From NCBI GenBank assembly GCA_035084275.1, contig CM068753.1:8432001-8496000 (forward strand): a stretch of DNA of 64,000 bases. The letters run 5' to 3'. Numbering within the stretch: the first letter of the stretch is position 1; every line of letters begins with the position of its first letter. Source of the DNA: Hydrolagus colliei. Lineage: Eukaryota. Of the stretch, positions 1 to 64,000 are shown piece by piece. Under the pieces are notes generated by a model. The model was not told the DNA's origin and ran no database searches. It was given only the letters and a program-made list of their open reading frames with translations. The translations under genes and the position numbers were made by a program.

Positions 1-259
1 ATCCACAGCATCTGGAACTCAAGTATACTTGAATTATCATTCTTTATCTCGCTCTTTCTTTAAAATTGTCTTTAAAGCATAATGCACGCACCCTGCTCCT
101 CCATACATGCAAGCATTAGGCATTGTCCCTTTGTTTAATTTGGCCAAAGATCTTTTGACTTAATATATTACTGAATAATAATCAAAAAAATATACAGTTG
201 CTAACCCTGTTAAACAGATGTAGCTCTGTAGCTAACAAATCCTGTCCTAAATGTTCCAG

Positions 260-558
260 CAAGGCAGAAAGAAGGAAAAAAAGAGAAGTGGCTGAAAAAC
301 TTCCTGAAGTGTCAAAAGAAACATACTTTGATGTTGCCGTGAATTTAAAAGAAATCTTCAGTTCAAGTACCAAAGACGAAGGAAACACTGAGGAGAAGAA
401 AGAAGATGATCAGCATCAAAAAGAGGCTGTAAAATTACATGAAGATTCAAGTGCCCAGAACATAGCGAGCGCCTTTCCTAATACTCCAAAGGAAGAATCT
501 GCAGGATTTAAGTTTTCATTCTTTGACATGGATGCCACGCTTACTGTTCCGAATAAAG
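260..558 (+). CDS. NOL8: NOL8 (nucleolar protein 8) internal coding exon; gene 5' part lies outside window
   Basis: ttccag| acceptor, |gtaaaa donor; encodes KAERRKKREVAEKLPEVSKETYFDVAVNLKEIF...GFKFSFFD, matching remembered human NOL8 EKLPEVSKEMYYNIAMDLKEIF...GFTFSFFD. Confidence 0.9.
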
Positions 559-1115
559 GTAAAATAAATAGGGTGGTTTCCTTCAGGCTACTTTTCGTTC
601 TGTGGCCAGAAAAACTTTATAGACATCATAACAGCTAGAAAATAGCAGACTTGCCATTTCTTGTTGCTGTAGATGTTTATATTTATCAACAACATTACAT
701 TTGTATAGTAATTTGTATAGTATATATACATTTGTATACTGCCTTTCATGTTGGGAGGACGTCTCAAAGCGCTGGACAATGTTTCGGACTGGTGGTAGTC
801 ATTTCGATTTTGGAGAATGGCAAATTTTTTGAGATTCAAGTGCTTGTCTGCTTGAATCAGTGCCAGGCTTGTAATAGGGCAGATGCAAAGTGAGGCCAGT
901 CCATGGCCTAAGGAAATCATGCCATAATTGGCAAATTTCGGGGCAGTAATCGGGATAAGGAGATCTGGCATAACGCACAACTAATTGTGATGCACGTAAA
1001 TCGATTCTTCCCTATTCAGAGAAGCAGCTGATATCTGAATCTAAGCAATGGGGAATCAGACTTGTTCTCTGTGTGACAAGCTGACTTTATTTATGATCAT
1101 CTTCTACTGTTTCAG

Positions 1116-1242
1116 AACTCTACAAGGCTGAGTCACTAAATGTAGCCAAAGTTTCCTGGATAGAAGATCCTCGATTCCAAGATAGTTCCTCTGAGGAAGA
1201 GGAAGAAGATTTGAAAGGTCAAGATGACACCATGGCACAAAG
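1116..1242 (+). CDS. NOL8: NOL8 coding exon
   Basis: tttcag|...|gtaaat; LYKAESLNVAKVSWIEDPRFQDSSSEEEEEDL (human WQEDPRLQDSSSEEED); phase consistent. Confidence 0.9.
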
Positions 1243-1836
1243 GTAAATCTAAACATATTGTGTTTCAGTTTGTAAATGTACTGATCTTTTCTGTGGGTTA
1301 CACTATCAAAATGATCATGTACCCAGCATAACCATTGTGAGGAATTCACATGGGTAATCTAAGATTATGCAGAATTATAACAAGGTCTTAATTTGAGAAC
1401 TGTTTTTCTGCAGTTGTTGAATAATCACTTTCTAAATTAAACTGAATTTAATAACTGCAATTTAAAATTCAAGACAAAAGATGTGCTAGAATTTTGAACC
1501 CTCTGAGGGTTTGATTGTGGCTGTGAATTGAGCACATTGTTAACATGCGACAGAGTGATTACAGTGAGCCACTTGGCTTTGTTGATCATTTCAGAAATTA
1601 CCTGTAATTAATTAGTGACATTGTAATGTGATAATAATAACTCATTGAAGAATATGCATCCGGTTAAACCAATTCCTGACAAGTGTACAACTTGTCTTTG
1701 TTTGGCAGGGAGTTTGATTTCACTGTGTTTTGATGTTCAGGGTCACCTTGTGTCCTAATGTTAACAATTTCGAAGGATCGTGGCAATTACATCCCTGTTT
1801 ACCATAGTAACACCTTTTTCTCCAATTTTATTTTAG

Positions 1837-1904
1837 TGTTGAACCACTTCTTGAGAAGAAAGTAAATTTGTTTTTCTTTTTTAAAGATGACCAGAGGCTA
1901 AAAG
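1837..1904 (+). CDS. NOL8: NOL8 coding exon
   Basis: ttttag|...|gtaagc; VEPLLEKKVNLFFFFKDDQRLK (human LLEKETTRFFFFSKNDERLQ). Confidence 0.9.
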
Positions 1905-2036
1905 GTAAGCGGATCTGCAAGTCAATTAGAATTAATCCAAACCTGTTACAGTGCGTTACAACATGTGCGTTAATGGACATTTCTGCAACTTCATAGTTTT
2001 AATGAATAAAATTTTATTTCTCTTTGTTTTGTTTAG

Positions 2037-2119
2037 ATGGCCCTGAACTATTTTGTCATACTGCAGACCTTGAAGTTCAAAGAGATGATTGGGAAGAAAA
2101 GCGAACTTCATTAATTGAG
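2037..2119 (+). CDS. NOL8: NOL8 coding exon
   Basis: gtttag|...|gtaccc; DGPELFCHTADLEVQRDDWEEKRTSLIE; phase consistent. Confidence 0.88.
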
Positions 2120-2405
2120 GTACCCAAGTGTTCTTTAAATATTTTTTTTATTGGGCAAGGTGCAAATGGCAGAGATTAATCTGATTGTATTTTCACCTTG
2201 GTAGTTAATGTCAGTAGTTGCATGTAGTAGACACATTTTAAGAACCGAGTGAGTCCAGTGGAATTCAAAATCTCTGGTCGGTGCTCAGCTGACCGAGTGA
2301 GCCACGTGGGGTGTGTATTTATATTGGCTTTGCTTGAGGAAGATAATGTGACATTTTGTAACATTGTCTAAAAGATGTTCTTGAATTTTTCTTCCCCTTT
2401 TTCAG

Positions 2406-2489
2406 GAATACAGAAAAAAGCACAAAGATGCACGGAGGAAAGTAAAAGATAAACGATATATGGGAGTTTTAGGGGAGATGTTTAAGTGA
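2406..2489 (+). CDS. NOL8: NOL8 last coding exon (stop TGA 2487-2489)
   Basis: tttcag| acceptor; EYRKKHKDARRKVKDKRYMGVLGEMFK* (human ends CRKKHKDAKRKMKPK). Confidence 0.9.
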   Translation, partial: EYRKKHKDARRKVKDKRYMGVLGEMFK

Positions 2490-2814
2490 CGTGCTAGGAA
2501 AGCAAGGAAATACGTCAGATCATAAACGGGTCTGTTTGCATTTGACAATTTGACCTTGTATTAGTTGATACTGTACATCATTTTAACTTCATGTCCCAGT
2601 GTATCACCACATTTCTGAAAGGTGAGAGCTCCTGATCTTTGCCAAGTTATCGTGAAAACCTCTTTACCGCAATCGAAAAACAATGAGCAGAACACACCGC
2701 CGCTAACACAGTCAAGGGGATATTGAGAATGGGCACAGGAGATGGTGATGGAAGAAGATAACAACTATAGCTAGCTAGCTAACAATCCTTATCACAGTAT
2801 TGAGACCCCTCAAA

Positions 2815-2941
2815 ATGATTTCCAGGGACAGAGAAACTTCTCTTTTCAACCAGTTCCATGGGATAATTAACATCCACTTGAGCAGAGAGATGGGACCTCA
2901 ATTTAATATCTCGTTTGAAGGATGGCACTTCCGACTATGCA
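2815..2941 (-). mobile_element. Deu-domain SINE fragment (SacSINE1-like)
   Basis: Reverse complement resembles the Deu core (gtgccatccttc..gagatattaaa..gaggtcccatc..gtggatgtt..tcccatgg), also seen at 12240-12310 and 23850-23960. Confidence 0.55.
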
Positions 2942-3261
2942 ACCCCCCCCCCCCCCCCCCTTCATCACTGTAATAGTTTGCATACAAGTAGTCACCACAC
3001 TTTATACCCTGTGAAGTGCTTTGGGATGACCTGCTGTGAAAGTGGCTTCACTAGCTTTAAGTATCATTTATTAAGTCCATGTGTATTACTGTATCTACTT
3101 CAGATTGGCTGCTGGGGGAAAGTCAGGTATTTGATTATATTGCTGGTATCAAGCCCTTATCCCTTCACTGATTCTAGTCCCCAACACAGGTGTGTGAACC
3201 CTAACCAAACCAGGGTGGCCTGAAGGCTTGTGCTGAATGGGAACATTTTCTATTGTAAAAC

Positions 3262-3362
3262 AAAAAGAGAAATGGCTGGGAATACTCAGCAGGCCAGGCA
3301 GAATCTATGGAGAGAGAAAAAGTGAGTCAACGTTTCGTGTCCACGACCCTTTGTCAGAACTC
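3262..3362. mobile_element. Penelope-like element remnant (chondrichthyan 'ctggaaatactcagcagg' repeat) with degenerate minimal hammerhead on minus strand
   Basis: gctgggaatactcagcaggccaggcagaatctatggagagag...aacgtttcgtgtccacgaccctttgtcagaac; related internally deleted copy at ~15950-16035. Confidence 0.55.
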
Positions 3363-4542
3363 AAACATTTTCTATTATAACTTGGCCATTATGTGCCTCC
3401 AGTGCCTTGGGACGGCCTCCCATCTGAAAGATGCTATACAAATGTCAGTTTGTTGTTTTCATTATTTGTTTGTATTAAAAAAAAGCTTTGTGTACAATGC
3501 ATTTTTCCCACTACACCAGTAGGAGAGCTGACCAAAGACTATTGTATTTGCCAATTTACAGTTGCAATGCTGATTATGTATATTGCAACCCCTAGTTTTA
3601 TTAACCGTGTTGACATGCTTTCTGTCTGTGTGTGTTTGCTGATGCAGGAGCCTGTAAAGCCTGACTGTTTTTATAGTAACTTGCATCATCTTTGACTTGA
3701 CTAAGCAAACCAGTATCATGGACATGCGCCTGTGGCTTAAAGTGACAGCAGCAGCTGCAATCGCTCGTCCAGTGGATCAACTTGTGCTTGAAGGGAGAGG
3801 TGATGCATTGATTGACAATTCTTGGATTATTTTGTAACATTGGAACGCATTTATCTTGAGATGGGATGCGAGAAAGGTGCAGTAATGAGGTGCATTTATT
3901 CCTGCAAAAATTGATCTTGGGACTAACATTTGATGAAAGGCAGGAATCACTTGATTTTTAATTAGAACAAAATGGGGGTAGATGTCGATCATAATCGCTG
4001 CTGCGTGAATAAATCTGAAGTTTGTATATCCAATTGCAAAAGTTGACCCTGCAGTAATGTGATCCAAAGGCACTGATAGTTGTAACCAGATCTCATTTAA
4101 GCAGCAGTCAGCCATGTGAGACAAGTTCTAACTTGTTAACGAGTAACGCCCGTTCTCGCTGCTGAGAGAGAGTATGAAAATGTCCTGTGTGTAGTGATCA
4201 TGTTGAAGGATTTCTCCTTTCTCTGCTCACTGGACGAATCCCATCGCAGAAAAGCAGCGGAAGCGGCGGCTCGTGTGATTGACATGAAGGGGAGGGGGAG
4301 ATACACAACCGCTGCAGCTCTGTACAGAAAAACAACTGGAGCTTCAGTAAAGCTGCCGACAGCCACAATTACCGTGGTCACTTCGCTCTGCATTGAAATC
4401 TACCAGCCCACATCTCTCTCAGCCTCACTTGCACATTTTAAAAAGCTCAAAGAAACATTTTCTCCCGAAGCTTAAACATGAATTGTTCCATTTTTTCCAC
4501 CATCTTTGAAAGTGAGCGTCTGGTGTCAAAAGTAAATATCTC

Positions 4543-4566
4543 CACACACACACACACACACACACA
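4543..4566. repeat. (CA)n microsatellite
   Basis: Directly visible. Confidence 0.95.
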
Positions 4567-4723
4567 GCGGCGCCTCGAGAGGTTTCACTACAAATCTGAT
4601 TTTTTTTAAAAAAACAGCAACTTGTATTTTGAAAGCTGACGGTATTAATCAAGAGTCGAGCTGCAAACTGAACTAAGCAGTTTATAGGGAAAAAAACAGG
4701 AATACAACCATAAAAAAACAGGT

Positions 4724-4729
4724 TTTATT
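4724..4729 (-). terminator. Candidate polyadenylation signal (AATAAA) of the CCER1/HEXIM-like gene
   Basis: tttatt on +, ~180 nt downstream of the minus-strand stop, followed on minus by T/G-rich sequence. Confidence 0.6.
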
Positions 4730-4906
4730 AACAAATATACAAAACATTGGTCACAACCGCGGTACAATGTTGAGGTGGTGCCTTCATCTGTGGCTAGGGA
4801 GTTTGACACCCCCTCCCCCCGCATACCCCACACACAGCCTGGATTGATTTACAGATTTTCCCCTGAAACCGTGTGTATAATAAACCTCCCAATGTCAGCC
4901 TCACAT

Positions 4907-5485
4907 TCACACCAGGGCGCTCCAGAAGGCGGCGAAGTCGCGCTGCATGAAGTGTTCACTCTCTATCACATCGTCTTCTGACGGGAAGTACTGCAGGCTC
5001 TGGTCCTGATCAATCGATCCGAAAAACCTAATACGGAACCGATTGTCCTCGGCCAAAGGAGACGTGGCGCAGTCCAGGGCGCCCCGGGCGTTCTCCAACA
5101 CCCCCAGGTAGGCGTCAATGTCCAGGTCCAGCTCCACCTCGTCAGCCCCGCTCTCGCTGCCGGTGGAGTCTGACCTCATGTGCATCAGCTGGTATTTCTC
5201 GTGCATCAGGAACTGGTTGGTGTTCCTGGGCGCCCGGTTGCCCCGCAGGTTGACCGGCCGTAAAGCCACCCCTTGGGGGCGTGTTGACGGCGCCTGTCCA
5301 TGGCCACGGCCGCCACCCACTCTAGGGATTTTACCGAACTCCGCCCTTCTCCGCCGCCTGTGCCAGCGAGGCTTGCCCCGGCCTCTCCGGGGTGGCTCTG
5401 CTCTACTCCCGCAGCCTGGCTTGCCCACATCTGACCGCCCTTCCCTGGCCTCCCACTCGGCAGCACCTTCTCTGCTGCCAGACAT
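4907..5485 (-). CDS. Intronless CCER1-like / HEXIM-related protein, 192 aa
   Basis: GC-rich intact ORF with Kozak-like ggaATG; LRPVNLRGNRAPRNTNQFLM resembles CCER1 (LRPVNL...RAPRNTTQFIM) and HEXIM PYNT region; Arg-rich N-terminal motif, acidic middle, C-terminal FMQRDF; own TATA promoter and polyA signal. Confidence 0.85.
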   Translation of the reverse strand: MSGSREGAAEWEAREGRSDVGKPGCGSRAEPPRRGRGKPRWHRRRRRAEFGKIPRVGGGRGHGQAPSTRPQGVALRPVNLRGNRAPRNTNQFLMHEKYQLMHMRSDSTGSESGADEVELDLDIDAYLGVLENARGALDCATSPLAEDNRFRIRFFGSIDQDQSLQYFPSEDDVIESEHFMQRDFAAFWSALV

Positions 5486-5778
5486 TCCTGCCGTGCTGTG
5501 TGACTGCGGCGCTTATCTGTTCACATGCTCTGTAGGGTTGGTTCCGTGCCCGCAAGCACCTGAATTCAGTCTACCTTTTGACTACAGTCTCTGACTTTTT
5601 CTTGCCCCAGCGCCTCTTGCAGTGCATGCCCTGCTGTGGCTGCTCTTTATAACCCGCACCAGCCTTAGGCTTAATAACAAAAACAAGTGAGCGCTCGCCT
5701 TCTCTGTCTCCTCGGAGAAAACTTGTAGAGATAAAACAGCTGCTTAAAAAAACAACAGAGTGTGAGCTTGGCCTCTGC

Positions 5779-5839
5779 TGCAAACTAACAGCCTCTTTTT
5801 TTTTTTTTTTTTTTTAAACTAGTGCAAACTAACAGCCTC
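5779..5839. repeat. 17-bp direct repeat (tgcaaactaacagcctc) flanking T20 + aaactag
   Basis: Copies at 5779-5795 and 5823-5839; T-run 5796-5815. Confidence 0.85.
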
Positions 5840-5854
5840 AGACACAAGCTCAGT

Positions 5855-5940
5855 GTAATGAGAGTCGCTCGTCTTCGGGCAGCTCTTTATAAATACCCCC
5901 ACAGCCCCGCCCCCACCCCAGCGCCGTCTCCGCCAATCAG
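5855..5940 (-). promoter_or_regulatory. Core promoter of the CCER1/HEXIM-like gene
   Basis: Minus strand TATTTATAAAG (~5885-5895), GC box GGGGCGGGG just upstream, CCAAT at ~5933, Inr-like CTCATT ~30-35 nt downstream (~5859); second TATAAA at 5646-5651. Confidence 0.6.
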
Positions 5941-6779
5941 ACAGCGAGGCCCCTCGTGGACCAGTCCATGTGCTGCAGCCCTCGGGGGGCGGGGGGAGGG
6001 AGAGCGCCTCTGATTAAATATTTCTAGTTCTTTTCATTTTATTTTCATACAAAAAAACCAACATTCCACAAATCGATATCTTTCAGTCACCTCTCCCCTC
6101 CCTCAGGCCAGAGAGCCTTTTGTCAACAGTGTCGGGGTCAGAAAGCAAATTCCTCCCTTCCTGCCTCTTTGTGCAGTTGCTCTGGTCCTGTGTCTAGCCC
6201 CCCCCCCCTCTCCCCATTTAATTTAACTTTACTGGGCTAAAGTTATTTGTGTAAAGTTTGTTGTCATATATTTTGAAAGTTAAATGTTAAACCTGCATTG
6301 GCAATTGTTTGCAAAGGTGATTTTTTTTTACCAAAAGATGTTAAGCGGATTGGTTGGTGGTGGTTGCCTGGTTTGGACCAGCTCCATTTCTTACGTGACT
6401 CTGAGCTGCTCTGTGCTTTGTTTACAAGAACATTTGGAGGCGGGGGCACGGCTGTACAGTACTGCACACACGGTCACGTTTCCCACAGTTCAACCCCAAG
6501 CACTTTGAATGCAGTTAACAAAATAATTTGCAACTTCTCTTTGGGTGGTGGGGGGTGGGGGTGAGATGATTTTTTTTAACGTAGGGGGAGGCAGATGGAG
6601 GTTTGGGAAATGGCAAATGAAGCTGAGACTGAAAAAATATGGTGTTTGTTATGGACCAGATTTGGGGTATGAAACACCATGCTCGATAATAATAATTATA
6701 ATATTTAATAATCAATCAAAACTTACATTTATATAGTGCTTTTCATGTCGAGAGGACGTCCCAAGGCGCTGTTCAGTTA

Positions 6780-7160
6780 GGTAGGGACAAGGGCGGGGGG
6801 GGCGGGGGGGGGGAGGGGTCGGGGCAGGATGAAAAAGAGTAGGAAAATTGACTGTATATTTGTGGGCGAAACGCGGCAGCCAAATTGCGCACGGCAGAGA
6901 TCCACAAACAGTTGCGGAAATGGGGCCAGGGGAGAGAGGAAAAGAGGGTAAGGGGGGAGAGGGAGGGAAAGGTGGGAGAGGGAGGGAAAGGTGGGGTGGG
7001 GGTAAAGTCAGGGAGGAAGAGGGGTTGAGAAAGGGGGATAAGGGAGAGAGGGAGGGAAAGGTGAGAGGGGTGCAAGATCAGGGAGAAAGGGGGGAAAGAG
7101 GGAAGAGGAAAAGGGAGGAGAAAGTGGGGAAAGGGAGTGAGGGAAGAAGGGGGGGGGGGA
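6780..7160. repeat. G/A-rich polypurine low-complexity tract interleaved with SINE remnants
   Basis: Long GGG/GGA runs; SINE tail at 6715-6775 and SINE body at 6845-6915 (minus). Confidence 0.85.
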
Positions 7161-7369
7161 TGGCCAAAATTCAATAAATATAACAATAACTATTATATAT
7201 AATATTATTATATTTGTTAATAATTAAATGGCCATGTGTTGGGTTTGGCTGTGAGCTGAGAGTCCAATGTGTCTGTTGCCCCTGTATGTGGTGCTCACAT
7301 AGCAGGTGAGCTCAGGTGTGGGCAGGTGTGGAGAGGTACCCACAATGCAAATCTGCCCCCCCCCCCCAA

Positions 7370-7480
7370 GACTCTCAGCCAATAGGGGCCAGGATTGGGC
7401 CAGGGTGGCTTTCGGTCAGATGGCCAATGGGAGCGGCGGGTGTTGGTTTGAAGGCTGTCGCTGATTGGTGGAAAGCTCCC
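7370..7480 (+). promoter_or_regulatory. IARS1 CpG-island promoter with multiple CCAAT (NF-Y) boxes
   Basis: CCAAT 7379-7383 and 7424-7428, ATTGG 7394-7398 and 7464-7468; CpG-rich 7430-7800; no TATA seen. Confidence 0.7.
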
Positions 7481-7499
7481 GACCCGGCTCTCGGTGTGA

Positions 7500-7611
7500 C
7501 TGTTACAGAAGCTACAGCCCCGGCCTCGCCTCACAGCCAGTCACCGCCTGTCAGCTCCGATCCTGTCTGCTTGACAGCTCCACTCCGACCCGGCGCCACG
7601 GCCACCGGTAG
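7500..7611 (+). other. IARS1: IARS1 non-coding exon 1 (start approximate)
   Basis: CpG-rich segment ending in tag|gtgagt donor (alternative ccg|gtaggt 4 nt upstream); ATG lies in the next exon as in mammalian IARS1. Confidence 0.65.
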
Positions 7612-7748
7612 GTGAGTGAGAGCATCGCGGCGGCCGGCTCCGAGCCGCCGGCTGTTGAGACGCCGAGGCCACGCTGCTTGTTTGGGGAGCGAGGCTGCCG
7701 GTGGGTGGTGGTGGGGGGGGGGGGGGGCGAGGCCTGACCCGGCATCTG

Positions 7749-7757
7749 ATTGCATCA
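7749..7757 (+). promoter_or_regulatory. C/EBP-ATF (amino-acid response) element ATTGCATCA
   Basis: Exact AARE/CARE consensus (TGATGCAAT on minus) in the CpG island of intron 1. Confidence 0.65.
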
Positions 7758-7836
7758 TCCAATAGCTGAGCTCGCGGCGTGGGGCTGGAGATGTGCTGCT
7801 CAGGGAACGAGAGGCTCAACTGACATCAGTTCCATT

Positions 7837-8025
7837 NNNNNNNNNNNNNNNNNNNNNNNNNNNNNNNNNNNNNNNNNNNNNNNNNNNNNNNNNNNNNNNN
7901 NNNNNNNNNNNNNNNNNNNNNNNNNNNNNNNNNNNNNNNNNNNNNNNNNNNNNNNNNNNNNNNNNNNNNNNNNNNNNNNNNNNNNNNNNNNNNNNNNNNN
8001 NNNNNNNNNNNNNNNNNNNNNNNNN
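7837..8025. other. Assembly gap (189 N)
   Basis: Directly visible. Confidence 1.
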
Positions 8026-8099
8026 AGATGAATCGGTCCTTCATTTGCTGACCGTTTTCAGCACCTGATGTGCAAATAGCTGCCTAAAGTTATTATCGA

Positions 8100-8409
8100 T
8101 AATAATGCTTACTTTTGATAGCGTGTTATCACATCCTGGAGATGTCTCAAAGTGCTTCACAGGATACAGTATAATGTAGTGTGAAGTGAATTGACTTGTC
8201 TGTTTTGCCGGTCAAAAGCATGGATTAAGTAAACAAATTATAATTCTTTGTTTGAAGGGATTATTAACCCCGGAAAAGTGATCTGCCGATCGATTAACAC
8301 CTGGGTTGCTACTTCCTGCGTGTGGAGTAAGAAACTCGCCTCACCTTTCTGCCTGGGGATCAAACCCGCCTGGCTTGCGAGGCGAGCGCGCTGACCACGA
8401 CAGGACTCC
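8100..8409 (-). mobile_element. tRNA(Ala)-derived SINE, degenerate copy
   Basis: Minus strand begins ggagtcctg..gctcgcctcgcaagc..ggtttgatcccc; L2-like tail at 8100-8200; same family as 58781-59096. Confidence 0.7.
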
Positions 8410-9136
8410 AATGCCTCGTTGTTTTGTCGAACTTCCTTTCTTTTTACTCTAGTAGTTTTAATTTATTGCTGATTTGCAAAGATCGATAGTTGTCCATTTG
8501 AAACCTTTCAGAATTTTGAACACCTGAATTAGATCCTCTCCCATGAATGCACTCAAAAGCACTGACTAGACTTTTCAAATACTGTAAGTGTCAGTTGTAG
8601 TTTGAAAAGTTATTTTGATGTTTTCTGTTGCACTTGACAGGTGCACAAGTAGATTTTAATTCCTGAAAGATACGTTTGGCAAATATTAATTTGGGTTTAG
8701 ATTTTGATGGGATTAATTAAGGATGGAGAGAGAGGAAGGCAAATCCACCCCAATAACCAGCTCGGACAGGTTTGGTAAGGGAGTAGCTTATAAGTTTATA
8801 GCCAGACCACAAGACTGCTTCAAGGCGTTTAGTAAATCCTCAGAATGTTTAAACTGCCTAATATGCATCTTGTCATACCTGAGGGCTATAGGGTGATTGC
8901 TTCCCACCAGTATTCCACTTGGACGTATGTCCTAAGGAATGTGATGCCGAGGCAAGCAATCTGGTTAAGTAACCAGAAGTATTCTGTCTATAACGCTATA
9001 GGGAGGCAGCGCTCAGATAATATCTTGTGTGAGGGGTCCAATATAACTGCTGTAGTCGGATGTTGACGTTTTCTGCAGTGTTCACCAATATTAAATACTC
9101 TTTAATATTTTCACTCCCAATCAGGTACCATAAAGA

Positions 9137-9255
9137 ATGGTTCAGCCAGTGCCAGAGACTATTAACTTCCCCGCAGAGGAAGAGCGAATCCTTCAGATTT
9201 GGAAACAACTGGATTGTTTTCAGGAATGCTTGAAACAGTCCAGAAACCGCCCTAA
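9137..9255 (+). CDS. IARS1: IARS1 exon 2 (acceptor at 9124, ATG 9137)
   Basis: [40 protein letters not shown]; |gtgagt. Confidence 0.95.
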
Positions 9256-12200
9256 GTGAGTGAGAGTGTTGGGTTTGATGAAATTGGTACAGTAGTGTGT
9301 TCTAATGAATACTTTCAGTGAGTAATCTAATGCACAACTACTGTTACACTTGACAGGTACACATTTTATGATGGACCTCCTTTTGCCACTGGTCTTCCTC
9401 ATTATGGGCATATACTCGCCGGGACAATAAAAGATATAGTGACGAGATACGCTCACCAGAATGGGTTTTACGTGGAGAGAAGATTTGGATGGGATTGTCA
9501 TGGCTTACCTGTGGTAGGTTTCCAAAACGTGTTAACCCAATCGAGAATGGTTATTGTATTTATTGTATTTTTTTTTGAGGGGAGAGGGGGGGGGGGGTTA
9601 GAGAACCACACTAGTCCTATGTCAAATTTTAAAAATTTAAGTTTATCATCAAAATCCATTAAAAAAAACTTGGAATCACATTGACCTTTACAACAGGAGT
9701 ACGAGATCGACAAGACCCTGGGAATAAAAGGACCTGAAGATGTGGCAAAAATGGGGATTGCTGAGTACAACAAGCACTGCCGAAACATAGTTATGAGATA
9801 CTCAGATGAGTGGGAGGTAAGTACATTAACCCATGATGTATTGAAACAGAATTAGGAAAAAAGGAAGCATTGAATAGGCTTCAAACGATATGAACTCATC
9901 AATGTACCTTTTCACATGAACTGTTTTGTAAATGTATTTTTATTGTTTTGAACCATAGAAAATAATATCAAAGAAGGACATAGCCCACAGTGTCTGTGCT
10001 GACTCTTTGACAGTTATGGAGCACTAAAACAGCCTTCAGGGACTTTAGTATTCGTTTCTTTATTATGTCTGATTTCATGTGCTATGAAATCAAGCTATTT
10101 AATGGTGTTCTAAAGTATTATAAAGCCAAAGTTTGTTTTTTTGCTTATTTTTATTACTAGATCTCTGTCACCCGATTAGGACGCTGGATTGATTTTAAGA
10201 ATGATTATAAGACCCTGTACCCTTCATTCATGGAAACTGTCTGGTAAGTCTTGTTGATAAAGCAACAGTAGATTTTATTTTTATTGAAACCACACATTTA
10301 ATGGAAATTTTGTTTGTTGACAAGTAATAGTTGGAAGATATACTTCAGAAACATACACGTGTGATCTCTCAGTACCATTCTAGTGGTTTTACAATCTGGA
10401 GATATTGAAGTTTTTATCTTGATGGGTCCTTCTTAAATATTCCATTCATAATTTTAATATGAGCTGCAATTCATTTGAAAGAAAGGTGAAGCTTATGGAG
10501 TAATACGTTTGTAGTTTAAAAGTTTTGTAGAAATTCAATACCACGTCTTCACTGTTATCTTCTATCCCTCTGGATATAAAGCCCAGGATCCCAATGGCCT
10601 TTTGTATGCCCTTACCTACTTGTGTACTTCCAGAGATTTAAGGCTTTGAATCCCCATATGTTGCTGCACCTCTATTCTTGGGTTTAATTCATTCAGCCAA
10701 GGAATGGGGATGCGATGCAAACAGAATAATTTTACAGATGTGAATTTGGAGAACTTCAAATGTGTTACTGTTAACTACATATAAGTATCATTGTGCGCAC
10801 ATTTTGTCCTGAATTTTTATTGCATCTGGATATCTGTCCATTATTTAGGTGGGTGTTCAAACAATTATACGACAAGGGTCTGGTTTACAGAGGAGTGAAA
10901 GTTATGCCATTTTCTACTGCATGCAACACTCCACTCTCCAACTTTGAATCGCATCAGAATTATAAGGTGAGCATTACTTTGAATTATTATTCTCTAACCC
11001 TGTAGGAGAGACATTTGCTAATGTACAATGACAATAACAACTTGCACTTATATAGCGCCCTCCACGCAGGGTAACGTCTCAGAGCGCTTAACAGTGTCGG
11101 ACCCTAACTGAATTTTTGGTGTTGCTGAGCCTCATATTCACAGGAGTCAGTGTAAATCTATTTTTTTTTAATGCAATCTTCAAGTGTCAGGATGGTGTTC
11201 ACCTGTGTGTGAGGTGTGTATGTTCTCCCAGGTGGGGGTGGGGGGTGGGGGGGGGGTTCATAATCGGAGAGATGGGGCATGTGGATTTCTAGAATTTAGA
11301 AACAAGAGATTTGCTGTTCAGCCCTTCGAGCCTCTAAACTACAAAACATGGAATTTCAGTGATAACATCAAAATTATATTTGTATAGCAAACCACACAAT
11401 TACAGAGATGCTATGATAGCTGTAGTTTATGCATTGGACCTTGGGGCCACATTCCAGTTTAATTAACTGTTTTATCTTTTTTTACCCTCCCAGCTTGTTT
11501 AAAATGAATTGATTTGTATTTGAGAGACTATCTAATACAGAGATTCATTTAATGATATGTCATTAATTTAGTAGAAATTAATTTGGTTAATTTGGGTTTA
11601 TGGAATAAATAGCTGTATATTCTATTGTATAATAGTTTATAAGGTGTTCTACTTGCAATTTAAGTGGGATCCCTCATTGGGAGATCCTCTCAACACAAAA
11701 GGTGCTTTAAAAATATAATATTGTATTTACAGTTCATACACCTGCCTCTAGATCATATAAAGCTGCAGTGATAGTTTGTGGTTGGCTACATTTTTATATT
11801 TTGTTCTAATGTTTGCAGGATGTTCAAGATCCTTCTGTTATTGTGACCTTCCCGTTAGAGGAGGATCCTAATGTATCCTTGGTTGCTTGGACAACAACAC
11901 CATGGACCTTACCCAGCAACCTGGCTGTGTGTGTCAGCCCAATATTCCAATATGTAAAGATCCAAGGTAAGCCTTGAGTCTCTGTTGGTGTGCACAACCG
12001 CTGTGAGGCTTCTTTGTAACTCAATGATATTTTCAATGAATCTTATGATCAGGACTTTGCCCAGTAGGGAGCGGCAGGTGGAGACCCCAGGCTCACAATG
12101 CTATGGGCAGCCCTGATATGGGTTTCCCCAATAACCACCATTAGCAGGACGTCTGATTGTGTCAGGGGATGTGGTGTCAGCCTGGCTTAGCTGGTAGCAC

Positions 12201-15200
12201 TCTCGCCTCTCAATCAGAAGGTTGTGTGAGGATTATTATTATTATTAAACCGAAGGCCTGTCTGCCTGTACAGTTAGACATTAGTAGATCACATAGATTC
12301 TGCCATTTGAAAAGAGAATGGTTTTTTTTCTGTTGTTCTGGCCTACAATCCGCAAATATCCAGGTCATTCCCTGTTTGTTTGTTATGCGCAAATTAGTTG
12401 CCATGTTTTACATTTTAAATCTTGAGACACACTTTGAGAGATTCTCCCAGTGTGAAAGTCACTACCAAAAAATGCAATGATTATTTATTGTTCTATTGTG
12501 GCCCTCAAAAGAAAACTCTAGATATGTTTCTTGTCTCACCTCTTCAATGATCTTATTCAGTGATTCATTGTTCCATCTCTTTAAGATAACTCTACAGGAA
12601 AAGTCTACATAATGATGGAAGCCAGGCTGGCAGCTCTCTTTAAATCTGAGGAGGAGTACACAATTCTGGACAGGTTAGTGCAATTGCTATTCAATTCAAG
12701 TGCGATACTTGTTTTGGTTGTACATTAAGAAAATGTCTTAATTACCAATTGGTCTTGTTGAGGCTTTGTCTGCGGATAATTCAAGAGGATATTTTGGCTG
12801 CTAAAAATGTATCTTTTATTTCTCCCATAGATTCAAGGGTATTGATCTGAAAGGCAAGAAATACAAACCATTGTTTGATTATTTTTTAAAGGTAGGATTG
12901 AGTTAATGCCTCTGGCTGAAATTACTACTGTTTTAATGCTGATTATTGGTGTGCAATACACACTACCAGAAAGATTTATAGAGACTACTTACTCAACAAA
13001 ACCTGGACTATATGTACAAGGGAATTTCACGCTGATCCAACTGCAAATCACAGCCAAGAATAGTAATTAATGTGTGCAACAATGTAGTGCTTGACATAAC
13101 CTTCAGGAGCTTTTTAATAATGTACCAGTGTTTCCCTGACCCCTTGAGGGAGCCAACTGTTTTTGTTCAAGAAAGCGTAAATTCATTGGTTTTATTTTGC
13201 AACAATCTATGATGTATTATGTCTTCATGTTTAGTTTTTAGTCAATAAAGTAAATTAATGAAGTGAGTCAAATGTGCCTCTCATAGCACCAATAACTCGC
13301 AAGTTTTGGCCATGCTAATTAGGTACATCTTCATCTTAACTGTGTTAACTGTTCCATTATGTTCCAGCTCAAATTACACACAAGTGAGGAAATGGAACAG
13401 TTTGTTCGTTCCAATCTTCCACCTATTTCGGCGTAAAATATGCCCAAACTTCCTTCAGTGTTTTTAAGAAGTGGAACCCCACATATGATGGCGCCCATGT
13501 TAGTGGGTGTGCTGTTATCAACCACATTTTGTAGTGATTGCTGAAGTGCATTTTTTTGTAGCATTTGAAACTTGACTGTGACTGACAGCAGAGCTGACTG
13601 ATTCATTCCTGCAGCAGCTGAGAGCATCTCATTCACATTCTGTTCCTCTCCACTAAATGAACTTGTTGCAGTTCAGACCGTAAAATAGTTTTATAGTGAA
13701 TTCAATTCTGAGGCCTGAGATTAATCACAGTGGACGTTGGTGTTCAGTAAGAAACAATATAAGCTCCAGTCGTCAGTGTTGCTGGTGCATGAGTTTATTC
13801 TGGCTATTTTATTTTAGAATGTTAAAGGAACAAGTTATTAATTACGGCCAGTTTCTTTAATTCTGCTGGCACATTTTGCAAAACTTTGAATTCATTTTTT
13901 TAATTCAATTTGTTTAATAGTGTTAGAATATGACAGATTAGCTGGTCTGAAATTGGAGAGAATATATTTAATATCACACATAATTACCTGATTCTGGAGA
14001 GAGCAAGTGTCAACACTGTTCATCAGTCTTCATTTTCCCATGTGTACGTACACCTTTTCTATTAGTTGTAAGAAATTGTATACCAAAACAGATTGATTGG
14101 TGTGCTTTAGTAAGTTCTCTCGCATGTTGCATGTAGGTGGCTACAACTAATTATGCTATTGTTACAGAGCAAAGAGAGTGGAGCCTTCACTGTGTTGGTG
14201 GATACATATGTGAAAGAAGAGGAAGGAACCGGGGTGGTGCACCAGGCTCCTTACTTTGGAGCAGTGAGTACATTTACTTAATGCTTCTTACATTTGAGAT
14301 TGGAGTTTCTTTATATTGGAGTAAATATCACATCTTTTTCTGGAGCACAGTGTAGCAACTGCTGCTTATTAGATATCTGGCCTAGAAATAATTGATTAAA
14401 TTGGAGTCTCAGTCTGCTGTGGGGTCTGACACTGTGGTTTTTGCAGGACGATTTCCGTGTCTGTGTTGATTATGGCATTATCCAGAAAGATTCTACACCT
14501 GTTTGTCCTGTGGATGCATCGGGTTGTTTCACAGCTGAAGTGACGGACTTTGCTGGACAATATGTGAAGGTTAGTGGTTGGGTAGTTTTTCACTGTCCTA
14601 ATATATAGTTTGCTTTCTTTATATGCCATATAGAAAGTTTAAAAAATATATGTCTCAATGGGTTTTTGAAATCATTTGCCTTCGCTTCATCGGAACGTTC
14701 GTGCAATATGATGTCGAGACTTTTTTTTCATAGTTTTGATTGAAAAATCTTGCACTGTTACTTAACTGCTTACTCTCTTAGGATGCAGACAAGTACATCA
14801 TTAAGTATCTGAAAGATAAAGGACGAATGGTTCACAGCAGTACCTTCAAACACAATTACCCATTTTGCTGGAGGTGAGTGACATGATCAAGTGAGTAGCT
14901 TCTATTGTGTGTGGAGAATTGCCCAGTGCAGTTCAATCAGTCAATACCATCATAATACATAGGAGGAAAGAGAGGCTTTTCAGTTCCTAAGGGGGTGGGT
15001 GGGGGGGAGGGTTGGCACAATGACAATGGTATCCCAGAAAACAAAACCAAGCAAGTAAATCAGCTAATTGGGTAATTGACCAAATGACCCATTAAATTGC
15101 TTTGGTAAATTTGACAATTGCCCTTTCGGGCCACTAGGTGGCAGTATACCATTGAAAGTTGAGCTCTTTTGTCCCAGTGATATAAATAGTGATGTCCTGA

Positions 15201-18200
15201 CATGTCTTTTATTACTATAAGGTGAATTATTTGAATCTAGTCCAGTTCTCCAGTGGTATTCGGTCATCTGCTTTTCTAACAAATTTAACCTTTCATTTTC
15301 CTTGAAAAGGGACATTAGTTCTGCCTGGGTTGGCCCTGGGACCTTTTGAAAGTTGCCTTTCACTTGTTGTTTTGTGATCTGTTAAGCCAACAACTTATAT
15401 TAGCATAACTTGTGCTTTGGTTATGAAAAATCTTGGCAGTCTAGGTAATAAAATATATTTTTTAAATACCTTAATGTGTTTTTTTGTTGAAATTTTGTAA
15501 ATTTACACAATTTTAATATTTCTTGTGGTTCATTTAAAATCTATAAAGGTGGAAAATAATGATCTTCATTAATCAAAGAAAATTGAACATTTCAGAAATA
15601 CTGAATGTGAGCTCAGCGTCAGATGCAAAAGCTTATTTTGTAGCCAAAGTTTAAACACAACCTTCATATAATTCAGGTGGAGAAATGGCAATTGAAGAAT
15701 CATTAAATAAAACATCCCATCATTGTGTAATAAATGATGCTTCATTTATTACACAAAGTTTTTTCTGTATTATGGTTGATCTGTCTTGTACAATGAGGAA
15801 ATGGTCAATGTTTTTATTCAATTGGTAATTATATATATATACATATATATACAGTATATTGTATGACATAAGCACAGTGGTTGTAAATCTGGTGAGATGT
15901 ATATGACAATATACATCTGTTCCTAACAGCAGTTTCACAGCCTATTGCAACAAAAACAGAAATCACTGGGAACACTCAGCAGGTTAAGTAACGATTTCTG
16001 TTTCAGATTTCCAGCAGATGTAGTATTTAGTGTTTCTGTCACAGCCGAATGCCCCTGTTTTGTTTCTTCAGGTCAGATACGCCACTCATTTACAAAGCTG
16101 TGCCAAGTTGGTTTGTGCGAGTTGAACACATGGTGGATAAATTGGTGGAGAACAATGGACAATGCTACTGGTAATGTATTACCTGAATGCTTCCATCTTT
16201 TGGTAGTAATTTTGTGTCCAAAAAAAAGGGAACAGGGAAATTAGTGGAATTGGTTAAAAGGCATATTTAAACTTCTTTGTGCACTGCTGCTTATTGAGGA
16301 TCACTCCTCATTCTTAACAATAATAATCCTTACAGTTGGTACAATGCCTTAGCACATTAGAACAACGTCATCAATCTCAAAATGCTCCTCGGGGTTCACT
16401 GAATTACAGGATATTTGGAGGTAACTATTTTTACGGTTTAAAGTGGTATAAAGTGATCTTTCTGATATGATTTAGTACAGTGTGGGCTAACTGAGAGAAC
16501 TCTTTTACAACATTCTCCTACTGGAATAAGGAAAAACAAGCTTACAACACCATTCTTTCCTTGAGTGCTTTGGGATGTCCTCCCCATGTGAGAGGCTCTT
16601 GTTTTCATCTTGCACCTGAGCTGTTATGACTCTGCACCAGGGTACTGGATTTATATCGTTCAGAGGAAATCACACTATGTAAACCCACTGTTTGCCATCA
16701 CTGTATTTGCTTTCAGGTGAATCCTGTGGGTTTTGTGTGCTGAATAAATCTTTATGTATAGATTTGTTTGTGGTGACATCGTGAATTTTTGGGAGTGATA
16801 TTTTTATAATCTAAGTTGGAGTGAAGTTTCAAATCATTAGCTTATTCTCACAGGGTGGGGAAGAGAAGTGTTTTCGGTGAACTTTACACTGAATCCTCTT
16901 GCAGGGGAGTTTAAAGATAGAATTGTTGCTCTCTTGAATCACCCAGCAGTTCACACGACCCAGTTGTGTTGTAATGGGCCTTTCAAATCGGGAGGACGTC
17001 CCAAGGCGCTGGATAGTCAATGTTTCAGACCCGAGCTGGGTCATAACCCATGTTATGAAATTGCTTGGGACATGTGGTATATGAAATCACCCATTTCAGC
17101 GACTTGCTCTTAGAAAATCTAATCAAAAATCTTTCCAAAGCACCAGTGGGAATTTCTTTAAAGCCCACACTTACTGACTAAGTTAATCTATGGAAATTTA
17201 AAGCTCTATTTCCCTTCTCTGCAGAGGTAGATTCTCCAGTTTTATATTTTCTTCCCTGCCTGGAATTAGTATCTGTTTCTTCTGAATTTGTTCTCACATG
17301 GGAAGCCTCCAGCTGCTTGAAGTATTGTATATTTTATTTACGTTGGGGAGCACTATCTATATCCTAATGTCTTCAAAGTGGAGTCATGTGTATGCACGTT
17401 CAAATCCAATGAATTCATGAATGTTTAATTTGTTCTCGTTGTTGGTAAACTACAAAAACGTGAAAGGAAAAAACTGCTGAGCCGAGAGGCTTTCATTTCA
17501 CTGCCTTAAACATGATTTCTTTTCATTTCAGTGTTTGTTTTGGACCTTTGCCCAAAATCAAATACCCATAACTCCAGCTGTAAAGTTTTGTGCACACGAT
17601 TCTGAAGTTAAACCAGAACTTTACTTGGGGAATATTTTTTGTGCCAAGTTAAATAGTTCACAGGCAGAGCTATGATGTTTTTAAAATTGCAATTTTTTTT
17701 GGAAACCCCCCCCAGCATAGACCATAATATCATGGACCTGGGAGTCACGAGGGGGCTATTTAGAGTTGAACTGGCTCCAAGCTGACAATAATGTTTAACA
17801 ACCGGAATTGCCCCAGCCCTCTGATGGTCTCCAGTCCGGTTCCTGAGCTCAGCGTGTCCACAGTATTCCAGGGCTCACACTCCTGATGATATCCCAGCCC
17901 TGCCCATCGGTAGGATCTGGAAGGGCAGACCAAGCACTGCGGGGCAGGGAATCATCCCACTGCAGCTCCTGTTAACCCTGCAGCCATATCCCTAACTAAA
18001 GGGGAGGGTAGCCCTGGCTGGACAAGTAGGGGGTAATTTTTCCAGACAGAGCCCAAAGGGTACCAATCAGACAAAAGTGATAACTGATCGCTCTTTTCAA
18101 AGAGCCGGCACAGACTAGATGGGCCGAATGGCCTCCTTTTGTGCCGTAAAATTCTATGAATCTATGAATCTATCACCGTTGCCTCTTGTATCTGATTGGG

Positions 18201-21200
18201 AATTCAATAATTCTGTGAAATTTAGCTAATTGATTGACGTGTCTCTCATTCAGGGCAATGGGAACCTGTGGGACTAAGTGCGGGTTGTGTGGGGGATGGT
18301 GCAGATGAGATTCCTGTTTTGGGAGAAGGGACAATTGCTCTCATTCTCCCATTTCAATCGTGCCTTTGGTCATCTTCCCATCCTCCACCTCTCTTAATTC
18401 CCATCCCCATCTCGTGAAAAGGTGCTATATAAAGGATTAATTAAGTAATAATTAATTATATAAATAAAATCTGTTATTGTTGCTACATGGATAGGATTGT
18501 GGTAATCTCAGTTGTTGTCAGTTGGGTGGCTTCACGTCAGGAGGTGGGTGATTGGGAAGTTAATTAAAAACCAAAAGAGGGCCTGCTTCACAGCCAGATT
18601 GAAATTTCAAAGCCCTAGAGTTTCAATATTTTCTTATCAGCTGTGCCACCAGGCCCTTTGTAACACTCATAAAAGCGCTTTGTTTTGTGAGTAAGAAAGT
18701 AAGGATTGCCTGTGCTGTCTGTTATATTTTTCTCAATGATTCAGTAGTATTGTCTTATCAAAAACCAGGTTAATCTTTCTCAGATTATCATTTGAAAGGA
18801 TGCAAAAAACAATATGCAGAGTTGCTGTTGCACCTTTCAAAGGCTTATAGCAAGGCTTTCTCTGTGTTTAACGATAATTTCATTATCAAGCTTGGGACAT
18901 AATTTCCAAGTAATTGAAATGTTCTCCAGTATTTGTGTCTAGGATTGTAGAGTTCTCAAATGTTTCTAAAGTCGGGCTTGTGTTTTGTTACCCATTTGGA
19001 AGAAAAAAGTTGTAAAACACACAATTGTGTACCAGCATTGTAAAAGGTACTTGGCAGCTTTTGTAAATGTTCACGGAGGTTAGGCATCAAGGGGAAGAGA
19101 AGTCTGGCCAAAGTACCGCTCTCTGTAGGAGAGGAAAAGGCCGAGAAAGAACATCACTGGAACTTAGCACATTGCTAATGAAGTGTGATAGGTATATTGT
19201 TCAGAGCATGTTATAGCAAGGGACAAGCTTTACAATCCCCGATTTCTGCTGGTTGCTATGAAAGTCATCGCTGGTAGCCCGAACAGGAGCCTGGGTAGAG
19301 AGAAACATTACCAGAATCATTGCTAAACCAGCTGAGGTGTGAAGCTAGTTGCTGATACTACATTTGTCATCAGTTAGTAGCTTTAACATGGTGCTCTGCA
19401 TGACTTGTGTGAATTTGGTGCATGCAATTGACTCCGAGAGTCAAGTATAGGAGGCCAAGTGCTTTAATGAACCTTAATCTCTGTCTGTTTGCCCTTCAAC
19501 CCATGCCATTTGGGTTTATGCCACAAGATGGTAGTATTTAATGCCATTTATTTCAACATTTTGCGCAGGTTTACATTCCCTGAACAGAAGTGTATAAATA
19601 TCCAATTGTATGTCGGCTGTGTTTGTGTTAGTGCCTGAAGTGGGTGTGGGGCAATGTGCAGGAGGGATAGAGATGTTCTAGTGCAGCATAGAAAATTGTT
19701 GAATCTTCCGAGGGCAGGTTTCATGTAACCTGCTCATGTATCCTCATCACAGGGTTTACCTGCCAACACATTTGTTATATTGGTAATATGGGGATATCTA
19801 GTTAGAATTGTTCAAATCAGAAAGCGAGATTTACTTTTCGTCTTTTTTGGTCACTTTCCACGACTCTGGCACTAGCTAAACACTAGTTTAGTTAACTGTA
19901 ATACAGGTTGATGCACAATCTGGTTGATTTAAAACTATATCATAATAAATGGAGAAGTGGAGAACGGCAAAGATTTTACTGAAGTGCCGCAACTCAATTG
20001 GGCAAACAACAATAACCCTTATCTTTGATATAGTGCCTTACACATCATTCCGATGTCTCAAAACACTTCTCTAGATAAAGTGTAAAGTGAATTGGCTGTA
20101 TTTTGTGAGCTAAACATGGCATTGAGTTGCGTTCAGCAATGTCCCACAAACAATCATGGAGTGAGTGACTTTTTTATTTGGTGCACTATTGGCTAGGATA
20201 CCAGAGAGAGAGAGAGAGAGAGTTGGGGGACGGAGAGAGATTTGGGGGACAAGAAAATAGATCCCATGTCAAAAGCTGTGATGTTGTCCTGAGTAAGGGT
20301 GGCAAATGATTAGAAACCTACCTCCTTGTCTGAGTCACTTTATATGAAAAAGATGAAAAAGATGAGTAAATGGTAATCCTGACTTACCTGGGTCCCACCA
20401 GTGTCTGTTTAATCAGTGTGCTGCAAAAGTCTTACCTTTTAAGGGTTGGGAAATGCTGTGTCCATTTTAGCAGGCTCTGCTACTCCATCATTTGGTACAT
20501 TAAAGTGACGCATGTGGCTTACTCCCTACAGGGCCTACTGCCTGGATGGAGTGTTAATGTGTCTGATAGAAGTGGTGCTGCTTGCATGGTGCTGGTGAAG
20601 CATGCAATGGGCAGAGATTTGTGACTTGCCTATTTGAATTCTGTACAATTTGGTCACGTTCCGTGCTCCCAATGCTGTGAGACATCTGACCTGGTGTGTC
20701 TGGAGCTGCACCCTGTTGCGCTCCTCAGTATATTTTAGTTTCAGCTGTGGTGTTGTTTTGGGTTAAAATGAGATGAGGAACCATCATGCAGCTACATTAA
20801 GGGATCATCTGTGAAGCTGCACGTTCATCCTCTATACAAACCGGAGACTAATTGCACAGGGTGGCTGAGATCTTTGCTGTGTTACTGGGACATTGCCTGA
20901 ATATTAATGCACAGCTTGTGGCCATGGCTATCGGGCGGAATCAGATGAGGAATACTGCAGCACCAAACCGTGATATCACCAAACCTGCTTGTTACTGTAG
21001 GCCCATTTTGGGAGCTGAGGATCAGCTGAAATGTGAGGTGATAATTATTCAGTTATGTCATATCATATGGGTGACACGTCATTTATTTCAAATATCATTG
21101 GTAGAAGACGAGCCACTTGGGATGAGTTTATCGCATTAACATTTTGATGTAATATGTCACTTCAGACATGAAGTATGTGATGTTACTACAGTTTAGGAGG

Positions 21201-24200
21201 ATTGGTGAACAGATGCTTTATTGGGATCCTGATTCCTGCATCAATGTGCTGGAGAATTCAAGGCTTCAGCCTTGAATTCAAATTGCTGCAAATACAACTC
21301 ATCTTGAAAGTTGTTAAAAGCCAATGGAGGCTGTAGCTGTCTGAGTTAAATCTACTGCTTACAGTGCAGTGAACTTGTCAAGTCTGCATGTTACTGGTGT
21401 TGCTTGTTAACAAATAGATTATGTTAATTATGAAGAAAAAACCTTAATGCTTTTAATCATGCCTACACAAATTCTCTCAGGTCTTCAGTTCTCTGTGAGC
21501 GATTTACTCCACATAATCTGAAATAATTGGTTTAGAGATATAGACTGATTGAATCTTTGGTTACTAACACATTTATAAGGTGAAATGTTATGATTCTCCA
21601 CTATGAAGTTGGTAGTGCAAACTGTTACCACCAGTTAGAATAGCCATGTTTCATTGCAGTGTACTTTCCCAGGTTACTAAACACTCAAATTTTTCTCAGT
21701 TTGGCACAGCATTGGGAGATACCTGTGTTCAGAATACTGTGTAGTTAGACAGGCTGGGAATCAATGCTAGGTTTATTACAAACATATTTGGGGATCCTTG
21801 GCCCAAATGTTTGCCTTTATTTTTAATAGTGGTGATCATGCTGCTGCTTTTGACCAAAATGAGCTACTTGTGGAATTAGCTCCATCCTCCAGTGTGTGAA
21901 ATGCTTGATCCCGGTTGTCCACCATAGTTGTCCACCATCCATGGCCTGTTCTTGGATATGGGAAAAGGATAAGCATTTTCTGTAAAGTGTCTTTCTGTCA
22001 TTGGGATACCGATTGTGTCATTGGCACAGGCTGTCATTCCTATTATGTCATTTTGATTATTGACATTGCTGGTCTTCCAGAGTTGTCCTATATTGATGCC
22101 AGTGTTTTTATTGGATGGATTATTCGATGGATTTGGCAGAACGCCAGAGCTCTCCTTACAGTTCATCTTTGCAATCTGAGGCTTATAAAATTGCACCTGA
22201 GATGAACTAATTTCCATTTCAGGTTTACATTCACCAGTGACTATTATAGGGAAATGTATTGCAGCTTACCTTCTCACCAGAATGAGCAATATGCACTTAA
22301 AGCATACGTCAGCGTCTTTGTGGCAGATAGTTATACTGAGAGAACTGAAATGTTCCTGCTCTCAAACTGCTGACAGCTTATACCCTATAAATATTAATTT
22401 GATAAAAATTAGCATAATCTTGCCATGCATAATTGCCTTTAAATGTTGCAGCCTTTGCGGTATTGTGCTGCAGGATTTGGTAAGCCATGTGGCACCATTT
22501 CAGCAAAAGTACCGCTGAATTTAGCCAGGTTATACAAGCCCAGATGGTAAAGCTGAAACTACATTCCCACAGAATTATTTCACATGATGGTAAAATCATT
22601 GTTTTTATGCCTCGGGTACAGCTTAATATTTGGTCTACATTCACAGCTTAGTTGAAGTGCATTTAATGCGACCCTTCCTGAGATTCCAGACTCTTGTTCC
22701 AATCTGGGCCTTGGTAAACGATTAAGCTGATTTACTTCAGAATCGTCGCTGAGCAGAGAGAAGCTGAAACCAGGAAAATCATCAGTTGTTCTTTGTACCG
22801 ATTGTGCCCTCTTCCTGTTCACTGAGCAGTAGTGAGTGAGGCTGTAAAGATACCAACAGGGTGTTCTATCAAACCATCAATGACTGAGAGTTCAGCAACT
22901 CTTCCCCTGCTCTCTGGAATTCAGAATCCATTTGTCTAGTGCCCTCTACCAGCTTTTAAATCCATATCCCCTCCTGGCCCCTCACCCATGTTCCCATTCT
23001 GGTTATTTAAGCTTTATAATGGGTGTCAGAGGGCTATTGTCTGCTGTCCTGGCTGAGATCAGCTGATAGCACAGCTGGGATTTGATCTGATTTGCGAGCT
23101 CGAGCACTCTATCTGAGTGGTACATTTATCCACTTGGCTGTTGATGGCAAGCATTAAAAGAAAATTCTATAGAAACCTGGGCATTATTGCTTTATTGTGT
23201 GTAAAGCACCTTTAGAATTCAGAATGGTTTTGGGCTGCACATTCCTAATTGATTCATATTGTACAGCGAGGTATCTCTTCTGGTTTGTCAGATTATTATT
23301 TTAGAAAATCTTTTGTCAGAAATTAAAATATTCCCAAACTGACACCAGCAGTGGTGTGACTGAGCTCACCACTGATTCTAATGAAGTGTATTTTCAATGT
23401 GGGTGGATAGCATTATACACTAATGTCAAAGTGCAAAGCTGATATTTCTATATTTCCCACGGTGATAGATGATCTACACAAGTGCGAATTTCTATCCTTT
23501 GGACTTTTCCTATGTGGGCTTGTTAGAGTGTCAGTCTGCCTGTTGATGGCACTCTCTGATATAGTAGTGTTTGCAATCGTCAGTCTCCTCAGCTCTTCAC
23601 AGAATATGCTGTAAAGTGATGTAACTGTATTTTGTGGGCGAACACGGCACACAATTTGTTCCCCACAATGTGCCATAAACAGCCAGGGAGTGAGCGACCA
23701 ATTTTATTTGGGGAATGTTGGTCACGACACAGGGAGAGTTTGCTTTTTATATCATGCCACCAGACTTTTAATATCCACCTGGAGTTGAGAGTCAGTTTAG
23801 ACTACGGCTCAAGTCAATATTGGCAGAAAAGCTGCAATATTAGAGGTGTTGACTTTTGTATAAGATGTTAAACCCCAGGACTTGTCTGCTTGTTCTGGTG
23901 GACACTAAGGAAACCATGGCTGTATTGAATGAGAGAGGAGTTTCTTCCGATATCTTGGCCAACAACCCTCCACAAATATTGTTCATGGATTTTTTTTGTG
24001 AGACCATGTTTGCCTATAAATAGTCATTACACTTAACAGTAATCCCTTTGTACCGCTTTGAGATATTTCAGTGTAATAGTTGCTATAAAGATGCTTGCTT
24101 TCCGTTAAAGGCCCGTTGCCAATGGGGATGGGAAACAACCAAATCTATGACTTGTATTTCATGAATAAAATATACAAATGATTTGAATCTATAGAAAAGT

Positions 24201-27200
24201 TTCTATTGAATTTTGAAACACTTAGACTTGCCATTGACTAATGTCTTTGTGCTAAAGTGAGGGCTATATTGATTTCAGTAATTAGAAAAGGAAAAGAAAA
24301 GGACAGGTCTCACTATGCTTGCTTTAACAACAAATCCATTCAAAATGCATTACGAAACTTTCCAGTCAATAAAATTGATTTGTTTAATCTTCATCTTAAA
24401 TACTTTCTTACCTTTTTGGAATCATTTTTCATTGTTAGATGGAAGAAAACCTAGGGAAGTAAACTTCAGAAACTAAGCAGCAGTTGCAGCTGGAAATTCA
24501 ATGTCACGAGTCACTTTCCCTCCTTAACCTGAAGCATGACAGGTGAAAGGAACCTGATCTTTTTAACAAAAATTGAACAAGCAGCAAAGAGAGTACAAGA
24601 AGGTCTTGTTCATCATCAAACGTAGTAAAATAAGAACAGAGAGGAGGCCATTCCGCCCATCAGAGCTGTTCTGCCATTTTATTAACAGGGCAAATCTTCT
24701 ACTTTTTCTCCATATCTTAATACTATTGCTATCCTTCAAATCTATTTTTCTAGCTGACATTGGTACACAATAAAACTCATAACTCTTACATTTATACATA
24801 GTGTGTATATAAATAGTTTACATTTATTCCCTATGTACAGGGTTCCAGACTTTGTCAGAGAAAAACGCTTTGGAAACTGGTTGAAGGATGCTCGTGATTG
24901 GGCCATTTCGCGTAACAGATACTGGGGTACCCCCATCCCACTGTGGGTCAGTGACGACTTTGAGGAGGTGAGTGGTTAAGCCACGTACACAATGTAATTC
25001 AGTATAATTCAATGTAATTCTCACACTGGTTCTTTACAAAGATCCAAGGTATATTGTAGGGTCCGTCGATATGGAAATTTTCAGATATCGATATATCGGT
25101 GGGCTCATATCGATATATACTGATATATCGATATTTCCGTTTATTGTACTGCGCATGCGCGCACATTCGGAGGTGCGCGTGCATTCGGAGCACTGAACTA
25201 TAAGACCTTTTATATTCTTAAGTCTATTATATTAGACTTTTTTTTTAGAAAAACACGATCTTAATTGCAAGCCTACAATTAAAGCAATCAGGTTAGAATT
25301 GCATCTATATCTTATTAATAGATGTACTTGAGCCCGTATCTTATTTTTTCAAATATTAAAACGTTCAAAATAAGACTTGCTTTAAAAGGACGACACAGTT
25401 ATTTAGGTATTTTAATCAACTAGCTTGATTTCAGTATACAAACAAAATATTTTAGAAATTAGTTTAAATGTTGAACACTTTATTACAAACCCATATTATA
25501 TGCCACTGGCAAGAGTGTGCTTTTATTATTTTTTAAAAAAAGGTGTTTTATTATGCATTTGCTCTTGCAAAGGACAACTAATATTCCTTACATTTAAGAA
25601 TAATTCACACGTTCGCTCAACTCTCTCACTCACTCATTGCCTAAAATAGATAAATGCTTAACACGTATAATATTGCAATCTAGCTCCTCTAAATTCTCAG
25701 ATTCCCAATGTATAGGACGCAGTGGATGGAATAGCATTGGCGGTGAAGCCCAAATGTAAATGATTGCAACTTGCCATTTTTTCTCTCCCCTCTTCTCTCT
25801 TCCCTCCCCACCCCTCACACCTCCCTCCAATACCCACTCCCCCCACTCCCCTCCCTCTGACTCCCCAATCCTATCACCCACTGTTAAGAGAAAAGACAAA
25901 GAGACAAGCTTTTAGTTTTTTAGTTCAGTGATTCGAAGGTGCGCAGCATTCGGGGTGTCCGCGCATTCTGGTGTGTGCGCGCATTCGGATGTGCGCGTGC
26001 ATTCCGTGCTCTAAGCCCAGGAGGTTTGCAATGCCGGTGACAAGGTAAGCTGGAAAAGTTTGCATTATACCGATTATATCGTCACACACGATATACCGAT
26101 ATTTTCAATATATCGATTAAAAAAAAATATCGATTTTTTTGATAAACCGATATTTTTGAATTTCCGATATCGGCATATCGATATGAAAAATTATATCGAT
26201 ATAATCGATATATCGCCAGACACTAGTATATTGTACAGAAATTGTTCATAATTCTGTTTTTTCTCAAACTGCGTCAATCAATGATTGAATCTCAATATGC
26301 AGGACCACTAGAGAAAGCGAGTGATGGGGTTTGATGTGTTTCCCTGGCATCCATTCCCTTTAATGTAACATCAAATCGAGTTTCTTAAAACTTGTGGAAT
26401 ATAATTAATAATTGAAGTAAATTTTATAGGCAAACAGAATCCCCTTTAATTTGAGTGAGTTAGGTTGGTGCAAAAGAAGCTCAGCTGGCACGGGTCTGCT
26501 GCACTGCTCGACCCCTCTGTTTCACAATTGGTGATTGTGCTTTTAGCCACTATGCCCTGAATCTCTGGAACTCATTGTCTCAGTGCCGCTGTCTTGCCCT
26601 GTCTTTTGCTGTTTTCAAATAACTACCCAAAGACTCCTCTTCAACTGTGCCCCTCTTCTCCTGGCTCCACATTGAGCCACTCCAAAAAATTACCCACATG
26701 AAGGATGCTATATATTGGTTTGTATTGTAAATTAATACCGACTTGTCAATGGTGTACCTCCAATGCATGTGCATTGCATCATAAACACTTTGGACCGTCG
26801 GTAAGATGTGAAAAACACTATATCAAATGCAAGGATTAATTGCCTTCCTCCTGTGCTTTGGTAGTTTCTATGTGTTTTGTGATTGTGCATAGAAACGCCG
26901 AAACTGAAAGTATGTCTTTGTTGCCAGGTGGTGTGCGTGGGATCAGTGGCAGAGCTGGAAGACCTCAGTGGAATCAAGATTGAGGACCTTCACCGGGAAA
27001 GGTGATTCAATTCACTGTATGTTACCATCATGGAATCTGCTCTTTTCTCCCCTCCAACCAATCATTCCTACTACTATTTGTACCCTGAAATCCTGTTCAG
27101 CACAGTCTGGATAACAGTGTCACATTACATAATTGGATGTTAGGAATGTGTTCTCTGACTGGATTAAGTCTCATGCACAGAAATAGAGACATCCTATGAC

Positions 27201-30200
27201 ATGCTAATAGGGGTTACTGGCAGGATCCAGGGACGGAGAAAAGATTAGAGAGAAAAAATCCTCATAAACGGTTCCTACTGGATTTACAATACTGAACAAA
27301 TGTATTTTTATTGTTCCTTTCTCATTGGGAGGATGTCTCGAGGCATATTTAGAAACAACTGCGTGTAAAATCGCAGCAGCTGTGTGACTGTAGTTGTAGT
27401 TGTATAAAGATCTGAATGGTAAAAGCTTAAGATATAAAGCTTTATACCAGCTTTGAGAATAATTCATCTCACTATTTCATAGAATGCATATAAAACGTTA
27501 CAGTAGACGAAGAGGCCATTTGGCCACACAACCTTAAACTCTATTGAAGCTCAGTATCTAATCCCAATTTCCAGTTCTTCCATGTATCCTTAATCCTCTA
27601 AGTATTTACTTCCCTATTAAATGTTACAGGACTGGTAACCAGAAGATGCGGGGGGTTGGGTGGGTGGAGACAACAAATATGTGTCTTTCTGTTGCCCAAT
27701 CAGGCTTGTCTATGTTCCTCGTCTGACACATGCTATCCAGGCTTATAAATGAACAACCAGCCCTGGTCTGAAGGGCTGCCAGTGTGCAGTGTGTAACTAG
27801 CCCAGCATGAATTGCCACTTCAACGAGAAGAAATGCTTGATGGATATAAATGTGGCACTTTAGCAATACACAGCGCTCTTCTTGCCATGGCTGGTACTTT
27901 GCTCTTTCATCTTTTTGTGTAGATCTTATATTGATGCATTCTTTATTTTCTTTAGTGTTGATCATATCACCATCCCGTCTCGCTGTGGAAAGGGAGTTCT
28001 TTGCCGTATATCCGAGGTGTTTGACTGCTGGTTTGAAAGTGGAAGCATGCCATATGCTCAGGTTCATTATCCCTTTGAAAACCGGAGAGAGTTCGAGGAG
28101 AGCTTCCCAGCGGACTTCATTGCTGAAGGAATTGACCAAACCAGAGGCTGGTAAAGTTCTCACATTCCCTTACTGCCTCATTGTGTATTATAATAATAAT
28201 ATAATTAATATTATATTACTAATATATTAATATAATATTAATATATGAATAATGTAATATTATATTAGCAGGTTCTGAGCTTGAAAACGGCAGGGAAAAC
28301 ATTAAGATTGGGGCTGGTAACTTTTTTAAAAAGCACAAATGTCTTTTTAAACACAAACGTCTTCATCAAGAAGAGGGATGTTTTGCAGGGAAATTACCTT
28401 TTTTATTTCTAATTGAGTGTCAGTATAAAAGCGCTCCCATTGTTATTGGCCAGCAGTAATTCAAAATTGAATGAAGTTTAGCTTGGGCTTTTAACTATAT
28501 GATACAATAATAATCCTTGCATTTGATATGGTGCCTAATCCTGTTGAGACACGTCAAAGTGCTTCACAGGATTTACAGGATGGTTTTTTTTCCAGGTTCT
28601 ACACTTTGCTGGTATTATCGACAGCTTTGTTTGGGAAACCACCCTTCAAGAACGTCATAGTGAATGGCCTTGTATTGGCCAGGTAAGCTGCTGTGTGCTG
28701 CTCTACCTCATTTAACATTAATGCTGTGTTTGTTGCAGCTAGAGTTTTCATATTGTGCGTGTTTTTAACTTTAAACCAGGGTTGAATTAGAAATAGACTA
28801 TGGTAAGCTTAAGTGTAATGCAATCAGGTGTGCTGAAGTTTATTGTAAACACCCATGATCTTATTAGAGCTGCTCTGAAAAATGTCTCGCTGTTTTCTTA
28901 CAGAGATGAATCTTGAAATTATAGATATTATTTGAATTGTACAGTATACTTGTGATAACTCAACCCTGGATTAACTTGTCACCAACCACTTAAGTCATCG
29001 TGCTGCCAATATCCAGACCGCATTTATTTATGTGTTATACATACATCTAACTCGCCACTGACAACCCATCTTTGAGCTTTTGGAGTATCGAGTTATCAGG
29101 GTTAGGGTTAATTGAATTAAATTGTTCTGTAATTTAAGTGATTTACCTGAAACATTGTGACCTAACTGTTCAGCGCCTTCGGACGTCCTCCCGACATGGA
29201 AGGCGCTCTATAAATGTAATTTTGTTGTTGTTGTATTCAGTAAATTGCTTAACTGTTCTTTGCATTCAGTGACGGTCAGAAAATGAGCAAACGCAAGAAG
29301 AACTACCCAGATCCGATGGAAGTTGTGAACAGCTACGGCGCTGATGCACTGAGGTGAGGTTTTCCTGTCTGTACAGGATGAGTTTTTGTGTAGAAGGTTG
29401 CTTTGCTAACTTTTTTTAAAAAAATTGAATGATCGAGCTCCATAGGCAAGCAAAAGGTGTACATTAATTAGAGTGGTCCAGGGTGTCTGCAACTGTACAG
29501 ACAGACAATGATAATGATATTATTGAGCAAGAATGCATCATGTAAGCAGATCAGATGTGGTAAACACAGCATTGAGATAGCAGCAGGTTATCTGCCCAGA
29601 TAATCTGCCGCCGAGTAACTGCTCCTGTTCCCAGGACCTGTGTGTATATACACTGCTGCAGTTCAGAAGGTTGAGGTGGCGGATGGTGGTACAGTGTGAG
29701 TCTGAATCATCTTGACTCAGACATCTGGCCAAAGCAGTCGTTCTTTTAAAACTCGTTCCTAAAAAACATCTGTAAATGTCCTGCTCTTTGTGCAGCATTA
29801 TATTTGTGATTATGTTCATGTGCTGCAAACACATGACAAATGATCTTAAAAATAGAGATGGAAGTCTGCAGTCTCTTATTTAAAAGCCTGTAACTTTCAG
29901 GAAATCCTGCCAATATTGTGGGAAATGCACTTCCCAAGGATGAATCCTGTCACACTGCATTAAAGTTTGATGTTACCCAAGAGGACAACCTGCTGAACCT
30001 GATTAAGTTGCCAATGCCTGATGGAAATCCTGATATAACATGGCATTGTGAGCCTCATAATAAAATATGATTCTGAAGATGTCACTGAGTGCTAATTTTA
30101 TAAAATGGTGCTTCTATTCAGCACTCTTTTCCAAGAGCCCTGTTCAAATGAGTCATAACTTGATAGAATGTATTTAACTTTACATTGCCTTCAAATTTAT

Positions 30201-33200
30201 TAGATATTTTATCATCTGAACCTCAGCACAGGAGATATACTGATGGGGAAAAAGTCCCTTCTGACCATTTAAAGGCACCTGAAAAGGAAAAAATCAAAGG
30301 TTATGGAGTGGGGGAAAGGCAGTGGAGTGGGACTAAATGATTTGTTCTTATGGAGATGATCACACGTGTGATGGACCAAATGGCCCTTTCTGTGCTGAAA
30401 CATGATTTTAAACTTGTCATTGATTTATTTTTCTTTCTAAGTGTATCTCTGGCACCAGTATTAAAGTAGCAATACAAAACCGTTTTTGTGTGCAATCATC
30501 TATTTCACCTTTTATTCAGTTACATTTGACGTATACATTATTTCACTTAAAGCGAAGAGCAGTCCCACAGTTACTGGATGTATTTAACTTTGGGCAAATC
30601 AAAACTATTTCAAAACAAATGAAGATTAGATTTTAATTTAATATGATTAGCTTTCCAAAGTGAATAGGTCACTTAGTTTATCCATACAGATTTCCCACAT
30701 AATTCTTGTTTACTGGCTTTTTTTCCAGGATGTATCTTATTAATTCCCCTGTTGTGAGAGCAGAAAATTTACGGTTTAAAGAGGATGGAGTGAGAGACAT
30801 TCTAAAGGATGTGTTCCTGCCTTGGTATAATGCCTACAGATTCCTGGTTCAGAATGTGCAGCGATTGTATAAGGTAAGGAGTGTCGTGCGTGTAGAGCTT
30901 GTAAAATGCTTGTGGCCTGAGTGTGGATGTGCTAATGTGTTTGGATTGGCATATTGGTGGAGATCTGGAGATAAAATAGATTTGACTTTTCATTTGGAAT
31001 ATGAACATGTAAAGGTATCTCCGTGTCATTGGCAAATGCTTCTTTCCAGGAAGAGGGTGTCCAGTTTCTTTACAATGAAAACACAGTTGAAAACAGTGAC
31101 AACTTCATGGATAAATGGATACTTTCATTCACACAATCTCTGATCCAGTTTTTCAAAGCAGAAATGGGTGGTATGTATAAATCATTTTTAATGATTAAAA
31201 GGCCAATCATTGGTTCATAACATGGCTTATGATCTCCAGGATATGTAATCCACCCTCCTGATCTGTATTGGAGCCTCTCACTGCTGCTCTGTCCTTCAGT
31301 GGATGCTCGTGGGCCAGGCAGTATGTTGTCAATCTGCCTTGTCCATCGAGGACTCAAACTCACTCCTGCATTGGAGAGTAGAATAACAACTACTTATACT
31401 TATGTAGAGCTTAATAGTGGTGAGTCTGATACCGAGCTGGTGGGTGGGGGGGGGGAGGGCAGGGTGACTATCAATGAAGTCTAGAATTCACAGCACCTGG
31501 TCTCGGCTTAGCTATGTGTTTGAGTGACAAGCATCCACAGCATCTTGGCTGAGAATGGAGTGTGGGATCTTTGTAAATAAAATGAAATAAACTTTTTTGC
31601 TTACTATTTAAAGCCAGTTGTTGTCAATTATTGTCAGATGATCCTAAACCTCTTGTACTGTAAACTTCAGATGAAACCCATGCAGCAACATTTCTAAAAT
31701 CATAACAGCAGCATTTTATTGTTTTTTTTATAAAGCTTACAAACTTTACACTGTGGTGCCCAGACTCATCAAGTTTGTTGATATGCTAACCAACTGGTAT
31801 GTGAGAATGAACCGCAGAAGATTAAAGGTAGGTCTGAAGTAATCCTGTGAGTTTTTGCAGTTTTTATCCTGTATAATAAATAATTATATTATTATATAAT
31901 AATAATCCTTGGATTTGATATAGCCCTTGAGTGTTTATTTGGGGCTAGAATAAACTTTTATGGTGTCTTTATAGGTTTCTAATGAACAAATTTATTTGTG
32001 TGCTGGATAGTAGATAACTACTATGCCATGGCGTTTTCATGCTTTGTCACCAGAGGAACAAAATACAAATCTGTGATTTACTTGTGCAGTGAATTCGTAC
32101 ATGAAATTTCTGTGGATTTTTTTTTAAGTGCTACTGCCTGTGAATAGTTGAGAATGTTCTTTGCAGATATCTGTATTTGAGATGACCAGGCATTGTCAAC
32201 TCGAGACTTGGCAAACTGTTGCTTTTTCCTTTAATTAAGAATTTCACATTGACTTGTCTCTCTTTGCTCTGTTTTAGGGTGAAAATGGCACAGAAGACTG
32301 CCAGCGAGCTATGGAGACCTTATTCGGTGTGTTGTTCAGTATGTGCCGGCTTATGGTAAGCAGTTTAAGTCTGTTTTAAAGTCAAGTGACTAGCAAATTA
32401 GATCTCTTTCAGATTGCTTCAACATTTCATTATCATGACTTTGAGGTACTGTAGAGTTACTTTGAGATTATGTAGGTAGATGTGAAGGGATAATATTTAT
32501 ATAAAGCAGACTACTGCTGCATTTGTTTCCTTATTTCCTGTTGGGACGTCCTCCCAACGTGAAAGGCGCTCCAAATGTTGTTGTTAATTTGCAAAGTTGA
32601 TTGAGATCTCTCTTCAAGCTGAAGGGTAACTTGCCATCTCAATAGGTCCCAACCCCCTGACAAGCAACTTGTTTAGCTTTAGCTGCAATCTGCATTTTTC
32701 GTCCTGCGTGTTTATGGCTTTGGTCATTGCCATTCTGTTTCTTAAGCAAAGAACTGTATGTAGTTAGGGATCCTGTCTGCTCTAATCCTAATTCCCTGCT
32801 CTGTACCTGTGCCCAATTCTGTTCTCTTCAAATGTTTACCAATTCTGTTTAAAATTTTATGGTATTAACTGCAATAGCCACAATTTGTGCAATTTTGCTG
32901 GTTGAAGTAGGAAATCATATAGGTTTAAAATATACTCCTCAACAATTTATGATCTGTCCATAATGTGAACTTAAAAATAAACATTATATGCAAGATATAA
33001 ATGTATTCCATTAATAGGACTCAAGGGTGACAAATTGGGATGGTACATTCTCAGTAATTAGTCACTTGAATTTCTTGACTCCAGTTGTTGCAGATCATCT
33101 TGCTTGACCCAAATTGCAAAGCTGAGAATTCTCAGTTCATTGCTGACTGAGAAAGGTATTAACATGGGAGGGCAGTTATTAATTTGCATGCAATGAACTA

Positions 33201-36200
33201 GTTATTTCTGATGTGATCTGAGCACAGTAACTCTGTCTCTCCAATTCATACCTGTCCCACGTCAATCTAGTTTATTCATTTTATTCCAGGTGTGTGCTAC
33301 TCTGGTTTGTGCCTCTGGCTTCTATAATTCTCTTCATTCTAGATTTTTGCATGTACGTCTAGAGCAAGTGGTAGAATTTTTAAGTACTTGGAGACAGCCA
33401 AGTGTTTTGAGTATATATATATATAAATAATAATCTTTGCATTTCATATAGCACTTTTCACGTCTTCTAAATATCTCAAAATCTTCACAGAATATACTGT
33501 AAAGTGAATTGACTGTGTATTTGTGGATGAATGTCTTTCTATACCTCCCGACATGAAATGTAATTTTGTTGTTGTACCGCTCTGTAAACACACGTTATTT
33601 AGCCACGCAAGCCTGAGAATTCATCACCATTCCCTTTGCTTTGTAATTTGTTTGAGGTGTTTGTCAATTATTATTCATTTAATCTTGATTGTTTTGCTTA
33701 ATCTGTATCATTGGCCTTTGTCTTACACCACTCATTGTGTAACGTTTATTATAATGTTTTGAGTTCCACTGTCCTGTCCCCTGTTGTTGATTAAATTTGT
33801 TAAGAATACTCACTCACATCCTTTTGAAAGTTGCTTTCTCTGTTTATAAACTTGAAACTTTGTAGAGTTGAATTGAAGTTTGTAATACTAGTGGCATTAT
33901 CAATCCTTTTTCACAACCTGATATTGTGATACCACAGGCCCCCTTTACTCCATTCATCACCGAACTGATGTACCAGAATTTACGACACCTAATAGACCCA
34001 GCTTCTGTTCAAGAAAAAGATGCCCGAAGTATTCACTACCTCATGCTTCCTCAGGTCAGGTATGGAACCTTTTCAGTGCCTTCACATCATTGGAAAATAA
34101 TATTTTATTTGGGGTTCAGAATAATTCTGAGAGGAGACAGTGCTAATCGTGTGAGAATTACCAAAGTAATCAGTTGTGCTAACAGTAAAAAAAACCACAT
34201 TCTCCCGATTGCCTCCGAATAAGATGCATTCAATGGCTTCATCAGCTGATTGACTGAGTGCAGATGTGGATCTCCAAGTGGGTGCTGTTTTCCTTTACAC
34301 TCACTTGCTCTCCTGTTCTCCAGTGACCTGTAAATAAACCAAATCTCATCTGCACTTGCATTTCATAAATAAAATTAGAATTTCCGGCACACCATGATAC
34401 AAGTTAACCCTGTGTGGCAGGTTACAATGAACTGTGCTTCTCACTGTAATCAATTATGTGTTCATTAATTTGTCCAGTGCAATGAAAATCAGTAGAGCCA
34501 GCAGGAAATGATAGTTTTATGAGCCCCTTTGTAGACAGTGGGAGCATAATGGCCTTGTTAATGTTGTAATAGGTACTGCTGGAGTGGAGAAGATGCTTTT
34601 TTATATTAGGGTTAAAATGAGGGATATGGTGGGAAACATTTTTTGTGCAATACATTTTACTCTTCTGTTCATGAATAATAGAGTAGCAAAGATGTTAGTA
34701 ATAACCTAAAAGTCAAATGAAATGTCCTTGAATTTTTTTAGATTGTTTTAAAAAAGCATACGTGACATTTGCAATATGAAATGAGACTCCTAGAGTTTTC
34801 ATTTAATTAATTTAATTTATTTGCCCCCTTCAGCATTTACAATCCGTTCTACTAATCACATTGTAGGTGGCAGTGCTTCAAAATGACTATGCAGGATTTT
34901 CTGAACATTAACTTAAAGTGGAATTTCAAAGCCCAGTTGGCGTCATCTTTTGGTTAGTGATCAATCTGAGTTTGGGTTGGGTAATGTCGCGCATATACAA
35001 AGGTGAGAAAAAATGACACATTTGGCAGGACTTTTAGTTTAAGACATTTCTATAGTTTAAAAACAACTTCAAACCTATATTATAAAACAAGTGAAATTGA
35101 CCTTGTAATCTTGCAGTATTTTGAATGTGTAGATCGCACATTTCTTCATCTTCCTGCTTTCTTGTTGGCTGTGTTGATGGACAGATCTCCCCAGTTAGTT
35201 ATTGGAAGTAATACTATACAGTATTGAAATACCTTCCTGAGACTCTTAGCTAGAGAAACGCATCAACAACGTTCGTGTCGTGGGATCCTTCTGGATTATA
35301 AATTGGCAATGGTAAGTGTGGTGCTGTAGCACACTGTGTATAAAACTATCCACATCTCTGATTGAGCATGTTATTTTGTTCCAGGGAATCTGTCATTGAC
35401 AAGCGCATTGAAGATGCAGTTGCTCACATGCAGTCAGTTATTGAACTTGGACGGGTGATCCGAGACAGGAAGACACTGCCCATCAAGGTTTGCCTTTGTT
35501 GTTTTTTACTACCTATCATTTCCTTTACCAATCTACCAGTCAAGCCAAGCAATGACAGCAGAACCAATGGGTGATAAGTTTGAATTATCCCTGTTTAACA
35601 ATCTATCTGCGCAAACAATGAGTGTTAGTGTGTAATCATTCAGAGTTTATTTTGTTTATTTAAATGGGTTTTGATTATTTTAAATGTTTTACTGGTACAT
35701 TTACTATGTAAAATTCTAGTTTCGTTAAATCTCTGATTCAAAAGAGCAAAGTTACTTGTTTTCCCTTCAGTATCCATTGAAGGAAGTTGTAGTCATTCAC
35801 CAGGATTCTGAAGCTCTGAAAGACATTCGATCCTTGGAGAAATATATCCTGGAGGTAAGTTGTTGTCTTTTTTGTAAACAATCAGTTACCAAGAACTGTT
35901 GGTTATTTTAACTGAATGTTGTTAGTTTGTCTATGAAATCATTATTTGCAAGGCCAAGAGGGGTCTTGTAAGGAAACAGGAAAAATTTATTATTCCACTT
36001 GACACGTAAAAAGTACCTTCAGAATTTCTTCCACGTTTTCGCTGCACGACTTCTGCTGAAAGATGGACTTTTCCAGCTATTTAAAAGGAAATATTAGACA
36101 ATATTTTACTGGAGGATTCCCATGCCTAATGCAACTTGATGGTGTAATGAGATGTCATCCCGTCTGATGGACAGTAGGTGCTTTAGGGCTTCATTCATTT

Positions 36201-39200
36201 TAGAAGCATGTTACACGCTTTTCTGTGTGTGTGTTACAATTCCTACTGTTTTTACCAGTGTGAAATTTTAAAGTGAAAAATTACCTTTCCAGTAATTAAA
36301 CTTTCCCATCACAAACAAACTGTTCAAGAAAGCTGCACCAGAGTAAGGTTTTGGAGAAAGACGTTTATCAGAATTCAATCTGGATCATGAATTGTGGGCA
36401 CTTAAATAATAAGTTGTTAGCAATTAACTTTAGGCCATATACAGTATATATAATATATATATATTTATATGTTGGAGATGTTTTTAAATACTTACTTTGC
36501 AAAAAAAATCCAAAGTTCAGTACAATAGTACAGATTATTTATCATTTTTCTCCATACTATAAATGCATCTATTTTATGTAAAAAAAAATAATCCCCCAAA
36601 TCAACGAGTAGATTTGCCAATAGCAATTGAGTGGCCAGGTTTTGTGACTGTTCACTGGGTCTGGTGACTGTTCATCGGCCTTTAGCTCGGGTGACTGGGA
36701 TGGCACTACCTCATTTGGCAGAGATCCCTGTGAATCTGTTTGGCATCTCTGCGCAAATACTTCAGGCATAAAATTGGCAGTTTCACTAAGTGAGACGGAA
36801 AAGGTGTCTTTATACGGAGAGTGAAAACGTAAAATAAACCTCCTGTGGGCGCACACTGTCAGCAGTTCTAAGAGGGAATTAAATAGCTGTTTGGTGAAGG
36901 ATTGATTTGAAGGGAATAACAACCCTTATTTAATATAGCGCTTTTCGTGTCTTCTAGACGTCTCAAAGCGCTTCACAGATTATACTGTAAAATGAATTGA
37001 CTATATATTTGTGGGCCAGTAATTTGGACTATTTGTGGGACACTTCTGTGCGGTAGGTAGTCCAAATTATTGTTTGTTTTTTAGGGGATTATTATCAAGT
37101 GTATGGGGTAAGGAAACTTTCCCAAGGTTTGCCCAGACCCGCCGGGAATCGAACCCAGGTGTCTCGCTTGTGAGGCGAGTGCTCTAACCAGTGTAGTGTA
37201 ACGTTGGACACAGCAGTCTATTCGAATCCAGCATATTCCTCTGTTGGAAATGTTATCCTGCTTCTGAGGTGAACTTCTTTTAAAGCAGCTCACATGTCAC
37301 TATCGAATGATTCCTCATTGTAGTTGGGCTGCCTTTTTGGTAGGTTTGTCCTTGCATCTGCAATGCTTTAAATCTTGGCAGTAAATGGTGAGTCTATGAT
37401 GTGTGTTCAGCATAGATATATGTACTGTTGGGGACAGCAGTTTTGTAACACGTTTGCACTTAATCCTACGAATGTGCAAACGTGCAGCTGGGTGGGTATA
37501 TTGTGTTGTTCGGGGAGACTGAATGTTACATGCTGCATGCTTTCCAGGGGAAGCTAACCCCCTTTGTTGATTACATTGAAACATATTAAGACTCTGGGTT
37601 ACCTTTAAATCATACTTCTGATATCTTTTGTGTTCACTGAAATATTTTAAGACAAAGTAATTGTTCTCCAAGCTCATAGTATTGGAGCACGTACTAGCAT
37701 AATGGCCAAATAAAATTGCTTTGTGAAAGACTTCTGAAACCATACGTTTGAGAAAATTAAATTGCTCTAAGGTTATCAATCACATACATGGTTTAATTTG
37801 GAAAATCCTGTGCAAGAGAAATGACTATCTTTGCGGTAATATTCTATCACATTCATTCAGAATAGTATTACGAGTTGAAAATTTCATCTTGGCATAAGAT
37901 CAGACTTATTTTTGTCCAGATTCATTGGAGAAAACAATGTTTACTATTGTACAGCACTTTGCATGCTGAGTTTCTCCTGGTGGCGATGGTTTAGTGTGTG
38001 CTGACTTTGTGTAGGAGATAATAATAAAATGTGATCTCAGTACTATTTTTACCTTTTCTTTATTTTGGAGCAAATGTCTTCATCAAGTAATGCCAGCTCG
38101 ATGGCAGATCTTAATATAAAGTGAATTGTTGAGCAGGGAAGAGCCTGACTAACGCATGGACGCACACTGCTGCAGCATGGCTTCTGCTGCTCCAACCTGT
38201 TATTTAAGAGAGAAAAAAAATCCTCAAGATGCTGTCATAGGCAGAATCTGGTCTTAAATTGCATGCACTGGGTAAAGGTTTGGACTCTCGGATATATTTT
38301 TAAAAATCCTGAAATTTTTAGGAAAGGATTGTGAGTGGTCCCTGACTGGATAGGTTTTCTGGCTCCAACTGAAGACTGATCCAGCATAAAGCATTGGACA
38401 GGAAAGAGTAATTGTCCTATCAAGTCTGTTCTTTCTGGAGACCATGCCTGTCACCTTCACATCACATATTTGAAGATTACTGCAAGGTTGTGCTATTTGG
38501 CAGCCATGGTAGCCATTAATGAAGCTGGAGAAGGGAAGGATCTGGGTGCCATGGTTTATTAACCAAAGGCTTCCAGTCAATGAAGCTGCTGCATACGAAG
38601 CCAAACGAATACCAAGTTTAAGTTGCCTGTATGTTGAGGGCATTTGACTGTGAATCAAAATGTTGTCTTAACCTTGACCTTAATGTCAGCTTGAATTTGA
38701 GTGAGCTGCGCAGACTTGACATTCAATTCTGGTGGGAACTATTTACATTATTCTGGGGTGTACTGGAAAATGAATCCCAGTCCGTGGAGGAATTGTGATC
38801 ACATTAATCATAGCGAGAGGAATTCTATCCTCACCATTATCAATAAGATATATTTTTATTATGTATGTATTTAAAACTTTGGTCATCTTAATTTCCATCT
38901 GATATGTTATTTAATATTTGTCCAAAGTTTGCTCTTTATTGGAAAGTATATAAAGTATGGGTTATGTCTCATAGGAAATAAACACGCTTATGTTGCAGAT
39001 TGACAAGCGAATGACTGCTGATGACTATTTATGACTGAGTGATTGTGTACGAGTGCCTTTCTGTCTCGTTCTCTGCAAACTAATCCTGATGAATATTTAT
39101 CACTGATATCACTTAATGCCTTGAAAATAGTGTGGAGTAAAATGACAGTGCATCTTGACTGTATTCTATTCCTCAGCCTCACAGTACTATCAGTAGCCAA

Positions 39201-42200
39201 GTTTTATATTAATGTAAGTGTTTCTGACATCTTCAGAATATAAAATGCCAGAAACTGTGTAAAATATTATAACAAGGCTGAATTACGTTCAACCATCTTT
39301 ATACTGAATTTTGATGGGAATTTAATACTGTACTATAATGGACTAACACCCCCAAACTTGTGAACAGCATAACTCATTGGTTACACAGTACGTCTTGTAG
39401 TGCAGCCTGCGAGGGGTGCCTATGCAGTCAATGCAAGATGCAAATATAATCCAGAGGTGTTTGTGTTTACAAATAGGTTTTATTAAGTCATGGAAGTTTA
39501 CATATAGAAAATAAGGAAAGAAAGAATAAATGGTAATAGGATTTGCATGATCTGATTTTAATTTGGAGGATTCAATACTCTCTAAGTATCTAATGCTCAA
39601 GGTGGAGGAGTCCTGAAGCTCGGTAGTTAGAGAACTTGCCTCGCAAGCGAGAGACCCGGGTTTGATTCCTGTCAAGGCAAAACCTTATGCAAGGCTTCTT
39701 ACTCCATACGCCTAATTATAATCCTTCAAGAAAAAAAACAGTAATAAAATTAGTCACTCCAATCCACTACTGTTTGCAGGACACTGCTCTGCACAATTGG
39801 ATGCCATGCTTCGCCCACAAAGTATACAGTCAATTCACTTTACAGTATATTCTGTGAAGCGCTTTTAGAAATCCAGAAGACATGAAAAGGCGCTATTTCA
39901 AATGCAAGGATTATTATAATACTGTAACTTTGAGGCATTTTACACATGAAGAAAGCTGCTGACAGGAGAAAATATTCACATTTGTCCAACTTGCTAATTG
40001 ATTATTAAGATGTTCAGGGCATAATTCATAATATTGTTTCTTTTTTGAATTTGTATTAGAATTAGCAGCAGTAGTTTTGCAATTATGATTATGAATTGAG
40101 AGAGATTGTACTTGTTTTCTGGGCGGATATATGGAAAAGGGAACAACGTTGCCTTATTAGCAGGGCATTCATTCTATTGGAATTGCATGTCTTTAGTTGT
40201 GTTCTGAGACACTATCTAGTATGGAGGGCACTATATGAGTTGTTGATTTGTTATTTTTTCGCAAGAACCAGAAAGTTCTGAATGGAGTAAATTGGCCTTC
40301 CCTGCATTTATCGCACTCTGCTGTATGAACAATATAAAGCAGTATTAAGAATTTTTTGTGTACTTTTTCAGGATTTAATATTTTAGAGAAACTACATACA
40401 GTTAAAGATGCCATGAGGCACAGTGGATGTGCAATTGTTACAGTGCAATGTAGCTAGTTGCAGGTACTGTCATGTTCCCATCCTACTTTGTTGACTTTCT
40501 CACAGTTACTGTTATCAAACACATCTTGATGCTTTTTATCAACTTTAGTTTCCGCATCCTAAAGAAAGCATTTTTTTTCAATCTCCCTATTATCCTGTGG
40601 GGGGTGATGGAGAGAGATAAAGCTTTGTATCCTTGCTCTGACATTTTGGTAATCTGGTGTCTTTATTTTCAGTTTAATCTGTTGTTAGTTCTGCTACACA
40701 CAAAATTGGTTAATTATTTTTGTCTATTCAGACCTTTGCCTGAATTGTTGGCAGTGTTCCATCATGTAAAATCATTGACCTGTGGTTCATTGTATGTTGA
40801 TCACCTAATCCTGAATGGTGTTTACCTTCTGACTAAATTGCAGTGACATAAGCTTTGGAAGTTGGTGTTGGACTGAAACACATTTTAATGTTACAATATC
40901 TGTATTTGCTTCAAAAGGGGCACAATGAGAAGATTTTGATTACCTGGGCTGGTGGAAAACTACCTTGGCCGTAATGACGCCATTTCTTGAACAGAAGGGT
41001 CAAAATGACCAATTGGAGAGGATTTGGGTGTTAACCTTTGTGTTCGGTCGCTGATTGCCAGGCAATGTGAGCAGGGCTGTTCTGGTTCTGCAACAACAAA
41101 AGGTGCAGTTTTGAGTGGAATATCCTTGTGCTATTCCAATATCCAGTGCTATTTTCCTTGTCGATAAATTGCGTAGATCAGTAACATATTTGCACAGCCT
41201 CAAGGGAAGCAGGAGCTACACTTGGTTTGTGTTCTGCCTTTGTGTCCCAATGATGGATTGGGAAGAGGGATTAGGCTTTGAAATGGAAGCTTGATTCACT
41301 TATGTACACTGTACTCGCTCTATGCTATTCCTCTTGCAGTTTGTTCATGAGCTGAAAATAAATCAGAAAATCTGTACAGCAGTTATAGCTCATTAAAACA
41401 ACTCAAAGTTGGATTGGAAGGGAGTCCTGTAGGAATCATTTCTTGAAAGACCAGATGTGAAATACCTGCTATTTTAATGTGTGTGTAAGAATGCAACCGG
41501 CATCTAACACCTGCATTAAACACTTGCAACATGCTATACAGGTTTAAACTCATGTTACATGCTAAATTAAACACCTGTAACATGCATTGTAAACATTTTC
41601 ATTGATCAGCAACCACAGAATTACACTTGTATAGTGCCTTAGGGCTAACTTGATAAGCACATGATGACTCTGACTCTTAACTTTTGTTCCTCAACACTTT
41701 ATGGTGATTAAAACTGGTGAATTTGTGAAATGTAACAGAATCATGTGTAGGTATATGTGATTCCTGACTGTGTATATGCAATTACCCTTGGATTTGATAT
41801 AGTGTTACATCATCACAATTTCTCAGCAATTTGTGCACAAACATCCATGAAGTGAATGACCAGTTTTATGTGGAGGTTATTGGCCAGTCCACCCAGAGAG
41901 ATTGTCTTTCTTGTGGAAGGAGCTGCAAAGTCAGGGTTGTGTACTTCAGAAGAGCCTGGGCACTTGCAAATTTCAGTGTCTAAAGCAGTTAGGTTTTCAT
42001 TTTGATTATTTGGTTTCATACCAGTAGCTTCAGACATTTGTAAACAGGGCAGGTTATTATTTAAATCCTTCAAAGATATTTTGGTTCTAATAATTAAGCC
42101 ACCAAGAACATTTGAGTGGATGATGGGCTTCAGTTTAGCTTTTGTGAACAAAAACAACACATCGACTTGCACTTATGTAGCGCCCTCCAGAGCACTTTAC

Positions 42201-43210
42201 AGTGATGGAGTCTGACTCCGAGCTGGGGGAGAGGTGCCTTAAGCACGATGGAAGAGATTTTCAGGCAGGACTTGAAAAAGAAGAGAAAGGGGGCAACGCA
42301 GACAGATAGAGGCACAGTGTTCCAGAGTTTGGGAGTGCAGTGTGCGACCTATGGTGGGTGTGAGGAACGAGCAGGAGGCTGGTGTCAGTTGAGTATAGGG
42401 GCCGGGTGGTGGATTGGGGATTGAGGAGGTTGGAGAGGTAGGGAGTGAGTGGATCTTGAAGTCGATCCTTTCGGTGATGGGGAGCTAGTTGGTCCGGTCA
42501 GGATGTCCGCAGAGTTGAATCAGTTGGATCTTTTGAATGGTGGAGCTGGGGAGATCAAAGAGGAGTGTGTTGGAGTAATCCAGGTGGAGGTTACAAAACA
42601 TGAGGGTTTCAGCTGCATTTGGGGTAAGGTAGAGTGGGCAATACGGCGGAGGTGGAAGAAGGCGGTCCTGGTCAGGGACCAGATGTGGGAGGAAGGGAGG
42701 ACAGCTTGGGGCCGAACCGAAATCGTAGCAGAATAAATGGAGGGAATTCTGGTCATTATATACAATGGAATTTGACTATGCTCTGCTTCACTGCACTTGA
42801 GAATATAAGATAGTTGTCACTCTACTGTGACACTGAAAGAAGGCATTGTCTCATTTTAATGCCCTTTTGAAAATCTTCAGACAAAGCATTTTATTTATTT
42901 TGCAGTAAATCAGGTTCCCATTTTAAAGCCGATCTCTTCTGGTAACTGTCACTGAGAAGTCGTTGAGTTGCTTTGCAATAGGATAGGAAGCCATTGGATG
43001 TTTTTGTAGATGGGTTGAGAATAAATATCAGGTTCACTGTTGGTGGTGACTGTAAAAAGAGAAAGATAGTGGAATGCTATCTATAGAACTGGCCACCTAT
43101 GGTGGCTCCATTTTCCTTGTGTCTCTCACTCAATCCCTCCGCCTTGCCCACGTTCTCACCTCTTTCAAGTCCTGCCTGAAAACATTCCTCTTCAACTGTG
43201 CTTATGGCAA

Positions 43211-43248
<38 letters not shown>

Positions 43249-46200
43249 ACCCCGCTAGCATTTTTTGCGCATATTATGATCAATTTGATTCTATTTTATA
43301 TCGTTACTTATTTTAGGTGTTTTGTTCTGGACTGGGTTTGTTTGAGACTTAATGTTAATGCATGGATGAGGCATGTTATTCACCTTGTGGCTTCCGCATC
43401 CAGCCCAAACTGATCTAATGGAAGGATTGTTCTTTTTCCAATCACAGTTGGTCTAGAATATGGTGTATTTTTGTCTTCTGAGCAGCTTGGATTTAAGAAA
43501 GCAACTGTTCTGACCAAATAATTTCTCTGTTTAAGATCTTTGCATCGTATTATGTTCTGAGGTCAAAATTCCAACTTCCATTCTATGTTACTGTTCTCAT
43601 CAGTCGTCAAGTGAGATTGGAATCACTTGCGGGACATGAAAGGAGATAACATTTCAACTTTGCAGCTTCATCTGGATGTTTCCCACCTCTAGGTTATCCA
43701 TCAATTCCAATTTATGATTGAATTTAATATTTGCATTTCCCTTAGTGCGCTAATACTTTAGTACACGACGATCTGAATTTGTGTAAATGATCTCCCTTCT
43801 GTTTCCTTCTCCTTCCCGTGGGGAGAGGGACTGAAGCAGCTCCCCCTTAATTGCACTTTCTCTAACCAATATTAGTAGCAGATTACAGTTATAAGTATCT
43901 CTTTAGTACCTTCCAACTCTTGCTGTAACTGAATTCAACCCATTATGATGCATTAAACCTGTTACGAATCTTCGTGCTTGCTGCCAATTCCTCCCCCACT
44001 TTAGTCTACTTGGTCATTTGCAATATAGTGAAGCAACAGTAATTATTTTCCAGTAATTATATAGTGTTTCGGATTAAATGTTCAACAAGTGAGGTGGTTT
44101 AAAAGATTGAAGTGGTTGGCACAGATTGAGGACACTTGTGTACACTTGCTTTCAATATGTGGTGGGTATTGTTAGTTGGAGAGCAGAGTGCTATCTGATG
44201 TTTGCCTGTAGAAAATGTTTGTTAAACAATCTGCATCATCAATTTCCATAATTAAATAGTTCCAGTGAGACCAGCCATTGAGGTATTTGATATCATAGAA
44301 GTGAAGCAGAGGCCTGGCTAATGATGTAACATTCTGCCTGCTGCACCAGTCTGCTCACCAGAACCTCAGTATTTCTTATATAAATCTTTGGCTGCATTCC
44401 TTGAACACGCCAAGAGGAAGGAGATGAAATCTTTCCAGATATTTTTTGTCAGGTGTGACTGAGCCATTTATTTCTAAGAGTTCATTTTGTTTGAAGTAAA
44501 AGCAGTGGTATGAAACGTTTCCAGTGTGTGAGTGCAAAGATGATTGGAGCGATGAGCCCATATTTCAACAGCAGCTTCAATCTATTTTACTGAGTTTTAA
44601 CAGGCAGTGACGTTCTTCGGTTCTGTATTTTCTAGAAGTTTCCATTGAGCGTGTACAGCTTAATCTGAGTTTCAATTTGTTTCTGATTTATTCAACCTTA
44701 ATATCTAGCGTTTCACAGGATTTACTGTAAAGGGTGTCATTGTGTATTTTGAAGGCGATTGCATCAGTCAATTTGCACACAGCAGTGTTTCACAACATCA
44801 AGTCGATGACCAATTTTATCTGGGGGCTTGTTGACCAGAACACAGCAAGAAACTTTATTTGCATAGCTTTTGGGAGGAGAGATGGCCACATAACTGCACC
44901 TGAGCAAAGTGGTAATTGGTAAATCCATGGGAACAGATCCACTGCATTCATTTGGTAACAATTAAACAAATGTTTCACATTTTTAGTAATATTATTGCTG
45001 TTATAAACCAGGAGAGGCAAAGCATTAACCTGGTTCTAAAGCCTCAGGAAACATCTAAATGCAATGAAATGTTAACCAAGATGTGAACAAGATTTTTAAA
45101 AACAAAACGTGATAAATTGGGCCTTCTTTCACTTAAGCTGAGCAGGTTGATTGGCACCCTCATGGAGGTATCCAAGATAATGAAGGATTAGAGCAGGGCA
45201 AATGTTCACTAGTTGGAGAGGTGCTGCCAAGAGGGCACAAGTTATGATTATCGACTGATGATTTAAAAAGGAAGTTAAAAAGAATTACGTAGAGGATGGA
45301 TGGATTGTTGCATTCTGTGCCATAAACTGCTGTCAAACCGAGTCTATCAATTATCTTGAAAGGGAATTAGGCAGATGCTTGGAAAAGTAGATGAGGCTAT
45401 GGAGAGAGAGCTAGAGAGTTGGATGAGGTGCTTTTGTGGTGAATACCCACTGGCCATTTCTGTGCTCTAATGTTTTATGATTTTTTAATTAGATTACAGT
45501 AGGAACTAACCGTAAAAGGAATGTGTGGAGCACTGAAACCAGTTGCCCTAACTGTTGATATCAGGAAGTGTTTCCAATTTATGTCAATGCAATTCAGAAA
45601 TGGGCACCGTTCTGGAAGGAAATTTTAATTTGGGTGCAAATTCTCACAGTGAAGTGGGAATCCGAGTAACGTTGCCTAGCAACACTCCCGCTTATAGATT
45701 CTAATTGAGCCTTATTGTCCTGTGTGGATGAGATACCCACCCACTTACTGAGTATACTTTGGTCTTGTTTATTCTTACATAACTACAGAATGAGAAATCC
45801 CTCAAAGATTAGTTAATAAAGAAAACTAATGAAAAGCATAAGATGCTTGGACAAACCCCAAGATAAGTGAACTGGAAATCTCGTAATTTTCTATAATTAG
45901 CATTGAACTGCTGATCACTGTGACACCATCTCGCTATCAGTTAAACACAGTCCTGCCAGCTCTCACAACATGTAAAATCCATGCCTGAATACTGATGAGG
46001 AACCAATTCCTATTTCACTTCAGGAAGTTCTCACTGATTAATGTCCTGCATGCATTCATCCATCCGTCTTGCTCAATGTGTTTCTTCATTACATCCAATA
46101 CTATTTTAATTTTGAGGGTCACATTGATAGGCAGCTGCTCTGACCATAAAACTATGGAACATTTGGTGTATAAATAAAATAGAAACAAATTACAGAACAA

Positions 46201-49200
46201 TTAATGTGAACTCCAATCTTGAGTTAACTCTTGCTTTTGTTTATTTAAAACGAACCTCCAAGAAATGGTTGGCTGTACGATTGATACTGGTTTGACCCGA
46301 GTCTGCTTCTAACGTCAGTGCTCGCCTGAACTGACTGGAGTCGAGCTTTGATCAGTGCCATGTGTTTGCAGACAGCAGAGATCTCTGTATGGTGCCTGAC
46401 GTTAGCCCGATAAGATCCCTGCTATGCTGCTGGTCCATAGAATTTAAAAGGTCAAAGATTTGTAGCTTTATCAACCTTCAAACGTCAGCCTGATACCTGG
46501 AGTTAACCTGCTAGTCAAACCAGGGACGTGTAAAATCCAGGATCACAGCCTGATAGCACAAGCCATTACACAGCAATGTCACATAGGGAATAATGGGATG
46601 TTTGGAGCAATTCTACGTATTTAAAATCTGCTCAAAAAGCTCAGATAACCTTACCCACAAAGAACTAGTCTTAATGAGTTACTAAACATAAACATCCTGA
46701 TTATGAACTTCACCTGCATGACTTAGTTTACATGTTTAATCTACCAGGATTCATTTAAGTCGTATTCTAGGGCAGGGTATCATCCCGTGACACCTGTTTG
46801 ATTTCAGATCTATTGAATGAAAGAATTGTCACTGTAAATTGTTCTGTCACACTGTGTTTTCTCCTCTCTATTTCAGCTACAATGACCAGATAACCCATCT
46901 ACCGATACTGCAGTGGTGTTTACTTATTGTATGGAATAGCATTTTGCCATTCTGTCTGGTCAAATACTTTTTATGTTTCCGTAATCATTTTTTTCAACCA
47001 TGAGGAATCGTTTGCATAAAATTGCCTTTGCATTAAATCTGTACCAAGTGTAATGGTTCTCCTTGACACGTGCCTTCTGCTATCCCCATTGTGTCAGCTC
47101 TTTGTTAGTATTAATGGCTTGGGGTTGAACTGTGGTGGAAATATTTTTACCTGATGTATAGAGGCTCTATGGTGGTGTGTAAACTATCCAGTACAGTATG
47201 TTACTTGATAAAGTGCAAAACCAAGCAAATATCCAGTGTGTTGTCGCCAGGTAATTTCATTGCTCAGTGAAATGATTCAGTACAAATTGTCCATGATATT
47301 AGAAATGCACAATCTTGATGGTTATCTGACATTAGCAACAAGAGTTATTACAATGCAGGGATTTGAAATGAATGCTCTTATCATATCATCCTCACTTTTA
47401 AATGCTTTTATGGTCTTGCCGAATTCTACCCCTGTACCTTCTTAAAACCTGCCATCTACCTGCCCCACCATTAGGGGTCGGGCTTTCAGCCTATCTGACC
47501 CAACTCTCTGGAACTCCATTCCAGATTCCCTTAGCCTCGCCCCTTCCTTCACCTCCTTCACAAGATCCATCTCAAAGCTTTCATATTTGACCAAAGCTTT
47601 GGTCATCTTTTATTCCCGCCCCAACGGTCCTGAATACAGCTCAGATCAGCTGCAAGTCCTCAACTGTCCAATGCATTGGAACTTCCTTCTGATATGAAAG
47701 GCTCTATATAAATGTACTTTGTTATTATTACTGTGATGTCCTTCATGCTGAACTCTGAAAGTGTTTCCTTTTGACAACTCCAAAAAGGAATTGAATGTCC
47801 GTCAACTCACCCTGTCTTCGGACAAAGACAAGTACGGCATCCAGCTAAGGGCAGAACCAGATCACATGGTGCTGGGCAAACGGCTGAAGGGAGCATTCAG
47901 ATCAGTCACAGCAGCTATCAGAGGCCTGCAGAGCAATCAGCTGGAGGAGTTCCAAACAACAGGTGAGCATTGGGAAGGCTGTTTGTAGTACAGAGTCACA
48001 CCTTGTCCAGAATATTGACCTCATAGTTGAGCAAGGGGACTCTGTTGTCTTTGTTGCTGGGTGAACATCACTTCCAGTATTGTTTTGAAGACTGGCAAAT
48101 GTTATAAGTTTAATTCTGTCATAATAACTAATACAATAACAAATATTTTGGACACAGACTTTTTATTATCATGTCTTATTTTCAGTCGATACCTTTCCTG
48201 GGAGTAAATGTGCACACGATTGGGACACTTTGTAAGCTTCAAGTTCGTATGTTTCTATTGGTTTCGTTTTTAATATAGGAATACACCGAGCTAATTAACA
48301 GATCAATCCCAATGCCATCTTGCATCTGTAGAGCTCTGATCCTAACCGGGTAATGATGCAGATTGTCAAACAAATGATTTCACTTTGTTTGCACACTGGC
48401 TGTACATTGAGGGAGTACATTGCTGAAGGTGAGGCTGATCCCTGTCTTGCAATTACATCTGTGATTCATCAGAGTGAATGTGATACAAACATTGATTAGC
48501 TGATCCGTTCACGTGATCTGTACAATTGCTGAATTGAGCCTTGCACCCCTGCAAAATTGTCAAAACTTGATTTCTTTAAATTGTTCTCTGGTCGTGTATC
48601 TCTGTGATCGTATCCATGAAGACTGTTGCGCTAAGTGTAAACTGTCCATTCGGCAGGCATCATCATGGTTGAAGGGCACGAACTCCATGAAGAGGATTTA
48701 CGCTTGATGTACACATTTGAGCAAAGTGCAGACAAAGCTGCCCAATACGAGGCCCATTCTGATGCCCAGGTGAGTGTGGGACGCTGCCTGGTTTGAAGGG
48801 CGCTGTATAAATGTTGTGGTTGTGAGTGGTGCTGACATTCATTATTGATGTTTGGGGTATAATGCTCAGGGAAGTTTCTTACAATTGCCAGAAAGGCATG
48901 GATTTTGAGGGGTGTTTACATGCCATTCAGGTGCGAGGCCTTGCACTTGACTGTGATCTCCGTCACAATTCATCCCTGTGAAAACTCACATTGTTTGTTA
49001 GGTCAGGGTATTAACGATATGGGGCAAGGGTGGTTTACTTGAGATACAGATCAGCCATGATCTTATAGAATGGTGGAACATGTTTGAGGGGTTGAATGGC
49101 CTCCTCCTACTTCGATGTTTCTATCAATGCACACTGTACAACACACTAGAGGTTGCTTGGTGGCTATATTAATGTATGCCAAGACACGAAAAATATTGGT

Positions 49201-52200
49201 GAATTGAGCGCAAGTCAGAATAATATTTCCTCATAAAAAAGGTGTTTGAATTGAATTTTTGGGCACTGTAAAGCATTGGTACGCTTTGCTTTGGGTTGTC
49301 CTCCTGACGTGAAAGCTGCTTTACAAATGTAATTTTGTTGTTTAAAAAAAATTTCATCTGGCTTCTTGAAACGGGAAAGCTGTAGATTGTTACTGGAGGT
49401 AAAAGATGTTAAGAGCACGTGCTTGTTGTACCCTTTTACTGGTAGCTTGCCATTAGCTTGCCATTATTGGTGAGGTTAAAAGTACCTCAATCAAAAGGTT
49501 TGTTTTCCAGGCTCTGGTGCTGTTGGATGTTACGCCTGACCAGTCTATGGTAGAAGAAGGAGTTGCACGAGAAGTCATAAATCGAATCCAAAAGCTCAGG
49601 AAGAAGGTCTGATATATGATTTATTAATGTAAAACATGAAAGATACAAAACACTATTCAGTTTTAAAAAAATTAATATATCGTCTTCAACCCCTACCCAC
49701 CCCCATTAATTTGTGATATTTGCAGAAGGATTTGTAGCTGTGATTCCCAGATATGCAACTGCCAACTTTACAGTTTTCCACTTGGAATTCAGAACAGAGA
49801 ACAACATCCTAGTGGAGTTCAGAACCTGCAACCTATTCAGGATTTGCTGGTTTCAACTCCTTTTCACAATATCACTAATTAATGACCACTATAAATAATT
49901 CCCTTATAAAGCCCAGGGCCAAACTGCGTACGAGGATTCAATAATGAGAGCTTGTTGCATTCCATGTTGCATTCTTTTGAAGAGTAACTTTTCCCAAAGG
50001 TGATATCTTGCACAGAGAACATTGAATGGTGTTCTGAGGCAGTGACAGTATTTGAAGTTTAAATGTTATTTTTTTTTAAAATAACTTAATCTCAACTCCT
50101 TTAGTTGGCAAATACCAACGCAAAATGTTAACCTAATTCTAATTTAATTTCTGTTTTAAGGGGTTTTAGTCAGCCTTTAATTTAACAGATTGTACTGGAG
50201 ATTAGGTCAAAATTTCAGTAGTTAACGAAGTTTGTTTGGCCGAAAAGATATAGGCGAAAATTATTCTCCTTCACTATTGGGCTTAATTTCAATTTTTTTA
50301 ATACTAAAACTGATTTTTTTGGGGAATGGAATTTCTTCCCAACTGGAAGCTGACAACCTGCCTGAATCATCTTGTACCCATTCAGTGGATACCTACTTTC
50401 TAGCTCAAACCTATATCACCCTGAAGGCAGGAAATGATTGGCGCCTAAACGGATTAACCCAACATCACTTTGCTCAGACATGTTGAAATGCACCAGGCGA
50501 TGGTTGCCTAGTATGAAAGCCTCCAACACTTGGTCAGCGAGGACCTTTGGATTATCCAGTCATGCAGCATATTGGTCAACCTTCTAAACCATGTACATTA
50601 TTTACACCTTTTCTGGCAGATCTATTTTTGAAACCTATTAAATATTTGAAATAGTTCTTTCAAAGAAACCATGCTGTTTTACCCTGGTAATGATTGTTGA
50701 CATATTTTGATCCTGACAGTTGCAATTGGCTGTAGCATCGTGCTCCACAATAATTTTCTTCATAAATAGATGTTTTAAATTGAACCATTCAATTTGTATA
50801 GTAAAACAACTAATAACATTATAACCAGAGGCGTATGGTTTCCAGTTTCACGTATTTAGGTGAGGATTTTAGAGCTGTGTGTAATTGCTTCTTTGCTTGT
50901 TTTCAGATTCCTACACTAACCTGAATAATGCCTTGCCGTGATTTTTAGCCAATAGTGGAATACTAATTGTTTATTATTTTTGTTTCAAATTGTATTTGTG
51001 TGAAATAGTTACCCCAGGGCAAGCTGAGATCAATCCTGGGATCTCCCTGCTCTGACACAAACTGAATACATAGTTTACTCAGGAGATGTGGTTGTAAATA
51101 TGTGCATGGCGAGCTTCACAAAGCTGTGTGTGTGTATTCTCAGAAATTGGGCAGTGAAATATGTTATGATGAGGGAATGGGGTGGCGGCGGGGTAGATTA
51201 AATTGGGGAAAAGTAACTTTATTGATTAATTTTGCTGATATATTGTGTATTTGTGTGAAAATTAGTTTATTAAAAGATAACTAGTAGTCCTTCAGTACAC
51301 TCTGCACTATCCTGTCGACATTCTTACGAACGATGAACTGATTCACAATAAGAAAAAATGGTGATGATTGTGTCATGTTTGTTTGCAGGCTCACCTGGTG
51401 CCCTCGGATCAGATCACAGTATATTACAGCTCTCAGCCAGGAGATTACCTGGACACGGTCATTAGGAATCACACTGAGTTTATCTTGGGAACTATCAAAA
51501 CTCCATTGAAGCTTTACCCTGTACCAATTTCTGCAGAAGTGATTATACAGGAGACCACACAGGTAAGGTTTGCACATGTTGCTGCTGAATTAGTGAGGGA
51601 CAGTGTTGGGTTTGAGCATGTGTGCACAATGTCCATCCAGTCCATACAGGAAAGGCTCATTGAAAATTTACAGTCAGCAAAATGCCCCGTCCATTTTGTT
51701 TCCAAATATTGATGCTCTAAACTTCAATCTTGGAATCAACTTAGATATTAAGCTGACCTGTGCAAAAATTAACCACATTTTATACACATTTTGTAATTCT
51801 TCGAATTTATTTGATGTCATGATCTTTCCTTTCTCGGCCCCTCATTCTGTGTATGTTGTCCTTGTTACTTCACCAAGTCTGAGATCCGAAATCAAAGACA
51901 ATGTGTTGGAAACCCATCCCAGCATTATCCCATGTGTTTCAGGCACTGTCCTTCAGCAGGACTGGAGCTGAGGGATGTTTTGTCACTTTGTCCTGGTGGG
52001 AAGTGTCTTTTTCCTGCTTTGAAGTTCCTCGTAGCAATACGACTAAAATTGCAAACTCATTGACGACTAAAATTGCAAACTCATTGACAACAAAAATTCA
52101 ACCTCTGTTCTTACTGACACGGTCGAGGCATCATGTGCCATTGGACTCTCAGTGACTCTTACCCAGCATTTTCTAAAATAGAACTAATCTGGTTATTTTC

Positions 52201-55200
52201 ATGTTAGTAGTTGAGTTTTAGCTGCACTAATTGGACTCAGCTAGAGTTTTGCATAAGGTGAGGTCAGCAACTGAAACTCAGTGGTTGAGGTAATAATTGT
52301 GATTGCTCTCAAAGTGAAGTACTGTAATGATGCCTGAGGAAAGCTTGGAGCTGAGGAATGTGCTATCTGTGAATATCATCAAAGTAAAGCTTTCTTCCTT
52401 TCCCTGTGTCCGTCTAGTTGAAGGGTTCTGATCTGGATTTGACTCTTGTGAAGGGAACAGCAGGAGCTGTGCTTTCAGAGCTTGCCTGTGCATATGTGAA
52501 CCTGAAGATTGCACTGGATGGAAAGGAGCAGGGTGAGGAGTCATTGTGAGGGAAGCTGCAATCTGCTGTTCTGTATAATGTATAAAAGTTTCTTTAATAA
52601 CTTACCATCATCTAACGCTCCGAGGCGTGGAGGGCGCTATATTATTGCAAGTTGTTGTAATGTATTTTATCACCTGTTGTGTCCCTGCAATAGAATCTGA
52701 CACTAAATTTGATATTTGCTTGTTACCTTTGGCTGTGAGTCTTATTTGACTCGGCGAAGTAACTGAACACTTACTTGGAGCCATCAATATCCCGAGTCCT
52801 GCAAAGTTCACGCAGGTCTGAACTGCACATCTGTTGTACTTAGCGGAAAACCAGAATAAGAATCCTTGCATTTGATACAACTCCTTATCACATCATTGAG
52901 ACATCTCAAAAGATATACAGTAGAACCTCGATAACGTGACCACCCATGGGACCACGACCAGGTGGTCGCTTTGGCGTGGTGGTCGCATAAGTGAGGTGTC
53001 GATTCTGCTGGATGGAAGATTAAACTATTGGCTACCGTCCATGCAGAGTCGGAGAGGCTGGGGAGGGGGGGTACTCAAGGCTTGGGGGAGGGGGAGAAAG
53101 AATACTAATAGCAATAGGAATAGGCCATTCTGCCATTTAACTAAATTGAATCCTTTCAATTCCAATTGCTCGAGGCTGGGGAGTCTCAGGGGAGGGGGAA
53201 ATATACGAGGCCGGCGAGGGAGGGAGGATACGAGACTGGGAAGTGAGTGTCTGGAGGCCGGGGGTGAGGGGGATACTCGGAGGAGGTGTCTCGGAGCCGG
53301 GGAGTGGAACTACTCGAGGCCGGGGAAATGTTCGGGGCCGCGGTGCTGGACGCTCCGTTACCAGCAGCTTCTCTTTGTTTTTTACTGTCTGACAAAGCGG
53401 CCGCTCACCTGACCTCTTCAAATCCGCCATCTTGTCTCGGTGATGTCACGCCGCAGCCTAATTGGCCAGAGTGGTCGCATTAGGACCATGAAAATGTTGT
53501 TTGGGACCCGCCAAATTAGTGGTGGCGGGCCAGGAACCGGGGTGGTCACGTCAGTGAGGTTTATTTAACTGGAAATGATAAGGAAATATTCGGGAATGAC
53601 TCTGGCTGGTCACCTAGGCGGGGTGGTCGCGCCACTGAGGTGGTCGCCAACCGAGATTCTACGGCATTGTATTTTGGGGGAACAGAGTAGGGTGTGGCGA
53701 ATATTTCCGAAACAACTCGAATGACAAGCTGAGAAATATTTTGTAAAACAGACTTAAATTTCATTCTGACTGCGTGCGGCATGGATGGCTCCATTGTATT
53801 AAGCAAATGTTCTCCTGAGCTTTGAGCTGAGGTGAAACTTTGCAATTGACAAATCCTGCTGCAGCTCTGCATTAATCAATGCAATTCATTGCTATTTTAG
53901 ATGGTGTGGTTTTGCTGGAGAATCCCAAGGGAGACAACATCCTAGATTTTGTCAAGTTGAAAAATGTGATTTCCAATATATTTGGGCTACAGATAACTCG
54001 GCTGGCTATTTATCACGGCAAAACTGGTAAGTGTGAACTTTACACAGTGTGTTTTTAGCATTAGTTTCTCTGAAATAGTTAGCCTCTTATTTTTGTTCTT
54101 ATTACTTAGTGATGCAAAGTTGACATAGTAAGTGCAACAACTTGCATTTTTCTGGCATCTGTGTGTTAAACAATGTCTCAAAATGTTTTACAATATTCCA
54201 GCTTTCTATTCCGAATGTCCAAACTGCTCAGCTGCTTGAGAACTGGGTCAGAGATGCTTTTAAAATCAGTGTTTAATAATTAACTGGTTCAGTGGGTCAA
54301 GAAACAGAAATCTGTTGAGAAGGGGTCAGTCTAATCTAGGACTATTTATTTATATGTCAATACCATCCATGCTGTTCTATTGTGTAGCCAATAGATGTCA
54401 CTGGTGTCTGTCCTAATGCTAAAGGGGCTGGAGACAAGTGTTTTTAGTAACTCTTTAGTGTGTCCATACAGAGGATGCCCTTAGCCCCTTCTAACTTTCA
54501 GTTCATCATTCTCATTCTAGACTTTGATGAATTGTGAATATGATTTTCAATCCATAAATTGCCTTTCGAAGACTCTCCAAGCATTAGCACGGAGTGAGCT
54601 GTGTGTGACTGCCTACGTTGAAACTCCTGTAATTATCTGTCAATTTGTCTGTGCAGCAGCTGCCTATAAGGTGTACAATCCTGGCTCTACATACAGCTAC
54701 CACAAAACAGGATTGATGTGGAATGTAGCAGCAAGTTTCCAGTGTTGGTATGCTATTTAAGTGAAGCTGTAGATGACCCGTCTGTTACAGAACTGGAAAT
54801 CACTGTCGATCTGCAATGACTGCCGAGCCAGTGGGGAGCTCAGCATCTGAATGGCAATGGCAGAGTAGGTTGAAGGATTGATCCTGCAGGTCTACTACAA
54901 CAACAACAAAAAATTACATTTGTATAGCGCCTTTCACATCAGGAGGACGTCAAACAACTTGCGTTTACATAGTGCCCCACACGCAAAGTAGCGTCCCAGA
55001 GAGCTTGACAGTGACGGAACACAATGTGATCCAGTGAAGGTGAAGATCTAATCTGGGTGATCAGAACCTTCCAGTCCCTGGTTTTGCTTGTGCACAAGGA
55101 AGCCGGTGCTGATTGTAAACAGATATTCCCTCCAAAATCAACACTTGGAAGCAACCTGCAATAGTTAATCTCACTTTATAACAGGCTTTCAATCAAGTCC

Positions 55201-58200
55201 AACACCAGAAACTCCTTTATAATGTAATGTTATTATTTTGATTTGTTGTTGGGTATAGGGGTTAGTAATTGGCTACAGGGAAGGAAATACTGGGCAACAA
55301 TCCTTTTAGATGTGCTGATGAAGCATGACAAGAGGGCTGTGGATGTGAAAGGCAAGTTCACAGTGTATTTGGGAGACTGCAGTCAGATACCATTGGAACA
55401 ATCCCTGTATGTGGCTCAATGGGAGCTCATCTGATTATCCGTAAACTTGGACGTGTTGTATACATTGTATGCAAGACAGCTGCTCTCTGTCTCATGGAGT
55501 GACTTCTCTTCAAGGACTGCTCTGGCTTGACATTGCCCAAACAGCTCCCACTTTAGCAGGATGTAGCTGTTGGGCCATGAACACTGACTCATTGGACATC
55601 ATATTATATTTTCTTGCCATCTATTCCAGTGTAATATTGATTTAGTTTGGTTGAATAACTTTGTTTATTGAAAATGCCGCCGTGTATTGTTGCCCTACCT
55701 TATTATCTGCCAACACAATGTGTGTGGGGTCCCATTTAGATTTATTTATTTAAATATTCATATTATTAGCTGCCATGTTGTAATTTGCATCTGCTGCCAT
55801 CACTATGGCTGTTTTATCAATAAGCAATCCACCATAACTACATTGGAGGATAACCTCTTAAGCTGTGATATTGGCATTGAACCCACAATCTTCTAACTCA
55901 CAGCAATAAGTGACTGAGGCAGAAATATTGCAGTTTAATGCCTTAGGATATATATCCCACTCTTGTAAGCTGCTTGATTTAATTCTCTTTATATGGAATC
56001 CACGGGGTGACTTTCACAGAAATCGGATGAGCAATTTATTCCATGTGGACTTGCATTTAGCAATGATTATAAATACAGAGGATAATTTTGGTATTACAGA
56101 CTCTCTAATAGTTGTATCTCTGAGGTTTAACTTTGAGGCAGCTTTTACCCAGAAACAATACAATACAATGTTTTTTCTTATTCTTTTGGTGTAATATTTG
56201 ATTGATGTTTTGAATTCCTTCACAGCTATAGAGCACATTTGGCAGACTTCATTTCTCCTCAGTTTGGTGTCCAAGCCTTTGAGCATCCAGTGACAGATTC
56301 ACTAGATTAATTTATTTTATTAAGAGAACTTTATCCACCTTCAAACCCAAAGTTTGACCAATGGATTCTTCTTGGCATTGTTTTAGGATTTCCTTTCTCC
56401 CAAGTCCAGGGACTTTTGTGCTCATTGGTGTTGATTTACTAATAACCAGCATCCCCGTAATCTGTTTCACTGCAGATGTTTCACTGCTTAAGTGTCCCAG
56501 TGCCTTGGGACGTCCGCCTGACGTGAAAGGCGCTTATACAAATGTAATTTAAATAATTACAAAATAATTGCTAAATTGGGTGCCATATAGAGGTATAATA
56601 GTAAACTGGTCACCCAAGTTATCCAGTTTGCTATTGAAAATAAACACTTGTTTTTCAGAGCTGATGAATAAACCTTTTTTAAAAATATATTTTTTATATA
56701 TATATATGTGTTTAATCCTGTTTCTCGGCACATTAGAACATTTTCCTTCATGTTATGTTCACAGTCATATTTATCTTAAAGTGATTATGCTGAATATTGT
56801 GCAAATAAGTCCACATTTACATCTACAAAGCTATGTACTAATCTGTGGGAATTTTTTTTCGAACTTGGAACCAAAATTAAACATCAATATGCCAACATAG
56901 AGAGAACCAGAGGCCAATGGAGGATTGAAAACATCAACATCTGCAGCCGAGTAAATAATGCTATAAATGTGTAAATGTTTGACCTGCGTGCTCACCACCA
57001 GTCTCATCTCACAGCGACAAGTCAGTGCATCTGAATGAATTGTTCTTCTGAAAGAAATCAGATATGCTTACAGAGTGAAGTGAAAATGGAATGATTATTG
57101 TTTCTATGTATCATTGTAAATTTTGTGTTGTGGGTATTATTTCTTACCAGCTCACTTTGCTATTAGCCCTGCTTAGACACTGTGGCTTGTCTTAGTGATA
57201 GTTTGAATACATCCACCAGTCACTCCTTTCACTAAGGCTGAATGAACGCTTGCTGGTGATGCAGGATATCAGTGTACGTTTATGAACATTATCTAAGGCA
57301 TAGTGTGGTAGACATTGCATTAGAGAAGGAGGCCATTCAGCCCATTGTATAATTGATGGCGCTGACTCCTTCATTGGACCTATCTACTCTAATTCCAATT
57401 CCCATCAATTTCTGTTCGTTCACGTTGAAATACTTTAGTCTCAGCCTCCACAGTCAATGTGACAAAGTGTTGCTTGTTCTAATGTGAAACATTTCTCTGT
57501 TTATGGAATAAAACTCACTGGAGAGAGAGATCATTGGGTCCTGTGCATTCGGGCATCACCTTCAGTGAGATATTCATAGTGAATTGCTGCCGCTCACATA
57601 GAATAGCACAAAGTGGCAAGGCATAGGATTCCCGAACACTGCTGTGCAGCAGAGGAGGTCATTTGAGGAGCATAATGGTTTATCAAAGGAGAAATAAAAA
57701 TAAAAATCATATCTGGTTTAGTTCTAAGGCTAGTGGGAGAGTGGTAATAATAATAATACTTGCATTTGATTTAGCGATTTATCACGCCTGTAACGTGGAT
57801 TGACTGTACAAGTGTAATTTTGATGTTGTATATTTTGTGGGTGAAACATAGTGGCAAACCAGGTTTTATTTTGATGAATTATTGAGTACAGCATATTATT
57901 GGCTTTCTTGATATTCCCATTTTTGATTTTGAAAATTAACTCTCAAGTGAAATGATGTTGCTCAGGTGAGGAGCAACGAGGGCTGTGTCCTGGGTGACTG
58001 TGTTTGTTTCCCTTGCAGAGCTGACAGCCGAGGCTGATCTGATGAGTCTCAACAGAAAGACACTGCACGTGACATCTGGGGCTTCACCAGCAAAGATCCC
58101 TAGCACCGATCCCCTGCTCTGCCAGTACACCAACCTGCAGCTGGTGAATGCCAAGCCCCAAGGTATGCCGTGAGAAAGAAAACTCATATTGTTACATCTG

Positions 58201-61200
58201 CTGATCCTTCACAAGTAATTACTGTTCTGTAGGGAAGCTCAGGCAGCCTGCAGGGAATCACAAACAGCCAGGAGGTGAATGTGCAACGAATCCCCACTAA
58301 TGTCGGGAGCTTTAGATCAGGGAATCGTCTCTCGAAAGTCAGTCCTTCTGACAATCCCTTCTCTGGCTGTTAATGACAGCCTGTGTGCACGTTTAGTGAG
58401 AGAGATTGCTGAGGAAATGCTGGTGCTCATCACCTGATATTTCTGCGGCAAACTGCCGATTTTATGCTAATGGCAATGTGGGTGTACAGCCAGGAAATGT
58501 TATCTGCACATTTATCAACAGTCTTTGCATCATTTATTCACTATTTCAGTCACTTTACTGTTTCACTACAAATATTCAGTTGTTATCAATGCTAACTTAA
58601 TGCCCTATGAATTACACTTTTCATTTCATTCCTGAGGTTGTTTGGGGCTAGAGGCGATGGTTGCTGCCCCTCTCCACCCCCCCACCCCCCTACTGCTCTG
58701 TCACTATATTCAGCCGGTCGGTCTCTCCCCCTCCACACACTAGCAGAATAATCAGAACAACACAAACTCAGACACTGTTCGGAGTCCTGTAGCTCAGTGG
58801 CAAGTAGCACTTGCCTCACTAGCAAGAGACCGGGGTTCAATTCCAGGCAGGTTAGGGCAAAACCTTGGGCAAGTTTCCATATTCCACAGGCCTGATAATA
58901 ATCCCTCCCCCACAAAACAAATTGGTCATTTCAATCCACGACTTTGTGGGGACGCTGCTGTGCACAATTGGCTGCCACGTTTTGCCCACAAAATATATAG
59001 TCTATTCACTCAACAGTATATGCTGTGAAGCGGCTTTAAGATGTTTAGAAGACGTGATAAAGCGCCATATCAAATGCAAAGATGATTATTATTATTGAGT
59101 AAATAACAATGATAAATTGGGCATGGGGCAGCTGAGAGTCAGTGATAATCAGGAAACAGATGAGTGGTCCTGATGCAAAGTGAACAGAACTTGAGAGAGA
59201 GGTTCAACATTGGTTGTTCACTTGCTACCTTGATTGATATATTGTGGTATTTAATTTTCAATAGTTCCTCTCCTATATACAGTGTTGGGAGCCACTGCTA
59301 AAGTTGATGGTAATATGTACCTATCTGTGATTATGGTGGTTTGTGGCTCAGGATCACTGTGGCATTAACAGCAAATCCTCTTTAAAGGCCTTAGTTTGGT
59401 GAATCAACCGGGTGAGTTACAGGCTGTCAGAACAGATGCACAGCCTTTTGTTTGGCTCTTGAATTGGGCTGTTGTCTGGCAAGGCTTCAAGAAATTGCTC
59501 AGCAAGGTCTGAGTTCCATTTTAACTCTTTCTGGTGCCCAGATTCCTTTTGCCACCTCATTGCTCAGAGATTTAATGCAGATTTCACTCTGAGGACATGT
59601 TCAAAGCTTTGGCAAAGTCCCAGCGGCACTAAAGATTTGCTTAAATCCAGATACTTCTCACTTTAATTAAGCAGCAAAACATTGCAGGTGCCAGACAGGC
59701 TTGGTATCACATGATGAACAGCAAGCTCAGTGAGTGCCCGTTCCTGGCTGATTGAGAGTGGCTTTGCTGTGTGTGGATGTGCCCATGTGCCAGTGACTTG
59801 CAGTCCTTTACTCAGCACTACTGTCTTGAAACTATGATGTTTCAGGAGGTCATCCAGCCAAGTTTCTTGTGTCGCTTATCTTTACTCTTCTAAGATGCTA
59901 ACATTCATCATCCTAGCTCCCCACTCTTTCCTCAAGCTGTCTGATATCCTTCCTCTTCCAATTCTTTCTTGATTCTCTCTAAACTACACCCCCAAAGAAG
60001 ATAATAAATATATTTAGTACAGTACCTTTAAGATTGGGAGAACATCTCAGAACGTTTCACAGAATATACTGTAAAGTGCAGTGACTATTTGTGGGCTAAC
60101 TCGGGTTATCCTTACTTTGCAGGTAAATAGGCTACCTTTGCAGGTTTTTTTGAGGCAGTTTTTAAATCCATGCTTACGTGGCAATCATAGAATAAACCGA
60201 AGATGTATAAGAATTAGCATAACTCTTCTTCATTCTTTCAACATTGTTCTAGTTACACACACTTTCTTCCTCACTACCACAAACTCCAGGCAACTGTTAC
60301 CATTTCTGGTTTGCTCAGAGATCCAAACGCCACTGTCAGGCTTTTGAAGCTCCATGATACAGGACAGCACGTCACTGTTTAGCTATGAGAGCCTGAAGGC
60401 TGCTTCTCTGGATGTCAGTGCGGCAGATTTACCAAACAATTTGTAACAAATATACAGGAAACTAAAGCTGCCATTCCATACTATTAAAATAAATTCAACA
60501 ACAGTTTACATTTAAATAGCGCCTTTCACGTCAGAGTGACGTCTCAAAGCACACTCCCACTGCGATGTTACATTCTGATTTTAATATCTCAGATTAAAGG
60601 AATGTTGACGCGATGGATAAGACGAGTCTGAAGCTGAATTTGTTGCTTGTTTATTGCAGAATGTTTGAAGGGAAGCTCAGCCTCCCTCCTGCTGGAAAAC
60701 CCAGTTGGTGAGAATGGGCTGTCCTACCTGGGCCTGCTCCATGAGACGGCCAAAGTGTTTGGCCTCCGAAGCAGGAAGCTGAAGTTGTGCCTGGGCAATA
60801 GCAAAGCTGAAGGTATGTTGCCCATTTCCCGCTACATTTATCCCAACTTATTTCTCCCCATTGCTATTGCTGCTCCCTTGCATTCTGATGATCTGGTCGG
60901 TGGGAGGTGACCTGCTCTGTGTGTATTGTCCAGATGCACTAATGATGATGGATAATAATAATGATGCATTTGATATAGCGTTTTTCACATCTTATCGATG
61001 TTTCAAAGCGCTTCACAGAATATACTGTAAAGTGAATTGACTATAAATTTGTGAGCGAAACATGGCAACCAATTGCGCACAGCAGCGACCTCACAAACAG
61101 CCGTGGATTGAAAATAACCAATTTTATTATTGTGGGTATTTTTGGAGGGATTATTATTAGGCGTGTGGAGTAAGGAAACTTGCCCAAGGTTTCGCCCTGA

Positions 61201-62020
61201 TCTGCCTGGTTTCGAACACAGGTCTCAAGCTTGTAAGGCGAGCGCTCTAACCACTGAGTTACAGGAGCATCACTGAAACTCTAAAGTAACACTGACAGTG
61301 TTTAAGTAACAATTTGTTTTTAATGTAAGTGTAGTTGGCATCAGCGTTTTATGTTCACACTGAAGAATATTGGAGCTAAGAGACTGATATCGGTTAATGG
61401 TTTAATATATTGACTTGCCGTGTAGGTAGGCCAATAAAATGGGTTACTGCGTCAGGAGCGTTCACTTTCAAAACTTCAAAATGGGTCATGGTCTATTGTA
61501 AGCCTTCTCGTGGGGATAGGCGCCTGGCGTTAGTAAAGTTAGCAAGGCTTTGATGAATGTTATTCAGTGTTTGTTTGTCACCCAAAGAGTGACATTTGTA
61601 CCATGAGCTGCATGGTCCCAGATACCTTCAGAATGGCTAGAACTGGATTCTCCAACTGTGTCCATATCAGCTACACAACCTTGTAAATTAACGCTGTTTA
61701 GTTCAATATTGCTGGGACCCTGTGTGCAGGATAACCTTCCTCACACTATGCTCTTCACCGAGTTTGATTCTGATATATTGTAAATGACCAATAGTTTCCA
61801 CGGTTGGTTATAGTGTCTCCTTACTACAAAGCTGGTTAGCGTCCATCTAACCTACTCTGGGTCACTTTACTCTTAATGTTTTCTAAAAAGTCTGTGGTGT
61901 GAAAGTTGCTAACCAAATCTTTCTTTTATTTCCTCAGAAATTACAAATGATACATCCATGAAAACGCTGAGCACAAAGACCATATATGTTCATGTCCTAT
62001 CCACGATCGCTTCATCCTAA
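9137..62020 (+). CDS. IARS1: Cytosolic isoleucyl-tRNA synthetase, full gene span (33 coding exons, 3795 nt, 1264 aa)
   Basis: All exons read manually with GT-AG sites and consistent phases; HYGH (9400-9411), CP1 editing WTTTPWT and [14 protein letters not shown] (29280-29294), C-terminal UNE-I repeats. Confidence 0.98.
9357..9513 (+). CDS. IARS1: IARS1 exon 3 (HIGH-type motif)
   Basis: [26 protein letters not shown]...GWDCHGLPV. Confidence 0.97.
9697..9816 (+). CDS. IARS1: IARS1 exon 4
   Basis: [40 protein letters not shown]. Confidence 0.97.
10161..10243 (+). CDS. IARS1: IARS1 exon 5
   Basis: [28 protein letters not shown]. Confidence 0.97.
10849..10966 (+). CDS. IARS1: IARS1 exon 6
   Basis: [39 protein letters not shown]. 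Confidence 0.97.
11819..11966 (+). CDS. IARS1: IARS1 exon 7 (CP1 editing domain)
   Basis: [39 protein letters not shown]. Confidence 0.97.
12174..12480 (+). mobile_element. SacSINE1-like tRNA/Deu SINE, degenerate
   Basis: gcctggcttagctggtagcactctcgcctctcaatcagaaggttgtg head, taaaccgaaggcctgtctgcc Deu core, tgcgcaaattagttgcc and L2-like tail. Confidence 0.7.
12586..12673 (+). CDS. IARS1: IARS1 exon 8
   Basis: [30 protein letters not shown]. Confidence 0.95.
12831..12891 (+). CDS. IARS1: IARS1 exon 9
   Basis: [20 protein letters not shown]. Confidence 0.95.
14168..14263 (+). CDS. IARS1: IARS1 exon 10
   Basis: [32 protein letters not shown]. Confidence 0.97.
14447..14569 (+). CDS. IARS1: IARS1 exon 11
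   Basis: [41 protein letters not shown]. Confidence 0.97.
14782..14873 (+). CDS. IARS1: IARS1 exon 12
   Basis: [31 protein letters not shown]. Confidence 0.97.
16072..16170 (+). CDS. IARS1: IARS1 exon 13
   Basis: [33 protein letters not shown]. Confidence 0.97.
18085..18174 (+). mobile_element. CR1 LINE 3' end
   Basis: gagccggcacagactagatgggccgaatggcctcc..gtgccgtaa followed by the CR1-type (attctatg/aatctatg)n terminal repeat. Confidence 0.8.
23590..23800 (-). mobile_element. Deu-type SINE fragment
   Basis: cttcacagaatatgctgtaaagtga..gtgggcgaacacggc..; acttttaatatccacctg. Confidence 0.6.
23850..24095 (+). mobile_element. Deu-type SINE fragment
   Basis: gatgttaaacccc..tgtctgc..ggtggacactaag..ccatggc..ttggccaac..; L2-like tail. 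Confidence 0.6.
24841..24967 (+). CDS. IARS1: IARS1 exon 14
   Basis: [42 protein letters not shown]. Confidence 0.97.
25057..26225. mobile_element. Non-autonomous hAT DNA transposon, 1169 bp
   Basis: Perfect 8-bp TSD gtatattg (25049-25056 and 26226-26233); TIRs tagggtccgtcgatat / tagtgtctggcgatat (13/16); subterminal (c/t)cgatat arrays; no transposase ORF. Confidence 0.9.
26928..27001 (+). CDS. IARS1: IARS1 exon 15
   Basis: [25 protein letters not shown]. Confidence 0.96.
27956..28150 (+). CDS. IARS1: IARS1 exon 16
   Basis: [13 protein letters not shown]...[11 protein letters not shown]...[14 protein letters not shown]. Confidence 0.97.
28596..28682 (+). CDS. IARS1: IARS1 exon 17
   Basis: [29 protein letters not shown]. 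Confidence 0.97.
29270..29353 (+). CDS. IARS1: IARS1 exon 18 (KMSKS-type motif)
   Basis: [28 protein letters not shown]. Confidence 0.97.
30729..30873 (+). CDS. IARS1: IARS1 exon 19
   Basis: [48 protein letters not shown]. Confidence 0.97.
31050..31170 (+). CDS. IARS1: IARS1 exon 20
   Basis: [40 protein letters not shown]. Confidence 0.97.
31736..31827 (+). CDS. IARS1: IARS1 exon 21
   Basis: [31 protein letters not shown]. Confidence 0.97.
32278..32355 (+). CDS. IARS1: IARS1 exon 22
   Basis: [26 protein letters not shown]. Confidence 0.97.
33938..34059 (+). CDS. IARS1: IARS1 exon 23
   Basis: [41 protein letters not shown]. Confidence 0.97.
35385..35487 (+). CDS. IARS1: IARS1 exon 24
   Basis: [34 protein letters not shown]. 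Confidence 0.97.
35771..35854 (+). CDS. IARS1: IARS1 exon 25
   Basis: [28 protein letters not shown]. Confidence 0.97.
36915..37195 (-). mobile_element. tRNA(Ala)-derived SINE
   Basis: Reverse complement of the 58781 family: B box ggttcgattcc, ccttgggaaagtttcc, L2-like tail. Confidence 0.8.
39607..39920 (+). mobile_element. tRNA(Ala)-derived SINE, full length
   Basis: ggagtcctgaagctcggtagttagag head, anticodon-like loop ctcgcaa (CGC), B box, tgcacaattgg core, gaaaaggcgcta..aaatgcaaggattatt tail. Confidence 0.85.
42165..42720 (-). mobile_element. L2 LINE 3' fragment
   Basis: Minus translation [17 protein letters not shown] matches the L2 RT C-terminal motif (AFFHLRNIAR..HAFVTSRLDY); ttcaagtcctgcctgaaaa 3' region. 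Confidence 0.8.
43090..43248 (+). mobile_element. L2 3' fragment followed by poly(C) run (43212-43248)
   Basis: tttcaagtcctgcctgaaaacattcctcttc; same motif as the inverted copy at ~42255-42275. Confidence 0.65.
45125..45480 (+). mobile_element. Degenerate CR1 3' fragment
   Basis: catggaggtatccaagataatgaagga..agagggcacaagtta..; ggccatttctgtgctctaatgttttatgatt tail. Confidence 0.6.
47455..47730 (+). mobile_element. L2 3' fragment
   Basis: caccattaggggtcgggctttcagc..ctctggaactcc..ttcacctccttcacaag..tttgaccaaagctttggtca; gaaaggctctatataaatg tail. Confidence 0.7.
47788..47962 (+). CDS. IARS1: IARS1 exon 26
   Basis: [37 protein letters not shown]...EEFQTTG; acceptor ccaaaaag|. Confidence 0.95.
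48657..48769 (+). CDS. IARS1: IARS1 exon 27
   Basis: [37 protein letters not shown]. Confidence 0.97.
49511..49606 (+). CDS. IARS1: IARS1 exon 28
   Basis: [32 protein letters not shown]. Confidence 0.97.
51389..51562 (+). CDS. IARS1: IARS1 exon 29
   Basis: [13 protein letters not shown]...[18 protein letters not shown]...IIQETTQ. Confidence 0.96.
52039..52098. repeat. 24-bp tandem duplication (acgactaaaattgcaaactcattg) x2.5
   Basis: Two identical units 52039-52062 and 52063-52086 plus a degenerate half unit. Confidence 0.9.
52418..52532 (+). CDS. IARS1: IARS1 exon 30
   Basis: [38 protein letters not shown]. Confidence 0.95.
52918..53664. mobile_element. Tc1/mariner (Tigger/pogo-like) non-autonomous element
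   Basis: TIR cagtagaacctcg / ccgtagaatctcg (reverse complement of right end), preceded by TA; subterminal ggtggtcgc repeats at both ends; GC-rich interior; interrupts a SINE tail. Confidence 0.75.
53901..54026 (+). CDS. IARS1: IARS1 exon 31 (UNE-I repeat 1)
   Basis: [41 protein letters not shown]. Confidence 0.96.
58019..58162 (+). CDS. IARS1: IARS1 exon 32
   Basis: [20 protein letters not shown]...[16 protein letters not shown]. Confidence 0.96.
58781..59096 (+). mobile_element. tRNA-derived SINE, full length, Deu-like core and L2-like tail
   Basis: A box tagctcagtgg, B box ggttcaattcc, gctgtgcacaattggctgccacg core, tail aagcgccatatcaaatgcaaa..(att)n. Confidence 0.88.
60660..60812 (+). 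CDS. IARS1: IARS1 exon 33 (UNE-I repeat 2)
   Basis: [42 protein letters not shown]. Confidence 0.97.
60952..61267 (-). mobile_element. tRNA-derived SINE, full length
   Basis: Reverse complement of the 58781-59096 family over its whole length. Confidence 0.88.
61938..62020 (+). CDS. IARS1: IARS1 exon 34, last coding exon (TAA 62018-62020)
   Basis: [26 protein letters not shown] (human ITEDIPVKTLNMKTVYVSVLPTTADF*). Confidence 0.95.
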
Positions 62021-62727
62021 GAACTATACTGAGATTTCAGCTCCTATTGAGGAAATGCTGTGGCACTATTACTATTGCTCTTTAGTGTCATTAATGGAAG
62101 ACCTTATACAGTACCTGTCATCACATTTATAATTTCAAATGATCTCTTTGCCTTGAGTACTGAAATCACAAAGGATACATAAAATTATTGAAAGTTTCCG
62201 TTCTCATTTTGGTTGATGGTGTCTCGCATGTGTTGGACGTTTGTCCCTTTAGATACAGGTCAGGTTACTGCTGGCTAAAGAGCGCACAGCAGGAGTGATA
62301 TTCCCTCGTGGCCCGAGCACTTGAGATCAGCCATTGTGAGGAGGAATCAATCCCTAGTAGAGAATCCGTCTGGGCTGCTGACTGCTGCATTGATGGCCTG
62401 GAACAGACCTGAAGGAGGTCTTGGCCACGGGCAGGGGGAGAGCCCAGTCCTCAAATATTTGAAACCTAGAGAGCCACAGTGGACATACAAAAGCAGATCT
62501 GTCTCCAATTGAAACATATTTGACAGAGCACTGGTCTGGTGTTTATTCACCATTCTGTTCAATTTCCTCCACACAATATCTGTGAAAGCAATACAGGATC
62601 ACTTGCCTAATTTATATCTCCTTCTCGGGGGTGGTGGCAGTATTCAAAAGCCAAACTGAGAATCGGCCACTTACTGTGCTGGGAATGTATGTTCTCTCAG
62701 TCATGTGGAAACAATGAAAGTAAGCAA

Positions 62728-62733
62728 AATAAA
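62728..62733 (+). terminator. Candidate IARS1 polyadenylation signal (second AATAAA at 63363-63368)
   Basis: First AATAAA seen after the stop codon. Confidence 0.45.
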
Positions 62734-64000
62734 AGGTTCCCTGTGACTCGATTAGGAAACATTGGGAGCCTGTTTCCTATTATACCTGTGGGTACATCGC
62801 TATACGGCTCCATGTAACATAAGAGCAGTTCTCTTCCAGCCACAATCACAAACCCAATCTTCAGCTACAATTATATAATGTTAATTTTTTTTAAAATCAC
62901 TAAATGGAAACTATGAACACTGATTTTTCCAATGAGCAACTCGTATATCAAGCAAATCTGCAGGTTTATTTGGATAGGTTCATTAAAGGGATAAACATTA
63001 GTCCTGTAGTAACCTGATGAGTAATCTCTGTTTGGCGGGTTTTGGGTCTGTGCCTATGTATACGTGATTCTGATTAAATTATTCCACCCGCTGACTTCAT
63101 GTAGAGAAATGGGATCCCAGGTTTTGGAGTATTGTGCTTTAAATGCAGTTCAGTAATTTACTGCAAAACTGCAATGCTGGTTTATGAACCTTGTATTACT
63201 GCAATACAAATCTTTATAGATGAATTGGGGAGGAGTTGGCCAATTTAGGGCTGGCATGGTTGTTAAACCAGAATTTGCAAACGCTTGCATTCATCAAACA
63301 AGTTACACATGTGCCTGAAATTTCATTTCTGAGATTTGTTGAATCTTCGTTTTCTCTATAATAATAAACAAGCTGTGGGGAATCAAGAATGTCCCTGGGC
63401 TAACATTGAGCATCTTGTTTGCATCTTAGATATTTCTGGATAGTATCTCAGTAACCAGACTGGTGATGAGGCTGCCTGCCATTGCTTGATGCTGCTTCTC
63501 ATTAAGATACTGAGCAATGCACCAGAGGTTTCTGCTTTGGTGTATTTCACTGTTTTTCCAAAAGTTCAGAGATAAGTTCCTGTGGAGTGTGATTCAGATG
63601 GAAGGAAGCCTTCGAACACCATTTTATTTGATCATGGGAGATCTTCTAATCCCATTTCCCTGCCTTTTGCCATATCCCCTAATGCTTAAGTGTCCTGTCC
63701 GTCTGTCTATTCTGATGATCCTTTTTGTTAGACTTCTTAGTCTATTGCCAGCTATTGCCCTGATGGTGGTATTCAGGCGTGAGACAACACTGAGAAATGT
63801 GCCAGAGGAATGGAATCCCGAGCTAGAGAGGCAACCATGGCAGAAACCAGGCTAGTTACTGTTCGATCAGAAGGAAAACAGGCAAGAAAAACTGGTCACA
63901 ACGTTTCAAACAAAATGAGCACAGGAAATGTGCAAAATTAAAAGCCTTACAGTTGCCCTGAGCAAAATGAACGATCTGGATAGCTATTCTGTTGTCCCCA

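Follow-up and report, generated by a model that had tools for sequence, protein, structure and literature searches.

The window considered here is a stretch of 64,000 nucleotides of chimaera DNA, and the gene under study occupies positions 4907 to 5485 of its reverse strand. It consists of one uninterrupted open frame of 192 codons and a stop, a single coding exon for a protein (P0001) whose homologues form the family wu:fb55g09. A preliminary description of the locus had announced an intronless frame of 192 residues, with four modules in the order of the HEXIM proteins and a stop eight residues past the segment SEHFMQRDF: each module lies exactly where it had been placed, this segment at residues 176-184 (4934-4960). 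The frame is indeed single, but this is not distinctive, since the HEXIM and CCER1 genes of the same genome are single open frames too. One contig of the public run X1 spans all of the frame, and neither substitutions nor indels are listed for it; the run may come from the source sample, and the agreement is not independent support.

The gene sits in a patch of GC content 0.58, versus about 0.40 around it, with an observed/expected CpG ratio of 0.70 versus 0.39. Sites that are consensus matches only bracket a transcript of about 1.2 kb on the reverse strand: a TATA box at 5886-5891 with, 46 bases upstream of it, a reverse-oriented CCAAT box at 5933-5937, and an AATAAA polyadenylation signal at 4724-4729, about 180 bases past the stop. 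The presumed leader contains two upstream ATGs (5521-5627, reverse strand), one opening a frame of 18 codons (5571-5627) and the other a bare Met-stop (5521-5526), which could restrain translation. At 5760-5830 it also holds a duplicated stretch of 16 bases flanking a long A run, and the contig of run X1 is interrupted in this region.

A retrocopy or pseudogene reading is rejected, because the frame is intact, orthologues are found throughout jawed vertebrates, consensus matches for a promoter and a poly(A) signal are present, and HEXIM itself is intronless. On the forward strand, the gene is flanked by the last exons of a gene that we take to be NOL8 (1-2500), a label presumed, like KERA and LUM below, from the sequences and human gene order, and by the exons of IARS1 (9331-45000): it stands tail-to-tail with the former and head-to-head with the latter.

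A homologue search yields 403 candidates of 105-336 residues, 228 of which match at E<=0.001; what follows on names and taxa concerns the 120 matches listed. Among these, the closest is an uncharacterised protein of Callorhinchus milii (85% identity), followed by shark and ray proteins named wu:fb55g09, with 59-64% identity to the chimaera protein, and then by proteins of coelacanth, gar, bowfin, teleosts, frogs, lizards and birds; there is also a salamander member. No mammal or jawless fish is named among the 120 matches listed of the 228, but a loss of the gene in mammals is only suggested, since many matches are unnamed and 108 of the 228 fall outside those listed. An index-free search of 1.84 billion representatives returns 17 matches, all of them members of the family or CCER1-like by sequence, with no HEXIM among them, and a scan of JGI metagenomes yields, from 401 candidates, a single locus, which is a fish-type orthologue. 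In a tree of 20 of the 130 aligned family proteins and two CCER1 proteins, rooted only at the midpoint, the chimaera protein groups with the members from cartilaginous fish (support 100/99), and the family is separated from CCER1 (support 100/100). The 192-residue frame represents the chimaera in the vertebrate family wu:fb55g09, which is uncharacterised, and it is a real gene that sharks and bony fish have in common with amphibians, lizards and birds.

The gene had also been presented as a candidate unrecognised regulator. It is uncharacterised, but already known as a database entry, either under the zebrafish-derived name wu:fb55g09 or as CCER1-like: fish and frog copies are automatically named “coiled-coil domain-containing glutamate-rich protein 1” or “-like”, and many of the genes so named are likely to be the wu:fb55g09 paralogue rather than CCER1 itself. 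In the accessible part of one paper, fb55g09 appears among the genes up-regulated in the muscle of grass carp, as an uncharacterised one (PMC13361329), and the accessible part of another lists a “C12orf12 homolog”, which could be either paralogue, in a white shark heart transcriptome (PMC3832898): these two entries hint at somatic expression. Beyond the carp paper, the name wu:fb55g09 was not found in a search of the open literature.

Conserved and variable regions of the protein

The alignment used in this section contains 130 proteins: the chimaera protein, the 120 matches listed and nine further representatives. Both CCER1 proteins are left out of it, as are P0129, P0133 and P0134, whose sequences are truncated or chimeric; its members were gathered by their likeness to the chimaera protein, so that the conservation counts given below are inflated. 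All the features lie on the reverse strand of the window.

The N-terminal region, residues 1-84 (5234-5485), is predicted to be disordered and has a net charge of +15. The family median is about +16, with a range of +10 to +24, and the region is basic in every member counted, but its sequence is not conserved: it has zero invariant columns. The Arg-rich run RRGRGKPRWHRRRRR at residues 33-47 (5345-5389), presented earlier as one of the four modules, is lineage-specific, with 10 Lys or Arg in the best window of 15 residues, where the median of 116 proteins is 6, and HRRR is found in only 6 of the 130 members. The region ends near a block LRPxNxxG (5240-5263), shared with CCER1 but not with HEXIM, in which LRP.N is present in 119/130 proteins. 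After this block, and before the next motif, the chimaera protein differs from its relatives by a deletion of five residues, common with Callorhinchus, where 117 of the 130 proteins have GMRAP; the deletion site falls at 5234-5239, residues 83-84, and the salamander member shows a similar loss.

Next comes APRNTNQFLMHEKY (5192-5233), the counterpart of the PYNT motif of HEXIM, which includes APRNTNQFLM at residues 85-94 (5204-5233). Twelve of its 14 positions are identical in all 129 rows that have a letter. With respect to the HEXIM motif PYNTTQFLM, seven of nine letters are retained, P, N, T, Q, F, L and M being invariant (129/129), and the second Thr is replaced by Asn; P86, T89 and F92, which correspond to P202, T205 and F208 of HEXIM1, are among the invariant residues. 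Position 87, the counterpart of Y203, is R in 77 rows, K in 40, Q in 6 and E in 4 of the 129, and never Y: the change from PYNT to PRNT, noticed in the chimaera protein, is supported, mostly as P(R/K)NT in the family.

A stretch rich in Ser, Asp and Glu follows at residues 105-124 (5114-5173). The net charge past the motif is -14 in the chimaera protein, with a median of -15 in 116 proteins, and the pattern of a basic part followed by an acidic part is conserved across the family. Two further conserved blocks have no place in HEXIM: a middle helix at residues 123-137 (5075-5119), in which G135 and L137 are invariant, and a block SxxYxPSxxD (4970-4999), with S163, Y166, P168, S169 and D172 present in 130/130 proteins and a weak echo in CCER1.

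The chain closes on a predicted helix, residues 170-191 (4913-4978), with pLDDT 95-98. Residues F179, M180, D183, F184 and F187 are present in all 130 proteins, and F179 and F184 correspond to F262 and F267 of HEXIM1, a register checked on PDB 2gd7 by way of the HEXIM of the same genome. The position of Y271 is occupied by Cys in 123/130 proteins and, in the chimaera protein as in Callorhinchus, by Trp; the position just before it is an invariant Phe. The chimaera protein terminates at the position of H275, and family chains usually end about there. The tail past the second Phe has 8-22 residues in 129/130 proteins versus 98 in HEXIM, which bears out the proposed loss of the coiled coil. The preliminary description expected its motifs to be conserved in orthologues: the P(R/K)NT motif and the FxxxxF pair are, and the basic motif is not. 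The AlphaFold2 model is mostly disordered (mean pLDDT 62.5, pTM 0.26), with helices at residues 89-105, 123-134 and 170-191, and a Foldseek search with this model returns nothing at E<=0.001.

A probable kinship with CCER1

Genome-wide searches with the protein and with the Pfam CCER1 profile (PF15482) find only two copies, and one weak match containing stops on contig C77. The second copy, P0122 (L002:1468-2040; C13:18,080,724), has 190 residues and 36% identity to the chimaera wu:fb55g09 protein; it scores 48.6 bits, above the cut-off of 27 bits of the Pfam profile. The wu:fb55g09 protein itself scores 21.9 bits, and the cut-off is passed by six of the seven orthologues scanned (36.2-43.3 bits), the remaining one reaching 22.9. 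In the ESM Atlas, the top match of the protein is a cluster that is 93% PF15482 (score 0.94, 209/256 features), with a recognition value below the usual mark; the same atlas gives no usable match for the paralogue.

The neighbourhoods of the two copies can also be compared. Along C13, ATP2B (17.86 Mb) is followed by P0122 (18.08), then by three proteoglycan genes (18.12, 18.15 and 18.20), the third of which matches decorin/biglycan, and by BTG (18.34). On C20, the contig of the window, the order is BTG (8.33), CENPP (8.35-8.41), which hosts nested proteoglycan genes including osteomodulin, the wu:fb55g09 gene (8.437), IARS1, and ATP2B (8.59 Mb), whose best PDB match is ATP2B2, narrowly ahead of ATP2B1. 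Four gene families are paired between these blocks, and within its block the wu:fb55g09 gene is inverted, compared to CCER1, relative to ATP2B and BTG. The proteoglycan clusters are genome-duplication copies of each other; we know of no BTG gene at the matching human position, 9q22. An exon at C20:8,328,281 (L006:3281-3739), which presumably belongs to ATRIP by its resemblance, lies head-to-head with the BTG-family gene at the end of the block of CENPP and proteoglycans. The 400 kb upstream of the ATP2B gene of C29 contain no third paralogue, and no proteoglycan or BTG gene either.

Human CCER1 is clustered with EPYC, KERA, LUM and DCN, according to the accessible part of PMC3997350, and P0122 is therefore likely to be the CCER1 orthologue. 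The strict CCER1 position, beside this cluster, is held by P0122 and not by the gene of C20, which is not a CCER1 orthologue. From gene order, we infer that the wu:fb55g09 gene and CCER1 are sisters born of the early vertebrate genome duplications, a conclusion that we hold to be very likely.

The two genes have in common, besides paired neighbourhoods, a single exon, the block LRPxN...APxNTxQFLM (positions 134-199 of the Pfam profile) and, with the chimaera CCER1, the EKY, middle-helix and FxxxxF blocks. They differ by their locus and by the glutamate-rich coiled coil of CCER1 (C12orf12), which is absent from the chimaera wu:fb55g09 protein and also from the likely chimaera CCER1; and the 192 residues of the former compare with 403-406 for CCER1 in mouse and human, as reported in the available text of PMC10713660.

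A probable kinship with HEXIM

The true HEXIM of the same genome, on C35, has 345 residues and scores 187.8 bits against the Pfam HEXIM profile (PF15313). The chimaera wu:fb55g09 protein matches this profile with E=0.0064 and 17.2 bits, under the cut-off of 29 bits. All nine family or CCER1 proteins scanned match it, with E-values of 7.8e-6 to 0.03 and 15.0-26.6 bits; the best of them is the CCER1 of Callorhinchus (E=7.8e-6, profile positions 37-119), still below the cut-off at 26.6 bits.

In the other direction, HEXIM obtains 13.6 bits from a family profile made with neither HEXIM nor CCER1 sequences, and the two motifs align in order. Of 1,999 whole shuffles scored, the highest reaches 6.1 bits, and of 2,000 local shuffles 3.3. 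Among 8,831 six-frame open frames, a background to which the three loci in question had been added, HEXIM ranks third, behind the wu:fb55g09 gene and CCER1, with E=0.0024, the next being at 0.77. By itself, the second motif scores 0.5 bits against HEXIM. HEXIM thus stands above all shuffles and background frames; against this, hhalign aligns only 14 columns of the family with HEXIM, at a probability of 57.5%.

The likeness is confined to two short motifs. In the PDB, the protein has 0 matches up to E=10 and the family profile one chance match, and neither search finds the solved chains of HEXIM1. BLASTP of CCER1 versus HEXIM gives 10/12 with E=0.001. The pattern AP.NT.QFL has 8 occurrences in the 754,836 translated codons of the loci examined, each of them in the wu:fb55g09 gene, its fish orthologue L027, the CCER1 paralogue or HEXIM. 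The two motifs are separated by 72 residues in HEXIM, 84 in CCER1 and 78-152 in the family. The likely chimaera CCER1 is nearer to HEXIM than the wu:fb55g09 protein is: the two proteins of this chimaera type match 9/10 letters of the PYNT motif and keep a Tyr as the counterpart of Y271.

The family resembles HEXIM1 and HEXIM2 by the order of its parts, basic, PxNTxQFLM, acidic and FxxxDF, by the counterparts of P202, T205, F208, F262 and F267 and, in the chimaera, by an intronless coding frame; it differs by its additional conserved blocks. On the strength of the two motifs, their order and spacing and the charge pattern, common descent with HEXIM is likely, if slightly less so than the sisterhood with CCER1, and the proposal of a divergent protein of HEXIM and CCER1 kinship, with two HEXIM motifs in HEXIM order, is supported. 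However, the gene should not be classed as HEXIM, because it scores under the Pfam cut-off and has neither the arginine-rich signature (ARM), nor counterparts of Y271 and H275, nor the coiled coil; Y203 is missing as well. The idea that the RNA-binding element for 7SK had been retained fails on the same ground: the HEXIM ARM patterns, [KR]H[KR][KR][KR] and basic-PS-basic, each occur in 0/130 proteins, and what is conserved of the N-terminus is only its net positive charge.

The chimaera genome has two tandem copies of HEXIM, 9.4 kb apart, at L004:1204-2208 (C35:7,925,139) and L003:1105-2142 (C35:7,934,543). They share a core of 526 bases that is 99% identical, and their N- and C-terminal ends differ, which suggests gene conversion and is reminiscent of the mammalian pair HEXIM1/HEXIM2. 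Two single-base indels of the upstream copy are absent from the contig of run X1 that covers the core, and may therefore be assembly errors; this contig may itself merge both copies.

A possible contact with P-TEFb

To our knowledge, HEXIM1 and HEXIM2 have been treated as the sole proteins of their kind, always dimers gated by 7SK. What is known of their contacts is taken here from the accessible parts of the papers cited. The PYNTTQFLM motif of HEXIM1 binds CDK9 (PMC12901311, PMC10083321), and P202, T205, the Phe of the motif and Y271 are crucial for recruiting P-TEFb and inhibiting it (bioRxiv 10.1101/2023.02.19.529146; this Phe is numbered 207 there, and is 208 when counting from P202). Cyclin T1 binding requires F262, F267 and H275; F262 and F267 lie N-terminal to the dimer domain, F267 is also needed in a distant nematode protein, and Tat and HEXIM1 use a common groove of cyclin T1 (PMC4227133). 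The ARM, two basic runs joined by Pro-Ser, binds 7SK, and the coiled coil plays a part in the binding of cyclin T1 (PMC10083321). Autoinhibition acts between the two chains of the dimer and is lifted by 7SK, and the 7SK specificity of HEXIM1 depends on the dimer (PMC12901311).

The family keeps two motifs that correspond to the P-TEFb-gripping parts of HEXIM and has lost both the RNA-binding signature and the pairing coil, so that it is likely to be a stripped-down offshoot of HEXIM. It is tempting to conjecture that this small protein, predicted to be mostly disordered and probably a sister of CCER1, engages P-TEFb as a single chain. Its last helix would dock on cyclin T, and the APRNTNQFLM motif would cover CDK9 and damp its activity; binding would proceed without 7SK. 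Since the autoinhibition of HEXIM acts between chains and is lifted by 7SK (PMC12901311, accessible text), a chain without dimer coil and ARM would escape this gating: its own expression level would control it, and it would contend with HEXIM for both sites on P-TEFb.

All these binding steps are read from motif conservation, and they do not carry equal weight. We lean towards a contact between the cyclin T groove and F179/F184; that CDK9 is damped by the P-x-N-T-x-Q-F-L-M motif has slightly less than balanced chances; and the reading as a whole, a HEXIM-derived single-chain ligand of P-TEFb that damps CDK9 without 7SK gating, is tentative and a little more doubtful still. In its favour, three of the four crucial residues of HEXIM1 (P202, T205 and the motif Phe, but not Y271) have counterparts that are invariant in the alignment. 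Against it, Y203 is never kept, and the counterparts of Y271 and H275 and the coiled coil are lost; the invariant blocks without HEXIM counterpart would also point to other partners.

The protein could, on the contrary, be an activator: docked on cyclin T with CDK9 still active, it would displace HEXIM and free or recruit P-TEFb as Tat does. The counterparts of F262 and F267 are invariant while those of Y203, Y271 and H275 are lost, as such a role would have it, and Tat does share the cyclin T1 groove (PMC4227133, in the part available). Mouse CCER1, a condensate protein of spermatids, raises the transcription of Tnp1/2 and Prm1/2, and its loss lowers the Tnp/Prm transcripts (available text of PMC10713660), which does not fit a simple brake. 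However, the counterparts of P202, T205 and F208 are invariant in 129/129 rows, and a dropped CDK9 contact would be hard to reconcile with this; we regard an activator as rather unlikely.

Unlikely to the same degree is that the gene descends from HEXIM but has given up P-TEFb, its motifs serving a different cyclin-CDK pair, self-association or a condensate in the nucleus. The invariant LRPxN, EKY, middle-helix and YxPSxxD blocks and the conserved basic-then-acidic charge pattern would suit such a change of use, as would CCER1, which forms condensates and is described, in the accessible text, with mention of neither P-TEFb, CDK9 nor 7SK (PMC10713660). In two supplementary files of that paper, Cdk9, Ccnt1/2, Larp7, Hexim1 and Mepce are likewise absent. 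But the terms “mass spectrometry” and “BRDT” are also absent from the same text, which may therefore not have sought partners; and the residues retained by the family are precisely those that map to the P-TEFb contact in HEXIM.

The preliminary description suggested a monomeric 7SK binder or decoy, which would occupy 7SK through the Arg-rich run. Every member counted does have a strongly basic N-terminal region, and HEXIM1 has been described as a promiscuous binder of double-stranded RNA (PMC10083321, accessible part), but a region that has neither an ARM pattern in any of the 130 proteins nor an invariant column, together with a 7SK specificity that depends on the dimer (PMC12901311, likewise), makes this improbable. 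Least probable of all is that a CCER1-type family unrelated to HEXIM acquired both motif matches by convergence or chance: the 14 aligned columns, the scores under the Pfam cut-off and a HEXIM locus on C35, outside the paired blocks of C13 and C20, would agree with it, but two motifs in the same order at similar spacing, a HEXIM score that no shuffle or background frame approaches, and the Callorhinchus CCER1 match along profile positions 37-119 all argue against it.

In a search of the open literature, no paper that connects CCER1 with HEXIM or CDK9 came to light, and the terms HEXIM3, CCER1-like, ccer1l, HEXIM-related and HEXIM-like led to nothing on the wu:fb55g09 gene. That gene order pairs this gene with CCER1, and that both are likely to descend from HEXIM, is new within that literature. 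One may speculate further, with more doubt than for the single-chain ligand itself, that CCER1 and wu:fb55g09 form, in jawed vertebrates, a second and unrecognised HEXIM branch that regulates P-TEFb without 7SK or dimer, and that human CCER1 controls spermatid transcription via a putative contact of its HEXIM-derived motifs with CDK9/cyclin T. If this were true, a conserved single-chain relative of HEXIM would provide fish, amphibians, reptiles and birds with a 7SK-free tuning of pause release. Mice that lose CCER1 are infertile, and its loss has been linked with azoospermia in men; this gene, explained so far only by phase separation (PMC10713660, available text), would gain a concrete hypothesis and a testable mechanism.

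The single-chain ligand was also submitted to complex prediction, with residues 70-192, a mite CDK9 domain as stand-in and a sawfish cyclin T2, alignments not being used. The scores are 0.47, 0.51 and 0.48, and those with unrelated partners 0.00 and 0.00; the prediction falls short of its mark because a control in which CDK9 was replaced scored 0.44, and it speaks neither for binding nor against it. Several invertebrate records (P0263-P0267 and P0269) carry two CDK9 kinase domains per chain, and are probably merged tandem genes.
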